NCBI GenBank assembly: GCA_003332035.1
Contig: QOQI01000002.1
Coordinates: 31,949 to 95,948, forward strand
Length of the DNA stretch: 64,000 nt
Source of the DNA: Paracoccaceae bacterium
Lineage (GTDB): Bacteria; Pseudomonadota; Alphaproteobacteria; Rhodobacterales; Rhodobacteraceae
Direction: 5' to 3'
The first letter of the stretch is position 1. Each line of letters begins with the position of its first letter. Below the pieces are notes generated by a model. The model was not told the origin of the DNA and did no database searches. It saw only the letters and a program-made list of their open reading frames with translations. The position numbers and the translations under genes are program-made. This document shows, in pieces, positions 1-64,000 of this stretch.

Positions 1-2
1 GC

Positions 3-488
3 TGGTCTGCAATTTTTATTGGTTTTATCGGCGTCATGATCATATTGAAACCATCCAATAATGTGTTCTCTTTGGAGGCAATAATTCCTTTAGTTGCAGC
101 TCTTATGTTTGCTTTATACAGCCTCCTTACGAGGTATGCAGCCCGGCAAGACACTTCAATGACTTCATTTTTTTGGACTGGAATAATTGGAGCAGTTGTA
201 ATGTCGATTGTAGGAAGCGGTTATTGGATTGCTTTGAAACCTGTCGATTGGGCCTGGTTAGGTCTGCTTTGCATTCTTGCCTGTTTAGCACACTATTTAC
301 TTATAAAATGCTACGAGTTGTCAGAAGCAAGTTCACTGCAGCCTTTCGCTTATCTACAACTTCTCTTCGCAACAATTATTGGTCTTTGGATATTTAGTGA
401 AAAATTGGAGGTACATGTTGTAATGGGCGCATTTCTTGTGGTCCTCTCTGGTTTATTCGCTATTTGGCGAGAAAGGCAAAAAACCTGA
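3..488 (+). CDS. DMT/EamA family transporter (5'-partial)
   Basis: Frame is open from nt 3 (WSAIFIGFIGVMII...). Hydrophobic helices and an EamA-like 'SSLQPFAYLQLLFA' segment. Confidence 0.8.
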   Translation, partial: WSAIFIGFIGVMIILKPSNNVFSLEAIIPLVAALMFALYSLLTRYAARQDTSMTSFFWTGIIGAVVMSIVGSGYWIALKPVDWAWLGLLCILACLAHYLLIKCYELSEASSLQPFAYLQLLFATIIGLWIFSEKLEVHVVMGAFLVVLSGLFAIWRERQKT

Positions 489-2414
489 ACCTTTTAAGTA
501 AAAATAAAAAGAAGCGGGAGGCTCATTGTTCAGTCGAACTTTATAGTTTGGAAGACTTTCTGCAACTCGCATGACATAATTGCGTGTTTCTTCAAAAGGG
601 ATACTTTCAACCCACTGAACCAAATCAACTTTTGGATTTCGTGGATCTCCCATAAGCTGAATCCAACGGTCAGCACGAGATGGACCAGCATTATATGCGG
701 CTGCAATAAGAATTGGGTTTCCCTTATACCTTTCAGAAAGTTCTTCTAGATAGGCTATTCCAATCTTAGCATTATAATTCCAGTCTGATAGCATTCGCTC
801 AGATGAAAATTTAAGGCCAAGCCTTTTTGCAACTTCTTTAGCTGTCTTTGGCATTACTTGCATCATACCAAGCGCTCCAACTGGAGATGCAACTTTTGGA
901 TAAAATTCACTTTCTCGCCGCGCTATAGCCAATGTCATTTCTGGAGGAATTTTTTGTGGCATATCTGCCACAGGATGAAGTGCAAAATAAGGCCTTGGGA
1001 AAACCTTACTTTGACTTGCCGCTCTCTTTGCAACCATGACAAGTTCGTGGGGCTTTTGAATTTCCTCTAAAAAACTAACTAATCTTAATATATCGTCGTC
1101 AGATAAAGTCTCTGTTAGATGGGTAAGAAAGCGCTCAGCAAGCACTTCTTGATTTGCAGAAAATAATAGCAAAGCTGCTTTGAAGACTGAGCCAGTTGAA
1201 AAACTTGCCTCTACCCAGGATTTGGATTGAGGGGTATTTAGTGCTTCGATGTCTACTGTCCTTCCCACTTTTTCTGCTGCGAGTAAACCATAGTAGGTTT
1301 CCCAACGATCGGCTCCTATTTGATAAATTTGTTTTGCAACATCCATCTTGCCTTGCTTTTCATATGTTCTCCCTAGCCAATAGAAACCGCGGCCCAACGA
1401 AATTGGAGCATCTACCGATATTAAAAAATTCTTGAAATGTTTCAGAGCTTGCTCTGCATTATTCAACTTTTCTAATGCTAAATACCCAGAAAGCCATTCG
1501 AGAACGGCATAAGTATCACTTTCTTCAAGAAAGTGATTAGACGAAATCTTATAGGCCTTTTTATACTGCTTATTATACATCAGATCTCGAGCTAAAATTT
1601 CTCTTCTTTCAGCCCATTTTGAGGGCTGAGACAATTGCCTTGCTGATTTACTATAATTCTCTAAAACTTGCAGGGCAGATTCATTAAGATTATTTCTAAG
1701 GCGCCATTCAAAACGCGCATGCATCATAACGGGATGTTTCTTCCATTTAGATGGTAAGGAATTAATTTTTGCAGATACATTTTTTTTATTCGCATAGAGG
1801 GAAAAAATGGTATCAGCTACCGCCTTCTGAGTATCATTTAATAGAAAAGACATCGCGTTTAATGAGGCTTTATCTTTTTCCCATAAAAGAAACTCAAACC
1901 TATTATCTTTTAAAGGGAGCAAATTTGTTCGAAAATTTTCAAAAATCTCTAAAGTTGTACTCTTATCCATACTTTGATCAGCCCAAGCTGCTTGAGCAAC
2001 AAGACCGGCTTTAAATTTTTGCCCATCCCGCTTCAATGCAAGCGCATAAATTAAACTTCCCAATCCAGTTTGCGGTTTTCCCAACTCAAAAAATGCTAAA
2101 ATCTTATTATCCTGGGCATCATGGAAAGTTTTTTCAGATCTTTTCCTGAGATAAGGCAGCCCTGGCCAATCAGAATTTTTTTCCAAAAAACTTAAAGCCT
2201 GACCCGGTGTGCCCAAGCCTTCTCTTAAATAATGCCATAAAATAATAGAATGGCCCAAATTCCCATCTTTGTCAGACAGAAGGAAGGCTTTATGCCAGTC
2301 TTCATTTTCCATGGCTTTGAATGCTAGCTCTAAAGGCCTTACCGGCGCCTGAGCATCGACGGCAGTGCAAAACAAAAAAAGAAATAATGTAATATATCGC
2401 AACTTTGCTTGCAT
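453..2414 (-). CDS. Soluble lytic murein transglycosylase (Slt70-like)
   Basis: C-terminal SLT motifs (ARRESEF, GALGMMQVMP, AAYNAGP, ETRNYV). Signal peptide after MQAK; start trimmed from 2459. Confidence 0.9.
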   Translation of the reverse strand: MQAKLRYITLFLFLFCTAVDAQAPVRPLELAFKAMENEDWHKAFLLSDKDGNLGHSIILWHYLREGLGTPGQALSFLEKNSDWPGLPYLRKRSEKTFHDAQDNKILAFFELGKPQTGLGSLIYALALKRDGQKFKAGLVAQAAWADQSMDKSTTLEIFENFRTNLLPLKDNRFEFLLWEKDKASLNAMSFLLNDTQKAVADTIFSLYANKKNVSAKINSLPSKWKKHPVMMHARFEWRLRNNLNESALQVLENYSKSARQLSQPSKWAERREILARDLMYNKQYKKAYKISSNHFLEESDTYAVLEWLSGYLALEKLNNAEQALKHFKNFLISVDAPISLGRGFYWLGRTYEKQGKMDVAKQIYQIGADRWETYYGLLAAEKVGRTVDIEALNTPQSKSWVEASFSTGSVFKAALLLFSANQEVLAERFLTHLTETLSDDDILRLVSFLEEIQKPHELVMVAKRAASQSKVFPRPYFALHPVADMPQKIPPEMTLAIARRESEFYPKVASPVGALGMMQVMPKTAKEVAKRLGLKFSSERMLSDWNYNAKIGIAYLEELSERYKGNPILIAAAYNAGPSRADRWIQLMGDPRNPKVDLVQWVESIPFEETRNYVMRVAESLPNYKVRLNNEPPASFYFYLKGSGFLPFSPNSE

Positions 2415-2524
2415 TTTTGATCCAGAAGCTAAATACGGTACCCTAAGTCTACTGCGCATTTTAAGTTAAGCAATCTTGCTTTTATAAAATTATTAGTTTG
2501 CGCATCAGCTATGAGGAGTATTTC

Positions 2525-3394
2525 ATGTTTCAAGGATCATTACCAGCAATGGTCACGCCGTTTAATAATGGCGAAGTAGATGTGAATGAGCTAAAAAAAC
2601 TTGTAAATTGGCATATAGAGCAGGGCAGTCGCGGACTTGTGCCCGTTGGTACAACTGGCGAAAGTCCAACCCTAACACATGCTGAACATGAACAAGTAGT
2701 TAGCGAAGTTATCAATGAAGCGGATGGTAGAGTACCTGTTATTGCGGGTGCCGGCTCTAATAATACTGCAGAAGCAATTCGATTTGTAGAGCATGCTAAA
2801 AATGTGGGAGCAAGCGCTGCTCTGGTAGTTACTCCTTATTATAATAAACCAACTCAGGAAGGCTTGATAGCACACTTCACTGAGTTAGCAAAAATTGGGC
2901 TTCCAATAATCATCTATAATATTCCAGGTCGATCTGTCGTGGATATGTCACCTGAAACTATGGGTGAATTAGCAAAATTAAATGAGATCATAGGTGTAAA
3001 AGATGCCACAGGCGATTTAGCTAGAGTTTGTGATCAACGTTTGACCTGTGGCGCTGACTTTATACAACTGTCAGGCGAAGATGCGACAGCACATGGGTTT
3101 AATGCGCAAGGAGGTGTTGGCTGTATTTCTGTTACTGCAAATGTTGCTCCAGGGCTATGTTCAAGGATGCAGGAAGCAACCCTAGCAGGTGACTACTCCC
3201 TAGCTCTAAAGATCCAAGATAAATTAATGCCTTTGCATAAGGCTATTTTTACGGAACCTGGTCTAGTTGGTGCCAAATACGCAATGAGCCAATTAGGGCT
3301 ATGTAAAGATGAGGTGCGTCTTCCACTCACCCCACTCTCAGAACCTACCAAACAAAAAATTAATTCAGCACTTAAGCACGCAGATCTAATTTAA
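2525..3394 (+). CDS. dapA: 4-hydroxy-tetrahydrodipicolinate synthase
   Basis: GTTGES, YYNKP, YNIPGR and GVKDATG motifs. GAGGAG SD before ATG 2525. Confidence 0.97.
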
Positions 3395-3463
3395 TCAGAA
3401 TTATAGTAAATAGTTTCTTTATTTTAACTTGATTTTAAACGTAAAGACCGCAAATCTTTTACT

Positions 3464-3802
3464 ATGAATAAACTGACTCCATTTCCTGGTCGAAAATCGC
3501 TTCAAGTAATTTCATTTGATCGAAAAGAGTTAGCAGTTATATTATCTATCTATGGCAAAATGGTGGCTGCTGGTGAGTGGAGAGACTATGGCATTTCGGC
3601 ACTTAACGACGTGGCAGTATTTTCAATTTTTCGCAGAACAGCGGAAAATCCCCTTTATCGAATAGAAAAACGCCCAAAGTTACGAAATAAACAAGGTGAA
3701 TATGCGGTAATAGGCATGGATGGCCAAATTTTAAAAAGAGGCCATGATTTGAAAAAAGTAATACATATTTTAGAGCGTAAATTAATTAGAGCCGTCGTAT
3801 AA
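3464..3802 (+). CDS. DUF2794 family protein
   Basis: FDRKEL..IL.IYG.MVAAGEWRDY and PLYRIEK signatures recalled for this alphaproteobacterial family. Confidence 0.8.
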   Translation: MNKLTPFPGRKSLQVISFDRKELAVILSIYGKMVAAGEWRDYGISALNDVAVFSIFRRTAENPLYRIEKRPKLRNKQGEYAVIGMDGQILKRGHDLKKVIHILERKLIRAVV

Positions 3803-3869
3803 ATTCGCAGACAAAAGTATTGTAATGAAAACTTTGTGTTAAAAATAATACAAAATATAAAACTACTAC

Positions 3870-3897
3870 TAGACAAAGAACAAAACAAGAACATATT
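3870..3897 (+). promoter_or_regulatory. Candidate sigma70 promoter of dnaE2 (-35 TAGACA 3870-3875, -10 CATATT 3892-3897), possibly giving a leaderless mRNA
   Basis: Hexamers flank or overlap the LexA box. The predicted start site falls at or next to ATG 3905, which has no SD. Confidence 0.4.
3878..3892 (+). promoter_or_regulatory. LexA (SOS) box, alphaproteobacterial GAAC-N7-GAAC
   Basis: GAAC-aaaacaa-GAAC is an exact match to the GTTC-N7-GTTC consensus on the reverse strand. It lies 12 nt upstream of the dnaE2 ATG. Confidence 0.85.
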
Positions 3898-3904
3898 TAT
3901 TTGT

Positions 3905-6790
3905 ATGTTTGCTGAATTATCAATAATATCAAACTTTACATTTTTAACTGGGGCATCGCATCCTGAAGAATATATGATGCGCGCTGCACTTCTTGGCCTA
4001 CCGGCTATTGCGATAGCTGATGTCAATTCGGTTACAGGAATTGTGAGAGCATATAGTGCTGCACGGGATATAAAGCGCTTAGTAAAAGATCGTGAAAGTA
4101 AAAACTTAATAGGGCCTCCCCGACCCCAAAATATTAAAAAACCTCCCTCACTAAGTCTAGATACGGTACCGCGGTTGATACCTGGATCAAAATTCAAATT
4201 AATAGATGGATTTGAAATAACAGTGTTGCCTAAGTCACGAAAAGGTTGGGGCACATTATGCCGGTGCCTCTCTAAAGGTAGATTACGCAATAACAAAGGT
4301 TTATGTGATTTAATTATTGGTGAAATCACTGAAGAACTAGATGATGTAGTACTCCTTATTCATCCGCCAGAGGCTCCATGGAACGTGGAAAAATCAAAAC
4401 TGTGGTTAGAAAATAGCACCCTTCTCAAGGACAAATTTAATCAAGATGTTTATATAGTGTTAACACCAGAATATGATGGAATAGATCCTAAAAGATTCAA
4501 ACACGTCAGAAAACTATCCAAAATTATTAGATGTGATCTCATTGCTAGTGCACATCCAATTATGCACCATAGCAAACGCCGCAAACTAGCGGATGTTCTA
4601 ACAGCAATTCGTCTAGGTAAAAGTGTAGATCAGTTAGGAAAAAATGCACTACCAAATGCTGAAAGGCGCCTACGTTCATATACCGAAATACTTCGAATTT
4701 TTTCTAAGTACCCAGAAGCAATAAACAATACGATCCGCATTTTAGATAAATTACAGTTTTCGTTAGATGAACTAAGATATCAGTATCCCCTGGAAATAAA
4801 AAATGGGGAAACACCACAAAAACGTTTAAAAAGATTAGCTATTGAGGGACTAAATTGGAGATATCCTTCGGGAGCACCCAAAAAAGTACAATCCATGCTA
4901 AATCACGAGCTAAAGCTTATAGGAAAATTAAAATATGAACCTTACTTCCTAACTGTCCATGATATCGTTACTTTTGCACGGAGCCGTAAAATTTTATGTC
5001 AAGGTAGGGGTTCTGCAGCAAACTCAGTTGTTTGCTACTGCCTTGGAGTCACATCAGTCAGCCCAGAAATTGGAACAATGGTTTTCGAGAGATTTGTTTC
5101 TGAAGCACGCGACGAACCCCCTGATATCGATGTTGATTTTGAGCACGAACGTAGAGAAGAAGTTATACAGTACATTTACAATCGCTATGGCCGACATCGC
5201 GCTGGCCTTTGTTCAACAGTTATTCATTACAGAGGCAAACGCGCCATTCGAGAGGTTGGTACTGCAATGGGCCTCAGTAAAGATACAGTCAGTGCCTTAT
5301 CGTCCCAGCTATGGGGATTTTTCAGTACAAAAAAGTTAGAGGAAAAACGTATACGTGAGATTGGTTTGAATCCGTCAGATCGTCACTTAAGTCTTACACT
5401 TAAAATTATTGACGAAATTATTGGTTTCCCAAGGCATTTGAGCCAGCATGTCGGTGGTTTTGTAATAACTGAAGGACGCTTGGATGAGTTAGTACCAATT
5501 GAGAATGCCTCAATGCAAGAACGAACTGTCATAGCTTGGGATAAAGATGATATTGATACCCTCGGTATATTAAAAGTAGATATCCTTTCATTAGGCATGC
5601 TGACTTGCATCAGAAAAAGCTTCGACATGATTCAACAATATTTTGGTGATGATTATACCTTAGCAAATCTACCCGCCGAAGATCCCAAAGTTTATGATAT
5701 GTTATGCCGCGCTGATAGTATTGGTGTTTTCCAAGTGGAAAGCCGTGCTCAAATGAATTTCTTACCTAGAATGAGCCCTCGCTGCTTTTATGATCTTGTT
5801 ATTCAAGTTGCAATTGTGCGGCCAGGACCAATTCAAGGCGACATGGTACACCCTTACATTAGGCGCCGGAATGGTGAGGAGATTGTTAATTTTCCATCAG
5901 ATGCACTTGGAGAAGTACTAGGTAAAACTCTTGGTGTTCCTCTTTTCCAGGAGCAAGCAATGCAAATTGCAATTATAGGCGCTAATTTCAGCCCTGAAGA
6001 AGCTGACCGCTTAAGAAGAGCGCTAGCAACTTTCAAAAAGCACGGGAATATCAGTGAATTCTTTAACAGATTTATTAGTGGTATGCTCAAAAATGGGTAT
6101 GATGCAAATTTTGCAAAGCGATGTTTTTCTCAAATTGAAGGTTTTGGCTCATATGGTTTTCCTGAAAGTCATGCTGCTAGCTTTGCACTATTGGTATATG
6201 CAAGTGCGTGGATTAAATTTCATTATCCACAAATATTTGTATGTGCCCTACTTAACTCTCAACCCATGGGATTTTATGCACCCGCACAGATTATCAGGGA
6301 TGCAAGAGAACATAATGTAACTATAAACCCCATATGCATAAATCATAGTCTCTGGGACAACACACTTGAACCTGACGGGTGTGGAGGTCACGCTGTCAGA
6401 CTTGGTTTCAGACAAATCAAAAGAGTGAAAGAAGAGGATGCAATCTGGATCATTGCAAGCCGCGGAAATGGATATTCTTCAATTCATGATGTTTGGCGCC
6501 GTGCGGGTGTATCACCAAATTTATTAGCTTATCTTGCGGAAGCAGATGTTTTTTTTACTCTTGGATACTCTCGCCGGGAAGCCCTATGGGAGGCAAAATC
6601 TATAAATTCGTGTAAACCTCTCCCCTTATTTTCAAACGACCTTGGTAATGAATTTATAGATGAACCCGTTGCCAATTTACCAATTATGACAACTGGTGAG
6701 GAAGTTATTGAAGATTATGCTGCGCTCCGGTTCAGTCTTCGCGCACATCCTGTTGCTTTATTACGCCCCTATCTTACGCCAATTCACTGA
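3905..6790 (+). CDS. dnaE2: Error-prone DNA polymerase DnaE2/ImuC, C-terminally shortened (961 aa)
   Basis: PHP start FAEL..SNFTFL.GASHPEE; CQGRGSAANS; catalytic PPDIDVDFE and KVDIL; GFPESHAASFA; LLNSQPMGFYAP. Ends just after SLRAHPVALLR. Confidence 0.9.
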   Translation: MFAELSIISNFTFLTGASHPEEYMMRAALLGLPAIAIADVNSVTGIVRAYSAARDIKRLVKDRESKNLIGPPRPQNIKKPPSLSLDTVPRLIPGSKFKLIDGFEITVLPKSRKGWGTLCRCLSKGRLRNNKGLCDLIIGEITEELDDVVLLIHPPEAPWNVEKSKLWLENSTLLKDKFNQDVYIVLTPEYDGIDPKRFKHVRKLSKIIRCDLIASAHPIMHHSKRRKLADVLTAIRLGKSVDQLGKNALPNAERRLRSYTEILRIFSKYPEAINNTIRILDKLQFSLDELRYQYPLEIKNGETPQKRLKRLAIEGLNWRYPSGAPKKVQSMLNHELKLIGKLKYEPYFLTVHDIVTFARSRKILCQGRGSAANSVVCYCLGVTSVSPEIGTMVFERFVSEARDEPPDIDVDFEHERREEVIQYIYNRYGRHRAGLCSTVIHYRGKRAIREVGTAMGLSKDTVSALSSQLWGFFSTKKLEEKRIREIGLNPSDRHLSLTLKIIDEIIGFPRHLSQHVGGFVITEGRLDELVPIENASMQERTVIAWDKDDIDTLGILKVDILSLGMLTCIRKSFDMIQQYFGDDYTLANLPAEDPKVYDMLCRADSIGVFQVESRAQMNFLPRMSPRCFYDLVIQVAIVRPGPIQGDMVHPYIRRRNGEEIVNFPSDALGEVLGKTLGVPLFQEQAMQIAIIGANFSPEEADRLRRALATFKKHGNISEFFNRFISGMLKNGYDANFAKRCFSQIEGFGSYGFPESHAASFALLVYASAWIKFHYPQIFVCALLNSQPMGFYAPAQIIRDAREHNVTINPICINHSLWDNTLEPDGCGGHAVRLGFRQIKRVKEEDAIWIIASRGNGYSSIHDVWRRAGVSPNLLAYLAEADVFFTLGYSRREALWEAKSINSCKPLPLFSNDLGNEFIDEPVANLPIMTTGEEVIEDYAALRFSLRAHPVALLRPYLTPIH

Positions 6791-6811
6791 GATGATAATT
6801 AACCTAGCAAA

Positions 6812-7462
6812 CTAAAATGGAGCTTTTGATCGAAAAGACATACCCCTTCCACTCTCAGGATGATTTAGCCTTAATTCTTCTGAATGAAGCATCAATCTGT
6901 CATAGTTAAGCGCTTCTCCATCTGCATATAAAGGATCGCCTAAAATCACGTGCCCCATAGCCATACAATGCAAACGTAGTTGATGCGATCTACCCGTCTT
7001 AGGATTTAATTTCAAACGACTTTCTTTTTGATCAGCGCGAACGCGACGCCAGTTTGTTATTGCCGGCTTGCCAGTCTCATAGCAAACTTTCTGCAATGGA
7101 CGATTGGGCCAATCGACAATTATTGGCTTTTCAATTATTCCATATTTTTCAAATACTTGCCCCCAAACACGAGCAACGTAAGTCTTTTTAATCAGTCTCT
7201 TTTCAAACTGCATAGACAGTTGTCTCTGCGAATGTTTGTTCATGGCAAAAACAATTAACCCTGAAGTATCACAATCCAAACGGTGAACCAATAGCCCCAT
7301 TGGGAAGACTTCCTGTATTCTTTTGAGCAAACAGTCTTGTAAATCTAGACCACGACCAGGAACCGACAGCAAACCTTCTGGCTTATTTACAACCAAAATA
7401 TCGGAATCTTCATAAATTATATCTAGCGGTGTAGCTGGAGGAGAGTATTTTCGCTGCTTCAT
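6812..7462 (-). CDS. rluA: RluA-family pseudouridine synthase
   Basis: VNKPEGLLSVPG, HRLDCDTSG and TGRSHQLR motifs. Confidence 0.85.
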   Translation of the reverse strand: MKQRKYSPPATPLDIIYEDSDILVVNKPEGLLSVPGRGLDLQDCLLKRIQEVFPMGLLVHRLDCDTSGLIVFAMNKHSQRQLSMQFEKRLIKKTYVARVWGQVFEKYGIIEKPIIVDWPNRPLQKVCYETGKPAITNWRRVRADQKESRLKLNPKTGRSHQLRLHCMAMGHVILGDPLYADGEALNYDRLMLHSEELRLNHPESGRGMSFRSKAPF

Positions 7463-7607
7463 TTAAAATCCGGTACGAAATTTTAACCCAACACACAAGT
7501 CCAACCATTCAGTGTCAGTATTAGCAAGTATTTTTCATATTAAAAAAACTATATCACTTTCAATGAATTCAATAGATAATACATAAGATATTGAACTACA
7601 TCATTTA

Positions 7608-8231
7608 ATGCATAGCAGTTTATCAATGACCCTAGAAGATTGGATTATTTTTACAGGCTTTTGGGCACTCTTTGTTATAATGCCTGGACCAAATGCACTT
7701 AACTGTATCGCCATTGCAAGTGAATTTGGTTTTAGAAAAAGTCTAGTTTGTGTAGCCGCCATATTAGGCCAGGCAATACTTTTTTTAGCACTCACTATTC
7801 TCGGACTGTCGTCTATAATAATCAATACTCCCAAAACACTTATGATTTTGAAAATCATTGGGGTTATTTTTCTTATTTATATTGGAATTAGAGGCTTAAT
7901 AGATGCTGGGAAATACACCCAACCTAAATTTTCATTTCGGTCTTTATTTGTTAAATCATTTGCAATTGCGACAATAAACCCAAAGTCCCTCGCTGGATAC
8001 CTGGCTGCATTTACCATCGTCATAAACCCTGACGTCGCAATCAGAACACAGATGTGGGCAATTGTACCAACCGCTCTTACGATCACCTGTTTAAATTATA
8101 CAAGTTTCTGTGCTTTTGGAGCTTTTTTAAAAGATAAGGCAGTCACAGTGACACTAAATATTAAACTTCGTAGAATATTGTCACTTTGTTTTATTTTGTA
8201 TGGAGTAGTACTGGCATTTTTAACAATTTAA
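7608..8231 (+). CDS. LysE/RhtB family translocator
   Basis: PGPN and NPK motifs; about 6 TM helices. Confidence 0.85.
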   Translation: MHSSLSMTLEDWIIFTGFWALFVIMPGPNALNCIAIASEFGFRKSLVCVAAILGQAILFLALTILGLSSIIINTPKTLMILKIIGVIFLIYIGIRGLIDAGKYTQPKFSFRSLFVKSFAIATINPKSLAGYLAAFTIVINPDVAIRTQMWAIVPTALTITCLNYTSFCAFGAFLKDKAVTVTLNIKLRRILSLCFILYGVVLAFLTI

Positions 8232-8327
8232 AAAAATCCAATTAATCAGAGTTTTCATGTTTAAATATTTTAAAAGTGTAATAAAATTATTTTAAAATTG
8301 CTGTAAAATATCAGGGGAGATTATTTT

Positions 8328-10778
8328 ATGCCTGACTTTCCAAAAGAAGCTAGAGTTGTAATTATTGGCGGTGGTGCTGTTGGAGCAAGTTCGCTCTATC
8401 ACCTAGCTAAAGCTGGTTGGACAGATTGCGTTTTATTAGAAAAAAATGAATTGACCGCAGGGTCTACTTGGCACGCTGCAGGTAACGTACCAACATTTTC
8501 AACTAGTTGGTCGATAATGAATATACAGCGATATTCAACAGAACTATACGCGAGACTTGGTGAAGAAGTTGATTACCCGATGAACTATCATCAGACTGGA
8601 TCTTTGCGCCTGGCTCATTCTGAAGAGCGTCTTCAAGAATTCAAGCGTGCCGCCAGCATGGGTAAATATCAGGGAATGGATATAAAAATACTAACGCCAA
8701 AAGAAGCTAAAGACTTATATCCTTTTTTAGAGATCCATGATCTTGCTGGCGCTCTCTATGATCCAAATGATGGTGATATCGATCCAGCACAACTCACTCA
8801 AGCTTTAGCCAAAGGAGCACGAGATCTAGGAGCCAAAATACTTCGCTTTACCCCGGCAACTGGAGTCACCCAAAAGAATGATAAAACGTGGACTGTTCAT
8901 ACGGAAAAAGGTGATATTAACTGTCAATACGTTGTAAACGCCGCAGGATATTATGCGCAACAAGTGGGAGAATGGTTCAAACCTTACGGTGGTAGAACTG
9001 TACCAATGATGGTTATGAGCCACCAGTATCTTCTATCTGAAGAAATACCTGAAATTGAAAACTACGTAAAGAAGTCTGGCAAAAAACTACCTCTTTTAAG
9101 AGATGTAGATATATCCTATTATCTAAGGCAGGAAAAAAATGGATTTAACTTGGGGCCCTATGAACCAAATTGCAAAGCACATTGGGCAACCGAAGACGAT
9201 CCAATGCCAGACGATTTTAGTTTTCAGCTATGGAACGATGACTTAGATCGAATAGAAGATATCGTTTCTGATGCCATGGAGCGCGTTCCACTCTTAGGGA
9301 CCTCTGGCGTAAGTAGAATTATAAATGGCCCAATTCCATATGCCCCTGATGGACTTCCACTGATTGGACCTATGCCTGGTGTTGAAAATGGGTTTGAAGC
9401 ATGTGTTTTTACTTTTGGTATTGCACAAGCTGGAGGCGCTGGAAAAGTTCTATGCGAGTGGATCACTAAGGGCGTTACAGAATGGGATATGTGGTCATGT
9501 GATCCTAGAAGATATACGGACCAAACCGATCATGAGTATTGTGTTGCAAAGGGTATGGAAGTCTACGGTAACGAGTACGCTATGCATTTTCCTTGGCATG
9601 AATGGCCGGCCGGTCGAAATAAAAAACTTTCGCCTGCTCACAACCTTATTTTGAAAAACGGTGGTCAGATGGGTGCTTATAATGGGTGGGAGCGTGCTAA
9701 TTGGTTTGCGAAAGAGGGAGACGATACATCAGAAGAAGCAACAAAAACCTGGAAAAGGTCTGGGCCTTGGGAAAAAAGAATTAAAGAGGAATGTGAAGCT
9801 GTAAAAGATTCTGTTGGGGTTTTGGATTTGCCGGGCTTTAGCCGTTTTGAATTGGTCGGTGATGGTTCTGCCGAATGGTTGCGTTGCCAGATAACAGGCG
9901 GTTTACCAAAAATTGGCCGAATAAATCTTGCTTATTTTTCAGACGAAAGAGGGCGCATTCTGACAGAGATGTCAGTCATGCGACATAGTGAAGATCACTT
10001 TACTTTGATTACTGCGGCTTCTGCTCAGTGGCACGACTATGAACTTTTAAGTCGATCACTCTCAAAAGGATTAGCTCTTACTGATATTACAAATGAATAT
10101 GGCACCTTGATTGTAACCGGGCCCAAAAGCCGCGCCTTATTCCAATCTTTGAATACCGAAGCTGACCTAGAAGCAAGTTGGCTAACGCACCAAAAAGCAA
10201 AAATTAAAGATATAGAATGTAATTTGGTCAGAGTAAGCTTTGCTGGGGAATTAGGGTGGGAAATACATGCACTGAATAAAGATATTGCAGCTTTATATGA
10301 GTTATCAATTCAAAGAGGTGCAAAACCTTTTGGAATGTGGGCCTTAAATTCACTCCGAATTGAAAAAGGCTATAGAGCATGGAAAGGAGATTTATCTACT
10401 GATTATTCCATGCTTGAAGGAGGGCTCGAAAGGTTTATCAAGTTTGAAAAACCTCAATCCTTTCCAGGAAAGCTAGCATTGCAAAACGAAAAACAACAAG
10501 GAAGCGCCAAAAAATTCGTAACCCTGGTAGTAGATGCTGAAGAGTTTGATGCTCCTTACATGTCAACTTTATGGCATAATGGTGAAGTTGTAGGGGAAAC
10601 AACATCGGGTGCTTGGGGCTATAGAGTCAATAGATCAATTGCTTTGGGAATGTTAAGAAGTGACTTAGCTAAACCTAACATGAATTTGGAAGTAGAAATT
10701 TATGGAGAACGTAGAAAAGCAGTAGTCCAGGAAAACGACGCGCTTTGGGATCCACAAAATGAAAGACTGCGAGCTTGA
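8328..10778 (+). CDS. FAD-dependent dimethylglycine/sarcosine dehydrogenase-like protein (DAO + GcvT domains)
   Basis: GGGAVG FAD motif, GSTWHAAG flavinylation His, and C-terminal GcvT folate domain (SFAGELGWE, SLRIEKGY). Confidence 0.85.
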   Translation: MPDFPKEARVVIIGGGAVGASSLYHLAKAGWTDCVLLEKNELTAGSTWHAAGNVPTFSTSWSIMNIQRYSTELYARLGEEVDYPMNYHQTGSLRLAHSEERLQEFKRAASMGKYQGMDIKILTPKEAKDLYPFLEIHDLAGALYDPNDGDIDPAQLTQALAKGARDLGAKILRFTPATGVTQKNDKTWTVHTEKGDINCQYVVNAAGYYAQQVGEWFKPYGGRTVPMMVMSHQYLLSEEIPEIENYVKKSGKKLPLLRDVDISYYLRQEKNGFNLGPYEPNCKAHWATEDDPMPDDFSFQLWNDDLDRIEDIVSDAMERVPLLGTSGVSRIINGPIPYAPDGLPLIGPMPGVENGFEACVFTFGIAQAGGAGKVLCEWITKGVTEWDMWSCDPRRYTDQTDHEYCVAKGMEVYGNEYAMHFPWHEWPAGRNKKLSPAHNLILKNGGQMGAYNGWERANWFAKEGDDTSEEATKTWKRSGPWEKRIKEECEAVKDSVGVLDLPGFSRFELVGDGSAEWLRCQITGGLPKIGRINLAYFSDERGRILTEMSVMRHSEDHFTLITAASAQWHDYELLSRSLSKGLALTDITNEYGTLIVTGPKSRALFQSLNTEADLEASWLTHQKAKIKDIECNLVRVSFAGELGWEIHALNKDIAALYELSIQRGAKPFGMWALNSLRIEKGYRAWKGDLSTDYSMLEGGLERFIKFEKPQSFPGKLALQNEKQQGSAKKFVTLVVDAEEFDAPYMSTLWHNGEVVGETTSGAWGYRVNRSIALGMLRSDLAKPNMNLEVEIYGERRKAVVQENDALWDPQNERLRA

Positions 10779-10856
10779 GATGCTTTAAGAAGTCAGTCAC
10801 AAAAATTAGTATAATGTAAATCACAGCACTTTTTACGAAAAAGAGAATTATATAAA

Positions 10857-11753
10857 ATGTCCGAAATTACTTTACTTGATGGGTCGATTGGTCAGGAGCT
10901 TGTGAAGAGATCAGGGGAAAAACCTACACCCCTTTGGTCCACCACAGTTATGCTTGATGATAGCAAATTACTTTCGGAGGTACATGATGAGTACTTCTCG
11001 ATGGGTGCAACCGTTGCAACAACTAATACATATCCTGTTCTTAAAGATAGATTAGAAAGAGTTGGCTTAGAAGGAAGATTAGAAGAGCTTTGGGATACAG
11101 CCATTGAAACGGCAATTAGCTCAAAAAAAAGAAATGGCTATGGTCAGGTTGCTGGATCAATTGGACCGCTGCATGCAAGTTATCGTCCTGATTTAATTCC
11201 AGATGCTATAGAAGCCTCAAAACAATACAAAAATGTAATCGCTCACTTGAGTGCAAAATGCGATGTTTTACTGATTGAAACGGTGAGTTCAATAGAACAC
11301 GCAAAAGCTGCCTTAATTGCTGCCAAAGACGTTAAAATCCCAGTATGGATTGCATTCAGCACCGAAGATTATGATGGGACAAAACTCCGTTCTGGAGAAG
11401 ATCTTTCTTTGGCAAAAAATCTTATTACTGAATACAAATTTGATACTGTTTTAATCAACTGCTCGAGGCCTGAGGTTGCTAAGGAGTCATTAAAAATTTT
11501 AGCTGATTTTAATAAACCATTCGGAGCTTATGCAAATGGTTTTACTGAAATAACGGCTGGTTTTTTAGAAGAATTTCCAACAGTAGATGCACTAAAAGAA
11601 AGACATGATTTAAGTCCCAAGGAATATGCTAAATTTGCTATGGAATGGGTTGAGATGGGCGCAACTATTATTGGGGGTTGCTGTGAAGTTGGCCCCAAGC
11701 ATATTGAAGAGCTTGCTAAAGAACTGCGAGATAAAGGTCATAAAATAGTTTGA
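10857..11753 (+). CDS. Homocysteine S-methyltransferase family protein
   Basis: LLDG start; Zn-ligand motifs INCS and IIGGCCEVGP. Confidence 0.85.
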   Translation: MSEITLLDGSIGQELVKRSGEKPTPLWSTTVMLDDSKLLSEVHDEYFSMGATVATTNTYPVLKDRLERVGLEGRLEELWDTAIETAISSKKRNGYGQVAGSIGPLHASYRPDLIPDAIEASKQYKNVIAHLSAKCDVLLIETVSSIEHAKAALIAAKDVKIPVWIAFSTEDYDGTKLRSGEDLSLAKNLITEYKFDTVLINCSRPEVAKESLKILADFNKPFGAYANGFTEITAGFLEEFPTVDALKERHDLSPKEYAKFAMEWVEMGATIIGGCCEVGPKHIEELAKELRDKGHKIV

Positions 11754-11760
11754 GGATAAT

Positions 11761-14208
11761 ATGAGTAATATTCCAAAACATGCGCGGGTGATAATTGTTG
11801 GCGGAGGAGTAATTGGGTGCTCGGTTGCATATCACTTAACTAAACTGGGTTGGAAAGACGTTTTATTACTTGAAAGAAAAAAATTAACTTCGGGAACAAC
11901 TTGGCATGCTGCTGGTTTGATTGCACAACTGCGAGCATCATCAAACATGACCAAGCTAGCAAAATATACTCAAGAACTTTATGGATCGCTAGAAGAAGAA
12001 ACAGGTGTATCAACGGGATTTAAGCGTGTGGGCTCGATAACAGTTGCTCTGACTGAGGAACGTATGGAGGAGCTCAACAGATCTGCTGCAATGGCAAGAG
12101 CGTTTGATGTTGGGATAGAAGAAATTTCTCCTAATGAAATATTAGAAAAGTATCCGCATATTAATTTAGACAAAGTTGTTGGAGGTGTTTTCCTAGAAAA
12201 AGATGGGCAAGGAGATCCAGCAAATATTGCATTAGCGCTTGCGAAAGGGGCAAGGCAAAATGGCGCCAATATTAATGAAGGCATTAAAGTAACAAAAATA
12301 CATAAATCTGGGAGAGTAGTAAAAGGTGTAGATTGGGTCAGCGGCTCAGGAGAAACAGGGCATACATCATGTGAAATGATTGTAAATTGCGCGGGTATGT
12401 GGGGGCACGCAGTCGGCAAGATGGCAGGCGTTAATATTCCACTTCACGCCTGTGAGCATTTTTATATTGTTTCAGAGCCAATAGAAGGGCTCAGCCAACT
12501 GCCAGTACTGCGCGTTCCAGATGAGTGCGCATACTATAAAGAGGATGCGGGAAAATTAATGCTGGGCGCTTTTGAGCCAAACGCAAAACCCTGGGCTGCA
12601 GATGGAATACCTGACGATTTTGAATTTGATCAACTGCAAGAAGATTTTGATCATTTTGAACCAATACTAGAAATGGCCGTAAATAGAATTCCAATGCTAG
12701 GTGAGGCAGGCATACATACTTTTTTCAATGGCCCAGAAAGCTTTACTCCAGATAATGCTTACCATCTGGGGCAAGCCCCAGAATTAGACAATTTTTGGCT
12801 AGCAGCAGGTTTTAATTCAATAGGTATTCAATCTGCCGGTGGAGCGGGCATGGCATTAAGCCAATGGATGAACGATGGCCAAAAACCATTTGATCTTGGA
12901 GATGTCGATATTTCTAGAATGCATCCTTTTCAGGGTAACAAACATTATTTATTCGAACGATCAAAAGAGACTTTAGGCCTGCTATACGCAGATCATTTTC
13001 CCTTTAGGCAAAAAGAAACCGCAAGAGGTATAAGACGGTCACCTTTTCACTCCTACTTTAAAGATCATGGAGCCGTTTTTGGAGAGCTTGCCGGATGGGA
13101 AAGAGCAAATTGGTTTTCAGAAGAGGGTCAAACTCAAGAATATCAATATAGCTGGGGTCGGCAAAACTGGTTTAAAAACTCCCATCGTGAACATATGGCC
13201 GTCCGTAACAACCTAGGTATGTATGATATGTCTTCGTTTGGGAAATTAATGGTTGAAGGGCGAGATGTTGAAACTTTCCTAAACTATATTTGTGGTGGAA
13301 ATATGTCAGTGCCCCTTGGAAAAATTGTTTATACACAATTTCTAAATCAAAAAGGAGGTATAGAAGCCGACGTAACTGTAACCAGGCTGACTGAAACTTC
13401 ATATTTAGTAGTAACACCGGCTATCACAAGATTAGCTGATCAAACATGGATGAGAAGAAATAAAGGGAATTTTGAAGTCGTAATCACTGACATGACAGCG
13501 GCAGAAGGCGTTTTGGCCATCATGGGACCTAATTCTCGGCAATTCATGGAATCCATAAGTGCTAATGATTTCTCAAACGAAACAAATCCATTTGGAACAG
13601 CTCAAGAAATTGAAATTGGAATGGGATTGGCACGCGTTCATAGAGTATCTTATGTTGGTGAATTAGGTTGGGAAATATATGTCAGTACAGATATGGCTGC
13701 ACATGTTTTCGAAACGGTTATGGATTACGCAAAAGACAGCCAACTAAAGCTTTGTGGCATGCATATGATGGATAGCTGCCGAATAGAAAAAGGCTATAGG
13801 CATTTTGGTCATGATATTACCTGTGAAGATCATGTATTAGAAGCAGGCCTAGGGTTTGCATTAAAATCAGATAAGGAGAAATTTCTTGGTCGTGATGCGG
13901 TAGTTGCAAAAAGAGAAGAAGGACTGGAAATGCGTATGGCTCAATTTCTTCTGAAAGATGCCGAGCCCTTACTCTACCACAATGAACCTATTGTACGCGA
14001 TGGAGAAATAGTTGGTTATCTAAGTTCTGGAAATTATGGGCACGCCTTAGGAGGCGCGGTTGGAATGGGCTATGTCCCTTGTAAAGGGGAAAAAACATCA
14101 GAATTGCTTGCTTCATCTTATGAAATAGACGTAGCTGGAAGTCGCGTCGAAGCAGAAATTTCCTTCAAACCTTTATATGACCCTGCGGGCGCGAGAACGA
14201 AAGCTTAA
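11761..14208 (+). CDS. FAD-dependent sarcosine/dimethylglycine dehydrogenase-like protein (DAO + GcvT domains)
   Basis: GGGVIG, GTTWHAAG, FFNGPESFTPD and YVGELGWE motifs. Confidence 0.85.
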   Translation: MSNIPKHARVIIVGGGVIGCSVAYHLTKLGWKDVLLLERKKLTSGTTWHAAGLIAQLRASSNMTKLAKYTQELYGSLEEETGVSTGFKRVGSITVALTEERMEELNRSAAMARAFDVGIEEISPNEILEKYPHINLDKVVGGVFLEKDGQGDPANIALALAKGARQNGANINEGIKVTKIHKSGRVVKGVDWVSGSGETGHTSCEMIVNCAGMWGHAVGKMAGVNIPLHACEHFYIVSEPIEGLSQLPVLRVPDECAYYKEDAGKLMLGAFEPNAKPWAADGIPDDFEFDQLQEDFDHFEPILEMAVNRIPMLGEAGIHTFFNGPESFTPDNAYHLGQAPELDNFWLAAGFNSIGIQSAGGAGMALSQWMNDGQKPFDLGDVDISRMHPFQGNKHYLFERSKETLGLLYADHFPFRQKETARGIRRSPFHSYFKDHGAVFGELAGWERANWFSEEGQTQEYQYSWGRQNWFKNSHREHMAVRNNLGMYDMSSFGKLMVEGRDVETFLNYICGGNMSVPLGKIVYTQFLNQKGGIEADVTVTRLTETSYLVVTPAITRLADQTWMRRNKGNFEVVITDMTAAEGVLAIMGPNSRQFMESISANDFSNETNPFGTAQEIEIGMGLARVHRVSYVGELGWEIYVSTDMAAHVFETVMDYAKDSQLKLCGMHMMDSCRIEKGYRHFGHDITCEDHVLEAGLGFALKSDKEKFLGRDAVVAKREEGLEMRMAQFLLKDAEPLLYHNEPIVRDGEIVGYLSSGNYGHALGGAVGMGYVPCKGEKTSELLASSYEIDVAGSRVEAEISFKPLYDPAGARTKA

Positions 14209-14213
14209 AAATT

Positions 14214-14996
14214 CTATCTTAGTTTTGGTGGCTGCAAAGCTAGCTTATTTTTGACATCGCTAGTAGCATTCTTTACTTCGCTAACCTCAGGAAACTCAAG
14301 CTTAATACCTATCTCACGGATTTTAGTACAAGCTTTATCATCATAAGTAAAATGTGCCACATCAATATTTCCCAAATCAATATCGGTAAAAGAAAGAACC
14401 TCGTTGATTGATTTTACTATTGCTTGCTGTGCAGAATTTTGAACGCCCATTAAGCAAATTAAATGAGAAGTTTCATCTTCATTATATTCGACAGCACAAA
14501 TCCAAATTTCATCAAACAATCCAACCGCAGGCATAAGTTTTTCTTTCAGTGCCTTAAACAGAACCTCGGGAAACGCTTTGGCACGGAAAAATTTTTTTGG
14601 GGTGGTTTGTACTAAATCGGGGGTCTCATCCAAAACATTTACAAACCATTTAATAATCTCCCATGGAAGCAACAATTCACCTTCAGAAATACCTAAATTA
14701 ATCCCTAACCCTACTTTTTCTTCCAACAGCATCTTTGCCAAGACACGGCCAGTAATTTGCGCAAACGCAGCGGCTTCCCCATAAAACTCAGAAAGGCTAT
14801 CTTCACTATCAAATGCTAAAGCAAAATTCTTTCCCTCAAGCTGGATAAATTTGGGTTCAAGTATTTCATTGCTGGGTTCCTGCTCGAGTAACAAAAATAA
14901 ATTTGTATCTGCAAGCACTCCATAATAATTTAGACGAGCATCATTATTTTCTGGATTCTGCGCCATTTCTACAAAAGCTTTGTTAAGCTGTGTCAT
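14214..14996 (-). CDS. SseB family protein
   Basis: LAFDSED.L..F and GLGINL segments typical of Rhodobacterales SseB; coupled to the UDG gene. Confidence 0.7.
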   Translation of the reverse strand: MTQLNKAFVEMAQNPENNDARLNYYGVLADTNLFLLLEQEPSNEILEPKFIQLEGKNFALAFDSEDSLSEFYGEAAAFAQITGRVLAKMLLEEKVGLGINLGISEGELLLPWEIIKWFVNVLDETPDLVQTTPKKFFRAKAFPEVLFKALKEKLMPAVGLFDEIWICAVEYNEDETSHLICLMGVQNSAQQAIVKSINEVLSFTDIDLGNIDVAHFTYDDKACTKIREIGIKLEFPEVSEVKNATSDVKNKLALQPPKLR

Positions 14997-15579
14997 TTTT
15001 TAAAATGCCTCTAACTTTGTGTCTCAAGACAGGTACGAGTTCTTTTTCAAACCAAAAATTCTTTTTTAGCCAAGCCTTATTTCTCCAAGAAGGATGTGGA
15101 AGTGGTAAAATTTCAGGCGAATAAATTCGCCAATTTTGAACAACATCAGTAACAGAGCTATTAGTATTAAGATGCCATTTTTGAGCAAAAGATCCCACAA
15201 GGAGTTGTAATTTCAAATTTTGAAAACTCTCTAGAATTGAAGAACGCCAAGTTTTTGCACAAATTTTTGGGGGCGGCAAATCACTTCCATTAGCATCGTA
15301 ACCTGGAAAACAAAAAGCCATCGGGATTATAGCAATATTTCTCTCGTCATAAAAATCGTCTTTGTTCAAGCCCATCCAAATCCTTAGAACATCTCCCGAT
15401 GGGTCAGAAAAAGGCACCCCGCTTTCATGAACCCGGGCGCCAGGAGCTTGCCCAGCAATCAAAATTTTAGCTGTACTTTTACCTCTAATAACCGGTCTGG
15501 GGCTATGTTTAGTCTTTGTGTTTGAGAAAATATCAGCACAGATTTTACAAAGCTTAACTTGCTCAAAGATTTCACTCAT
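14983..15579 (-). CDS. Uracil-DNA glycosylase superfamily protein
   Basis: GQAPG, FCFPG and LPHPSWRN motifs; N-terminal CxxC. Confidence 0.85.
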   Translation of the reverse strand: MSEIFEQVKLCKICADIFSNTKTKHSPRPVIRGKSTAKILIAGQAPGARVHESGVPFSDPSGDVLRIWMGLNKDDFYDERNIAIIPMAFCFPGYDANGSDLPPPKICAKTWRSSILESFQNLKLQLLVGSFAQKWHLNTNSSVTDVVQNWRIYSPEILPLPHPSWRNKAWLKKNFWFEKELVPVLRHKVRGILKNDTA

Positions 15580-15620
15580 AGCAATAGCTGAATTTTAACT
15601 TTTTTGAGATGAAAAAAAAT

Positions 15621-17882
15621 TTATCCACATTTCGAATAACCACAACTTCTACAAGTCATACATCCTTCAACCATCTGCATCTCAAACTGGCCACAGCTGG
15701 TGCAAGCTTTTGCTTTATTCTCGGAAAAATTAATAACTTGATTTGATTTTGGATCTTCTTTTAGTCCAAGTCCCTCACCTTCAAGAAAACCAATTTTTAC
15801 CATGTGTGTTTCTAAAACTCCACCAATCGCAGCAAGAATAGAGGGTATATATTTTCCGTTAACCCATGCGCCACCACGCGGATCAAATACTGCTTTTAGC
15901 TCTTCAACCACAAATGAGACATCTCCTCCTCTTCGGAAAACAGCTGAAATCATTCGTGTTAATGCGACTGTCCAGGCGAAATGTTCCATGTTTTTCGAAT
16001 TAATAAAAACTTCGAACGGGCGCCTCGAACCATTCACAAGCGCATCATTTATTGTGACATATATAGCATGTTCACTGTCAGGCCACTTTAACTTATAAGT
16101 TGAACCTTCCAACTCATTAGGCCGGTCCAATGGTTCTGACATATATATGACGTCTGCGCCCTCTTCTTCCATTGGCTTTTCTTTAGAGCTGGAAACAGTC
16201 AGTACGGATCCTGTCACATCATTTGGCCGATAAGTTGTACATCCCTTACATCCAGTTTCATATGCTTCCAAATAAACACTTTTGAAGGACTCAAAATCAA
16301 TATCCTCTGGACAGTTTATAGTTTTGGAAATTGAACTATCAATCCACTTTTGCGCAGCTGATTGCATTTTTACATGCTCTAATGGGCTCAGTGTTTGGGC
16401 ATTTACAAAATAGTCTGGAAGAGGAGTATCGCCTTTGAGATCTCTCCACATTCTCACAGCATAATCAACAACTTCTTCTTCAGTCTTGGAACCGTCTTTT
16501 TGCAAAACTTTTCGAGTGTAAGAGTAAGCAAATACTGGTTCAATCCCAGAGCTTACATTCCCAGCGTAGAGACTTATTGTTCCAGTAGGAGCTATTGATG
16601 TTAATAAAGCATTTCGAATTCCATACTTTTTAATATCACAACAAATTTCTTTATCCATTGTCTGCATGGATCCCGACTTAAGGAAAGCCTCTGCATCAAA
16701 TAATGGGAATGCGCCTTTTTCCTTGGCTAATTCCACAGATGCAGAATATGCAGACTTTGCTAAAATATGCAGCCAGCGCTCTGTTTGCGCAGCAGCTTCA
16801 TCCGAGCCATATCTTAAACCGACCATCAACAAAGCATCAGCCAAGCCAGTTACACCAAGTCCAATTCTTCTTTTGTTTTTAGCCTCCTGAGCCTGCTCTT
16901 TTAAGGGGAACTTTGAGGCATCAACAACATTATCCATCATTCGAACAGCTGTCGCGACTAAGCTTTCCAGCTCTGCTTCATTAATTTTTGCACTTTTTTC
17001 AAAGGGCTTCTCGACTAGTTGCGCAAAGTTTATCGATCCAAGCAGACACGCTCCATAAGGTGGTAATGGCTGCTCTCCACATGGGTTTGTGGCAGAGATA
17101 GTTTCGCAATAATTTAGATTATTAAGTTTGTTTATTCTGTCGATGAAAATCACACCTGGCTCAGCATAGTCATATGTGGATTGCATTATTTGGTCCCACA
17201 ACGTCCTAGCTTTCAGTGTTTTGTAGACTTCACCATTAAATATTAAATTCCAGTCACCATCATTCTTCACTGCTTCCATGAATGGGTCAGTAACTAGGAC
17301 TGATAGATTAAACATACGCAAGCGTATGGGGTCAGATTTCGCAGAGATAAACTGTTCTATGTCCGGGTGGTCACAACGCATTGTAGCCATCATTGCACCA
17401 CGCCTTGATCCAGCACTCATGATTGTTCGACACATTGAATCCCAAACATCCATAAAAGAAAGTGGCCCAGAAGCATCAGCGGCAACTCCCTTAACTAATG
17501 CACCATTTGGCCTTATAGTAGAAAAATCATAACCTATCCCGCCACCCTGCTGCATAGTTAGGGCAGCTTCTTTTAACATATTGAAGATGCCCTCCATATC
17601 ATCGGGAATAGTTCCCATAACAAAGCAATTAAATAAGGTTACTTTTCGATTTGTGCCAGCGCCTGCTGTTATGCGGCCAGCGGGCAAAAATTTAAAATCT
17701 TCTAACGCTGCATAGAATTCTTTTTCCCACTGCTCTTTATTCTTCTCAACACTTGCAAGATCTTTCGCGATTCTTGCCCATGTATCCTCAACTGATTTAT
17801 CAATAGCTGTTCCATCAGCATCCTTTAGGCGATACTTCATATCCCAGATTTGTTCGGCAATTGCCGCATCGAAACGTGACAT
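15621..17882 (-). CDS. nrdJ: Adenosylcobalamin-dependent (class II) ribonucleotide reductase
   Basis: TNPCGEQ, SIAPTGTIS and GCKGCTTYR motifs; C-terminal TSCPD-like region with a CxxC..CxxC tail. Confidence 0.95.
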   Translation of the reverse strand: MSRFDAAIAEQIWDMKYRLKDADGTAIDKSVEDTWARIAKDLASVEKNKEQWEKEFYAALEDFKFLPAGRITAGAGTNRKVTLFNCFVMGTIPDDMEGIFNMLKEAALTMQQGGGIGYDFSTIRPNGALVKGVAADASGPLSFMDVWDSMCRTIMSAGSRRGAMMATMRCDHPDIEQFISAKSDPIRLRMFNLSVLVTDPFMEAVKNDGDWNLIFNGEVYKTLKARTLWDQIMQSTYDYAEPGVIFIDRINKLNNLNYCETISATNPCGEQPLPPYGACLLGSINFAQLVEKPFEKSAKINEAELESLVATAVRMMDNVVDASKFPLKEQAQEAKNKRRIGLGVTGLADALLMVGLRYGSDEAAAQTERWLHILAKSAYSASVELAKEKGAFPLFDAEAFLKSGSMQTMDKEICCDIKKYGIRNALLTSIAPTGTISLYAGNVSSGIEPVFAYSYTRKVLQKDGSKTEEEVVDYAVRMWRDLKGDTPLPDYFVNAQTLSPLEHVKMQSAAQKWIDSSISKTINCPEDIDFESFKSVYLEAYETGCKGCTTYRPNDVTGSVLTVSSSKEKPMEEEGADVIYMSEPLDRPNELEGSTYKLKWPDSEHAIYVTINDALVNGSRRPFEVFINSKNMEHFAWTVALTRMISAVFRRGGDVSFVVEELKAVFDPRGGAWVNGKYIPSILAAIGGVLETHMVKIGFLEGEGLGLKEDPKSNQVINFSENKAKACTSCGQFEMQMVEGCMTCRSCGYSKCG

Positions 17883-18004
17883 CTAAAAACCCTTGATAGA
17901 AAATCTTAAGAACGGTAGGCAGTCACTTTAGTATTTTGAACTCTCTTGGTCAACTTGCTAGTTTTGTTAATGGCACTATCGTTTACACAAGCCTAGGAAA
18001 TATA

Positions 18005-18436
18005 ATGAGTGAATATGTAAATTTAGTAAAGTTGAGCGTAGGATCGCAAACTGTTTCTGACCTCATTGCATGGCAAAATAATCCCAGAGCGCAAGGGGCA
18101 GAGGGTTGTCCCCGTCATGTAACTCGTATGTGGCCAAAGCGTGAAAAAGAGATTGTAAATGGTGGCTCCATTTATTGGGTAATCAAAGGTCAAATTCAAT
18201 GTAGGCAAAAGATAATTCGGCTTGACGAAATCATCGGTAATGATGGAATACGGAGGTGTGCAATTGTTCTAGATAAAAATTTGATTTTAACCACGATCGC
18301 CAACAGGCGCGCCTTTCAGGGCTGGCGTTATCTCAATCCGATAGACTCACCTAGTGACTTAAATGCTATGCGTCAAAATGAAGAGCCCTTACCTCCGTCT
18401 TTAGCAGGAGCGCTTGCTGACATAGGCGTGATTTAA
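18005..18436 (+). CDS. DUF1489 family protein
   Basis: LVKLSVG, HVTRMWPKR, GGSIYWVIKG and FQGWRYL motifs; start trimmed to MSEY. Confidence 0.85.
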   Translation: MSEYVNLVKLSVGSQTVSDLIAWQNNPRAQGAEGCPRHVTRMWPKREKEIVNGGSIYWVIKGQIQCRQKIIRLDEIIGNDGIRRCAIVLDKNLILTTIANRRAFQGWRYLNPIDSPSDLNAMRQNEEPLPPSLAGALADIGVI

Positions 18437-19128
18437 TTTTTGGCTCTTAATTTTTTTAAAAGTGAATTGGCGACCTGATTTTCCTCTTGAGAAAAATCAG
18501 CAACAACAGATTTAAAAAGCGTTGCTTGTGATTTAAGGATCAAACCATCTGATAAAATTTTCAAGTGATTTGCCTTTAAGGTATCTCCAGTTGAAGTTAT
18601 GTCAGCAATAGCTTCGGCTAAACCGTTTTTTACTGCCCCTTCAGTAGCACCCTGACTATCTACAATTTGGTAGTCTGCCACGCCTGCTTTCATTAGGAAT
18701 TCCCTGAGCAGTCGATGATATTTAGTTGCTATACGTAAGCGGTATCCATGTTTATCTCTAAACTGTGCTGAGACAGCATCAAAGTCATCTAAGGTATCAA
18801 CATCAACCCAGAAGCTGGGAACTGCGATAATCAAATCTGCAAATCCGAAACCTAGTTCTGAGATAGGCTTTGCGAGTTGATTAAAATGAACTAATTTTTC
18901 TTGAATTACGTCATTTCCAGTAACTCCAAAATGCAAGCGACCAGAAGAAAGTTCTCGCGGGATCTCACTAGCCGATAAAAAAACAAGCTGAACGTTTTTT
19001 ATACCCTTAATATGTCCTGCGTACTCTCTGTCTGAATCACTTCGAACTAAGTTAATTCCGCGCTCTGAAAACCAATCAAAAGTTTGACCCATTAGTCGAC
19101 CTTTTGAGGGTATGCCCAATCTAATCAC
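18433..19128 (-). CDS. hisG: ATP phosphoribosyltransferase (short form)
   Basis: PSKGRL, IATKY, GATE and DITSTG.TL motifs. Confidence 0.95.
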   Translation of the reverse strand: MIRLGIPSKGRLMGQTFDWFSERGINLVRSDSDREYAGHIKGIKNVQLVFLSASEIPRELSSGRLHFGVTGNDVIQEKLVHFNQLAKPISELGFGFADLIIAVPSFWVDVDTLDDFDAVSAQFRDKHGYRLRIATKYHRLLREFLMKAGVADYQIVDSQGATEGAVKNGLAEAIADITSTGDTLKANHLKILSDGLILKSQATLFKSVVADFSQEENQVANSLLKKLRAKN

Positions 19129-20212
19129 GATTATTTTCCCTTAATAAAAGGGTGAGGTCAGGCCTCAAAACCGCTCCAACTGCTGGTATTTTTTTGCCTT
19201 GGCCCATTCTTTCAGTAAGTGCGTCATAACGACCACCAGTGGCAACTGGTGCTAGATCCTTTTGAGTTTCCGAGTAAAACCCAAATACAAATCCATCATA
19301 GTACTCCATAGATGTTCGCCCATAGGAGCCCTCAAAATCTAAAACATCTACGCTAATGCCATTGTTTTCTAAAAATTCTAATCGCTTGGCAAAATTATCT
19401 AATGTCTTTTCTATACCTGGCATTTTTTTTGATACTTTTTCCAAATAGCTCAGAGCTACTGTGCATGTATCTTTCAAAGATAATATGTCGTCTAAAATTT
19501 TGACTTCGTCTGGGTCTATTGTGTCTGTTTCAGATTCCAATTTAATTTGTTGGAGCCGTTCTTTTATTTCTTGAATGTTTCTTGACCCAATAGTCTGAAA
19601 TTTATCTATTAACTTGTTATAGTCTTTAAGATCTTGATTAGGCTGAGGCTTTGAAGACAACCCTGAGAATTGGTTTAAAAGCGTTTTAAAACGGTGAGGG
19701 CGCCAGATATGTCTCAGGAGTGCCTTCTTGCGTGTTTCCGTAGTTGATAAAGATCGCACAGCAGCCATCAAAATACCAATATCACCAGTAGCTATTCTAA
19801 CGGGGATACCATTCAGAGCTTCATTAACGAGCGAAAAAACTTCTGCATCTGCTTTTTCCGGGTTAGCACCATCAAATATTTCATAACCTACTTGCAGAAA
19901 TTCCCTTGGTCGATCTGGAAACTCTTCTTGTCTTCTAAATACCTTACCACAATAAGTATATCTCGCGGGTGACAAACTGTTTGTCATATGTTGCTCTACA
20001 ATCGGAATGGTAAAATCAGGCCTTAACATCATTTCACCATAGACAGGGTCATTAGTTATAAAAGCCCGGCCACGAATATCCTCCCCATATAAATCAAGTA
20101 AAACATTTGAAATTTGCAAGAAGTCCAACTCAACGACTTGTGCGCCTGTTGCTTCGAAAACAACAGCTAATCTTTTTGCTTCTCTTGATAAGTCTTTCAG
20201 GTCTGTCATCAC
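19121..20212 (-). CDS. hisZ: ATP phosphoribosyltransferase regulatory subunit
   Basis: [14 protein letters not shown] and GGRYD motifs; sits between hisS and hisG. Confidence 0.92.
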
Positions 20213-21681
20213 TTGTAGGAATTTAATATTTCTTTAATTTTTTGCACAAGCTCATCCCGCCGAACAGTGAACTGACTTGGCCTATCTTTCCATTCTTCTA
20301 AAGTCGCTGCCTCAGAAAGTTTTTTACCTAAGATAAGATCTTTAATTTGGATCGTTCCACTCTCACGTTCCTCAGTTCCCTCTATCACAGCAGCGGGCGA
20401 ACCTCTGTTGTCTGCATACTTTAATTGGTTGCCAAAATTTTTAGGATTACCAAGATAAACTTCAGCACGTATACTAGCGTTCCGTAATTCAGTTACTATC
20501 TTTTGATAATCGCTTATTCGATCTCGGTCCATGACAGTAACAACGACAGGGCCTAGACCCGAGGCGCGTGCACGCCCTTTTTCTTTTAATGCAGCCAAAA
20601 GCCTATCTACACCAATCGACACACCTGTTGCAGGAACGGCCTGCCCTGTAAAACGCTTGACCAAATCATCGTAGCGCCCACCGCCTGAAACTGATCCAAA
20701 CTGTCGTTTTCTTCCCTTTTCATCAAAAATTTCAAAGGTAAGCTCCGCTTCATAAACTGGTCCGGTATAATAGCCCAAACCCCTTACTACAGAAGGATCA
20801 ATCGAAATCTTGTTACTACCGTATCCGCCAGCTTCAAAAAGTCCGGCCATCGTTTCCAGTTCATTGACACCCTCTAATCCTATTTCAGAAGATCCAATCA
20901 AATTTTTTAAATTTTTTAATGTTGTTTCAATATTGGAGCCCTTAGAAGTTAAAAATGCCACGACTATATCGGCCTCACCATCAGCTAGACCCACTCCATC
21001 AATGTAAGCCCCAGATGCATCAAGCCGGCCTTTGCCAAGTAGTTGCCTTATGCCACTCTCTCCAACTTTATCAAATTTGTCTACGGTTCGAAGTATCGCG
21101 TCTCTCTTAGAAGTTTCTTGAATATTCATACTCTCAAGGATACCATTTAGGACTTTGCGATTGTTTGCTTTTATTTTGTAGTCACCCTCCGCAATTCCAA
21201 CATTCTCAAGAGTATCGCAAAGTAGCATACAAATTTCTGAATCCGCCGCTATACTCGCGGATCCCACCGTGTCGGCATCACATTGATAAAACTGTCTATA
21301 ACGGCCTGGGCCTGGCTTCTCATTCCTCCATACTGGACCCATAGAATACCTACGATATGGAGTTGGAAGTTCGTTTCTGTATTGCGCATAAACCCTTGCC
21401 AACGGAGCAGTTAAATCATAGCGAAGTGCTAACCAATCTTGATCATCTTCTTGCCAGGCAAACACACCTTCATTCGGCTGATCTATATCAGGCAAAAATT
21501 TTCCAAGCGCTTCAACTGTTTCGACCGCGGAACTTTCAAGAGCCTCAAAACCATAGCTATGATATATTTCTGCTATTTTTTGCAACATCTGGTTTCGCTC
21601 TATCACTTCGGAGCCAAAGTAATCGCGGAAGCCCTTTGGAGTAATAGCTTTTGGTCTGTTTTGTTTTTTGTCTTTAGCCAT
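20209..21681 (-). CDS. hisS: Histidine--tRNA ligase
   Basis: [24 protein letters not shown] and RGLGYYTG motifs; start trimmed to MAKD. Confidence 0.97.
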
Positions 21682-21795
21682 TTTAAGTGTCCTGCGACGT
21701 CTATTTATCACTCATCTAGCGATTTCCTATTCAATGAGCAAGCGATGCTAGATCACATTCTTGATTGTTCTATTTATTCAACTACTTCCATTTAC

Positions 21796-22461
21796 ATGAA
21801 ACGAATTTTAATTTTTGGAAATTCTGGCGGAATAGGCGCAGCTATACAAGAAGAGTGTATTGCTGAAGGTTATACTGTTTCTGGACTTTCTCGGAGCCAA
21901 AATGACTTGGATATATCAGATGAAAGTAAAATTATTTCTGCAATCCAAACATTAGAAGGCACCTTCGACAAGATATTCATTACGACTGGAGCACTTGTAG
22001 TGAATGCATCAGAACCAGAGAAAACTATTCGACAATTCAACTCTGATGCTGCAATCAATCAGTTTATTACAAATGCTGTTGGACCAACACTTATCTTAAA
22101 GCATATAAAACATTTGATAGATAAAAATTCAAATTGTTTTGTCGGTGTATTGTCAGCACGCGTGGGTTCTATCGGTGATAACAAATTGGGTGGCTGGTAT
22201 AGTTACAGGGCATCAAAAGCTGCCTTAAACCAATACATTCGAACTACAGCTATCGAGTATGCTCGATCGTTTCCAAAGCTAACATGTGTTGCCATTCATC
22301 CGGGAACAGTGAGGACGAAATTCACTGAAAAATATCTTGGACGTCATCCTGCCATTTCACCAGAAGACGCATCAAGAAACATCTTACAGCTCGCTGACAT
22401 TTTAAAACCAAATTCGTCTGGTCAATTTTTTGATTGGGATAGGAAATCAGTACCTTGGTAG
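21796..22461 (+). CDS. Short-chain dehydrogenase, C-factor (CsgA)-like
   Basis: GNSGGIG, SARVGSIGDN.LGGWYSYRASKAALN and HPGTV motifs. The real start is MKRILIF. Confidence 0.85.
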   Translation: MKRILIFGNSGGIGAAIQEECIAEGYTVSGLSRSQNDLDISDESKIISAIQTLEGTFDKIFITTGALVVNASEPEKTIRQFNSDAAINQFITNAVGPTLILKHIKHLIDKNSNCFVGVLSARVGSIGDNKLGGWYSYRASKAALNQYIRTTAIEYARSFPKLTCVAIHPGTVRTKFTEKYLGRHPAISPEDASRNILQLADILKPNSSGQFFDWDRKSVPW

Positions 22462-23969
22462 AAAAATTAATTTTAATCTTAGGGGATCAATTAACTGAAG
22501 ACCTATCATCTTTAAATGGAATAGATCCAAATAAAGTTGTTATAGTAATGGCCGAAGTATTAGGCGAAGCCAGCTATGTCGCCCATCATCCTAAAAAAAT
22601 CATTCTCATTTTTTCTGCCATGCGATCTTTCTGTGATAGACTGAGAAATTTGGGATATAAGGTAGAATATAGTTTTTTTGATGATCCCCAGAATACTCAG
22701 AATTTATCGGGTGAGTTAATTCGCCGAGCCGAACAATTTAATTGCACTAAGGTATCCGTTACCCAGCCAAATGAGTGGAGAGTAATAAACGATCTTTCCA
22801 ATGTCCCATTAACTATTGAATTCAAAGAGGATAATCGTTTCATCTCTCAAGTTAATGAATTTAGTGATTGGGCTAAGGGCCGAAAACAGCTGCGCATGGA
22901 GTATTTTTACAGGGATATGCGAAGAAAAACTGGTTTATTGATGGATGGTGAAAAACCAGTTGGCGGTAAATGGAATTATGATCAAGAAAATCGAAAACCC
23001 GCTCCAGACTCGGTGTTACACACAGGTCCTAAACGTTTTCCAAATACAAAGCATACAAAGAAAGTAATTGATTTAGTCTTAGATAAATTTTCTAAAAATT
23101 TTGGTCATATTAATAACTTTAATTACGCTACTACCCATTCTCAAGCAGAAGAAGCTTTAGATCACTTTATAGAAAAAGCGCTCCCAGATTTTGGTGCCTA
23201 TCAAGATGCCATGATGGTTGACCAACCATTTTTATATCACGCCATCATTTCACCCTATCTCAATATTGGGCTACTAAAACCAATAGATGTTTGCAAAAAA
23301 GCAGAAAAGGCATATCTCGATGGTAAGGCGCCACTAAACTCTGTGGAGGGCTTTATAAGACAAATTATTGGCTGGCGAGAATATATTCGCGGAATTTATT
23401 TTCTGCAGGGTCCAAACTATACCAAAAATAACTTTTTGGACCATACTAGACCATTGCCGTCACTATATTGGGGTAAAGAAAGTGGCCTGAATTGCCTAGA
23501 TCAGTCCGTAAATCAAACGGAAGAGTTCTCTTATGCCCATCACATTCAAAGATTAATGATAACTGGAAATTTTGCTTTACTTGCGGGTGTATCTCCCCAT
23601 GAGGTTCATGAATGGTACTTATCAGTTTATATTGATGCTTTTGAATGGGTAGAAGCTCCCAATACAATAGGTATGAGCCAATTTGCCGACGGAGGTGTCG
23701 TTGCATCAAAACCCTACGTGAGCTCAGGCGCTTACATTAATAGGATGTCTAATTACTGCAAATCATGTAAATTCAAAGTTTCGGAAAAAATTGGCCCGGA
23801 TGCATGTCCATTTAATACACTCTATTGGCATTTTCTCTCACGGCACAGACACAAGTTTGACGGCAACCCACGGATGGCCCAAATGTACCGAGTCTGGGAT
23901 AAAATGAATGAAGATCACAAAAAGAACGTTATAAAAAGCGCCGATAAATTTTTGAACCAACTTAGTTAG
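22455..23969 (+). CDS. FeS bacterial cryptochrome/(6-4) photolyase (PhrB/CryB-like)
   Basis: LILGDQL, HHPKKI, RMEYFYR, GWREY and YAHHIQRLM motifs; four Cys for an Fe-S cluster (LNCL, YCKSC, ACPF). TTG start overlaps the SDR stop. Confidence 0.92.
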   Translation: MVEKLILILGDQLTEDLSSLNGIDPNKVVIVMAEVLGEASYVAHHPKKIILIFSAMRSFCDRLRNLGYKVEYSFFDDPQNTQNLSGELIRRAEQFNCTKVSVTQPNEWRVINDLSNVPLTIEFKEDNRFISQVNEFSDWAKGRKQLRMEYFYRDMRRKTGLLMDGEKPVGGKWNYDQENRKPAPDSVLHTGPKRFPNTKHTKKVIDLVLDKFSKNFGHINNFNYATTHSQAEEALDHFIEKALPDFGAYQDAMMVDQPFLYHAIISPYLNIGLLKPIDVCKKAEKAYLDGKAPLNSVEGFIRQIIGWREYIRGIYFLQGPNYTKNNFLDHTRPLPSLYWGKESGLNCLDQSVNQTEEFSYAHHIQRLMITGNFALLAGVSPHEVHEWYLSVYIDAFEWVEAPNTIGMSQFADGGVVASKPYVSSGAYINRMSNYCKSCKFKVSEKIGPDACPFNTLYWHFLSRHRHKFDGNPRMAQMYRVWDKMNEDHKKNVIKSADKFLNQLS

Positions 23970-25366
23970 TCGGATCCTGTTTCAACCAGTGCGCCATCAT
24001 CCCATTTTCCGCTAGCTGAGTCTCCACTGGCAAATTTAATGGAACCTCTCCCTTGGCGTTTACCTTTAACGAAACTCCCCTGATAAACATCGCCATTTGC
24101 ATAAGTTGCGATGCCAACCCCAGTAATCTCACCATATTCCCAATCACCTGTGTATTTAAAGCCATCCGCTAAGGTAATAGTACCAATTCCATGGCGTTGG
24201 CCATCCAGATAGTCACCTTCATAAATCATACCGTCTGTGAAAGTTGCTTTCCCTACACCGTTTCGCTTTCCTTCCTTCCAGTTTCCTTCATAGACATAGC
24301 CATTTTCAAAGCGCATAACTCCATATCCATGATACATAGCATTTCGAAAAAGGCCTTCATAAACTGCATTGTTTGGATAAGTGGCTTTCCCTTTGCCTTC
24401 AATAACGCCATCAAACCACTCGCCAGAGTAACTTGAACCATCAGGATAGATTATCTCGCCAAGACCATCCGCTAGACCATTTGAAAAAGTCCCCACATAT
24501 TGAGACCCATCGGGATATACTACTTCACCCTGACCCTTTATCTGCCCTTCCTGCCAACTGCCTTCATACTTATAACCATCGGCACCAATAAATTTTCCCT
24601 GTCCACTCCGCTGATCGTCAGCAAAGTTACCCTCATAAAGATCACCGTTCGCATAAGTAACCTTACCCAAACCTTGCCTGCGGCCATTAGCGAGGGTTCC
24701 CACATAAACATCACCATTTTTCTGAGATAATTTACCTTCTCCATTAATTTCGCCAGCTTTCCATGTCCCCTCGTAGGCTAGTCCTTCTGGCATTTCGAGA
24801 CGACCTGTTCCTTCACGAAGCCCCTCTGAAACATCTCCGGTGTAAATTGATCCGTCAGGATAAGTTACTGTTGCTGTACCTTGTTTTATTCCATTTTCCC
24901 AAGTTCCATCATAAACATACCCATCTGGGCTGTTCATAGTTCCTTTCCCATTATGCATAGCATCAAGAAAAGATCCCTGATAAGTTGTTCCATTGGCATA
25001 CTTCGCATAGCCAACACCGGATATACTTCCGTTTGCCCATTCACCTTCATATGTTCCACCATCACTGAAGGTGATTTTGCCACTACCTTCTGGTTTACCC
25101 TTTACAAAACTCCCAACGTAGACTGAACCATTTGGAAACAATGCTTCACCTTGCCCATTTATTTCACCTTCAAACCATTCGCCTACATATCGATAACCAT
25201 TTGGCAATTCATAGGTTCCGTTTCCGTGCGGCAAACCATTTAAAAATTCGCCTTCATAAGCCCCACCGTCGCCATACTCTTGTGTCCCACTTGATGTTTG
25301 CGAAAAAGCTATATTGGCGCTCACAAAAAATGAGATAATTAGAATAACGATGTGACTAAATTTCAT
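23966..25366 (-). CDS. Secreted MORN-repeat protein
   Basis: Signal peptide followed by 19 tandem 23-aa G-x6-G-xx-Y-x-G-x-W/F repeats. Confidence 0.9.
   Translation of the reverse strand: MKFSHIVILIISFFVSANIAFSQTSSGTQEYGDGGAYEGEFLNGLPHGNGTYELPNGYRYVGEWFEGEINGQGEALFPNGSVYVGSFVKGKPEGSGKITFSDGGTYEGEWANGSISGVGYAKYANGTTYQGSFLDAMHNGKGTMNSPDGYVYDGTWENGIKQGTATVTYPDGSIYTGDVSEGLREGTGRLEMPEGLAYEGTWKAGEINGEGKLSQKNGDVYVGTLANGRRQGLGKVTYANGDLYEGNFADDQRSGQGKFIGADGYKYEGSWQEGQIKGQGEVVYPDGSQYVGTFSNGLADGLGEIIYPDGSSYSGEWFDGVIEGKGKATYPNNAVYEGLFRNAMYHGYGVMRFENGYVYEGNWKEGKRNGVGKATFTDGMIYEGDYLDGQRHGIGTITLADGFKYTGDWEYGEITGVGIATYANGDVYQGSFVKGKRQGRGSIKFASGDSASGKWDDGALVETGSD
23978..25288 (-). repeat. 19 degenerate 69-nt MORN coding repeats
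   Basis: Counted manually in the translation (aa 27-463). Confidence 0.85.
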
Positions 25367-25455
25367 CAGCTAAGTCCTTGCTCATAAATCTTACACCCTA
25401 ACCTAATAACAGAATACTCCGGTTACAATGTTTTCTTTAATTTGTTTTTAGTGGA

Positions 25456-25689
25456 TCACCAATGTGGTGGTTTATCACCTAAGACAATACCACTCGAAGT
25501 ATCACGCTCTGTTTCTTTTTGTGTCAAAAAACTAACCTGTTTGGTAAGTTGTTCAAGCTCACGACTCTGCCTCGCGACAATGTCCGACAAATCTTCAATA
25601 TCCTTAATAAGAAAAGAAATCTTTGTTTCATTTTCAGTTAGCCTTGAACTCATTGAGCTGGCAGTATTTTCTTCTGTTTTACTCATCAT
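25456..25689 (-). CDS. slyX: SlyX family protein
   Basis: Coiled-coil LE.KISF...IEDLSD.V..Q and C-terminal PPHW. Confidence 0.85.
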   Translation of the reverse strand: MMSKTEENTASSMSSRLTENETKISFLIKDIEDLSDIVARQSRELEQLTKQVSFLTQKETERDTSSGIVLGDKPPHW

Positions 25690-25834
25690 TTCTCACAATA
25701 TTACTAAGATTTTAGTAGCCTACGATTTAATACAAAAGCAGAAAACCTAAATTTTTAGATAACGCAGTGCTACACCGAAGTAGCTATGATTAAAACTGGG
25801 TTTTAATTTTTCAACAACGGTGTATAATCTAAAT

Positions 25835-25918
25835 ATGACGTGTGAATTAATAGTAAAACCGACTTCTGATGAGGCGCAACTCCTACACGAACTGCGCCTG
25901 CTACTAGGCTGCCTCTGA
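25835..25918 (+). CDS. Putative leuA leader peptide MTCELIVKPTSDEAQLLHELRLLLGCL (27 aa)
   Basis: 8 Leu codons including CTC-CTA and CTG-CTA-CTA runs. TATAAT at 25823-25828 lies just upstream. Not in the ORF track. Confidence 0.8.
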   Translation: MTCELIVKPTSDEAQLLHELRLLLGCL

Positions 25919-25966
25919 GCGTGCCATTGTCTGGTGCGACCGCTCAGAGGGGCAGATTACCGCACC
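25909..25966 (+). promoter_or_regulatory. leuA leader RNA structure (hairpin with possible pseudoknot)
   Basis: CCTCTGAGCG (25912-25921) pairs with CGCTCAGAGG (25941-25950), extended by CTGC/GCAG. Loop GGTGCG (25933-25938) is complementary to CGCACC (25961-25966). Confidence 0.75.
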
Positions 25967-25997
25967 GCCAAATTAGTAGAAAAAACGAGATCCAAAA

Positions 25998-27566
25998 ATG
26001 AAAACACAAGCAGAAAAAGACCGTGTAGTAATTTTCGACACTACACTAAGAGATGGCGAACAGTCACCTGGAGCCACAATGACCCATGAGGAAAAATTAG
26101 AAATTGCAGAGCTCCTTGATGATATGGGAGTTGATATTATTGAAGCAGGTTTTCCTATTGCATCAGAAGGTGACTTTAAGGCAGTAAGTGAAATTGCAAA
26201 GCGTAGCAAAACAGCTGTCATATGTGGTCTAGCAAGAGCTAATTTTGGAGATATTGACCGTTGCTGGGATGCAGTGCGAAATTCAGAAAAACCAAGAATT
26301 CATACATTCATTGGAACATCACCATTGCACCGGGCGATACCTAATTTAGACAAAAATCAGATGGCTGAAAAAATTCATGAAACAGTTACCCATGCCAGAA
26401 ATTTGTGTGACAATATTCAATGGTCTCCAATGGATGCAACTAGAACAGAACATGATTACCTCTGTCGTGTTGTAGAAATTGCTATCAAAGCTGGAGCAAC
26501 AACAATAAATATTCCAGACACAGTCGGCTACACCGCACCAGTTGAGTCAGCTGATCTTATAAAAATGCTAATAGAGAAAGTGCCTGGAGCGGACGAAGTT
26601 ATATTCGCAACCCACTGTCACAATGATTTAGGCATGGCTACAGCAAATTCTTTAGCTGCAGTGGAAGGTGGCGCTAGGCAGATTGAATGCACAATAAACG
26701 GATTAGGCGAACGTGCAGGTAACACAGCCTTAGAAGAAGTAGTTATGGCATTAAAAGTCCGTAGCGATATCATGCCATTTTATACCAATATAAACACATC
26801 AAAAATAATGAATATATCTAGACGCGTTGCATCCGTTTCAGGTTTTCCAGTTCAATTCAATAAAGCAATAGTAGGAAAAAATGCATTCGCACATGAAAGT
26901 GGTATTCACCAAGACGGAATGTTAAAAAATTCTGAAACATTTGAGATTATGCGCCCAGAAGATGTTGGGCTATCAGCCACAAACTTAGTTTTAGGAAAAC
27001 ATTCAGGAAGGGCTGCTCTCCGATCAAAATTAGAAGAGTTAGGCTATAACTTGGCTGACAACCAATTGAAGGATGTATTTGTCAGGTTCAAGGAATTAGC
27101 CGATCGAAAGAAAGAAGTTTATGATGAAGACCTAATCGCTCTTATGCAGGCAGGCGAAGATGCTGTAAACGATCACATTGTTTTAAATGAATTGAGGGTA
27201 GTCTGCGGTACAACCGGACCTCAAGAAGCAGTAATGACATTATCAATTGGTGGACAAGAATCTTCAACCACAGCCACAGGAGATGGACCAGTAGATGCTA
27301 CATTTAAAGCAGTACAATCACTCTATCAGCATAATGCCCACCTTCAATTATACCAAGTTCACGCAGTCACCGAAGGCACAGATGCTCAGGCTACTGTTTC
27401 TGTTCGAATGGAAGAGGATGGAAATATAGCTACTGGACAATCTGCCGATACTGATACGGTTGTTGCCAGTGCCAAAGCATATATCAACGCACTAAATAGA
27501 TTATTTATTCGAAGAGGAAAAATTGGGCAAAACAAACGGGAAGTTAATTGGAAAGATGTTTCATAG
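25998..27566 (+). CDS. leuA: 2-isopropylmalate synthase
   Basis: DTTLRDGEQ, HCHNDLG, GERAGN and HESGIHQDG motifs; C-terminal regulatory domain. Confidence 0.97.
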   Translation: MKTQAEKDRVVIFDTTLRDGEQSPGATMTHEEKLEIAELLDDMGVDIIEAGFPIASEGDFKAVSEIAKRSKTAVICGLARANFGDIDRCWDAVRNSEKPRIHTFIGTSPLHRAIPNLDKNQMAEKIHETVTHARNLCDNIQWSPMDATRTEHDYLCRVVEIAIKAGATTINIPDTVGYTAPVESADLIKMLIEKVPGADEVIFATHCHNDLGMATANSLAAVEGGARQIECTINGLGERAGNTALEEVVMALKVRSDIMPFYTNINTSKIMNISRRVASVSGFPVQFNKAIVGKNAFAHESGIHQDGMLKNSETFEIMRPEDVGLSATNLVLGKHSGRAALRSKLEELGYNLADNQLKDVFVRFKELADRKKEVYDEDLIALMQAGEDAVNDHIVLNELRVVCGTTGPQEAVMTLSIGGQESSTTATGDGPVDATFKAVQSLYQHNAHLQLYQVHAVTEGTDAQATVSVRMEEDGNIATGQSADTDTVVASAKAYINALNRLFIRRGKIGQNKREVNWKDVS

Positions 27567-27596
27567 ACTAAAAATTAATGATCCTATTTAAATAAG

Positions 27597-28604
27597 TTAT
27601 TTCCAGCTTGGCCGCACCCTAGCACGTTGCAGCTCAATTAGTCCCATCGCTGTCCAGCCAACAATATTAGTTTCGACAGGATCTTTCCTAAACGCCGTCT
27701 TCAATGCCGTATCAACTATTTTTCGATCTTTTTTCGAAATAGGCGCAGGGTCTAAAATTATCTGACCTCCAATGCCTCGAAGACGAAGTTGTCTGGGAAG
27801 ATCCTTCGCCATAGCTAAATTGGCTTTCAGAGCTGCTGCCGGGCTAGTATCTGAGCCCGTGTTTATATCGACTGTCGCGCATGCTCTGGTGATTTCAATA
27901 AAATAGTGTCCATCATTAGTTTCAACCCGCTCAGATTTTAGCTTTTCCAATAAATCTAAAATTCCATGAGTTTCAAAGCTGCCACCTTCCGAAAATACAT
28001 CAGCATCTTCGCTCCACTCACGCCATGCAAGAGCGTGTGGCTTATCGGGCTCCAAAATCAACCCTTCTTCATTCGATTCATCAGAGGATATCTTTTCCGC
28101 CAAATTGAGCATTTCCTCTGCATCATCCAAAATTTCTTTATCGACAGCATTTATGCAACTAGACCGCAAAATCATGCCTTCTTTAAAATCTCTTAAATTT
28201 AACCGGATTAAGGCAACCAATTCATCTCTGCGCTCTTCATTCTTAATTTGTCTAGAAATATTAAGACCCGGGTTTCCAGGGGTGATAATAACGTATCGGC
28301 TCTTTAAAAGAATTTTTCTACTAACTGGTATGGCTTTCCCGATCTCAGCAAACCCAGATACTTGAACTAATATACGAGAGCCCTGGGATAAACCTTTACC
28401 TTGGCGCAAGAATGCTGGGCCATCAGGTGTTTTCAAGAAATAACCACCTTGGCCCTTAATCGGCCGATCAACAGTAGCTCTATAAATCTGCCCCGGTGAT
28501 GGAGAATTACTCTCTATAAAAAAGTCTTGTAGAACGCCATCAACCACAAGGGCTGATGCCTCTTGGTCTTGAAAATGGTCTAAAAAAATTGATCTATTAC
28601 CCAT
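27597..28604 (-). CDS. Ribonuclease E/G family protein (short RNase G-like)
   Basis: S1-like N-terminus, VDINTG and LRLRGIGGQI motifs; downstream of maf. Confidence 0.85.
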   Translation of the reverse strand: MGNRSIFLDHFQDQEASALVVDGVLQDFFIESNSPSPGQIYRATVDRPIKGQGGYFLKTPDGPAFLRQGKGLSQGSRILVQVSGFAEIGKAIPVSRKILLKSRYVIITPGNPGLNISRQIKNEERRDELVALIRLNLRDFKEGMILRSSCINAVDKEILDDAEEMLNLAEKISSDESNEEGLILEPDKPHALAWREWSEDADVFSEGGSFETHGILDLLEKLKSERVETNDGHYFIEITRACATVDINTGSDTSPAAALKANLAMAKDLPRQLRLRGIGGQIILDPAPISKKDRKIVDTALKTAFRKDPVETNIVGWTAMGLIELQRARVRPSWK

Positions 28605-29178
28605 TTTTTTCACCATACACCGAATATCCGAAGGTACTCAACAAACCAATTGTCTCTGTTAAAGGCAAGCCGACTATTCCCGTGTATGAGCCACCTATCC
28701 ATGGAATAAATGATGAGGCTATGCCCTGTATTCCATAACCCCCTGCTTTACCTTCCCAGTCACCACTATTTAAATAAAACTCTTTTTCTTCGAAGCCCAA
28801 AACCCTCATTTTGACCCGGCTTACTACTTCCTTTGTTCTTATTTTATTTTGTTTTCTAACTGCTACACATGTAATTACTTTATGTCGTCTTCCTGACAAC
28901 AAACTTAGAAAGCTGTTTGCCTCATCACGGTCGCTAGGTTTTCCCAAAATTCGTCTACCCACAGCAACAGTAGTATCAGCACAAATAGCAATTTCATCAT
29001 CAGCTAATTTAAGTGCCTGAATTTTTTTTTCAGTAATTCTCCTGCAATACTGAAGAGGCAGCTCTTTTGCCAGAGGCGTTTCATCAATATTAGGAGCACG
29101 GATCTCAAAGGGAATTATACCAACTTGTGCCAAAATCTCTTTTCGGCGGGGGCTAGCTGAACCTAAAATTAATTTCAC
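28597..29178 (-). CDS. maf: Maf/YhdE nucleotide pyrophosphatase
   Basis: LILGSASPRR, ADT.V and KAGGYGIQG motifs; GTG start. Confidence 0.92.
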   Translation of the reverse strand: MKLILGSASPRRKEILAQVGIIPFEIRAPNIDETPLAKELPLQYCRRITEKKIQALKLADDEIAICADTTVAVGRRILGKPSDRDEANSFLSLLSGRRHKVITCVAVRKQNKIRTKEVVSRVKMRVLGFEEKEFYLNSGDWEGKAGGYGIQGIASSFIPWIGGSYTGIVGLPLTETIGLLSTFGYSVYGEKNG

Positions 29179-29181
29179 GGA

Positions 29182-29400
29182 TTATTTGTAGCGGTAATTT
29201 ATACGACCTTTTGACAGATCGTATGGTGTCATCTCCACTTGAACTTTATCTCCTGCGAGAACACGAATTCTGTTCTTTCGCATTTTCCCTGCCGTATGAG
29301 CGATAATTTCATGGCCGTTTTCTAGCTCAACTCGAAATGTCGCGTTTGGCAGGAGTTCCTTTACGACACCTGGAAATTCGAGCAATTCTTCCTTGGCCAT
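29182..29400 (-). CDS. infA: Translation initiation factor IF-1
   Basis: Near-canonical IF-1 sequence; GGAG SD. Confidence 0.98.
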
Positions 29401-29516
29401 GTTGTCTCCATCTTTGTTACAAAAACGTGCATAGGCGAAATATAAAGAAATGAAAAGTATTTTAAATATATGTATACTCTTAGAGCGACTTCTAAGAAAA
29501 TTTCAGAATAATTAAT

Positions 29517-30215
29517 TTATTCAATTATATTTGTTTCTTGTAAAAATTTTAATAGTTGTGGGGAGATATATTCAACAACTACCCGCACTCCATTTGGGTT
29601 TGGGTGCAATCCATCCGCTTGTAAGAGGTGCATAACATCTTTGCCTTTTGAAACTTCATCAAGCAATGGCTTTAAATAACTATCAATATAAGCGATATTT
29701 TTTTCTTCCGCGAGATCTGTAAAAATAGCGTCGAAAATTGATTTGTATTCCTCACCATAATTTCCAGGTGCGTATGTCCCAATTAAAAGAACTGGAACTT
29801 TATTACCTTGAGCTATATCAATCATCGCCGATAGGTTTTCCTTAGTTATTTCTGGCGGAAAACCACGTAGAACATCATTGGAACCAAGGGCGACTATCAC
29901 TGCTGATATATCCTCCGTTAAAGACCAAGACAGCCTTTCTAAACCACCTGCTGTTGTGTCACCTGAAACTCCTCCATTAATAAAGCTGACCGCTGTACCG
30001 TTATTGGAGAACCAATTTGATAACTGATTAACGAGCCCCTCTTCCTCAGGCAAACCAAATCCATGAGTAATACTATCGCCCAAGATAAAAACTTTTGGGT
30101 CGGAATAACAAAAAGTTGGCGCCGTTAATATGATCAGATGAATAATGGCCTTGTACAGCAAACTTTTTGCTTCATATCTACTTACACAACAAAAATTTTT
30201 CAGGTTATTTATCAT
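29517..30215 (-). CDS. Arylesterase/acyl-CoA thioesterase I (SGNH, TesA-like)
   Basis: GDSIT, GVSGDTT, LGSND and DGLHP blocks; start uncertain. Confidence 0.88.
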   Translation of the reverse strand: MINNLKNFCCVSRYEAKSLLYKAIIHLIILTAPTFCYSDPKVFILGDSITHGFGLPEEEGLVNQLSNWFSNNGTAVSFINGGVSGDTTAGGLERLSWSLTEDISAVIVALGSNDVLRGFPPEITKENLSAMIDIAQGNKVPVLLIGTYAPGNYGEEYKSIFDAIFTDLAEEKNIAYIDSYLKPLLDEVSKGKDVMHLLQADGLHPNPNGVRVVVEYISPQLLKFLQETNIIE

Positions 30216-30888
30216 GCAAAGGCCCTCAATTTTATTTGAAAATGTTTCACTATCTTTAGACGGTAATGCTGGGATTGTAGATATACTAAAGGGTATTTCA
30301 ATTGATATTCAAGAAGGTGAAAGTATTGGTATCGTCGGCCCTTCAGGATCTGGCAAGTCTTCCTTGCTGATGCTTATGGGTGGATTAGAACGAATTACGA
30401 GTGGTAAAATAAACTTACTGGGCCAAAATCTTCACGAAATGAATGAGAATAAGCTAGCAAGTTTTAGAAGAACCAATGTTGGAATAATTTTCCAGTCATT
30501 CCACCTTATTCCAACAATGACTGCACTGGAAAATGTTGCAATCCCATTAGAATTAAACGGAAATAAAGATGCTTTTGATCTTGCAGAAAAGGCACTAACA
30601 AAAGTTGGGCTCAAAAATAGACTTTCACATTTTCCTTCGCAATTGTCAGGTGGTGAGCAACAAAGAACAGCTCTTGCCCGAGCAGTGATCGCAAGCCCTA
30701 AAATTTTATTAGCAGACGAACCAACTGGAAACTTAGATTATGAAAACGGAAAGATAGTAGCCGACTACTTATTCGAGCTTCATAGTGAAAACAACGCTAC
30801 GCTAGTGTTGGTTACTCATGATTTAGAATTAGCAAACAGGTGTGAAAGAAAAATCAAAATCTCTGACGGTGAAATATTTACTCAATGA
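30214..30888 (+). CDS. ABC transporter ATP-binding protein (YbbA-like)
   Basis: GPSGSGKS, LSGGEQQR and ADEPTGNLD motifs; start trimmed to MQRP. Confidence 0.9.
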   Translation: MQRPSILFENVSLSLDGNAGIVDILKGISIDIQEGESIGIVGPSGSGKSSLLMLMGGLERITSGKINLLGQNLHEMNENKLASFRRTNVGIIFQSFHLIPTMTALENVAIPLELNGNKDAFDLAEKALTKVGLKNRLSHFPSQLSGGEQQRTALARAVIASPKILLADEPTGNLDYENGKIVADYLFELHSENNATLVLVTHDLELANRCERKIKISDGEIFTQ

Positions 30889-33422
30889 AAATTTTCCAAG
30901 AACTTCAAATTTCTTGGCAAATAGCTAGGAGAGAAATACGAAACGGTATTTCAGGGTTTCGGATTCTAATAGCTTGTTTAGTCCTGGGTGTTGCCACAAT
31001 AACAATTATTGGCTCAATAAAAAGTGGGATTGAAAAGGGGCTTATTGAAGAAGGGGCTCTCTTATTGGGTGGTGATGCCGAGGCTGAATTCACATACCGA
31101 TTTGCAAATCTAGCTGAGCTTAATTGGCTAGAAAGTAAAGCAACGAAAATAAGTGAAGTAGTAGATTTTCGTTCAATGTTGTTTGTCGAAGGTGAAATAA
31201 ATGAACGGGCTCTAACTCAAGTAAAAGCTGTCGATAAAAATTATCCACTAATGGGTAAAGTAAATCTGTATTCTTATGAAAATCTCTCTGAAGCACTACA
31301 GAAAGAAAAAGGAGTTCCCGGAGCAGTTATTGAGCAAATCTTAGTAGATCGATTAGGCTTAAAGCTTGGGGATACGTTTAAGTTAGGGCAGACAAAATTT
31401 TATCTTGGAGGGGTTATTAAATCAATTCCAGATAGTGGTAGCGATGGATTTGGATTGGGACCAAGATCAATTGTTTATAAGGACGACCTCGAAGGTTCAG
31501 GCCTTCTCGCACCGGGAACACTTTTTTCAACTAAATATCGTCTGAATCTGAAAGAAACAGCAGACTTGGATTTACTTTCAGAAAATGCATCAGAAAAATT
31601 TGAGAAAACCGGAATGCGTTGGAAAGATGCACGCAATGCTGCTCCTGGTATAAATGAGTTTGTAGAAAGGCTAGAAACTTTTTTGGTACTCGTTGGTCTT
31701 TCAGGTTTGATAGTCGGAGGCGTTGGCATTGCTGCATCTGTAAGAAGTTACCTTCTTGTAAAAACAAGCACGATAGCAACACTTAGAAGCATAGGCGCAA
31801 CGAATAATATTATTTTTCAAACTTACTTTTTACAGATAATAATTTTTTCATTTTTAGGTATCCTAATTGGTGGTTGTTTGGGAAGCATCGGGCCTTTTTT
31901 ACTCGGAAAATGGCTTACCGCCAGTATTCCTATACCAATAAAGATCAGTATTTATTTTAAACCTATTTTAGAAGCCATTATTTATGGTCTACTCACTTCA
32001 ATAGCGTTTTCTTTGTGGCCTTTATCAAGTATCGAAAATATTAACTCTTCGGAGTTATTTAGAAATGAGACTGAAACTAAATTTAGGCTTCCGCGTTTTC
32101 AGTATCTTACTACTATTTCAGTAATTGTACTTTCGTTGATTGCTTTGGCGGCCTATTTTACAGGATCAATTAAGCTTACACTTTGGACCGCTTTTGCAAT
32201 TAGTTCTTCCTTCCTTTGCTTGATATTTGTGGCTGCTGCAATCCGAATCGGCACTCAGAAACTTAGAATTAAATTAAGACGCAATCCGAAACTACGTTGG
32301 GCTCTTTCGGCGATTACAGGACCAAAAGAGGGCGCAATAATTGTTATCTTATCGATAGGTATTGGTTTATCCGTATTATCCAGTATTGGCCAAATTAGTG
32401 GAAACATAAGAGCGGCAATCCAACAAGATTTACCTGATGTGGCTCCATCATATTTTTTCATCGACATCCAAAAATCACAAATGCCAGAGTTTCGTCAAAT
32501 TATGGAGGCAAATAAAGATGTAACCTCTTTCGATGAAGCTCCCATGATCAGGGGTATAATATCAAAGATCAATGGTATTTCCGCAAAAGAGTTTGCAGGC
32601 GAACATTGGGTTCTTAGTGGGGACCGTGGTATTACTTACTCAAAGGCGCCGCTAGAGCGAAGTAAAATAACTGAAGGTATTTGGTGGGAGCCAGAATATA
32701 AGGGACCTGCTCAAATAAGTTTTTCTGATGAAGAAGGCAAAGAAATGGGCTTATCCCTCGGAGATGAATTGACGGTCAATATTATGGGCAGAGATATTAA
32801 TGCGACCATTACAAGCTTTAGAGACGTTGATTTTTCAACTGCCGGTATAGGCTTCATAATGTCAATGAATCCTCATGCCTTAGAAAGCGCACCACATTCA
32901 TTTATTTCAACCGTTTATGCAAAACCAAAAGCCGAGGCGGAGTTGCTCCGGAAAGTAGCAAGCAAATTTCCAAATATTACTGCTGTAAGAATTAAAGAAG
33001 CCATAGCTCAAGTCTCTAGCATTCTTTCTTCTATTTCATCTGTGATTTTATATGGAGCAACAACAACAATACTAACTGGATTTTTGGTCTTAATTGGAAC
33101 TGCAGCATCAACTGAGAAAGCAAGAAAGTATGAGGCTGCAATTTTGAAGGCAGTCGGAGCGAGTAAAGCATCAATTTTGTTTAGTTTTGCACTCCGGTCA
33201 ATGTTACTTGGTGGCGTAGCGGGAATAGTCGCGTTAACGATTGGTATTTTAGGAGCCTGGGCCGTTTGCAAATATCTAATGGGAACCGAATTCTCCATAA
33301 TATGGCTAAATGCATTTTTAGTTATTGTTGGGGGTGTGCTAGCAAATATTTTTGCAAGTTTGTACTTTTCAATTAGAGCTATGCGCACTAGCACGTCTTC
33401 CGTACTCCGTTCAGAATACTAA
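30885..33422 (+). CDS. ABC transporter permease (YbbP/FtsX-like)
   Basis: Two FtsX-like repeats; LLGGD and PSYFFIDIQ motifs; ATGA overlap with the ATPase gene. Confidence 0.88.
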   Translation: MKIFQELQISWQIARREIRNGISGFRILIACLVLGVATITIIGSIKSGIEKGLIEEGALLLGGDAEAEFTYRFANLAELNWLESKATKISEVVDFRSMLFVEGEINERALTQVKAVDKNYPLMGKVNLYSYENLSEALQKEKGVPGAVIEQILVDRLGLKLGDTFKLGQTKFYLGGVIKSIPDSGSDGFGLGPRSIVYKDDLEGSGLLAPGTLFSTKYRLNLKETADLDLLSENASEKFEKTGMRWKDARNAAPGINEFVERLETFLVLVGLSGLIVGGVGIAASVRSYLLVKTSTIATLRSIGATNNIIFQTYFLQIIIFSFLGILIGGCLGSIGPFLLGKWLTASIPIPIKISIYFKPILEAIIYGLLTSIAFSLWPLSSIENINSSELFRNETETKFRLPRFQYLTTISVIVLSLIALAAYFTGSIKLTLWTAFAISSSFLCLIFVAAAIRIGTQKLRIKLRRNPKLRWALSAITGPKEGAIIVILSIGIGLSVLSSIGQISGNIRAAIQQDLPDVAPSYFFIDIQKSQMPEFRQIMEANKDVTSFDEAPMIRGIISKINGISAKEFAGEHWVLSGDRGITYSKAPLERSKITEGIWWEPEYKGPAQISFSDEEGKEMGLSLGDELTVNIMGRDINATITSFRDVDFSTAGIGFIMSMNPHALESAPHSFISTVYAKPKAEAELLRKVASKFPNITAVRIKEAIAQVSSILSSISSVILYGATTTILTGFLVLIGTAASTEKARKYEAAILKAVGASKASILFSFALRSMLLGGVAGIVALTIGILGAWAVCKYLMGTEFSIIWLNAFLVIVGGVLANIFASLYFSIRAMRTSTSSVLRSEY

Positions 33423-33497
33423 ACTTAGTCACTTTGTGCTACATCATTGCTAAACAAATTTGAAAAGCGCAATCTTAAGCTTGGTAAAATAATTAAT

Positions 33498-34487
33498 CTA
33501 CCAAGGGTCAACAAAATTTGCTGGAAGCAGTAACCCTAAATCTCGTGATGTTTGAATATCTTTTTTTCTTCTCTCGCCCGGCAAGCGAACTCCCTCTACC
33601 TCTTCGATATTGAGTAATAATTTTTCTAAACGATTAAAAAAGGAGCCTTTATCTTTTCCTGGATCTATAAACATTAGAAACTGGCCTACACCTGGCGGAT
33701 CACCATCGGGATCGAGAAATGAACTGGCTTCATTACTCGGCCTACCACCAGAAAATGATGCGGCTAATATTTCAACCATAAGGGCCAATGCACTGCCTTT
33801 AGCTTCTCCAATGGGCAACATTGATCCTTTTAAAGCTAGATCAGGATCAGTCGTTGGATTTCCTGAACTGTCCAGCGCCCACCCTTCGGGTATTTTAGTA
33901 TTCACCTTTTTTGCATGCATTATTTTTCCACGGGCAACCTTGGATAAAGATAAATCTATAACTAAAGGATCTTTTGTTATTCGTGGAACTGAAAAAGCTA
34001 TTGGATTTGTGCCGAAAAATGGATCTTTGCCGCCCCAAGGAGCAATTGCCTTAGGTGTGTTTGCCATCATTAACCCGATTAGACCCCGATTAGCTATTTT
34101 TTCGACCTGCACAGAAAGAGCGCCGCAATGATGCGAATTAAAAATTGATACTACAGCACTCCCATATTCTTTTGCAATTGAAGCACCTTCAGAAATAGCC
34201 TGATCAAGAGCAGGATATGCAAAGCCATAATCAGCATCTATTGATATAGAAGCTGGCTTAGGATGTTCTATTTTAATTTCAGCATTTACGTTGATTTTCT
34301 TTGATTTAACTTGAGCGATATAATCTTTGACTCGCGAAAACCCATGACCAACCTGACCCTCGGCCTCCGCGGCAACGAGAGCCGTTGAAACTGATGCGGC
34401 AACATCTTCTTTTACGCCATTTTTAAGGAATACTTCTTTTACTAACTGTTCAGCTTCAGAAATTGAAACCCTGGTCTCTAAAGTCAT
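33498..34487 (-). CDS. comC: Ldh_2 family oxidoreductase, probable (2R)-3-sulfolactate dehydrogenase (ComC-like)
   Basis: GHGFSR, SHHCG, GTNPIAF and KGSALALMVE motifs. Substrate inferred from its position after suyAB. Confidence 0.65.
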   Translation of the reverse strand: MTLETRVSISEAEQLVKEVFLKNGVKEDVAASVSTALVAAEAEGQVGHGFSRVKDYIAQVKSKKINVNAEIKIEHPKPASISIDADYGFAYPALDQAISEGASIAKEYGSAVVSIFNSHHCGALSVQVEKIANRGLIGLMMANTPKAIAPWGGKDPFFGTNPIAFSVPRITKDPLVIDLSLSKVARGKIMHAKKVNTKIPEGWALDSSGNPTTDPDLALKGSMLPIGEAKGSALALMVEILAASFSGGRPSNEASSFLDPDGDPPGVGQFLMFIDPGKDKGSFFNRLEKLLLNIEEVEGVRLPGERRKKDIQTSRDLGLLLPANFVDPW

Positions 34488-34507
34488 TTGAAACCTCTTG
34501 TTAATAA

Positions 34508-34526
34508 GTGGCTGCAAAGCAGCCAC
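34508..34526 (-). terminator. Hairpin between suyB and comC (weak terminator or stabiliser)
   Basis: GTGGCTGC-AAA-GCAGCCAC, an 8-bp perfect stem followed by TTATT on the minus strand. Confidence 0.5.
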
Positions 34527-34540
34527 CAAACTTATCTCAC

Positions 34541-35722
34541 CTAAGCACTTCTATAAAGTTTTGTCATAGAAAATTCACGGTGACCAAGTGCTTCTGCCGC
34601 AGTGTTTCTACCATTTGCTGTTCTTCGGATCATATCTATGAGAGCATCTCCTGCTTCGTCGATTGTTTGATCTCGTCTAAGAATTCCAGATACATCAACA
34701 TCAATATGTTCGCCCATGGTTCTAACAGTTCTTGGATTAGCTGTTATTTTGATCACTGGTACAATCGGGTTTCCTACTACATTGCCCTGCCCTGTCGGAA
34801 ATGTATGTATAACAGCTCCGCCTGCTGCCATAAGGGTCACACATTCTGCAGCTGCTGATGAGCTATCCATAAAATACAAACCTTTTCCTGAGTTGGGTTG
34901 TTCTGCGGGATCTAAAATATCTATGTATTGAGATGTTCTGCCGATTTTTTCTAAATTACCCAAAGCTTTCTCTTCAATCGTCGTTAACCCACCAAGTATG
35001 TTACCCTTGGTCGGCTGACTGTCAGAAAGATCATCCGTTTGATGCGCAAAAATAACATCATCTTGGTAAGCCTTCCACATCTTATACCAACGCTCACCGA
35101 CTTCCTCATTGATGGCTCGCTTTTGACAAATATGTTCAGCACCGGTTATTTCTGATGTTTCCCCGAAAAATCCAGTAATTCCTTCTGGTAAAAGTTTGTC
35201 ATACATGTTGCCAACCGTAGGACATGAACCCAAGCCTGTCGTCGTATCACTCTCGCCACATTTCGTAGAAACCCAGAGTTCTGAAATAGAACATTCTTCT
35301 CGCTGTATCTCAGTCGCTTTGTGAACAAAATCTTTCGCAGCCCAACTAGCTGCCCTTATCGTTTCAAAGTCACCTTTTTGCTCAATTGAGAATTCCGCAA
35401 CTTCTTTACCTGTCTCACGAATTCCATCAGCAATTCGCTTTGTCCAATCAGGTTCAATTCCAATTACAACCACTGAATGAATATTTGCATTACTGCCAGT
35501 ACCGATCATTGTACGGAAATGTACTTCCAGATCTTCCCCAAATTGCAGCCGGCCATATGCATGAGGAATTGCCATAGTTCCTTTTACATTATTAGCCACA
35601 GCTTCACATGCCGCATTTGAAATGTCGTCAACTGGGAGTATCAAAACATGATTTCTTACGCCAACACGCCCATTTTCTCTACGAAAACCCTTAACAGTTA
35701 TATTTGAATATTTTGATGCCAT
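34541..35722 (-). CDS. suyB: (2R)-sulfolactate sulfo-lyase beta subunit (UxaA family)
   Basis: [21 protein letters not shown] and [12 protein letters not shown] motifs; paired with a small SAF subunit; hps context. Confidence 0.88.
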
Positions 35723-35732
35723 TTCTCTTTCC

Positions 35733-36023
35733 TTACCAGCGTTTGGTTTTGCAATTGTGTGTATGAACGTGTTCGCCTTTAGGGATATCGGCTATTACTT
35801 TCCCAATATCTTCCCCGTATTTAACTGCTGTGTCACCGTCCTTTAAATCTTTAAGGGCTATCTTGTGCCCAATTGGTACATCTGCACCCGCAGTAAGCGT
35901 AAAAGTTGAATTGTCGTGGGTCACACAACAAAACATTTCAGTTCCAGCCGTTAAGCCTTCAACCACAACAACACCAACATTATCTTCATGATCGTGTACT
36001 AAAAGATGCGGTATGTTCGACAT
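35733..36023 (-). CDS. suyA: (2R)-sulfolactate sulfo-lyase alpha subunit (SAF domain)
   Basis: [20 protein letters not shown] and [13 protein letters not shown] motifs. Confidence 0.88.
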
Positions 36024-36040
36024 ATTTTTCTCCTATTTTA

Positions 36041-37021
36041 TTAACAATTTGGGCTTAGTAAAACTTTTGGAGAGGCTATTTTACCCTCTCTGATTTCTCT
36101 AAAAGCTGTATTTCCTTCTGACAGCGGTCTTCGCTCAATCCAATCTAAGGGACCTAAGCGACCATCAAAAATCGCTTGAGCAGTATCCATAAAATCTCCT
36201 GCAGTATACGTATAGGTTCCAATGAAGCTGACTTCTTGCAGGGTTATTCGCCTCACATCAATTCCACCAGTATCTTCACCTAATCCTATATGCGTAATAA
36301 CTCCTCCAGGCGATACTTTTGCAGATGCTATTTCACGAGTTTTTTTAAATCCCACTGCATCTACTACAATTGAGAAAAATTGATCAACTTTTTCAACGGA
36401 AATTACGTGACATTTATCATTAAGATATTTTCTGCGAATAGAATTTGGTTCGACTATTATTATGTTTTCAATTCCCATTGCCTTAAATGCTAAAGCAGAT
36501 GCCAAACCTATCGCGCCTCCTCCTACAATTAATACGCTTCTATCCATACTCGGATGCAGAGCCTCAATAGCCAATCTGGCAGCATGCCAACTAACCGCCA
36601 ATGGTTCTGTTAAAGCAGCTTTGTCTAAAGAAATATTAGAAGGAACCTTTACTAAATTTGTTTCGGGAACTGCTACCATCTCTGCAAAAGTACCTTCACG
36701 TGGGGCCATTGAAATGATTTGACGGTTTGGACATATATTTTCACGTCCAGCCTTACATGCCTGGCAATTCATGCAGGTTACAAGCGGGTTAATTGTGACT
36801 CTTTCGCCATCACGATCACCACCAGAAATTATTCCCGATGCCTCATGACCCAATATCAAAGGAGCTGGTCTACGTGCATCGTGACCAAGGTAAGCATGCA
36901 TATCGGAGCCACATATCCCGGCACTATCAACATTTATTAACTGCTCCTTAGAATTTACTGTAGGATCTGCAACTTCACAAAAATCTAATTTTTCCTCTCC
37001 AACATAGACTAGCGCTTTCAT
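36041..37021 (-). CDS. hpsP: Zn-dependent alcohol dehydrogenase, probable DHPS 2-dehydrogenase
   Basis: CGSD, GHE and structural-Zn Cys cluster; follows hpsN-hpsO. Confidence 0.75.
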   Translation of the reverse strand: MKALVYVGEEKLDFCEVADPTVNSKEQLINVDSAGICGSDMHAYLGHDARRPAPLILGHEASGIISGGDRDGERVTINPLVTCMNCQACKAGRENICPNRQIISMAPREGTFAEMVAVPETNLVKVPSNISLDKAALTEPLAVSWHAARLAIEALHPSMDRSVLIVGGGAIGLASALAFKAMGIENIIIVEPNSIRRKYLNDKCHVISVEKVDQFFSIVVDAVGFKKTREIASAKVSPGGVITHIGLGEDTGGIDVRRITLQEVSFIGTYTYTAGDFMDTAQAIFDGRLGPLDWIERRPLSEGNTAFREIREGKIASPKVLLSPNC

Positions 37022-37779
37022 TTTGCAGTAAACCCCCCATCTACCATTAGCACCTGACCAGTGACGTAACTAGAAGCTTCAGAGCAAAGAAATAGTAGAG
37101 GGCCATCTAGATCTTCCATCTCCCCATTTCTGCCAATACACGTCTGTTCGGCATTTCTTTTGGATCGCTCTGCATCTTCAAAAACTATTTGAGTTAATTC
37201 TGTGGGGAAAAAGCCCGGACCAATGGCATTAACGCAAATGCCGTGAGACGACCAGGCTTCGGCCATTGCTCTTGTCAGCTGTCCAATAGCACCCTTTGAA
37301 GCACCATATGCTATACCGCCAGGAAATGCCCTAGTGGTTTGTACCGATGCAAAATTTACAATTCTTCCCCAGCCTTTCTTTTTCATTTCAGAAACAAGGA
37401 GCTGGGATAAAAAGAATGGGGTCGATAGATTTAATGAAATCGTTTGATCCCATCCAAGATCGGTCACCTCATCAGCCGTTTGCCGAGTATTAACTCCAGC
37501 TGCGTGAACTAGAATATCTGGTGGACCAAACTTGCTATTTATTTCCAAACACAAGTCTGCCAATCGTCCGCGATCAGAAATATCAGCAGATATATAAGAA
37601 AAATTTTCTCCCAACTCCAAAGCTAAAGTTTCCAATACCTCTGTTCGCCGAGCCACGCCGACAACTTTAGCCCCAGCGACAGCAAGTACCTCGGCTGCGC
37701 GACGGCCCAACCCAGAACTTGCACCCGTCACAACAGCGACTTTTCCCCCAAGATTAAATAAAGAATCAAATCTATCCAT
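37018..37779 (-). CDS. hpsO: SDR, probable DHPS 2-dehydrogenase
   Basis: TGASSGLG and YGASK motifs; sits between hpsN and hpsP. Confidence 0.75.
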   Translation of the reverse strand: MDRFDSLFNLGGKVAVVTGASSGLGRRAAEVLAVAGAKVVGVARRTEVLETLALELGENFSYISADISDRGRLADLCLEINSKFGPPDILVHAAGVNTRQTADEVTDLGWDQTISLNLSTPFFLSQLLVSEMKKKGWGRIVNFASVQTTRAFPGGIAYGASKGAIGQLTRAMAEAWSSHGICVNAIGPGFFPTELTQIVFEDAERSKRNAEQTCIGRNGEMEDLDGPLLFLCSEASSYVTGQVLMVDGGFTAK

Positions 37780-39079
37780 TAGCAGTTAAATCAAACTCCT
37801 CGTTAGGAAAAAACTTAGCCAAACGGACGTCAGCAGCCCTTGCATGACCCTCCATTCCCTCCAATCGAGAAATCCTAGCTGTTGCTTCAGCAATCGATTT
37901 TGACCCCTCTCTTGTTGCTCTTTGATATGTCACTATCTTCATATATTTGTGGACGCTCAAACCACCAGTATAATTAGCAGCTCTTGAAGTGGGCAAAACA
38001 TGGTTGGTTCCAGCGGCTTTGTCACCATAAGAAACAGTTGTTTCCTCACCCAAAAATAATGAACCATAACAGGTCAGACGTTCAAGCCACCAATCAAGAT
38101 CATCAGCCTGAACTGTAAGGTGTTCAGGCGCATATTCATCAGAGCAAGCAGCCATTTCTTCTCTATTTTCGCAAACAATTACTTCAGCGTAATCCCTCCA
38201 AGCCGCAGCTGCATTATCACGATTAGTTTCAGGAAGATCATCTATTAACTTTGGAACTAAGTTCATAACTTTACTTGCTAAAGCTTCATTGTCGGTAACT
38301 AACCAAACTGGTGAATTATAGCCATGTTCAGCCTGCGAAACTAAATCAGTAGCGACTATAAAAGGATCTGCATTACAGTCTGCTAAAATCAAACTATCTG
38401 TAGGCCCCGCTATCATATCTATTCCCACTCGCCCAAATAAGATGCGTTTTGCTTCCGCTACAAACTGGTTGCCGGGACCAACTAGAATATTGGCCTGTGG
38501 TAATCCAAACAAACCATATGTCATAGAAGCAATCCCCTGGACACCGCCCATGGCCATTATTTTGTCAGCACCACAGACATGTGCTGCATAAACAATGGCT
38601 GGAGCGACGCCAACATTCGGTTTTGGCGGTGAACACGCTGTTATAAATTTACACCCAGCAACTTTTGCAGTTGTCACAGTCATAATGGCGCTAGCAATAT
38701 GACTATAGCGACCACCAGGAACATAACACCCAGCTGCATCAACAGGGATGATCTTTTGGCCTGTAACAAATCCAGGATGAATTTCAATTTCAGTGTTTTT
38801 TAATGTTTCTTTCTGCTTTTCCGCAAACCGTTTCACATTATCATGCGCAAACTGAATATCCTTTTTAAGCTTAGCCGGAACTAACTCACTCGCTGCTTTT
38901 ATTTCTTCATCTGTTAAAATTATATTCCCTTGGTATTTATCAAATTTTGAGGCGTACTCCTTAGCTTTTGAATCACCGCCAGCTTCTATATCTGTGAGAA
39001 TATTTTTTACCGTTTCATGAACCTCTGAGGCATTCGATTTTGCTGTAAGTTGTGCCTTCTTAAGGTATATTCGTGACAT
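37772..39079 (-). CDS. hpsN: Sulfopropanediol (DHPS) 3-dehydrogenase, HisD paralogue
   Basis: HisD fold (GPGN, AGPTD, SQAEH, APEHL) with GDK where HisD has GDY; sulfonate operon context. Confidence 0.85.
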   Translation of the reverse strand: MSRIYLKKAQLTAKSNASEVHETVKNILTDIEAGGDSKAKEYASKFDKYQGNIILTDEEIKAASELVPAKLKKDIQFAHDNVKRFAEKQKETLKNTEIEIHPGFVTGQKIIPVDAAGCYVPGGRYSHIASAIMTVTTAKVAGCKFITACSPPKPNVGVAPAIVYAAHVCGADKIMAMGGVQGIASMTYGLFGLPQANILVGPGNQFVAEAKRILFGRVGIDMIAGPTDSLILADCNADPFIVATDLVSQAEHGYNSPVWLVTDNEALASKVMNLVPKLIDDLPETNRDNAAAAWRDYAEVIVCENREEMAACSDEYAPEHLTVQADDLDWWLERLTCYGSLFLGEETTVSYGDKAAGTNHVLPTSRAANYTGGLSVHKYMKIVTYQRATREGSKSIAEATARISRLEGMEGHARAADVRLAKFFPNEEFDLTANG

Positions 39080-39094
39080 ATTTGTGTCTCCTGT

Positions 39095-40147
39095 TTAGAG
39101 CGACTGCTCTTTTTTGTTATAGCGAACGGATGAAAACAGAGATAATCCAATGATTATTGCTCCGATAGCTCCAGTAATAGTTTCGGGAACTTCAATTATA
39201 GATTGAGCAAACATTATGATCGAAAGAGCAAAGATTGAGTAAAAAGCACCATGCTCAAGATATCGAAACTGCTGTAGCGTTCCTTTTTCGACTAACATAA
39301 TAGTCATCGCGCGAACATACATCGCACCGATCCCAAGACCTATGGCTATTAAAATAATGTTTGTCGTTAATGCAAAAGCTCCAATGACACCATCAAATGA
39401 AAAACTAGCATCAAGTACTTCCAAGTATAAAAATGCTCCTAGACCACCTCGAGCACCCATGTTGGATGCACTATTTGAATAGTTATCAAGGAAACTTCCT
39501 AGTCCATCCACAAGAGTGAAGATCAATAAACCAGAAACGGCTGAAAGAAGAAATGAAGCTTGCTGATTTTCATGAACTACCTGGGACATGATTGAAATAA
39601 TTATTAAGACAATTGCGATGTCGAAGCCTCGTATTGAACCCCACGTTCGCAAATTTTTTTCTAAACCGACGATCCAATCAACTGATTTATCCTTATCTAT
39701 AAAAAACTTAAGTGAAACCATTATCAAAAAGGTTCCTCCGAAAGCAGCAATTGAACTATGTGATTGATGAATAATGTGAGAATACTCGTCGGGATCTGAA
39801 AGAGCTAAGTGGACCGCAGCAAAAGGATTTATCCAAGCGAAAGTCGCAACAATTGCTACTGGAAAAACTATACGCATCCCAAAAACCGCAATTAGTATCC
39901 CCCAAGTTAAGAACCTCTGGCGCCAGATAGGGGTCATCTCAACTAACTTGTTGGCATTCACTATTGCATTATCAAAAGACAGAGCAATCTCTAGTGCAGC
40001 CAGAACTGTTCCTACTAGCAAAAATGAAAAAACTGCACTTAGTGTTTTCTCTGTTTCCCAGCCCAACCAAGCTGACAATACCAGGCCAATAAAAGTAACA
40101 ATTAAAGGCCACTTTAGATAGGAGACTACAGATCTTTTTTGAGACAT
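39095..40147 (-). CDS. DUF475 / TerC-clan integral membrane protein
   Basis: LEIALSFDNA, LEVLDASFSFDGVIGAFA and YLEHGA motifs; start trimmed to MSQK. Confidence 0.85.
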   Translation of the reverse strand: MSQKRSVVSYLKWPLIVTFIGLVLSAWLGWETEKTLSAVFSFLLVGTVLAALEIALSFDNAIVNANKLVEMTPIWRQRFLTWGILIAVFGMRIVFPVAIVATFAWINPFAAVHLALSDPDEYSHIIHQSHSSIAAFGGTFLIMVSLKFFIDKDKSVDWIVGLEKNLRTWGSIRGFDIAIVLIIISIMSQVVHENQQASFLLSAVSGLLIFTLVDGLGSFLDNYSNSASNMGARGGLGAFLYLEVLDASFSFDGVIGAFALTTNIILIAIGLGIGAMYVRAMTIMLVEKGTLQQFRYLEHGAFYSIFALSIIMFAQSIIEVPETITGAIGAIIIGLSLFSSVRYNKKEQSL

Positions 40148-40151
40148 AGGT

Positions 40152-42614
40152 TTATTGCCCAAAGACTTGGTTTGGCAACCAGAGTACAATTTGTGGGAAG
40201 ATAAAAATTAGTATCAAACCAATAAGTTGAATTAGCATAAACTGCATCATTCCAAAATAAATATCTTTCAGATCCCAGTTTGGCACAACGCCTTTTAAAA
40301 AGTATGCAGACAAGGCTACTGGTGGCGATAACCAAGCCGTTTGAAGGTTTACAGCCACCAAAATTCCGAACCAAACCATAAGATCATATGGGTTCAAGCC
40401 ATGGATATCCAAGGAAGCTACAGTAGGCAAAAGTATTGGAACAACGATAAGTACAATCGGCACCCATTCTAAAGGCCAGCCAAGTAAAAATATCAATGCC
40501 ATTACCATAATTAAAATCAAGTAAGGAGATAAATCTAATTGAAGCATCATCTCCGTCATCATTTTAGGTGTTCCTAGAGATGAGAACTCTGCACCGAAGA
40601 AGTTTGATGCTGCCACGAGAAACATAATTAAAACTGTTATTTCCAAAGATTTGACCAGATTATCAAAAAACCCTGGAATTGTGAATTTTCCATATCCAAT
40701 CGATAGGAGAATTGCACCAAAGGCACCCATCGCCGCTGCCTCAGCAGGTGTAGCAAAACCAAGGAGTATTGAACCCAAAGCGAACGAGATTAAAATTGTG
40801 GGAGGCATTAAGCCTGCGAAGAATTCATCCCATAAATCTGAGAATTTAAACCGTTCTGCAGCATCTTTATGGTATATAGCCAAACTTAAAGCACCGAGGA
40901 AAACAGCAAATAAAAATAGGACCAGAGACACCCAGGGAATACTGTTACCCCATGAAGTTAAAAGATAATAAAAATGAAATAGAATTGCTAATGGTAGCGA
41001 TAATCTCAGAATATTTAAATTTCGATAAGCCCGGAGCGCAAGAAATACCGTTCCAAGTAAAACAAGTAAACCACTGAATGGAACAACGCTAGCAAAGGCT
41101 CCGCTGATACCCAACCCAAACACACGACAAATTGTGAGAACACCCAAAGAAATCAATGCAATTTCAGCTCCGTAATGGTCAGACGTTTTTGGTTGATCTT
41201 CTTCTGATAATATTGGGCCTAACTCAGGGTTAAGCCAGCAACGTCCAAGTGTATAAAGTAGATACAGCGAGGCTAGCAGCGCACCTGGAATAAATGCGCC
41301 ACGAAACAAATCTAATGTTGAAACTTCAAGTACTGGCCCCATGACAATTAACATAATTGATGGAGGTATAAGGATGCCTAAAGTACCACCGGCCGTTATA
41401 GTACCAGCAGCCATTCGAACATTATAACCAGATCGAGTCATAGTCGCGCCAGCCATAATTCCCAAAAGCGTTACAGATGCGCCAACAATACCCGTTGCAG
41501 CGGCAAAGATAGTGGAAACAATCAATACGGCAATATAAAGGGAGCCCCGAACGCGCGACATAATCATTTGAATAGACGCAAATAGACGCTCCATTAGCCC
41601 TGCTGCCTCCATAACAATTCCCATAAGTATAAATAATGGAACGGCCATTAATTGGTCATTCAACATGGTAGAATTTGTATTCAATGTCATAAGTAATGTT
41701 GTTAATTTGAAGTTAGACCCCCAAATACCAAAAACAAACGCAAGAAATATAAGTGTAAATGATATTGGAAATCCAATAAAAATTACAAAAATCATTGCCG
41801 CCAGCATGATCATACCAATAGTTGGCTTAGACAACCCCGGCCTTGTTGACATAACGTCAGTGAACCACTCTCCTCCTGGCGTTAAGTCTGGGAAAAAGAC
41901 GGCCATAACCAACCAAATAAGAGCTATCAAATATAATGGGAAAATCCTTACAAACTGTTTCTCTCGTTCCTTGCCCATTTTGTGGAATGCTCTAAACAAC
42001 TCTGGAAAACCTTGTAGCATAAGAAGCAAACCACCAACTGGCATAGCTAAGCGTGCAGGCCAGAGCACCGGCTGCCAAACACTATCAAATGCTGTTTCTC
42101 CAGTTAGGTAAGCTACCTGCCAATATTGTGCTGCAATGATAGTAAAAAAAGTCATCGATGGAATAAAAAATGCCATATAAAGAATAGCATCTACCGTTGC
42201 CTGAGTTTTATCACTCCAATTGCGGTAAAGAAAATCAGCTCTAATATGAACGCCACGCATTAGACCATATCCCGCAGCACCCATAAATAAAGCCCCTGCG
42301 ATCATTCGACTGATATCATAAGCAAAAAGTGTGGGCCCAAGGCCCAAAGAACGGGCTGTATCATCCCAGCCGTAGCTAGACATAATAGCAAAGGAATTTC
42401 TGGAAATAACCTCAAATACAACTACAGCTATTAAGGGAACCATGAGCAGACAAAGCGCCTTGCCAGCAAAATCATTCAATCGGTCAATAAAACCAGTAAT
42501 TGGCCTCTGCCATGACGTCATATCGGCCGGTGTTTCACCAGGTCTTTCTGTTCGCCGTTCGGCGATCAGCTCGTCCGCAATTTCTAAATCATCGGGCACC
42601 TGTTCTTCCGCCAT
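40152..42614 (-). CDS. TRAP transporter fused small+large permease (DctQ-DctM)
   Basis: N-terminal DctQ (HIRADF) followed by DctM (AVPLFILMG, GTLGILIPPS, ATPAEAAAMGA, WLSPPV). Confidence 0.9.
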   Translation of the reverse strand: MAEEQVPDDLEIADELIAERRTERPGETPADMTSWQRPITGFIDRLNDFAGKALCLLMVPLIAVVVFEVISRNSFAIMSSYGWDDTARSLGLGPTLFAYDISRMIAGALFMGAAGYGLMRGVHIRADFLYRNWSDKTQATVDAILYMAFFIPSMTFFTIIAAQYWQVAYLTGETAFDSVWQPVLWPARLAMPVGGLLLMLQGFPELFRAFHKMGKEREKQFVRIFPLYLIALIWLVMAVFFPDLTPGGEWFTDVMSTRPGLSKPTIGMIMLAAMIFVIFIGFPISFTLIFLAFVFGIWGSNFKLTTLLMTLNTNSTMLNDQLMAVPLFILMGIVMEAAGLMERLFASIQMIMSRVRGSLYIAVLIVSTIFAAATGIVGASVTLLGIMAGATMTRSGYNVRMAAGTITAGGTLGILIPPSIMLIVMGPVLEVSTLDLFRGAFIPGALLASLYLLYTLGRCWLNPELGPILSEEDQPKTSDHYGAEIALISLGVLTICRVFGLGISGAFASVVPFSGLLVLLGTVFLALRAYRNLNILRLSLPLAILFHFYYLLTSWGNSIPWVSLVLFLFAVFLGALSLAIYHKDAAERFKFSDLWDEFFAGLMPPTILISFALGSILLGFATPAEAAAMGAFGAILLSIGYGKFTIPGFFDNLVKSLEITVLIMFLVAASNFFGAEFSSLGTPKMMTEMMLQLDLSPYLILIMVMALIFLLGWPLEWVPIVLIVVPILLPTVASLDIHGLNPYDLMVWFGILVAVNLQTAWLSPPVALSAYFLKGVVPNWDLKDIYFGMMQFMLIQLIGLILIFIFPQIVLWLPNQVFGQ

Positions 42615-42701
42615 AACCAAATCTCCCCTATCATAGTCTCCCTTTTCGATTTGGGAGATTTTCTGAATAACAAAAGAGCTTTTAGCTCTTTTCTAATTAA
42701 G

Positions 42702-42729
42702 AAAAAATGTGGAGCCAATAGGCTCCACA
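42702..42729 (-). terminator. Intrinsic terminator-like hairpin after dctP
   Basis: TGTGGAGCC-AATA-GGCTCCACA, a 9-bp stem followed by a T6 tract on the minus strand. A second hairpin AAAAGAGCT/AGCTCTTTT lies at 42672-42692. Confidence 0.7.
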
Positions 42730-42742
42730 ATAGATCAAAATA

Positions 42743-43837
42743 CTACTTCAAAGTTGCCGCGTGAGCTCTTCCCAAACCAGCATTTGATGTTTGAGCACCA
42801 GCCCAGAAAGGAATAGCTATATCAGCAAAATCTTTTTGTGACTGCCAAACTTCAGCAAAAAATTCATTTTCTGCTGCAGCTTCTTCAAGAAGCTTCTTGG
42901 CTGCTGCCATATATTCTGTAAAATAGTCAGCAGGCGTATCCTCTAAAATAACACCATCATTCTCTACAAGTTCTTTAAGAGCCTTACCATTAGCTAAAAT
43001 TCTGTAAGATAGAGATTTTGAAAGTGACGCATTTGCTGCAACTTCCAATGCTTTCTTTTCCGTAGCAGACAAACTGTCATATACATCACCATTAACGTAT
43101 AAATCTGCATTAACAGTTACCTGGTGAAGACCCTGCAAGTAATAATGCTTCAGTACTTTTTGGAAGCCAAATACTTGGTCAGGTCTTGGACAGCACCATT
43201 CAGCAGCATCAATTGCACCTTTTTCAAGAGCAGGCAAAATATCACCGCCACCCATGGCAACAGCCGCAACACCAATTTCATTATATGCAGCGCCAACCAT
43301 GCCTGGAGGTGCACGGAAACGTAGCTTACGGAAATCATCCATGGACTCTATTTTGTTTGGGAACCAGCCTAATGCTTCTGGACCAACTGGCTGTAACATA
43401 AAACCTTTTACGTTAACACCCATCTCGTCCCAAAGCCGGTCATAAAGTTCTTTACCACCGCCATATTGAAACCACGATAGGAATGCGATGTTGTCAATAC
43501 CAACACCCGCACCGGCAATTGGTGCACCAAAAAGGTTAGCTGCAGGGTGCTTACCGCCCCAATAGTGTGTCCAAGCAAAACCAGCCTCAACAAGACCAGC
43601 ATCAACTGCGTCTAAAATATCACGCGGTCCAACAACAGCTCCTGCAGGCAAGATTTCGATTTTCAACGAACCACCTGTTAGCTCAGCGACGTCCTTTGCA
43701 AAGTCTTCTACCATGCGAACTTCGTCACCTGAAACAGGAAGCACAGACTGCAGACGAATGACGGTTTCTGACATTGCTGCAGAAGCCAAGAGAGCAAGGG
43801 ATGTAGCCCCTGCGGTTAAAAATTTAAAATTGAACAT
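42743..43837 (-). CDS. TRAP transporter substrate-binding protein (DctP, TakP-like)
   Basis: Signal peptide; LKIEILPAGAVV, LRFRAP and ALEKGAIDAAEW motifs; GGGAGG SD. Confidence 0.9.
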   Translation of the reverse strand: MFNFKFLTAGATSLALLASAAMSETVIRLQSVLPVSGDEVRMVEDFAKDVAELTGGSLKIEILPAGAVVGPRDILDAVDAGLVEAGFAWTHYWGGKHPAANLFGAPIAGAGVGIDNIAFLSWFQYGGGKELYDRLWDEMGVNVKGFMLQPVGPEALGWFPNKIESMDDFRKLRFRAPPGMVGAAYNEIGVAAVAMGGGDILPALEKGAIDAAEWCCPRPDQVFGFQKVLKHYYLQGLHQVTVNADLYVNGDVYDSLSATEKKALEVAANASLSKSLSYRILANGKALKELVENDGVILEDTPADYFTEYMAAAKKLLEEAAAENEFFAEVWQSQKDFADIAIPFWAGAQTSNAGLGRAHAATLK

Positions 43838-43957
43838 GAATCTCCTCCCATAGTTCATTGTCTCCTTGTTTAAAAAATAATAGCTAAGTCGGAGACTTTT
43901 CTTAGCTTATATTTAAAGATGCTTTTTGCATCCCTATTCTAATTAAGACATCAGCTG

Positions 43958-45553
43958 CTAAGCCTCCTTCAAAATTAAATCACTTGCTTTTTCACCAATC
44001 ATTATGGCTGGCGCATTTGTATTTCCACTTGTAATCTTCGGCATGATTGATGCATCAGCCACTCGTAAGCCTTCAACACCTCTTACCTTCAATGTGGGGG
44101 AAACCACCGACATTCCATCAGTTCCCATTTTGCATGTGCCGGTTGGATGATAAATCGTAACAGCAGTACTTCGAACCCAGTCCAACGTGCCCTCTTCATC
44201 ATCTAAAGGCACATCCAAGCCTGGTGCATATTCCTCTAAAACATGATCCTTTAATGGTTTATGGCTCGCTATCTTGCGAGCGATCTGAACGCCTTTAACA
44301 ATAGTTCTACAGTCCGTATCTGTTGCCAAATAGTTTGGATGAATAACTGGGTGATCTAAATAGTTTGGAGACTTTAAACTTAAATATCCTGTACTTTCTG
44401 GTCTCAACTGAAGAACAGACGCCGTGAACGCCGAAAAAGTGTGTGTACCTTTTGAAGGCATGTCTGCACTAAACGGTTGAATGTGAAATTGAATATCTGG
44501 AGTTTCCAGATGATCTTCTGTTTTAAGAAAACCTGTACCCAAGCTTGCAGCCATGGTCATAGGGCCACGCTGAGTTAGTATATACTGAAGCCCTATTAAA
44601 GCCTTTTTAACATAATTACTCGTTTCTGTGTTTATAGTAGATAGATCTGTCTTAAAGACAGGCCGCGCTTGGAGATGATCCTGCAAATTTTTTCCAACGC
44701 CCACTAAATCACTAACCACCTCTATTCCCAAATTTTTTAGATCTTCTCCTGGACCAATTCCAGACAGCATAAGAAGTTGTGGAGAACCTATTGCACCGGC
44801 ACAAATAATAATTTCTTTCTTGGCTGAAATTGTAGCCAACTTATTTTTTATATCGATGTCTACAGACGTTGCCCGCCCATCAACAATATTCACTTTTTTG
44901 GTTTGAGCGTTTGTAAGAATTTTTAAATTTTTTCTACTTTTAAAAGGCGTTATGTAAGCTGCAGATGACGAACATCTACGACCACCTTTCATCGTTAATT
45001 GAAAGTGGCCTACTCCTTCTTGTGAAGAGCCATTGTAGTCATAATTACGTTGATACCCTGCTGCAACAGCTGCATCGACCCAGTTGTCGACAATATCCCG
45101 CTTCAATCTAGACGATTGTACAGAAAGAGGACCCTCTTTACCCCTCAATCCAGTTTCATCAATACCGTCCCAATTTTCTGAACGCTTGAAATATGGTAAA
45201 ACTTCATCCCAAGACCAACCCATGCACCCAAGTTGAGACCAAATGTCAAAATCCTGCGGCTGCCCTCGAACGTAAAGAAGACCGTTAATTGAACTAGATC
45301 CACCCATAACCCGTCCTCTTGGCCAGGGAATGGATCTACCTGCAATTCCAGTGTCTGGTTGAGTTTCGTAACGCCAGTCAGATTTTGGATTTCCCATTGT
45401 ACTGAAATATCCAACGGGAACATGTATCCACGGATTATTATCTGGAGGGCCTGCCTCAACTAGAGCAACGCGATAGTTTCCACATTGCGATAGGCGGCTC
45501 GCAACTGCACAACCCGCAGATCCAGCGCCAACGACAACGTAATCAAACTCCAT
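43958..45553 (-). CDS. GMC flavin oxidoreductase, probable isethionate dehydrogenase (IseJ-like)
   Basis: GAGSAG, GGSSSING, YHPTGTC and GNTNAP motifs. The IseJ guess rests on the IclR-GMC-TRAP-TerC layout; the family call is more secure than the substrate. Confidence 0.6.
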   Translation of the reverse strand: MEFDYVVVGAGSAGCAVASRLSQCGNYRVALVEAGPPDNNPWIHVPVGYFSTMGNPKSDWRYETQPDTGIAGRSIPWPRGRVMGGSSSINGLLYVRGQPQDFDIWSQLGCMGWSWDEVLPYFKRSENWDGIDETGLRGKEGPLSVQSSRLKRDIVDNWVDAAVAAGYQRNYDYNGSSQEGVGHFQLTMKGGRRCSSSAAYITPFKSRKNLKILTNAQTKKVNIVDGRATSVDIDIKNKLATISAKKEIIICAGAIGSPQLLMLSGIGPGEDLKNLGIEVVSDLVGVGKNLQDHLQARPVFKTDLSTINTETSNYVKKALIGLQYILTQRGPMTMAASLGTGFLKTEDHLETPDIQFHIQPFSADMPSKGTHTFSAFTASVLQLRPESTGYLSLKSPNYLDHPVIHPNYLATDTDCRTIVKGVQIARKIASHKPLKDHVLEEYAPGLDVPLDDEEGTLDWVRSTAVTIYHPTGTCKMGTDGMSVVSPTLKVRGVEGLRVADASIMPKITSGNTNAPAIMIGEKASDLILKEA

Positions 45554-45658
45554 TAATCCACCCAGTATCAAAAAATGAGACTTTTTTTCTCGATTATTGA
45601 AATTTTATACGTTACAGTTAATTTTAAAGAACGCAATAGGTTTATTTTAGGAAGTAAA

Positions 45659-46426
45659 ATGACAGGCAAAGAAAGAATACCGACAAATTTAAGGACACTT
45701 CTAATTCTAGAGATACTGGGAAAACATAATCGAGCTATGACTGCCACTGAAATTAACGATTCTTTGCGATTGCCAAAACAAACAGTACATCGTTTGTGCA
45801 GTACTTTAGAAGAAAATGGTTTTCTAACGAGAGTTGGTCACACAAAACGTTATCAAGCGGCACGCCGATTACGAGACTTAGGTATGGGGTTATTATATAA
45901 CTCTCGGGATCACATCGCACGTCGTCAGATTCTACTAAATATTTCAAATAAAGTAAAAGAAACCGTCAACTTTGTAGTTCCAGAAGCTTCTGGAATGAAC
46001 TACATAGATCGCGTTGAAACCGACTGGGCATTCAGAATTCAACTTCCGATAGGAACCAACGTACCGTTTCATTGTACCGCTAGTGGAAAATGCTTTTTGG
46101 CCAGTCTAAGTCCTAAGAAAAGGTTGGCTATGATACAGGCAATGGACTTGAATGCGCATACTAAAAGAACTCATGTTAAACAGGAAACTTTACTGTCAGA
46201 ACTGAAACAAGTTTCAAAACAAGGCTATGCTTTAGATCAAGAAGAATTTATGGATGGTATGGTAGCAATAGCCGTACCGGTTAACGATAATCATGGACGA
46301 TTTGCTGCTGCACTTGCATTTCACGGACCCACACAAAGAATTTCAGTAGAAAATGCTTTGGCCCGAAAAGACATCTTAACAAAGGCAGCAAAACAACTTG
46401 CCGACAGCCTATTTAGTGAAGGTTGA
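45659..46426 (+). CDS. IclR family transcriptional regulator (IseR-like)
   Basis: HTH LPKQTVHRL; effector domain PFHCTASGK and GYALDQEE; divergent from the GMC gene. Confidence 0.88.
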   Translation: MTGKERIPTNLRTLLILEILGKHNRAMTATEINDSLRLPKQTVHRLCSTLEENGFLTRVGHTKRYQAARRLRDLGMGLLYNSRDHIARRQILLNISNKVKETVNFVVPEASGMNYIDRVETDWAFRIQLPIGTNVPFHCTASGKCFLASLSPKKRLAMIQAMDLNAHTKRTHVKQETLLSELKQVSKQGYALDQEEFMDGMVAIAVPVNDNHGRFAAALAFHGPTQRISVENALARKDILTKAAKQLADSLFSEG

Positions 46427-46434
46427 AAAATAAT

Positions 46435-47619
46435 CTAAATTCCACAATCAACAATCGCTTTTGCAAGAATCGAAACAGTGTTAGAATTTAGGCCTGCTAT
46501 ATTTAATCGACTATCACCTACCATATAAACGGCATGGTTTTCTCTTAACGCACTAACTTGTTGTGCAGAAGCCCCAAGTCGTGAGAACATACCACGATGA
46601 TCTGCCAAAAACCCAAATCGATTTGATCCAGATAAATTTTCTAATTCAGTTGCTAATTGGGTACGCAGTGAAAGCATCGACTGCCTAACCTCCTCAAGTT
46701 CTGCCATCCAATTACTTCTAAGATCTTCATCAGACAAAACCATTGTTACTAAACGAGCACCATGGTCTGGTGGAAAGGAAAAGTTTTGACGATTTAAAAA
46801 AGCGAGAGTCGACTGATTTATAATACGAGCGTCTTTGTTATGTGATACCACTGTTAATAGACCTGTTCTTTCACGATAAATACCGAAATTTTTAGAACAA
46901 CTAGCTGCTATTATTGTTTCTGGCACACCGCTCACGAGCTTTCTGACTCCAGCAGCGTCTTCTTCCAAACCATCGCCAAAACCCTGATAGGCAATATCTA
47001 TCATTGGCGTAGCCCCAGATTTGAGCAAAAGCTCAATTACTGCATCCCACTCAGGCGCCTTTAGATTTGCACCCGTTGGGTTGTGGCAACAGCCATGCAG
47101 CAAAATAATATCACCCTCTTTTGCTTTTGCCAAATCTGCCATCATTGCAGAAAAATCAACCGCTCGAGTTTTGGCATCAAAATATCGGTACGGTTCGACA
47201 GGAATTCCTAAATATTTTAGAATTGAAAGATGGTTTGGCCAAGTAGGATCCGAAACGAAAACCCTAAGGTTGGGATTTGCTAGTTTACCTAACTCAAAAG
47301 CTTGCCGCACCGCTCCAGTTCCACCCGGTGTTGCCGCAGAAGCTGTTAAGCTTTGGTCAAAATTTTCGCCCAAGATAAGATTAACCAAAGCTTCCGAAAA
47401 TTCAGGTGTTCCTGTTAAACCAACATATGACTTGGTTTCTTGGGTTTCCCACAATAAATGTTCAGCTTTTTTAATTGAGTGCATTATTGGAGTTTGCCCA
47501 GAGGCATCTTTGTAAACGCCAACACCAAGATCAATTTTATTTTCTCTAGGGTCTTCTTTATAGAGCTGTACAAGAGCTAGAATTTTATCTGCAGGTTGTT
47601 GTTGCAACGAATTAAACAT
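46435..47619 (-). CDS. tyrB: Aromatic amino acid/aspartate aminotransferase (class I)
   Basis: LGVGVYKD, HGCCHNPTG, DIAYQGFG and SCSKNFGIYRER motifs. Confidence 0.88.
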   Translation of the reverse strand: MFNSLQQQPADKILALVQLYKEDPRENKIDLGVGVYKDASGQTPIMHSIKKAEHLLWETQETKSYVGLTGTPEFSEALVNLILGENFDQSLTASAATPGGTGAVRQAFELGKLANPNLRVFVSDPTWPNHLSILKYLGIPVEPYRYFDAKTRAVDFSAMMADLAKAKEGDIILLHGCCHNPTGANLKAPEWDAVIELLLKSGATPMIDIAYQGFGDGLEEDAAGVRKLVSGVPETIIAASCSKNFGIYRERTGLLTVVSHNKDARIINQSTLAFLNRQNFSFPPDHGARLVTMVLSDEDLRSNWMAELEEVRQSMLSLRTQLATELENLSGSNRFGFLADHRGMFSRLGASAQQVSALRENHAVYMVGDSRLNIAGLNSNTVSILAKAIVDCGI

Positions 47620-48473
47620 TATTTATCCCCCGTTTCTACAGGTACAGTTGGATACATGCCCCACTCAGTCCAACTTCCATCGTAAAGCGCGTGGTCAGAT
47701 TTCCCAATGCGATCTAGAGCTAAATTTATGATTGCTGCCGTAACTCCTGAACCACAACTGGTTATCGCCGGCTTTTCTAAATTTACATTATTGGATTTAA
47801 AATGATTGATCAGCTCATTTGGAGATTTCAAAGTACCGTCATCATTTAGGAGATCACCATAGAAAACATTCTTCGAACTTGGTATATGGCCTGACCGAAG
47901 TCCTGGCCTGGGTTCGGGCTCGTCTCCTCTGAACCTTCCGGCAGATCTCGCATCAATAATTTCATAATTACCCAATTTTGAAGCGGCCGATACTTGGGTC
48001 ACATCTTTGACCATTTTGTCTTGGTATTTAACAAACATATGCCTATCTCTTATCAAAGACGGAATGTTGTCAACGGGTCGCCCCTCTCTTAACCATTTAG
48101 GAAATCCGCCATCAAGAACAGCTACATTTTGTTGACCCATTACATTAAACAGCCATCTAACACGAGCCGCTGAAAATAGCCCGTGCGAGTCATAAATTAT
48201 AATTTGGTGCCCATCCCCAACGCCAAGTTTTCTAACTTTGGACATGAATTTTTCAACTGGGGGTACCATATGGGGTAAATCGGAACGATGATCAGAAATA
48301 TCATCAATATCAAAGTATCTAGAATTTGGAATATGAGATTTATCAAACTCAGCTTTTGCATCTCTATCAATATTAGGAAGGTACCAAGTGGCATCCAAGA
48401 TACGAATTTCGGGATCAGATAATCGGCTAGAAAGCCAATCAGTTGAAACTAAAACCTTCGGATCATTTTCCAT
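47619..48473 (-). CDS. sseA: 3-mercaptopyruvate sulfurtransferase
   Basis: Tandem rhodanese domains; active loop CGSGVT; YDGSWTEW. Confidence 0.92.
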   Translation of the reverse strand: MENDPKVLVSTDWLSSRLSDPEIRILDATWYLPNIDRDAKAEFDKSHIPNSRYFDIDDISDHRSDLPHMVPPVEKFMSKVRKLGVGDGHQIIIYDSHGLFSAARVRWLFNVMGQQNVAVLDGGFPKWLREGRPVDNIPSLIRDRHMFVKYQDKMVKDVTQVSAASKLGNYEIIDARSAGRFRGDEPEPRPGLRSGHIPSSKNVFYGDLLNDDGTLKSPNELINHFKSNNVNLEKPAITSCGSGVTAAIINLALDRIGKSDHALYDGSWTEWGMYPTVPVETGDK

Positions 48474-48591
48474 TTAATTTTTCCAGTAACTTAAAATAGT
48501 TGACTACAATCTCGGGATGGTTTGGGCAAGCGTCAACATGGATTAAATTTCGCAAATAATATTTTAGTTCGTTTAATTAAGCTCATCTTTT

Positions 48592-49068
48592 CTAATCAGA
48601 TTGGCGAAGAAGCCTTTGTTTTTGCCTTCCCCAATCCCGCTTTGCCTCATCTGCACGCTTATCGTGAATTTTTTTACCCTTGGCGATACCAATTTTAAGT
48701 TTAACGCGTCCAGTATGATTAAAATACATAACCAATGGAACAAGCGTCATACCTTTTCGTTGCGTTTCATTCCAAAGCCTAGCTAACTCTTTTTTGTTCG
48801 CCAGTAACTTTCTCTTTCGACGCACCTGGTGGCCCCAGTTTTTTGCCTGTTCATAAGGTGCAACATATGAATTTACTAACCAAAGTTCGCCATTTTCGAT
48901 TTGAGCATAACTTTCTGCTATATTTGAACCACCAATTCGCAGTGATTTAACTTCAGATCCAAACAAAACAACACCACACTCAAGATCACTGTCTATGGCA
49001 TAGTCAAATCTGGCACGCCTGTTTTCTGCAATAACTTTATAATTTGGATCTGATTTAGCTTTGTTCAT
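48592..49068 (-). CDS. smpB: SsrA-binding protein
   Basis: [16 protein letters not shown] and KGKK.HDKR motifs. Confidence 0.97.
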
Positions 49069-49188
49069 GAATTAGTCGCTTACACACACTAGTAATTATT
49101 GTCCACAAAACGATAAGTTTACACAAAAATTTAATCGACAGGATACTTAAATATTATTAAATTTAAATTTGAGTATAAGGGGGAAGAT

Positions 49189-50541
49189 ATGAGAGACAAC
49201 AATTTCATAATCGAGAATAATGCAAAACATCTTTGGCACCCAATGGGAGCACCAAGCGACTCTCTTAATAACCCGCCTAAAGTAATTACAAGCGCCAATG
49301 GATCACAGATTAACGATATAGACGGGCATACAACTGTCGATGCCGTAGGAGGTCTTTGGTGTGTCAACTTAGGTTATTCAAATGCAACTGTTAAAAAAGC
49401 CATATCCGAGCAACTCGATCATTTACCCTATTATTCTGGTTTTGCAGGAACAACTAATCCAGCTGCTATAGAAGCATCTTACATGGTCAAAGAAATGTTT
49501 AAAGCTGATGGAATGGAGAGAGTTTTCTTCACATCAGGTGGATCAGACTCAGTCGAAACCTGCCTGAGATTATCACGCCAATATCACCGCTTGCGTGGAG
49601 AACCTACGAGAACAAAATTTATATCCCTAAAAAAGGGATACCATGGAACACACTTTGGAGGTGCATCCGTAAATGGAAATAATAGGTTTAGAATAGCATA
49701 TGAACCTTTACTGCCAGGCTGTTTTCATTTGCCAAGCCCGTACACTTATCGAAATCCATTTAATGAAAAAGATTCCCAGAAATTAGCTCTGAATATTGCA
49801 CAAGCATTCGAGGATGAAATAGCTTTTCAAGACAAAAACACAATTGCTGCTTTCATTATGGAACCTATCCAAGGAGCAGGCGGGGTAATAGTTCCGGATC
49901 CATCGTTCATGGGCCTTATGCAAGAAATTTGTGAGAGAAATGGCATACTCATGATTTCAGATGAAGTAATTACGGGTTTTGGTAGGACTGGATCTTGGTC
50001 CGGCGCAAGACACTGGAACGTTAAACCAGACATGATGAGTATGGCCAAAGGTATTACCTCAGGTTATTTCCCTGTCGGCGCCGCCCTAATGGGCGAAAAA
50101 GTAGCAGATGTTTTTGAAAATTCTACTAGCCCAGAAGCTGGCATTTTTCATGGATATACTTATTCCGCCCACCCTGTCGGTGCTGCAGCTGTGTGTGCTT
50201 GCCTTTCTGAAACTCAACGAATTAACACAAAAAATAACGCAGAACTTCGCGGCAAGCAACTTTACTCTGGCATACTGAAACTGAAAAAGAAGTTTGATGT
50301 TATAGGCGATGTTAGGGGAGGACAGGGTTTAATGGCAGCTATTGAAGTTGTCAGCGATCAGAAGAAAAAAACCGCTATAAATATGGACGAAATGAAGAAA
50401 CTACATCAGAAAACTTATGAAGCAGGAGCTATGGTCCGGCTTGGACTGAATAATATTTTAATGTCCCCACCTCTCGTTATATCGGAAACCGAAATAGACC
50501 AAATTCTAGATGCTTTAGATTATGGTTTTTCATCAATTTGA
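49189..50541 (+). CDS. Class III (omega-amino acid) aminotransferase
   Basis: GGLWCVNLGY, YHG, EPIQGAGG, DEVITGFGRTG, AKG and HGYTYS motifs. Confidence 0.9.
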   Translation: MRDNNFIIENNAKHLWHPMGAPSDSLNNPPKVITSANGSQINDIDGHTTVDAVGGLWCVNLGYSNATVKKAISEQLDHLPYYSGFAGTTNPAAIEASYMVKEMFKADGMERVFFTSGGSDSVETCLRLSRQYHRLRGEPTRTKFISLKKGYHGTHFGGASVNGNNRFRIAYEPLLPGCFHLPSPYTYRNPFNEKDSQKLALNIAQAFEDEIAFQDKNTIAAFIMEPIQGAGGVIVPDPSFMGLMQEICERNGILMISDEVITGFGRTGSWSGARHWNVKPDMMSMAKGITSGYFPVGAALMGEKVADVFENSTSPEAGIFHGYTYSAHPVGAAAVCACLSETQRINTKNNAELRGKQLYSGILKLKKKFDVIGDVRGGQGLMAAIEVVSDQKKKTAINMDEMKKLHQKTYEAGAMVRLGLNNILMSPPLVISETEIDQILDALDYGFSSI

Positions 50542-50574
50542 TTGAAAGTGTTTTAGCAAATTATATCTTCGGAT

Positions 50575-51117
50575 TTATAAAACATGTAAGTCGCCAGGTT
50601 TTAAATCACCTAGCTTCCACTCGCCGATTGATGTGCGGATAAGCCGAAGCGTTGGAAATCCAATATTAGCAGTCATTCGTCGAACCTGCCTGTTTTTTCC
50701 CTCTGAAATTTTTAGTTCAATCCAACTATCAGCAACAGACTTACGTACCCTGATTGGTGGTTTTCTATCCCAGAGCCATTTTGGTTCTTCTACTGCTTTA
50801 GCTTTTGCAGGCTTTGTAAGACCATCCTTCAATTCGATCCCTCTTCTGAGAGTATCCAAATTCTTTTCTTTTGGTATTCCTTCAACCTGAACTAGGTAAG
50901 TTTTTTCAACTTTAAATTTTGGTGAAGATATCTTTGATTGTAGACGACCGTCGTCAGTCAAGATCACTAAACCCTCACTATCTAGATCTAATCTTCCCGC
51001 CGGATAAACCTGTTTTATATTTATATAGTCTGATAGAGTTTTTCTTTCGTTTGCAACATTTGACTTATCGGTAAATTGAGTGAGAACATTAAACGGCTTA
51101 TTAAATAAGATAATCAT
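50575..51117 (-). CDS. rluE: RsuA/RluE-family pseudouridine synthase
   Basis: FNKP, GRLDLDSEGL and EGKNRQVRRM motifs. Confidence 0.8.
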   Translation of the reverse strand: MIILFNKPFNVLTQFTDKSNVANERKTLSDYINIKQVYPAGRLDLDSEGLVILTDDGRLQSKISSPKFKVEKTYLVQVEGIPKEKNLDTLRRGIELKDGLTKPAKAKAVEEPKWLWDRKPPIRVRKSVADSWIELKISEGKNRQVRRMTANIGFPTLRLIRTSIGEWKLGDLKPGDLHVL

Positions 51118-52109
51118 AATAAGAACGAATTACTTGCTTTCATAACCCCAGTCTCTTTGTTTCGCCAATTTAATATTGGTGCATTCGTATAAGCTAATGC
51201 CGTTGGGTGATTAGGGTTAAGAACACCTAATTGTATAAGAATTGAAGCGATTGCACATTCGGATGCTCGTGTCCCACCATCATTTATTTTAAGTGCAATA
51301 CCTTTTTCTAACTCTGGTAGGATTGCTACAAAGACACCTTCTGCCCCAGTTTTTAAAATTGCTTTCTTTTCACAAGCCCTCATTAAATTTGTACAAGCCC
51401 GACGCTCTCCAGCTACCAATTCTGGATAATTTACCATTGCATTTCTTAACTTAAGGGCCGCTTTACTCAGCTGATCATCACGCTTATGTGCTGTAGCAAA
51501 CCAAGACATCGCTTTAGCAAGAGAATATAAGGGTATGGCGGGATTGGGTGCCGAGCACCCATCTATTACAATTCCATCAACTTTATTTTGCGTTAATTCC
51601 TGGAATACGTCCATGACCATCAGTTGTACTGGATGGTCTGGATCTGTATATTCAGGTCCAGCTTTCAAATGCCGCGAAACTGATAAAAAACCAGTATGTT
51701 TCCCAGAACAATTATTATGAATTTGACAAGGTGACTGGCCTTTTTCACGCATCTCTTTTTTAACATGCGGATCCTTTGATGGCTGCGAGCCACATCTTAG
51801 ATCACTTTCATTTAGACCAAGATGAGAAAGCCAACTTAGGACCCTTGATAAATGTATTTCCGCTGCGTTATGCGAAGCACAGGCAAGGGCTAGAAAATCT
51901 TCCCCAATTAAATATTCTTTCTCGGCTCCTGATATTATGAGAGGGAGAGCTTGCATCATCTTTGCAGAGCTTCGAGGCAAAATTAACGTGTTTGGATCGC
52001 CCCATTGATGGCTTATTTCACCATTTTTATCGCAAATTACGGCAATACCAGAATGGGCAGATTCTAAATATGAACCGCGCCATATTTCGCACATAATCTG
52101 TGGTTTCAT
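51114..52109 (-). CDS. L-asparaginase II (Rhizobium AnsA / class 3 type)
   Basis: RSSAK, NCSGKH, DGC and KTGAEG motifs. Confidence 0.88.
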   Translation of the reverse strand: MKPQIMCEIWRGSYLESAHSGIAVICDKNGEISHQWGDPNTLILPRSSAKMMQALPLIISGAEKEYLIGEDFLALACASHNAAEIHLSRVLSWLSHLGLNESDLRCGSQPSKDPHVKKEMREKGQSPCQIHNNCSGKHTGFLSVSRHLKAGPEYTDPDHPVQLMVMDVFQELTQNKVDGIVIDGCSAPNPAIPLYSLAKAMSWFATAHKRDDQLSKAALKLRNAMVNYPELVAGERRACTNLMRACEKKAILKTGAEGVFVAILPELEKGIALKINDGGTRASECAIASILIQLGVLNPNHPTALAYTNAPILNWRNKETGVMKASNSFLL

Positions 52110-52274
52110 AAAAATTTATACCTTTTATTCACAAATTAACTTTCTCAGGGGTTTCAACTGAAGCATATTTTAGGCTAGAGTTCTGTCAACGTATTATACT
52201 ATCTAAACGGGCATGACTAAATAAAGAAAAAATCTACATCAGCTTTGAATGTGATGATAAAGGAGCAGTTTTTT

Positions 52275-52814
52275 ATGAAATTTTTAAAACTTTTGGCATC
52301 AGTAAAAACAATTATCGCTTTTATTGGCATAACTTTTTCAACACAGACTTACTCACAAGAAACCAGTAGCAACAAAGTTGCAAATAAAACAGACTGGAGC
52401 ATTTTTGTTGAAGATAATCCAAAAGAATGTTGGAGTGTGTCTAAACCCAAAGAAACAATCAATACAAGAGATGGACGCATTGTCAGCGTAAAAAGAGGCG
52501 ATATCCTTCTATTCGTAAATTTCCGGCCAGCAAGTAAAGTTAATGGCCAGTTAACATTTACTGGTGGATATCCTTTTGCCGATGGCTCAAACGTAACATT
52601 AAATGTAGATGGAACAAACTTTGCCCTTTTTACTGAAGGTGAATGGGCTTGGGCCCGCTCTGATGAAGACGACGTTAAGATCATCAAAGCAATGAAAAAG
52701 GGTGCCAAGGCTATTTTATCAGCAAGTTCCTCGCGTGGTACAAAAACACAAGATACTTTTTCTTTACTGGGCTTTACGGCAGCTGTTGAGGATGCAGAAA
52801 AACGCTGTAAATAA
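52275..52814 (+). CDS. Invasion-associated locus B (IalB)-like periplasmic protein
   Basis: Signal peptide; DW.IF...C; D.FSL.GFTAA...C; usual neighbour of rlmN. Confidence 0.8.
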   Translation: MKFLKLLASVKTIIAFIGITFSTQTYSQETSSNKVANKTDWSIFVEDNPKECWSVSKPKETINTRDGRIVSVKRGDILLFVNFRPASKVNGQLTFTGGYPFADGSNVTLNVDGTNFALFTEGEWAWARSDEDDVKIIKAMKKGAKAILSASSSRGTKTQDTFSLLGFTAAVEDAEKRCK

Positions 52815-52880
52815 TCTCAACACTACTGATCAATTAGCCAACTATTAACTTGCAAATAAAAATTTTGACTGGGAGCTATT

Positions 52881-54065
52881 TTGACTGAAGTAACTCAAAC
52901 ATCAAAAATCTTAACACAAAATTTTGTAACAGTTCCGAGAAAGGTTCCTGAAGGACCCTTAAATATAGTTGGTCTTACTAGATCTTCTTTGCGAGAGGCT
53001 CTGATAGAGAACGGCACTCCGGAAAAACAAGCGAACATGCGTGTTGGGCAGATATGGCAATGGATATATGAGAAGGGCGAGCGTGACTTCAGCAAAATGA
53101 CAAACCTTGCCAAACCTTATCGTGAAGCTCTTGAAAAAAACTTTCTGATTTCAGTTCCGGAAATAATCTCAAAAAATATTTCCCAAGACGGAACGCGCAA
53201 ATACTTAATGCGGATAGATGGTGGGCATGAAATAGAAACGGTTTATATCCCTGAAGAAAATAGGGGAACTCTCTGCATAAGTTCCCAGGTTGGGTGCACT
53301 TTAACCTGCTCGTTTTGCCACACAGGCACACAAAGACTTGTCAGAAATTTAACTTCTAGTGAGATTGTGGGGCAAATTTTAGTAGCCCGCGATGACTTGG
53401 GCGAATGGCCAAGTCAAGAAGCTCCCAAACCTAAACCCCGACTGCTCTCCAATGTAGTTTTAATGGGCATGGGAGAACCTCTTTATAATTTTAATAATGT
53501 TCGTGATGCTATGAAAATAGCAATGGACCCTGACGGAGTTGCCTTATCAAGAAGAAGAATTACGCTCTCAACATCTGGCGTTGTTCCAGAAATTGCCAAA
53601 ACAGCTGAAGAGATTGGGTGCCAATTAGCTATTTCTTTTCACGCCACAACTGATGAAATTCGCGATAAACTAGTTCCAATAAACAAAAAGTGGAATATTT
53701 CTAATTTGTTAGAAACTCTCAAAAACTATCCAAAAGTCTCAAACTCAGAAAGAATAACATTCGAATATGTAATGCTTAAAAACGTTAACGACTCTGATGA
53801 AGACGCTCACCGATTAGTAAAATTAATTAAAGGAATACCTGCCAAAATAAATTTAATACCCTTTAATGAATGGCCTGGATCGCCATTTGAAAGGTCCGAT
53901 TGGGAACAAATAAAATCGTTTGCAGATATAATTTACAGAGCTGGTTACGCCAGTCCAATACGGACGCCTAGGGGCGAGGATATCATGGCTGCTTGTGGTC
54001 AACTTAAATCCGCCACAGAGAAAGAACGAAAATCAAAAAAAATCAAACCCAATAAATCTGAATAG
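52881..54065 (+). CDS. rlmN: 23S rRNA m2A2503/tRNA m2A37 methyltransferase
   Basis: [18 protein letters not shown] and AACGQL motifs; TTG start. Confidence 0.96.
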
Positions 54066-54078
54066 ATAAATTTAACTT

Positions 54079-55308
54079 TTAGCTCGTCTTGCCGCGTGCA
54101 TTTCGAGCTGACAGCAACTTCAGCCGAAGAGCATTCAACTGAATGAATCCTGCAGCGTCTTTTTGATCATAAGCTCCTGCATCATCTTCAAAAGTAACAT
54201 GCTCCTCAGAGTATAAAGAGTTATGTGACCATCTTCCGATCGTACGGACAGATCCCTTGAAAAGTTTTAACCTTACTGTTCCCGACACAAATTCTTGTGA
54301 TAAATCTATTGCGGCCTGAAGCATCTCGCGCTCCGGTGAATACCAAAAGCCATTATAAATTAATTCAGAATATTTGGGCATAAGGCTATCTTTAAGATGC
54401 CCTGCTCCACTATCAAGGGTTATTTGTTCAATTCCTCGATGTGCTTCTAGCAAAATCTCCCCGCCAGGAGTTTCATATATACCGCGAGATTTCATGCCAA
54501 CAAACCTGTTCTCTACAAAATCTAACCGTCCTATTCCATGCTTATGACCGTAATCATTCAAAGAAGCTAATATCGTAGCTGGCGACATTTTATTTCCATT
54601 TATTGCTACAGCGTCGCCCTTGTTAAAATCTACTTCAATTATCTCAGGCTCATCCGGTGCGTCTTCTGGATTAACCGTACGTTGGAAAACATATTCTGGA
54701 GCAATTTCAGCAGGATCTTCCAAAACTTTTCCCTCGGACGAGGTATGAAGCAAATTGGCATCAACAGAAAAGGGAGCTTCACCTTTCTTGTCTTTTGCAA
54801 TTGGTATTTGGTGTTCCTCTGCAAACGCAAGCAGCTTTGTTCGGCTACTCAAATTCCATTCCCTCCATGGTGCTATTACCTTGATGTTTGGATCCAAAGC
54901 ATAGGCTGACAACTCAAATCGAACTTGATCATTACCCTTTCCAGTTGCTCCGTGTGCAATAGCGTCAGCTCCAGTTTCTGAAGCAATTTCTACTAGCCTC
55001 TTAGAAATTAAAGGTCGGGCAATTGACGTTCCTAAAAGGTATTGGCCTTCATACACAGCATTGGCGCGAAACATTGGAAAAACAAAATCTTTTACAAACT
55101 CTTCACGAACATCCTCAATAAAAATGTTTTGAGGTTTGATGCCAAGCAGCTCAGCTTTTTTCCTGGCTGGCTCTAACTCTTCACCCTGGCCTAGATCAGC
55201 TGTAAAAGTTAAAACCTCGCAGCCATATTCACTTTGGAGCCATTTTAAGATAATCGATGTATCTAGACCACCTGAATAGGCTAAGACAACTTTTTTAGGT
55301 TTGGACAT
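54079..55308 (-). CDS. argG: Argininosuccinate synthase
   Basis: [22 protein letters not shown] and [11 protein letters not shown] motifs. Confidence 0.97.
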
Positions 55309-55460
55309 TGTGCAATCCTCTATATTTCTAAGTTCAGCGCGATAACGTTTTTTAACCTAATGGGCAAGCAAACATATTTTCTTAATATATAAGAAAATAC
55401 CGCAGTATTTAAATCTTTTGAATGCTTGTAAGATTTCCAAACTTGATGCAAAGCTACGCT

Positions 55461-56687
55461 ATGGAACACTTCAAAGAAGCGGCAAAGGAAGCCGAAAAAA
55501 TAATGCGTGGCGTCTTTGAAAGAACGCCGCTCCAAAAAAACGAGCATCTTTCTGCAATTTATGGTGCTGATATCTGGCTAAAGCGTGAAGATTTAAGCCC
55601 TGTACGTTCATATAAATTACGGGGTGCATTCAATGCGATGCGTAAGCAGGACAAAAATAAGCTTTTTGTTGCAGCAAGCGCTGGAAATCATGCTCAAGGT
55701 GTTGCCTACATGTGCAAACACTTTGGCGTTAAGGGCACTATTTTTATGCCAGTAACTACCCCAAAGCAAAAAATTCAAAAAACTGAGATTTTTGGAGGTG
55801 ATGCTATTCAAATTGAATTAGTTGGGGATTACTTCGATGATTGTCTAAAGGCGGCCCAAGATTTTTGCAAAAAAAACAATGGCCATTTTTTATCACCTTT
55901 CGATGATGTCGATGTTATTGAAGGCCAAGCATCAGTGGCCGTTGAAATAGAGGCACAACTTGGTTTTTGTCCTGATCATATTGTTATGCCAGTGGGAGGG
56001 GGCGGACTTTCTGCGGGCGTGCTAAACTATTTTAAAAATAATGCACAATATTCTTTGATTGAACCCTTGGGAGGAGCATCTCTATGGGCTGCATTAATTG
56101 CTGGTAGGCCTGTATCTTTAGATAAAGTTGATACGTTTGCAGATGGAGCTGCTGTCGGTCAAATTGGCAATAAGCCTTTCGAAACACTTAAATCAATTGG
56201 CTTAGCTAACGTTTTAAGAGCACCCGAAGATAGGGTTTGTATTACAATGTTAGAAATGCTCAATGTTGAGGGAATTGTTCTTGAGCCAGCCGGTGCTTTA
56301 TCTATAGACGCCTTACAGGATTTAGGACAGGCGATAAGCGGCAGAACTGTAGTTTGTATTACTACAGGCGGAAATTTTGATTTTGAGCGGTTACCAGAGG
56401 TAAAAGAAAGATCACAACGTTTCAAAGGTGTTAAAAAATATTTAATACTCAGAATGCCACAACGCCCTGGCGCTCTAAAAGAGTTTCTAAATTTTTTAGG
56501 TCCTGATGACGATATCACCAGATTTGAGTATTTGAAAAAATCTGCCCGTAATTTTGGATCAATCCTTATTGGGATAGAAACTAAAGACCCCAACCATTTT
56601 GGTGATTTTTTTGATAAACTTTCGAACGCAGGCTTTACGTTTTCAGATATTACAAATGATGAAACGCTAGCTCAATTTGTGATCTAA
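55461..56687 (+). CDS. ilvA: Threonine dehydratase (short form, single ACT domain)
   Basis: RSYKLRGA, SAGNHAQG, VGGGGL and PQRPGAL motifs. Confidence 0.93.
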   Translation: MEHFKEAAKEAEKIMRGVFERTPLQKNEHLSAIYGADIWLKREDLSPVRSYKLRGAFNAMRKQDKNKLFVAASAGNHAQGVAYMCKHFGVKGTIFMPVTTPKQKIQKTEIFGGDAIQIELVGDYFDDCLKAAQDFCKKNNGHFLSPFDDVDVIEGQASVAVEIEAQLGFCPDHIVMPVGGGGLSAGVLNYFKNNAQYSLIEPLGGASLWAALIAGRPVSLDKVDTFADGAAVGQIGNKPFETLKSIGLANVLRAPEDRVCITMLEMLNVEGIVLEPAGALSIDALQDLGQAISGRTVVCITTGGNFDFERLPEVKERSQRFKGVKKYLILRMPQRPGALKEFLNFLGPDDDITRFEYLKKSARNFGSILIGIETKDPNHFGDFFDKLSNAGFTFSDITNDETLAQFVI

Positions 56688-57499
56688 TGAATTTCAAAAA
56701 TCAAACGATTTTGATTACCGGCGGCGCCCAAGGTATCGGTCTTTCATTATCTGAAAAGTTTTCCGATATGGGCGCTAATGTCGTAATTGCCGACAAACAT
56801 AAAGGGACTGCCAATATAGCCCAAAAATTTGGCGGCTTTGGATATGTATGTGATGTTACGCAAGAAGAACAAATCAATAGTTTTATAACTTTTGCCGAGC
56901 AGACGCTTGGTGCAGTTCATTGTTTCATTTCAAATGCAGGAACAATTTTTGTTGATCCCGATCACGTTGCATCAGCTTCAAATAAAACTTGGGAACTAAG
57001 CTGGAACTTACATGTAATGCCGCACGTGTATGCTACCAGAAGATTATTACCAGGAATGTTAGATCGTAAATATGGCTATTTTGTAAATACAGCGTCCGCC
57101 GCAGGCCTCCTTTATCAAATAGGTGATGCTCCATACAGCGCAAGTAAAGCGGCTGCGATAAGTTTTTCAGAAGGAATAGCAATATCACACGGCGATGAGG
57201 GCATAAGATCTTCCGTTATATGTCCACAGTATGTGGCCAGCAATCTATTAGGGTTTAGTAATCCTGAGGATGCCAAAAATCTTGAAGGATTATTATCGCC
57301 AGAAGTAGTGGCTGAAAAAGTTTTTGAAGCGATGTGCCGCGAAGAATTTTTAATTTTACCACACCCAAGAGTTCAAAAATATTTAAGTAAAAAAGTAGCA
57401 GATTACGATCGCTGGATCGATGGTATGCGCAAATTAAAAAAGAAGTCTATTGATAAGCGAGGCTCAGCTAAACCGCTAGACATACTCCATCTAGTTTAA
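56687..57499 (+). CDS. SDR family oxidoreductase
   Basis: TGGAQGIG, NAG and YSASK motifs. Confidence 0.88.
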   Translation: MNFKNQTILITGGAQGIGLSLSEKFSDMGANVVIADKHKGTANIAQKFGGFGYVCDVTQEEQINSFITFAEQTLGAVHCFISNAGTIFVDPDHVASASNKTWELSWNLHVMPHVYATRRLLPGMLDRKYGYFVNTASAAGLLYQIGDAPYSASKAAAISFSEGIAISHGDEGIRSSVICPQYVASNLLGFSNPEDAKNLEGLLSPEVVAEKVFEAMCREEFLILPHPRVQKYLSKKVADYDRWIDGMRKLKKKSIDKRGSAKPLDILHLV

Positions 57500-57933
57500 A
57501 TTTTTTTAAGATGATTTTCTAAAAAATGTAAATCTCCACCACGTATTAGGCGAAGTGCCAAATGTGAATGCATAATGTGAGCTGTATGACCTTTTTCTAA
57601 CAGATTACTTGTTTTTAACGAAGGAACAGCATGGTAGATTTTGCATATTTTCTCAGCGTGCATTTTATACTCCGGCATATAAACAAAGCGCTTGTATACG
57701 CCTAGAAACCTAGGCTTTGAGATTAACCACCCTGTTTCTTCTAAGACCTCACGATGCAAAGCTTGAATAGAGTTTTCGCCTTTATCTATTCCACCACCAG
57801 GCAATTGAAATTCAAAATCAGGCTCCTCTTGGTAAGTCAATAGAATTTGATCGCCTCGGGTTAAAATTGCATAAACGCCCGGACGCCTAGCATATTTTTT
57901 CCCCAAATTTGGAACTTTTCCAAAACGTCGCAT
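57496..57933 (-). CDS. NUDIX hydrolase
   Basis: Nudix box GGIDKGE...ALHREVLEETG. Confidence 0.9.
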   Translation of the reverse strand: MRRFGKVPNLGKKYARRPGVYAILTRGDQILLTYQEEPDFEFQLPGGGIDKGENSIQALHREVLEETGWLISKPRFLGVYKRFVYMPEYKMHAEKICKIYHAVPSLKTSNLLEKGHTAHIMHSHLALRLIRGGDLHFLENHLKKI

Positions 57934-58015
57934 AATATTTTCTCGCTCAACTTATCTTGTAGCCATTATATAGACAGGGTATGCGTATCGCTAGTGTAAT
58001 TAAAGAAAGCATGTC

Positions 58016-59005
58016 ATGAAATCGTCAGCTAGAGTTTGGGATGATACAGTACTTCCATTTCAACTCGATAAATCTGATATAAGGGGCCGGGTAGCACGAT
58101 TAGACGGCGTTCTTGACGGTGTGCTTAAGCAGCATAACTATCCCAAAGTAGTAGAAGCGTTGGTGGCGGAAATGGCGCTATTAACAGCAATAATTGGCGA
58201 AAGTATTAAGCTTAGATGGAAACTATCTTTGCAAATACAGTCAAAAGGTGCAGTCCGAATGATTGCAACAGATTACTATGGTCCATCTAAAAAAGGGGAG
58301 CCCGCGAAAATAAGAGCCTATGCGAGTTTTGATGAAAATCGTCTAAGTGAGGCACCCTATTTTGAGCAACTTGGTGAGGGCTACTTTGCTATCCTAATTG
58401 ATCAAGGTAAAGATATGAAACCTTACAAGGGAATTACTCCACTTTCAGGCGGATCATTAGCATCGTGTGCTGAAGCTTACTTTGCTCAATCAGAACAACT
58501 TCCAACACGATTTAAGCTTAGTTTTGGAAAATCAACAGAAAAGGGTCGTTCGGAACACTGGCGTGCAGGTGGTATAATGGTTCAACATATGCCTAAGTCA
58601 TCAATCGAGGTATCAGGTGAGGGCGGTTCAGGTGAAGACGGGCTTATGGTTGCGTCAGATTTGTTGACCGGTAACGAACATGATGATTGGAATCGTGTAA
58701 ATATATTATTGGATACAGTTGAAGAAATTGAGCTTACAGGCCCAGCGGTAGAACCAAAAAATCTACTCATTAGATTATTTCACGAAGAAGTTCCAAGAGC
58801 TTTTGAGCCACAAAACGTAGAATTTGGTTGTACCTGCAGCGAAGAACGGGTTCGGCAATCTTTATCTATTTACTCTGCCAAAGATATTGAGAAGATGACT
58901 ACACCAGAGGGAACCGTGACCGCTGATTGCCAATTTTGTGGAGCGCATTATAATTTGAGCCCAAAGACAGTTGGCTTTCAGGCAAGCGAAAATGGTCAGT
59001 CATAA
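58016..59005 (+). CDS. hslO: Hsp33 redox-regulated chaperone
   Basis: QSEQLPT and AGG motifs; CxC...CxxC zinc centre. Confidence 0.93.
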   Translation: MKSSARVWDDTVLPFQLDKSDIRGRVARLDGVLDGVLKQHNYPKVVEALVAEMALLTAIIGESIKLRWKLSLQIQSKGAVRMIATDYYGPSKKGEPAKIRAYASFDENRLSEAPYFEQLGEGYFAILIDQGKDMKPYKGITPLSGGSLASCAEAYFAQSEQLPTRFKLSFGKSTEKGRSEHWRAGGIMVQHMPKSSIEVSGEGGSGEDGLMVASDLLTGNEHDDWNRVNILLDTVEEIELTGPAVEPKNLLIRLFHEEVPRAFEPQNVEFGCTCSEERVRQSLSIYSAKDIEKMTTPEGTVTADCQFCGAHYNLSPKTVGFQASENGQS

Positions 59006-59597
59006 AAGTAAATTAATTAAAAAGATTAATTTAAATCTCTCAAAATATGGCTCTTGCTCTTCAGATTTTGACCTGAACCAAGATTTGGCATCTAGCCAAA
59101 AATTAAAGTTTCTTGAGGCAAGTGTTTTAATCCCCGTTTTAACTTTTAAAGAAGACCTTGAGATTTTGCTAACGAAGCGGTCAATCAGCTTAAGAAATCA
59201 TCCAGGACAAATAGCTTTTCCAGGAGGCAAAAAGGAAGAATGCGACAGTAACCCTATGGAGACTGCTCTTCGAGAGGCCGAGGAGGAAATTGGTCTTAAG
59301 ACAAGTCATGTCGAGGTAATTTCATCCCTTCCAACACATAAAACTGCAACTGGCTTCACTATAAAGCCCTATATAGGTCTGGTTAGAAAACCTTTTAAGA
59401 AAACACTGCAGTGGGGCGAAGTTGATGAGGTATTTACCATACCATTCGGCCATATTTTAAATAGAAAGAATTTTTCCATACAAACTCGAAAATGGAATGG
59501 GATAGAAAGACGCTACTATATAGTTCCATTTGGTCCCTACTATATTTGGGGGGCAACCGCTAGAATTCTATTGAATTTATCAGAGGCACTAAACTGA
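58992..59597 (+). CDS. CoA pyrophosphatase (NudL family)
   Basis: LLTKRS..LRNHPGQIAFPGG, Nudix box and IWGATA motifs. Confidence 0.9.
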   Translation: MVSHKSKLIKKINLNLSKYGSCSSDFDLNQDLASSQKLKFLEASVLIPVLTFKEDLEILLTKRSISLRNHPGQIAFPGGKKEECDSNPMETALREAEEEIGLKTSHVEVISSLPTHKTATGFTIKPYIGLVRKPFKKTLQWGEVDEVFTIPFGHILNRKNFSIQTRKWNGIERRYYIVPFGPYYIWGATARILLNLSEALN

Positions 59598-60751
59598 TGA
59601 AAATATCGGCTGACTGGCTTATCAAACCATCAACTCAGTTAGTTATGCAAATACTGCTTTCCGGAGGGTATGAAGCATTCTTTGTTGGCGGCTGCGTTAG
59701 AAATACTCTTTTTGACTTTCAAGCTACAGATATTGATATTTCTACAAGTGCCACTCCTAAAAGAGTTATGGAACTGATGAGCCAGGCGGGGCTAAAGACT
59801 ATACCTACAGGTATTGATTATGGAACGGTCACGGTAGTAGCAGACAAACAAAACTATGAAATAACGACTTTTCGAAAAGATATTGAAACCGATGGACGAA
59901 GAGCAAAAGTAAAGTTTTCAGGATCTGTTTTAGAAGATGCCAAAAGACGTGATTTCAGCATTAACGCTATATATTCTGAGCAGGATGGAACAATTTTGGA
60001 CCCATTGAATGGGATCGCTGATATAGCCAACAAACGCGTCAAATTTATAGGAGATCCACATGCAAGAATAAAAGAAGATTATTTGCGCATATTAAGGTTT
60101 TTTCGATTTCTGGCATTATTTGGAAGAGAGAATGAAACCCATGAGATCGAAATTGCCGCAATAAATGATTTAAGAGATGGATTAGATACAATATCAGCTG
60201 AAAGAAAAAGCGATGAAATTTTAAAGTTATTTGCAGCGCCTAACCCGCAATATTCAATTTTTCTTATGGAAACGGCAGACATTAGTTCAAAAATTTTTGA
60301 TGCTTATGATTATAAAAGTCTTAATAATCTAAAAGAGCTCGAGGACAGACTTCAAGTTAGCCCTTGTACAACCAGACGTTTGGCTGCGTACACAAAAGAT
60401 AACTTAAAATCACAGTTAAGATTTTCGAATAAACTAGCAAAAGCTCATAAAGTTTTAAGAGAAGAAGCAATAAGCAAAAAAGACGCTGCTGAGCTGTCTT
60501 ATCGGTATAACGAGAAAATAGCTTTGGATAGTATACTGGTGAGGTCGAGCTTACACAGTACAGAACCTAGTAAGAATGTTTACCATAGAATAAAACTGGG
60601 GTCTGTTGCTAAATTCCCAGTTAAATCTGTTGACTTAGCAGAATATTTTTCGGGTCCAAAATTAGGCAAAATGCTTGCATATTTGGAACAAAAATGGATT
60701 GAGTCTGATTTTAGACTAAGTAAAGAGGTCTTATTATCTACAATAAAATAG
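59597..60751 (+). CDS. CCA tRNA nucleotidyltransferase / poly(A) polymerase family
   Basis: VGGCVR, DID, RRDF.INA and EDYLRILRFFRF motifs. Confidence 0.9.
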   Translation: MKISADWLIKPSTQLVMQILLSGGYEAFFVGGCVRNTLFDFQATDIDISTSATPKRVMELMSQAGLKTIPTGIDYGTVTVVADKQNYEITTFRKDIETDGRRAKVKFSGSVLEDAKRRDFSINAIYSEQDGTILDPLNGIADIANKRVKFIGDPHARIKEDYLRILRFFRFLALFGRENETHEIEIAAINDLRDGLDTISAERKSDEILKLFAAPNPQYSIFLMETADISSKIFDAYDYKSLNNLKELEDRLQVSPCTTRRLAAYTKDNLKSQLRFSNKLAKAHKVLREEAISKKDAAELSYRYNEKIALDSILVRSSLHSTEPSKNVYHRIKLGSVAKFPVKSVDLAEYFSGPKLGKMLAYLEQKWIESDFRLSKEVLLSTIK

Positions 60752-60798
60752 TCAAAAAATAATTCGTCACCTTGAAAACGAAAGATATAAAAAATACA

Positions 60799-62628
60799 AT
60801 GTTCCGTTTTTTCGAAAATTTAGTAGATCCATTTTCCAACTACCAAGAATTAGATAATCCACCGAATACCGTTCGCTCATTTTTAATAAGTTATACTAAA
60901 CCCTTTCTAGGTATTTTTATTATAACTGGCTTGGTAGCCACATTGGCTGCTGCTAGTGAAATTTACCTGATATATTTATTGGGATGGATTATTGACATCG
61001 TAAGTGGCGATCCAGAAGACGTTTTCACAAAGTTCTCAAATAATTTTATTTGGGCTGTTGTTTTTATACTCATACTTCGACCACTTATTTTTGCCTTGGA
61101 TGTCCTACTAATTAACAACACCCTAATGGTTAATGTCGCCACACTCTTTCGGTGGCGAGGGCATAAACATGTTTTGCGACAATCAATTGGCTGGTTCGAG
61201 AATGATTTTGCGGGAAGAATTGCCAACAGGGTAATGCAAACACCAAGATCTGCAGGAGAAGTCGTTTTTCAGGTATTTGATGCATTGGGCTATTCGCTCG
61301 CTTATATTTTTGGCGGATTGTTATTGTTAAGTAGCGTAGACTTTCGACTTATGCTTCCGATGGCAATCTGGTTTTTATTATACCTTGTTTTAATTGCATG
61401 GGTCATAAGAAATATCAGTCCAGCGTCCAAAGCATCTTCAGACGCACGATCAAGTCTAAATGGTCAAATCGTAGATACCTATACTAATATTCATTCAGTT
61501 AAATTGTTCGCTTATCAAAACCAAGAGTTAGGCAATGCAAAACTAGCAATTGAAAAAACCCGTCAAACTTTTGCCCGCGAGATGCGCCTATATACGATAA
61601 TGGATTTTGGCATGAATATTCTAAACGGTTTATTAACAACCAGTTTGATAGGCATGTCACTTTATCTCTGGTATATTGGGGAAGCTACTGCTGGGACCAT
61701 AGCAGCAGCAGCAGCCCTAGCAATTCGATTAAATGCTATGACAGGCTGGATAATGTGGGCCATATCTTCATTTTTTAGAGAACTTGGCGTCATAGAAGAA
61801 GGTATGGGTACTTTGGCTGATCCAATTACATTAAGGGATCAAGAAAGTGCAAAAAACCTAAAAATTACCAACGCTAGAATTGAAGTAAAAAGTTTAAGTC
61901 ATCACTACGGGCTTAAAAAGGGTGGTTTAAATAAGTTAAGTGTGACTTTTAGAGAAAATGAAAAAGTTGGATTAGTTGGAAGATCTGGCGCTGGAAAATC
62001 TACTTTGTTAAAATTAATTCTCCGTTTCTATGATGTGGAAGCTGGCGCGATCAGTATCGACAGCCAAGATATTTCAAAAATAACCCAAGATAGTCTACAT
62101 GAGAATATTGGCGTTGTTCAGCAAGATAGTAGTCTCCTGCATAGGTCCATTCGTGAAAACATTTGCTATGGAAAATCCGATGCAACTGAAAATCAAATCA
62201 TTGCAGCAGCAAAAAAGGCTCATGCCCATGATTTTATTTTAAATCTGCAGGATGAAAGCGGGCGAAAAGGATACGATGCCCACGTTGGAGAGCGTGGAAT
62301 TAAACTGTCAGGAGGCCAACGCCAGCGAATAACGTTAGCGCGAGTAATTTTAAAAAATGCTCCTATTCTATTGTTAGACGAGGCTACGAGTGCGTTAGAC
62401 AGCGAAATTGAAAACCAAATTCAAGATACTTTGAAAAATATGATGAATGGGAAGACAGTAATTGCAATCGCTCATAGATTGTCAACGATTGCCCAGATGG
62501 ACCGAATACTTGTGCTAGATAATGGCAAAATTGTAGAGGATGGAGATCATCAGTCCCTTTTATCAAAGGAAGGATTATACTCAGAACTTTGGCATCACCA
62601 ATCTGGTGGTTTTTTGAAATCGAAGTAA
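60799..62628 (+). CDS. ABC exporter, fused permease/ATPase
   Basis: 6 TM helices plus GRSGAGKS, LSGGQRQR and DEATSALD motifs. Confidence 0.92.
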   Translation: MFRFFENLVDPFSNYQELDNPPNTVRSFLISYTKPFLGIFIITGLVATLAAASEIYLIYLLGWIIDIVSGDPEDVFTKFSNNFIWAVVFILILRPLIFALDVLLINNTLMVNVATLFRWRGHKHVLRQSIGWFENDFAGRIANRVMQTPRSAGEVVFQVFDALGYSLAYIFGGLLLLSSVDFRLMLPMAIWFLLYLVLIAWVIRNISPASKASSDARSSLNGQIVDTYTNIHSVKLFAYQNQELGNAKLAIEKTRQTFAREMRLYTIMDFGMNILNGLLTTSLIGMSLYLWYIGEATAGTIAAAAALAIRLNAMTGWIMWAISSFFRELGVIEEGMGTLADPITLRDQESAKNLKITNARIEVKSLSHHYGLKKGGLNKLSVTFRENEKVGLVGRSGAGKSTLLKLILRFYDVEAGAISIDSQDISKITQDSLHENIGVVQQDSSLLHRSIRENICYGKSDATENQIIAAAKKAHAHDFILNLQDESGRKGYDAHVGERGIKLSGGQRQRITLARVILKNAPILLLDEATSALDSEIENQIQDTLKNMMNGKTVIAIAHRLSTIAQMDRILVLDNGKIVEDGDHQSLLSKEGLYSELWHHQSGGFLKSK

Positions 62629-62740
62629 CTTAATACATTAAGCCCAAGCGAGAAAGTTTAAGAAACTTTATCAAGAATTTTGTTGCCGAAAATTAAATAC
62701 TTAAGGTAATAAGGACACAAAAGAGCAGTCAAAGTATAAA

Positions 62741-63238
62741 ATGAAAACAAAATTAATCCTGATTACAGTCATCATTACCTTTTTAAGTGCCGTATCGTCT
62801 TGGGCAAATAATAATACAGAAATCGACCAGGTAATCACTTCTATTGTAGTCAAAAAATCAGACCGAAAAATGTATCTTTTTAATGGTGAAAAAGTACTAC
62901 GCAGGTATCGTATTGGGCTAGGGTTTTCGCCCAAAGGCGATAAAAAAATTGAAGGTGATGGCAAAACGCCAGAAGGTAAATATTACATAGATCGTAAGAA
63001 CCCCAACAGTCAGTATTATCTATCTTTAGGAATTTCTTACCCCAACGAAAACGATAGAAGAGAAGCGGCAAAATTAGGGAAATCACCTGGAGGTGATATC
63101 TTTATTCATGGCCGGGATAAGTCACCAAAATGGTGGAAGCGCGATTGGACGTTTGGCTGTATAGCGATACGAAATCACGAAATGGACGAAATTTATCGTG
63201 CCGTCAATATTGGCACACCAATTTTTATCCTGCCATAA
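62741..63238 (+). CDS. L,D-transpeptidase (YkuD) family protein
   Basis: K..EGDGKTPEG and IFIHG...WTFGCIA motifs; signal peptide. Confidence 0.88.
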   Translation: MKTKLILITVIITFLSAVSSWANNNTEIDQVITSIVVKKSDRKMYLFNGEKVLRRYRIGLGFSPKGDKKIEGDGKTPEGKYYIDRKNPNSQYYLSLGISYPNENDRREAAKLGKSPGGDIFIHGRDKSPKWWKRDWTFGCIAIRNHEMDEIYRAVNIGTPIFILP

Positions 63239-63248
63239 ATACTTAGGT

Positions 63249-63755
63249 TTACCCACCTATAACTAGTGTCCACCAAATTTTTCCACTGGGCTCTTGATAC
63301 CACGAGAAACCTAAATCAAGAGCATTTGGATCTAAAATTACAGCTCTAGTATTTTTATTCCCCATCCATGCAGAAAGAGTATCTAGTTCGTTCTCAAATG
63401 TTTCAGAAATTACCTCTCCCAGAAACTCTCCAGAATAGTTTAGACGTCGAGCTCTATCCAAAGGCGACGAGCCGTCTGAACCAAAGTGCCAAGGGCGGTT
63501 TTGAACAGACATATCGCGGGAATGTGTGGCTGCTGAAGCATTTAGCTGAGCGTTTAACTGCAGACTATTCAAAGACCGGCTAGAGCGTAAAACATTAACA
63601 GCATCAAGCATCCGAAATTGTATTTGGGCTGTTGATTGGGCTCTCATATCATAAATTTTGGGAACCGGTTTCCCATCTGGCGCCATTTGTATTTCTTGAG
63701 GGGCACAGCCTACTAATATAACTGAAATTAGAATCGAAATTATAATCTTTAACAT
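63249..63755 (-). CDS. CAP/SCP domain lipoprotein
   Basis: Lipobox LVGC; AATHSRDM, HFGSDGS and GE motifs. Confidence 0.85.
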   Translation of the reverse strand: MLKIIISILISVILVGCAPQEIQMAPDGKPVPKIYDMRAQSTAQIQFRMLDAVNVLRSSRSLNSLQLNAQLNASAATHSRDMSVQNRPWHFGSDGSSPLDRARRLNYSGEFLGEVISETFENELDTLSAWMGNKNTRAVILDPNALDLGFSWYQEPSGKIWWTLVIGG

Positions 63756-63862
63756 TACGTTCCACACCTATGCCTTTTGTGCCAGCAAAGCAGCTTAATA
63801 TTTCCAATTGAGCCTGCAACGTTCTTGCATTAAAATACACAGAACACAATTAAGGTTTTCCC

Positions 63863-64000
63863 ATGTTTAAAATTAACCGTCGTAATTTTTTGAGAGTTTC
63901 GGGGGCCTCCTTATGTACCCCAAGCCTGGCTCTATCAACTGTCAACCAAGACAATACAACTGAAATAGAAAAGGAAATCTCAGAAAATATAAGACATAAT
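63863..64000 (+). CDS. Tat-exported protein, probably an L,D-transpeptidase (3'-partial)
   Basis: MFKINRRNFLRVSGASL... twin-arginine signal; frame open to the window end. Product guessed from CAP-gene context. Not in the ORF track. Confidence 0.6.
   Translation, partial: MFKINRRNFLRVSGASLCTPSLALSTVNQDNTTEIEKEISENIRHN

Follow-up and report, generated by a model that had tools for sequence, protein, structure and literature searches.

DHPS and isethionate are major currencies of carbon and sulfur passed from phytoplankton to bacteria. A string of genes in a small marine Roseobacter, an uncultured pelagic member of the Rhodobacteraceae, raises the question of whether these two hydroxy-sulfonates, one with two carbons (isethionate, C2) and one with three (DHPS, C3), could be handled under one regulator and through one transporter. 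The window, that is the whole 64,000-nt stretch of DNA analysed, corresponds to positions 31,949-95,948 of the forward strand of contig QOQI01000002.1 from the Paracoccaceae bacterium assembly GCA_003332035.1 (genome G000). The gene content established for the locus, in window coordinates, is as follows.

45659..46426, plus strand: iclR, IseR-like regulator with HTH_IclR and IclR_C domains
45577..45593, no strand assigned: putative operator, an inverted repeat (GAGAC-N7-TCTC) lying about 35 nt before the GMC start
43958..45553, minus strand: GMC flavoprotein, IseJ-like, probable isethionate dehydrogenase, with GMC_oxred_N and GMC_oxred_C domains
42743..43858, minus strand: dctP, TRAP binding protein of the SAR11_0864 type (DctP family match)
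42708..42729, minus strand: terminator-like hairpin directly 3' of the dctP stop, stem of 9 bp (6 of them G-C), then T6
40152..42614, minus strand: dctQM, fused TRAP membrane protein of about 820 aa (DctQ at residues 64-212, DctM at 274-811)
39095..40147, minus strand: DUF475 (TerC-clan) membrane protein (PF04332, 346 bits)
37772..39079, minus strand: hpsN, (R)-DHPS 3-dehydrogenase (727 bits against PDB 8wwe, '(R)-DHPS dehydrogenase')
37018..37779, minus strand: hpsO, SDR DHPS 2-dehydrogenase (373 bits against PDB 8wwf, 'HpsO')
36041..37021, minus strand: hpsP, Zn-ADH DHPS 2-dehydrogenase (416 bits against PDB 8wwd; ADH_N and ADH_zinc_N domains)
35733..36023, minus strand: suyA, small SAF subunit of sulfolactate sulfo-lyase (SAF domain, 96 aa)
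34541..35722, minus strand: suyB, large subunit of sulfolactate sulfo-lyase (GD_AH_second and GD_AH_C domains, 393 aa)
33498..34487, minus strand: Ldh_2 dehydrogenase, ComC-like (Ldh_2, 327 bits)

The iclR gene is carried on the plus strand and diverges from the minus-strand string GMC-dctP-dctQM-DUF475-hpsN-hpsO-hpsP-suyA-suyB-Ldh_2, as the initial annotation had described, with every named gene found at the coordinates and on the strand claimed. The string, given as ten co-oriented genes in that annotation, was counted here as eleven, with suyA and suyB taken separately (ten are named). The GMC and dctP genes are separated by 99 nt and dctP and dctQM by about 128 nt, while the claim that all junctions from dctQM to suyB overlap or span at most 17 nt was upheld, with gaps of 4 nt (dctQM-DUF475), 15 nt (DUF475-hpsN), 17 nt (hpsP-suyA) and 10 nt (suyA-suyB), and overlaps of 8 nt (hpsN/hpsO) and 4 nt (hpsO/hpsP). 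We consider it fairly probable that the locus is a merged operon for isethionate and DHPS.

The reading of the hps and suy genes as DHPS and sulfolactate genes was borne out by the scores of HpsN, HpsO and HpsP against their solved counterparts, listed above (8wwd belongs to the same deposit series as the HpsN and HpsO structures), and by the domains of SuyAB. HpsN scored 535 bits against CpHpsN (8v35) and 220-253 bits against HisD structures; it is thus a HisD-fold protein closer to HpsN than to histidinol dehydrogenase, and hpsO and hpsP are adjacent to it. It shared 76-83% identity with HpsN of canonical hpsR-hpsKLMNOP loci, and the identities of HpsO and HpsP to canonical Roseobacter loci were 62-66% and 56-62%, respectively. 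SuyA matched the N-terminus of galactarate dehydratase and its gene is retained after hpsP in several loci, while the identities of SuyB were 87-99% among related Roseobacter loci and 64-80% among those of SAR116, SAR11 and Hyphomicrobiales. With the split UxaA-type architecture of the two subunits, both of which fall far under the galactarate dehydratase cut-off, SuyAB is on sequence grounds a probable (2R)-sulfolactate sulfo-lyase, the same end-step as in the 'SuyAB pathway' of Cupriavidus pinatubonensis and D. shibae (PMC11382572). The Ldh_2 protein is possibly an (R)-sulfolactate dehydrogenase: its best solved relative was piperideine-2-carboxylate reductase (1wtj, 192 bits), the sulfolactate dehydrogenase ComC of M. 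jannaschii scored 155 bits (2x06), and the gene follows suyB in three loci from three lineages, one of them SAR116.

The regulator was 41-46% identical (42% over 246 aa) to the IclR proteins of R. pomeroyi-type iseJ/iseKLM/iseR loci, and the divergent arrangement of its gene and the GMC gene recurs in about 77 related loci; an alternative iclR ATG at 45575 would sit just 3 nt from the GMC ORF. A GRGA-N6-9-TCYC repeat, which varies on both arms (GAGA/TCTC or GGGA/TCCC), was present in 66 of the 77 iclR/GMC intergenic regions, and the iseJ/iseK intergenic regions of the R. pomeroyi type carry a similar TGAGAC..GTYYC motif. This repeat is our predicted operator.

A feature absent from the initial annotation is the hairpin after dctP. 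Almost every related locus, whether from Roseobacters, SAR116 or SAR11, has a GC-rich hairpin at the corresponding place; in the window, about 85 nt separate it from dctQM. With a hairpin conserved at this position, the genes from dctQM to Ldh_2 may need either read-through or a second promoter, and transcription of the whole string from one promoter is unproven. The hairpin could end most transcripts, and the hps and suy genes may then be under a separate control exerted from the approximately 85 nt behind it. The locus would then comprise two or more regulatory units, with IclR controlling GMC and dctP alone and the genes from dctQM through DUF475, hpsNOP and suyAB to Ldh_2 transcribed from a promoter of their own, perhaps in response to another signal. 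Such a division is favoured by the strength of the hairpin and its T-run, kept in place across lineages, by the space available behind it, and by loci of the Planktomarina, Amylibacter and HTCC2255 type, where the IclR module is present but hpsNOP retains an HpsR-like LacI regulator of its own. An HpsR orthologue, however, was found neither in G000 nor in the same-genus genome G071, and promoter-like matches in the cluster were rarer than in shuffled sequence. Moreover, TRAP membrane subunits are useless without their binding protein, and conversely, so that some read-through past the hairpin is to be expected; hairpins behind binding-protein genes commonly set subunit ratios and do not mark operon ends. 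We therefore regard separate regulatory units as the less likely arrangement, albeit one with a substantial chance of being correct, and the predicted transcript structure remains that of a merged operon.

A GMC phylogeny placed the GMC enzyme in a clade (A, support 99) that is sister (joint node support 99) to the R. pomeroyi-type iseJ clade (B, support 99-100). Clade B was defined by synteny; its loci read GMC divergent from DctP, DctQ, DctM and IclR, which agrees with the iseJ-iseK-iseL-iseM-iseR order SPO2359-2355 of R. pomeroyi DSS-3 as given in PMC4334477. The window GMC was 57-61% identical to clade B GMCs, and the two clades are complementary: among the matches listed for 401 Rhodobacteraceae genera, no genome had both a match of at least 62% and one of 56-62%. 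Wider relatives of the family adjoin xsc (two loci), xsc-pta-soeABC (two loci) or tpa/tauA (two loci), and in one SAR116 locus (L079) a clade-A GMC is paired with an IseK/IseM transporter of the R. pomeroyi type. Weighing against an isethionate role, the GMCs near the SAR11 locus showed 46-48% identity and form a separate clade. The window GMC also scored below the betA cut-offs (578 against 605 bits; 482 against 732 bits), and a separate, 39%-identical GMC formed a BetA-like outgroup in the tree. By its lineage, the enzyme is a probable IseJ-like isethionate dehydrogenase.

Xsc would be required downstream of such an enzyme and, as had been pointed out, is not encoded in the window. This concern was resolved, since another contig of the same genome (C44) carries xsc-pta-tauE-soeABC, with xsc scoring 903 bits where the cut-off is 676. 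Clade A and the IseJ clade defined by synteny are nevertheless separate, which leaves room for a shift of substrate, and the operon could be devoted to C3 compounds alone, the GMC acting on DHPS, 3-hydroxypropanesulfonate or (S)-sulfolactate and feeding HpsN, SuyAB and Ldh_2 instead of Xsc. It is also clade A, separate and well supported, that adjoins hpsNOP; xsc is unlinked to the operon in this genome; and the operon carries an Ldh_2 that would form (R)-sulfolactate by reduction of sulfopyruvate. Against this, iclR-GMC-TRAP occurs alone, with no hps gene within 10 kb, in HTCC2150 and other loci, the mutual exclusion of clades A and B among the matches listed is that expected of equivalents, L079 joins a clade-A GMC to an IseK/IseM transporter, and in the wider family the linkage is to xsc and taurine genes. 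An operon restricted to C3 compounds is accordingly judged improbable, and isethionate dehydrogenation is retained as the predicted role of the GMC.

The transporter belongs to a lineage other than the one first proposed. It had been described as an isethionate-type (IseKLM) TRAP module, but the binding protein gave only 29 bits (26% over 107 aa) against R. pomeroyi-type IseK and is not of that type. Nor is it of the HpsK type, with 22.8 bits against solved RpHpsK (PDB 24gc) and 30 bits (22% identity) against canonical HpsK, a reference that itself scored 660 bits against 24gc. Instead, it was 56% identical over 352 aa (410 bits, E = 7e-148) to SAR11_0864 of Ca. Pelagibacter ubique HTCC1062. 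We identified SAR11_0864 as the ORF at 833343-834434, which ends just ahead of the SAR11_0864/0865 intergenic region (834435-834636; PMC2704228). For SAR11_0864, Ca2+-dependent binding of isethionate and of the two enantiomers of DHPS has been reported (PMC13335735), and the SAR11_0864-0866 TRAP represents SSN 'cluster 3' of HpsK-like proteins (PMC11485210, PMC13335735). The window protein, with hpsNOP in the same gene string, lies above the approximately 40% identity at which these clusters were drawn (PMC13335735) and falls in cluster 3; at 56% identity its specificity may differ from that of SAR11_0864, and its substrates, like those of the GMC enzyme, are inferred. In the genome search that the initial annotation had called for, neither G000 nor G071 yielded a canonical HpsK, its LacI HpsR or an IseK of the R. 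pomeroyi type; as G000 is only 60% complete, G071, at 98% completeness, carries most of the weight for these absences. It is very unlikely that the genes adjoin one another incidentally, the TRAP importing a hydroxy or keto acid that is not a sulfonate and the GMC being a choline or alcohol dehydrogenase unrelated to hps and suy, as the automatic names ('mannitol/chloroaromatic TRAP', 'choline dehydrogenase') and the solved proteins to which the binding protein is closest (TakP-like 2hzk, 4pet and 2zzv; binders of pyruvate, lactate or polyols) might suggest, given the kinship to an isethionate/DHPS binder, the betA scores and BetA-like outgroup described above, and the recurrence of hps, suy or xsc linkage in Roseobacters, SAR116, Rhizobiales and SAR11.

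The fused DctQM has about 120 extra residues (approximately 469-591) relative to DctM profiles. Of 91 loci with a TRAP of the window type, 67 also had a DUF475 or TerC gene, as against none of 16 with a TRAP of the R. pomeroyi type. In HTCC2255-type Roseobacters and in HTCC1062, a short TerC lies directly 3' of the GMC gene. As a speculative proposal that we would not expect to hold, the TerC-clan protein might be a dedicated partner of a metal-dependent TRAP and not a general sulfite exporter, for example expelling a co-entering divalent cation or metal-loading the binding protein; if so, the system would have four parts and would be of a hitherto undescribed kind.

Among related systems, SAR11_0864-0866 has in common with the window the binding-protein family (a 67-73% orthologue being present in most other SAR11 strains), nearby GMC, TerC-clan and hps/suy/xsc genes, and the hairpin after the binding-protein gene. 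In HTCC1062, however, DctQ and DctM are separate genes lacking the insert, the GMC, at a distance of 4.8 kb, is from a different clade, and neither an IclR gene nor hpsN was found within the 20-kb stretch examined, whereas the window presents one tight gene string. The iseJ-iseKLM-iseR locus of R. pomeroyi DSS-3 (SPO2355-2359; described by Weinitschke et al. 2010, cited in PMC4334477) has a sister-clade GMC, a related IclR, a similar intergenic palindrome and the same downstream requirement for Xsc, but its TRAP is unrelated to that of the window beyond family level, its iseR lies at the far end of the locus and it has no DHPS or sulfolactate genes attached. HpsN, HpsO and HpsP are orthologous to those of hpsR-hpsKLMNOP(-slcD) of R. 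pomeroyi and hpsRNOUP-suyAB of C. pinatubonensis; unlike these canonical loci, the present locus lacks LacI HpsR, HpsKLM and HpsU, and its uptake and regulation come from the isethionate-type module.

The combined C2/C3 layout is real, but it is common in ocean bacteria and not a one-off. The suggestion of a chimera peculiar to one streamlined genome was not sustained, since the divergent iclR and GMC-dctP-dctQM adjoin hpsNOP, in several variants, in most of 80 loci from about 80 Roseobacter, SAR116, Rhizobiales and SAR11 genomes, and the transporter type is present in HTCC2255, Planktomarina, Amylibacter, many uncultured pelagic Roseobacters, SAR116 and SAR11. Bacteria that can be cultivated, among them Shimia, Marinovum algicola and Litoreibacter, share the layout. 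The proposal that several sulfonates pass through one regulator and one transporter stands in part: it draws comparative support from the IseR/IseJ lineage of IclR and GMC, from genuine hps and suy genes and from the failure to find canonical HpsKLM, HpsR or IseKLM in the genus, while the single promoter that it implied is uncertain.

In the proposed mechanism, the IseR-like IclR, probably bound at the conserved palindrome in the divergent promoter region, would control a transcript that starts with the IseJ-like GMC, and the TRAP importer with its SAR11_0864-family binding protein would take up the sulfonates. [quoted passage not shown] For DHPS, HpsO/HpsP would act as a racemising pair and HpsN would carry out the oxidation to (R)-sulfolactate, which SuyAB would cleave to pyruvate and sulfite, with Ldh_2 interconnecting sulfopyruvate and (R)-sulfolactate. 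SoeABC and TauE at the xsc locus would handle the sulfite.

The window transporter appears to be the sole candidate importer for both isethionate and DHPS in this genome, and searches keyed to R. pomeroyi hpsK and iseK would miss transporters of its type. If one importer and one regulator do serve both compounds, their uptake would be coupled in abundant bacteria, which would bear on the ocean sulfonate fluxes inferred from transcripts.

Open reading frame listing and Pfam/NCBIfam scans of the window bore out the layout proposed in the initial annotation, in which a plus-strand IclR-family gene is divergent from a co-oriented minus-strand string running from a GMC oxidoreductase to an Ldh_2 dehydrogenase. 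With realistic start codons, the genes are as follows.

ATG at 45659, plus strand: IclR-family regulator (iclR)
ATG at 45553, minus strand: GMC oxidoreductase
42743-43858, minus strand: DctP-family binding protein
40152-42614, minus strand, ATG at 42614: fused DctQ-DctM
39095-40147, minus strand, ATG at 40147: DUF475 protein
Then, minus strand, in order: HisD-like dehydrogenase, SDR, Zn-ADH, 96-aa SAF protein, 393-aa GD_AH protein, Ldh_2 dehydrogenase

These starts leave a divergent iclR/GMC region of 105 bp, a GMC-dctP gap of 99 nt and a dctP-dctQM gap of about 128 nt, and every junction further downstream is 17 nt or less, or overlapping. The genome assembly (1.39 Mb in 48 contigs) is about 60% complete, and the public genomes nearest to it are Rhodobacteraceae assembled from single cells and metagenomes. 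An aspartate/aromatic aminotransferase gene and a two-domain rhodanese gene (46435-48473) abut the 3' end of iclR, and in HTCC1062 an FKBP-rhodanese gene adjoins the GMC gene. The two window genes were dropped as members of the system, their linkage being confined to the closest relatives (loci L005-L008). In one of these, SAG AG-461-P07 (L008, 8756-18300), GMC-DUF475-hpsNOP-suyAB-Ldh_2 lies directly behind the aminotransferase gene without iclR, dctP or dctQM, its GMC being 83% identical to that of the window; regulator and transporter seem to have been lost here by a natural deletion.

The enzymes of the C3 branch were assigned by comparison with solved proteins. The HisD-like protein matched PDB 8wwe, '(R)-DHPS dehydrogenase', at 727 bits and HpsN of C. 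pinatubonensis at 535 bits, whereas genuine histidinol dehydrogenases gave scores near 250 bits. The SDR matched 8wwf, 'HpsO', at 373 bits, and the Zn-ADH matched 8wwd, from the same deposit series, at 416 bits. HpsN, HpsO and HpsP of canonical hpsR-hpsKLMNOP loci in related genomes were 76-83%, 62-66% and 56-62% identical to those of the window, respectively. The split SAF and GD_AH pair has the SuyAB architecture and is found downstream of hpsP in several lineages. In the published pathway, HpsO/P interconvert the DHPS enantiomers, HpsN yields R-sulfolactate and SuyAB releases pyruvate and sulfite (PMC11382572). The Ldh_2 protein can be placed no more closely than in its family.

The window binding protein was ruled out as HpsK: its score against the solved protein of R. 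pomeroyi is 22.8 bits, and it shares 22% identity with a canonical HpsK for which that structure gives 660 bits; it was likewise ruled out as an IseK of the R. pomeroyi type (29 bits). Its best solved relatives are TakP-like, namely SmoM, 4pet and the lactate-binding TTHA0766 (2zzv), and a homologue search returned near-identical metagenome proteins with generic names only. A separate cluster of hpsNOP-associated binding proteins has been described, one member of which, SAR11_0864, binds isethionate as well as either enantiomer of DHPS (PMC13335735) and requires Ca2+ (PMC11485210). A search of Pelagibacteraceae genomes with the window protein gave a match at 833340-834422 of one contig, and since the SAR11_0864/0865 intergenic region is published as 834435-834636 (PMC2704228), this match is SAR11_0864. 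Pairwise alignment of the two proteins gave 56% identity over 352 residues (410 bits). Most other SAR11 genomes carry an orthologue of 67-73% identity, and none was found in 25 genomes of a small order unrelated to SAR11, reached via the SAM-V riboswitch. Within the DctM domain of the window (DctQM residues ~469-591) are about 120 extra hydrophobic residues; HTCC1062, in contrast, encodes DctQ (219 aa) and DctM (444 aa) separately and without this insert. Upstream of SAR11_0864 in HTCC1062 (L117:6488-9766) lie genes for an SDR, an aldehyde dehydrogenase and a 3-hydroxyisobutyrate-dehydrogenase-like protein, which could form an HpsN-independent route from DHPS via sulfolactaldehyde to sulfolactate.

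Among the matches listed in a family-wide search covering 401 genera, the window GMC was matched at 62% identity or more in about 46 genomes and at 56-62% in about 56, the remainder being at or below 54%. In 14 of the 15 middle-tier loci sampled, the gene order was GMC <-> DctP, DctQ, DctM, IclR, as published for iseJ, iseK, iseL, iseM and iseR of R. pomeroyi (PMC4334477). With the IseJ clade defined by this synteny, FastTree (112 sequences) and IQ-TREE (39 sequences) alike recovered two sister clades, one made up of GMCs that accompany the window-type TRAP (support 99) and one of R. pomeroyi-type GMCs (99-100), joined at a node with support of 99. Further members of the wider family adjoin xsc, xsc-pta-soeABC or taurine genes, and among the matches listed no genome held both clades. 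In a SAR116 MAG (Puniceispirillaceae, L079:403-11500) a GMC of the window's clade is followed by R. pomeroyi-type IseK and IseM (81% and 76% identity to their Roseobacter counterparts) beside suyBA-hpsPON; clusters that are otherwise alike have therefore exchanged these two types of TRAP. Between the window IclR and the regulator of R. pomeroyi-type loci, identity is 42%. Of 77 loci, 66 have a GAGAC-N-GTCTC-like palindrome some 35 nt before the GMC start codon (45577-45593 in the window), and the intergenic regions of R. pomeroyi-type loci contain motifs resembling it; a search of the window's genome for further copies gave no convincing site, and none at xsc. Together, the sister clades, the xsc and taurine neighbours, the lack of co-occurrence of the clades among the matches listed, the SAR116 locus, the regulator identity and the shared palindrome suggest, on comparison with synteny-defined iseJ loci, that the window GMC is a putative isethionate dehydrogenase and its IclR the probable equivalent of IseR. 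The initial description of an isethionate-type module is supported, as to lineage, for enzyme and regulator; the TRAP is no homologue of IseKLM.

Directly 3' of dctP in the window is a GC-rich hairpin with a 9-bp stem and a T6 run behind it, and almost every related locus, those of SAR11 among them, has a hairpin at this point. Its likely effect is to keep the binding protein in high ratio to the membrane subunits, and the genes beyond it could be expressed either by read-through or from a second promoter. The earlier view that there is no room for a promoter before hpsN is consistent with the short junctions from dctQM onward; the hairpin makes control of the whole string by one promoter uncertain. 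In the GMC-dctP spacer, 30-40 nt upstream of dctP, a perfect palindrome (AAGTC-TCC-GACTT, 43886-43898) is flanked by a GCTAAG/CTTAGC repeat and might act as another regulatory site or fold into a small hairpin.

The module is accompanied by a TerC-clan membrane protein: DUF475 downstream of dctQM in the window, a 221-aa TerC directly 3' of the GMC gene in HTCC2255-type loci (L064:11599-12264) and a 196-aa TerC 3' of that gene in HTCC1062 (L117:2982-3572). Of the 91 loci with the window-type TRAP, 67 contained it, in contrast to none of 16 with R. pomeroyi-type IseKLM, a distribution that disfavours a simple role as sulfite exporter. A literature search found nothing linking DUF475 to sulfonates.

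The initial annotation had seen no xsc in the window; xsc was found elsewhere in the genome (903 bits, above the cut-off), at C44:185-12636, with a taurine-type binding protein, tpa, a MocR regulator, pta, a TauE sulfite exporter and soeABC. This locus for taurine and sulfoacetaldehyde is complete, and it supplies the C2 branch with its end-steps. Neither this ~60% complete genome nor one of the same genus that is 98% complete yielded canonical HpsK, its LacI regulator or an IseK of the R. pomeroyi type. A Roseobacter genome from another genus has both systems, a window-type operon and a canonical hpsR-hpsKLM-hpsNO locus (L126 and L127); the hpsN genes of the two are 76% and 80% identical to that of the window.

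The arrangement of the window is not unusual. In most of the best 80 matching loci the divergent iclR and GMC-dctP-dctQM adjoin hpsNOP, the carriers including HTCC2255, Planktomarina, Amylibacter, Shimia, Marinovum algicola, Litoreibacter, SAR116 and Rhizobiales genomes, and class-level sampling gave more such loci. Among the carriers of this layout, Shimia sp., Marinovum algicola FF3, Litoreibacter and Primorskyibacter can be cultivated. The variants form a series, from the iclR-GMC-TRAP module alone (for example HTCC2150), through the module beside hpsNOP with a retained LacI HpsR-like regulator (Planktomarina, Amylibacter, HTCC2255), to the fully fused form of the window without HpsR.

The locus is thus real and coherent, and the earlier reading was good in outline. 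Its value lies mainly in annotation, as the sequence comparisons point to which transporter and regulator many pelagic bacteria may use for DHPS and isethionate, with the TerC-clan partner as an additional lead.
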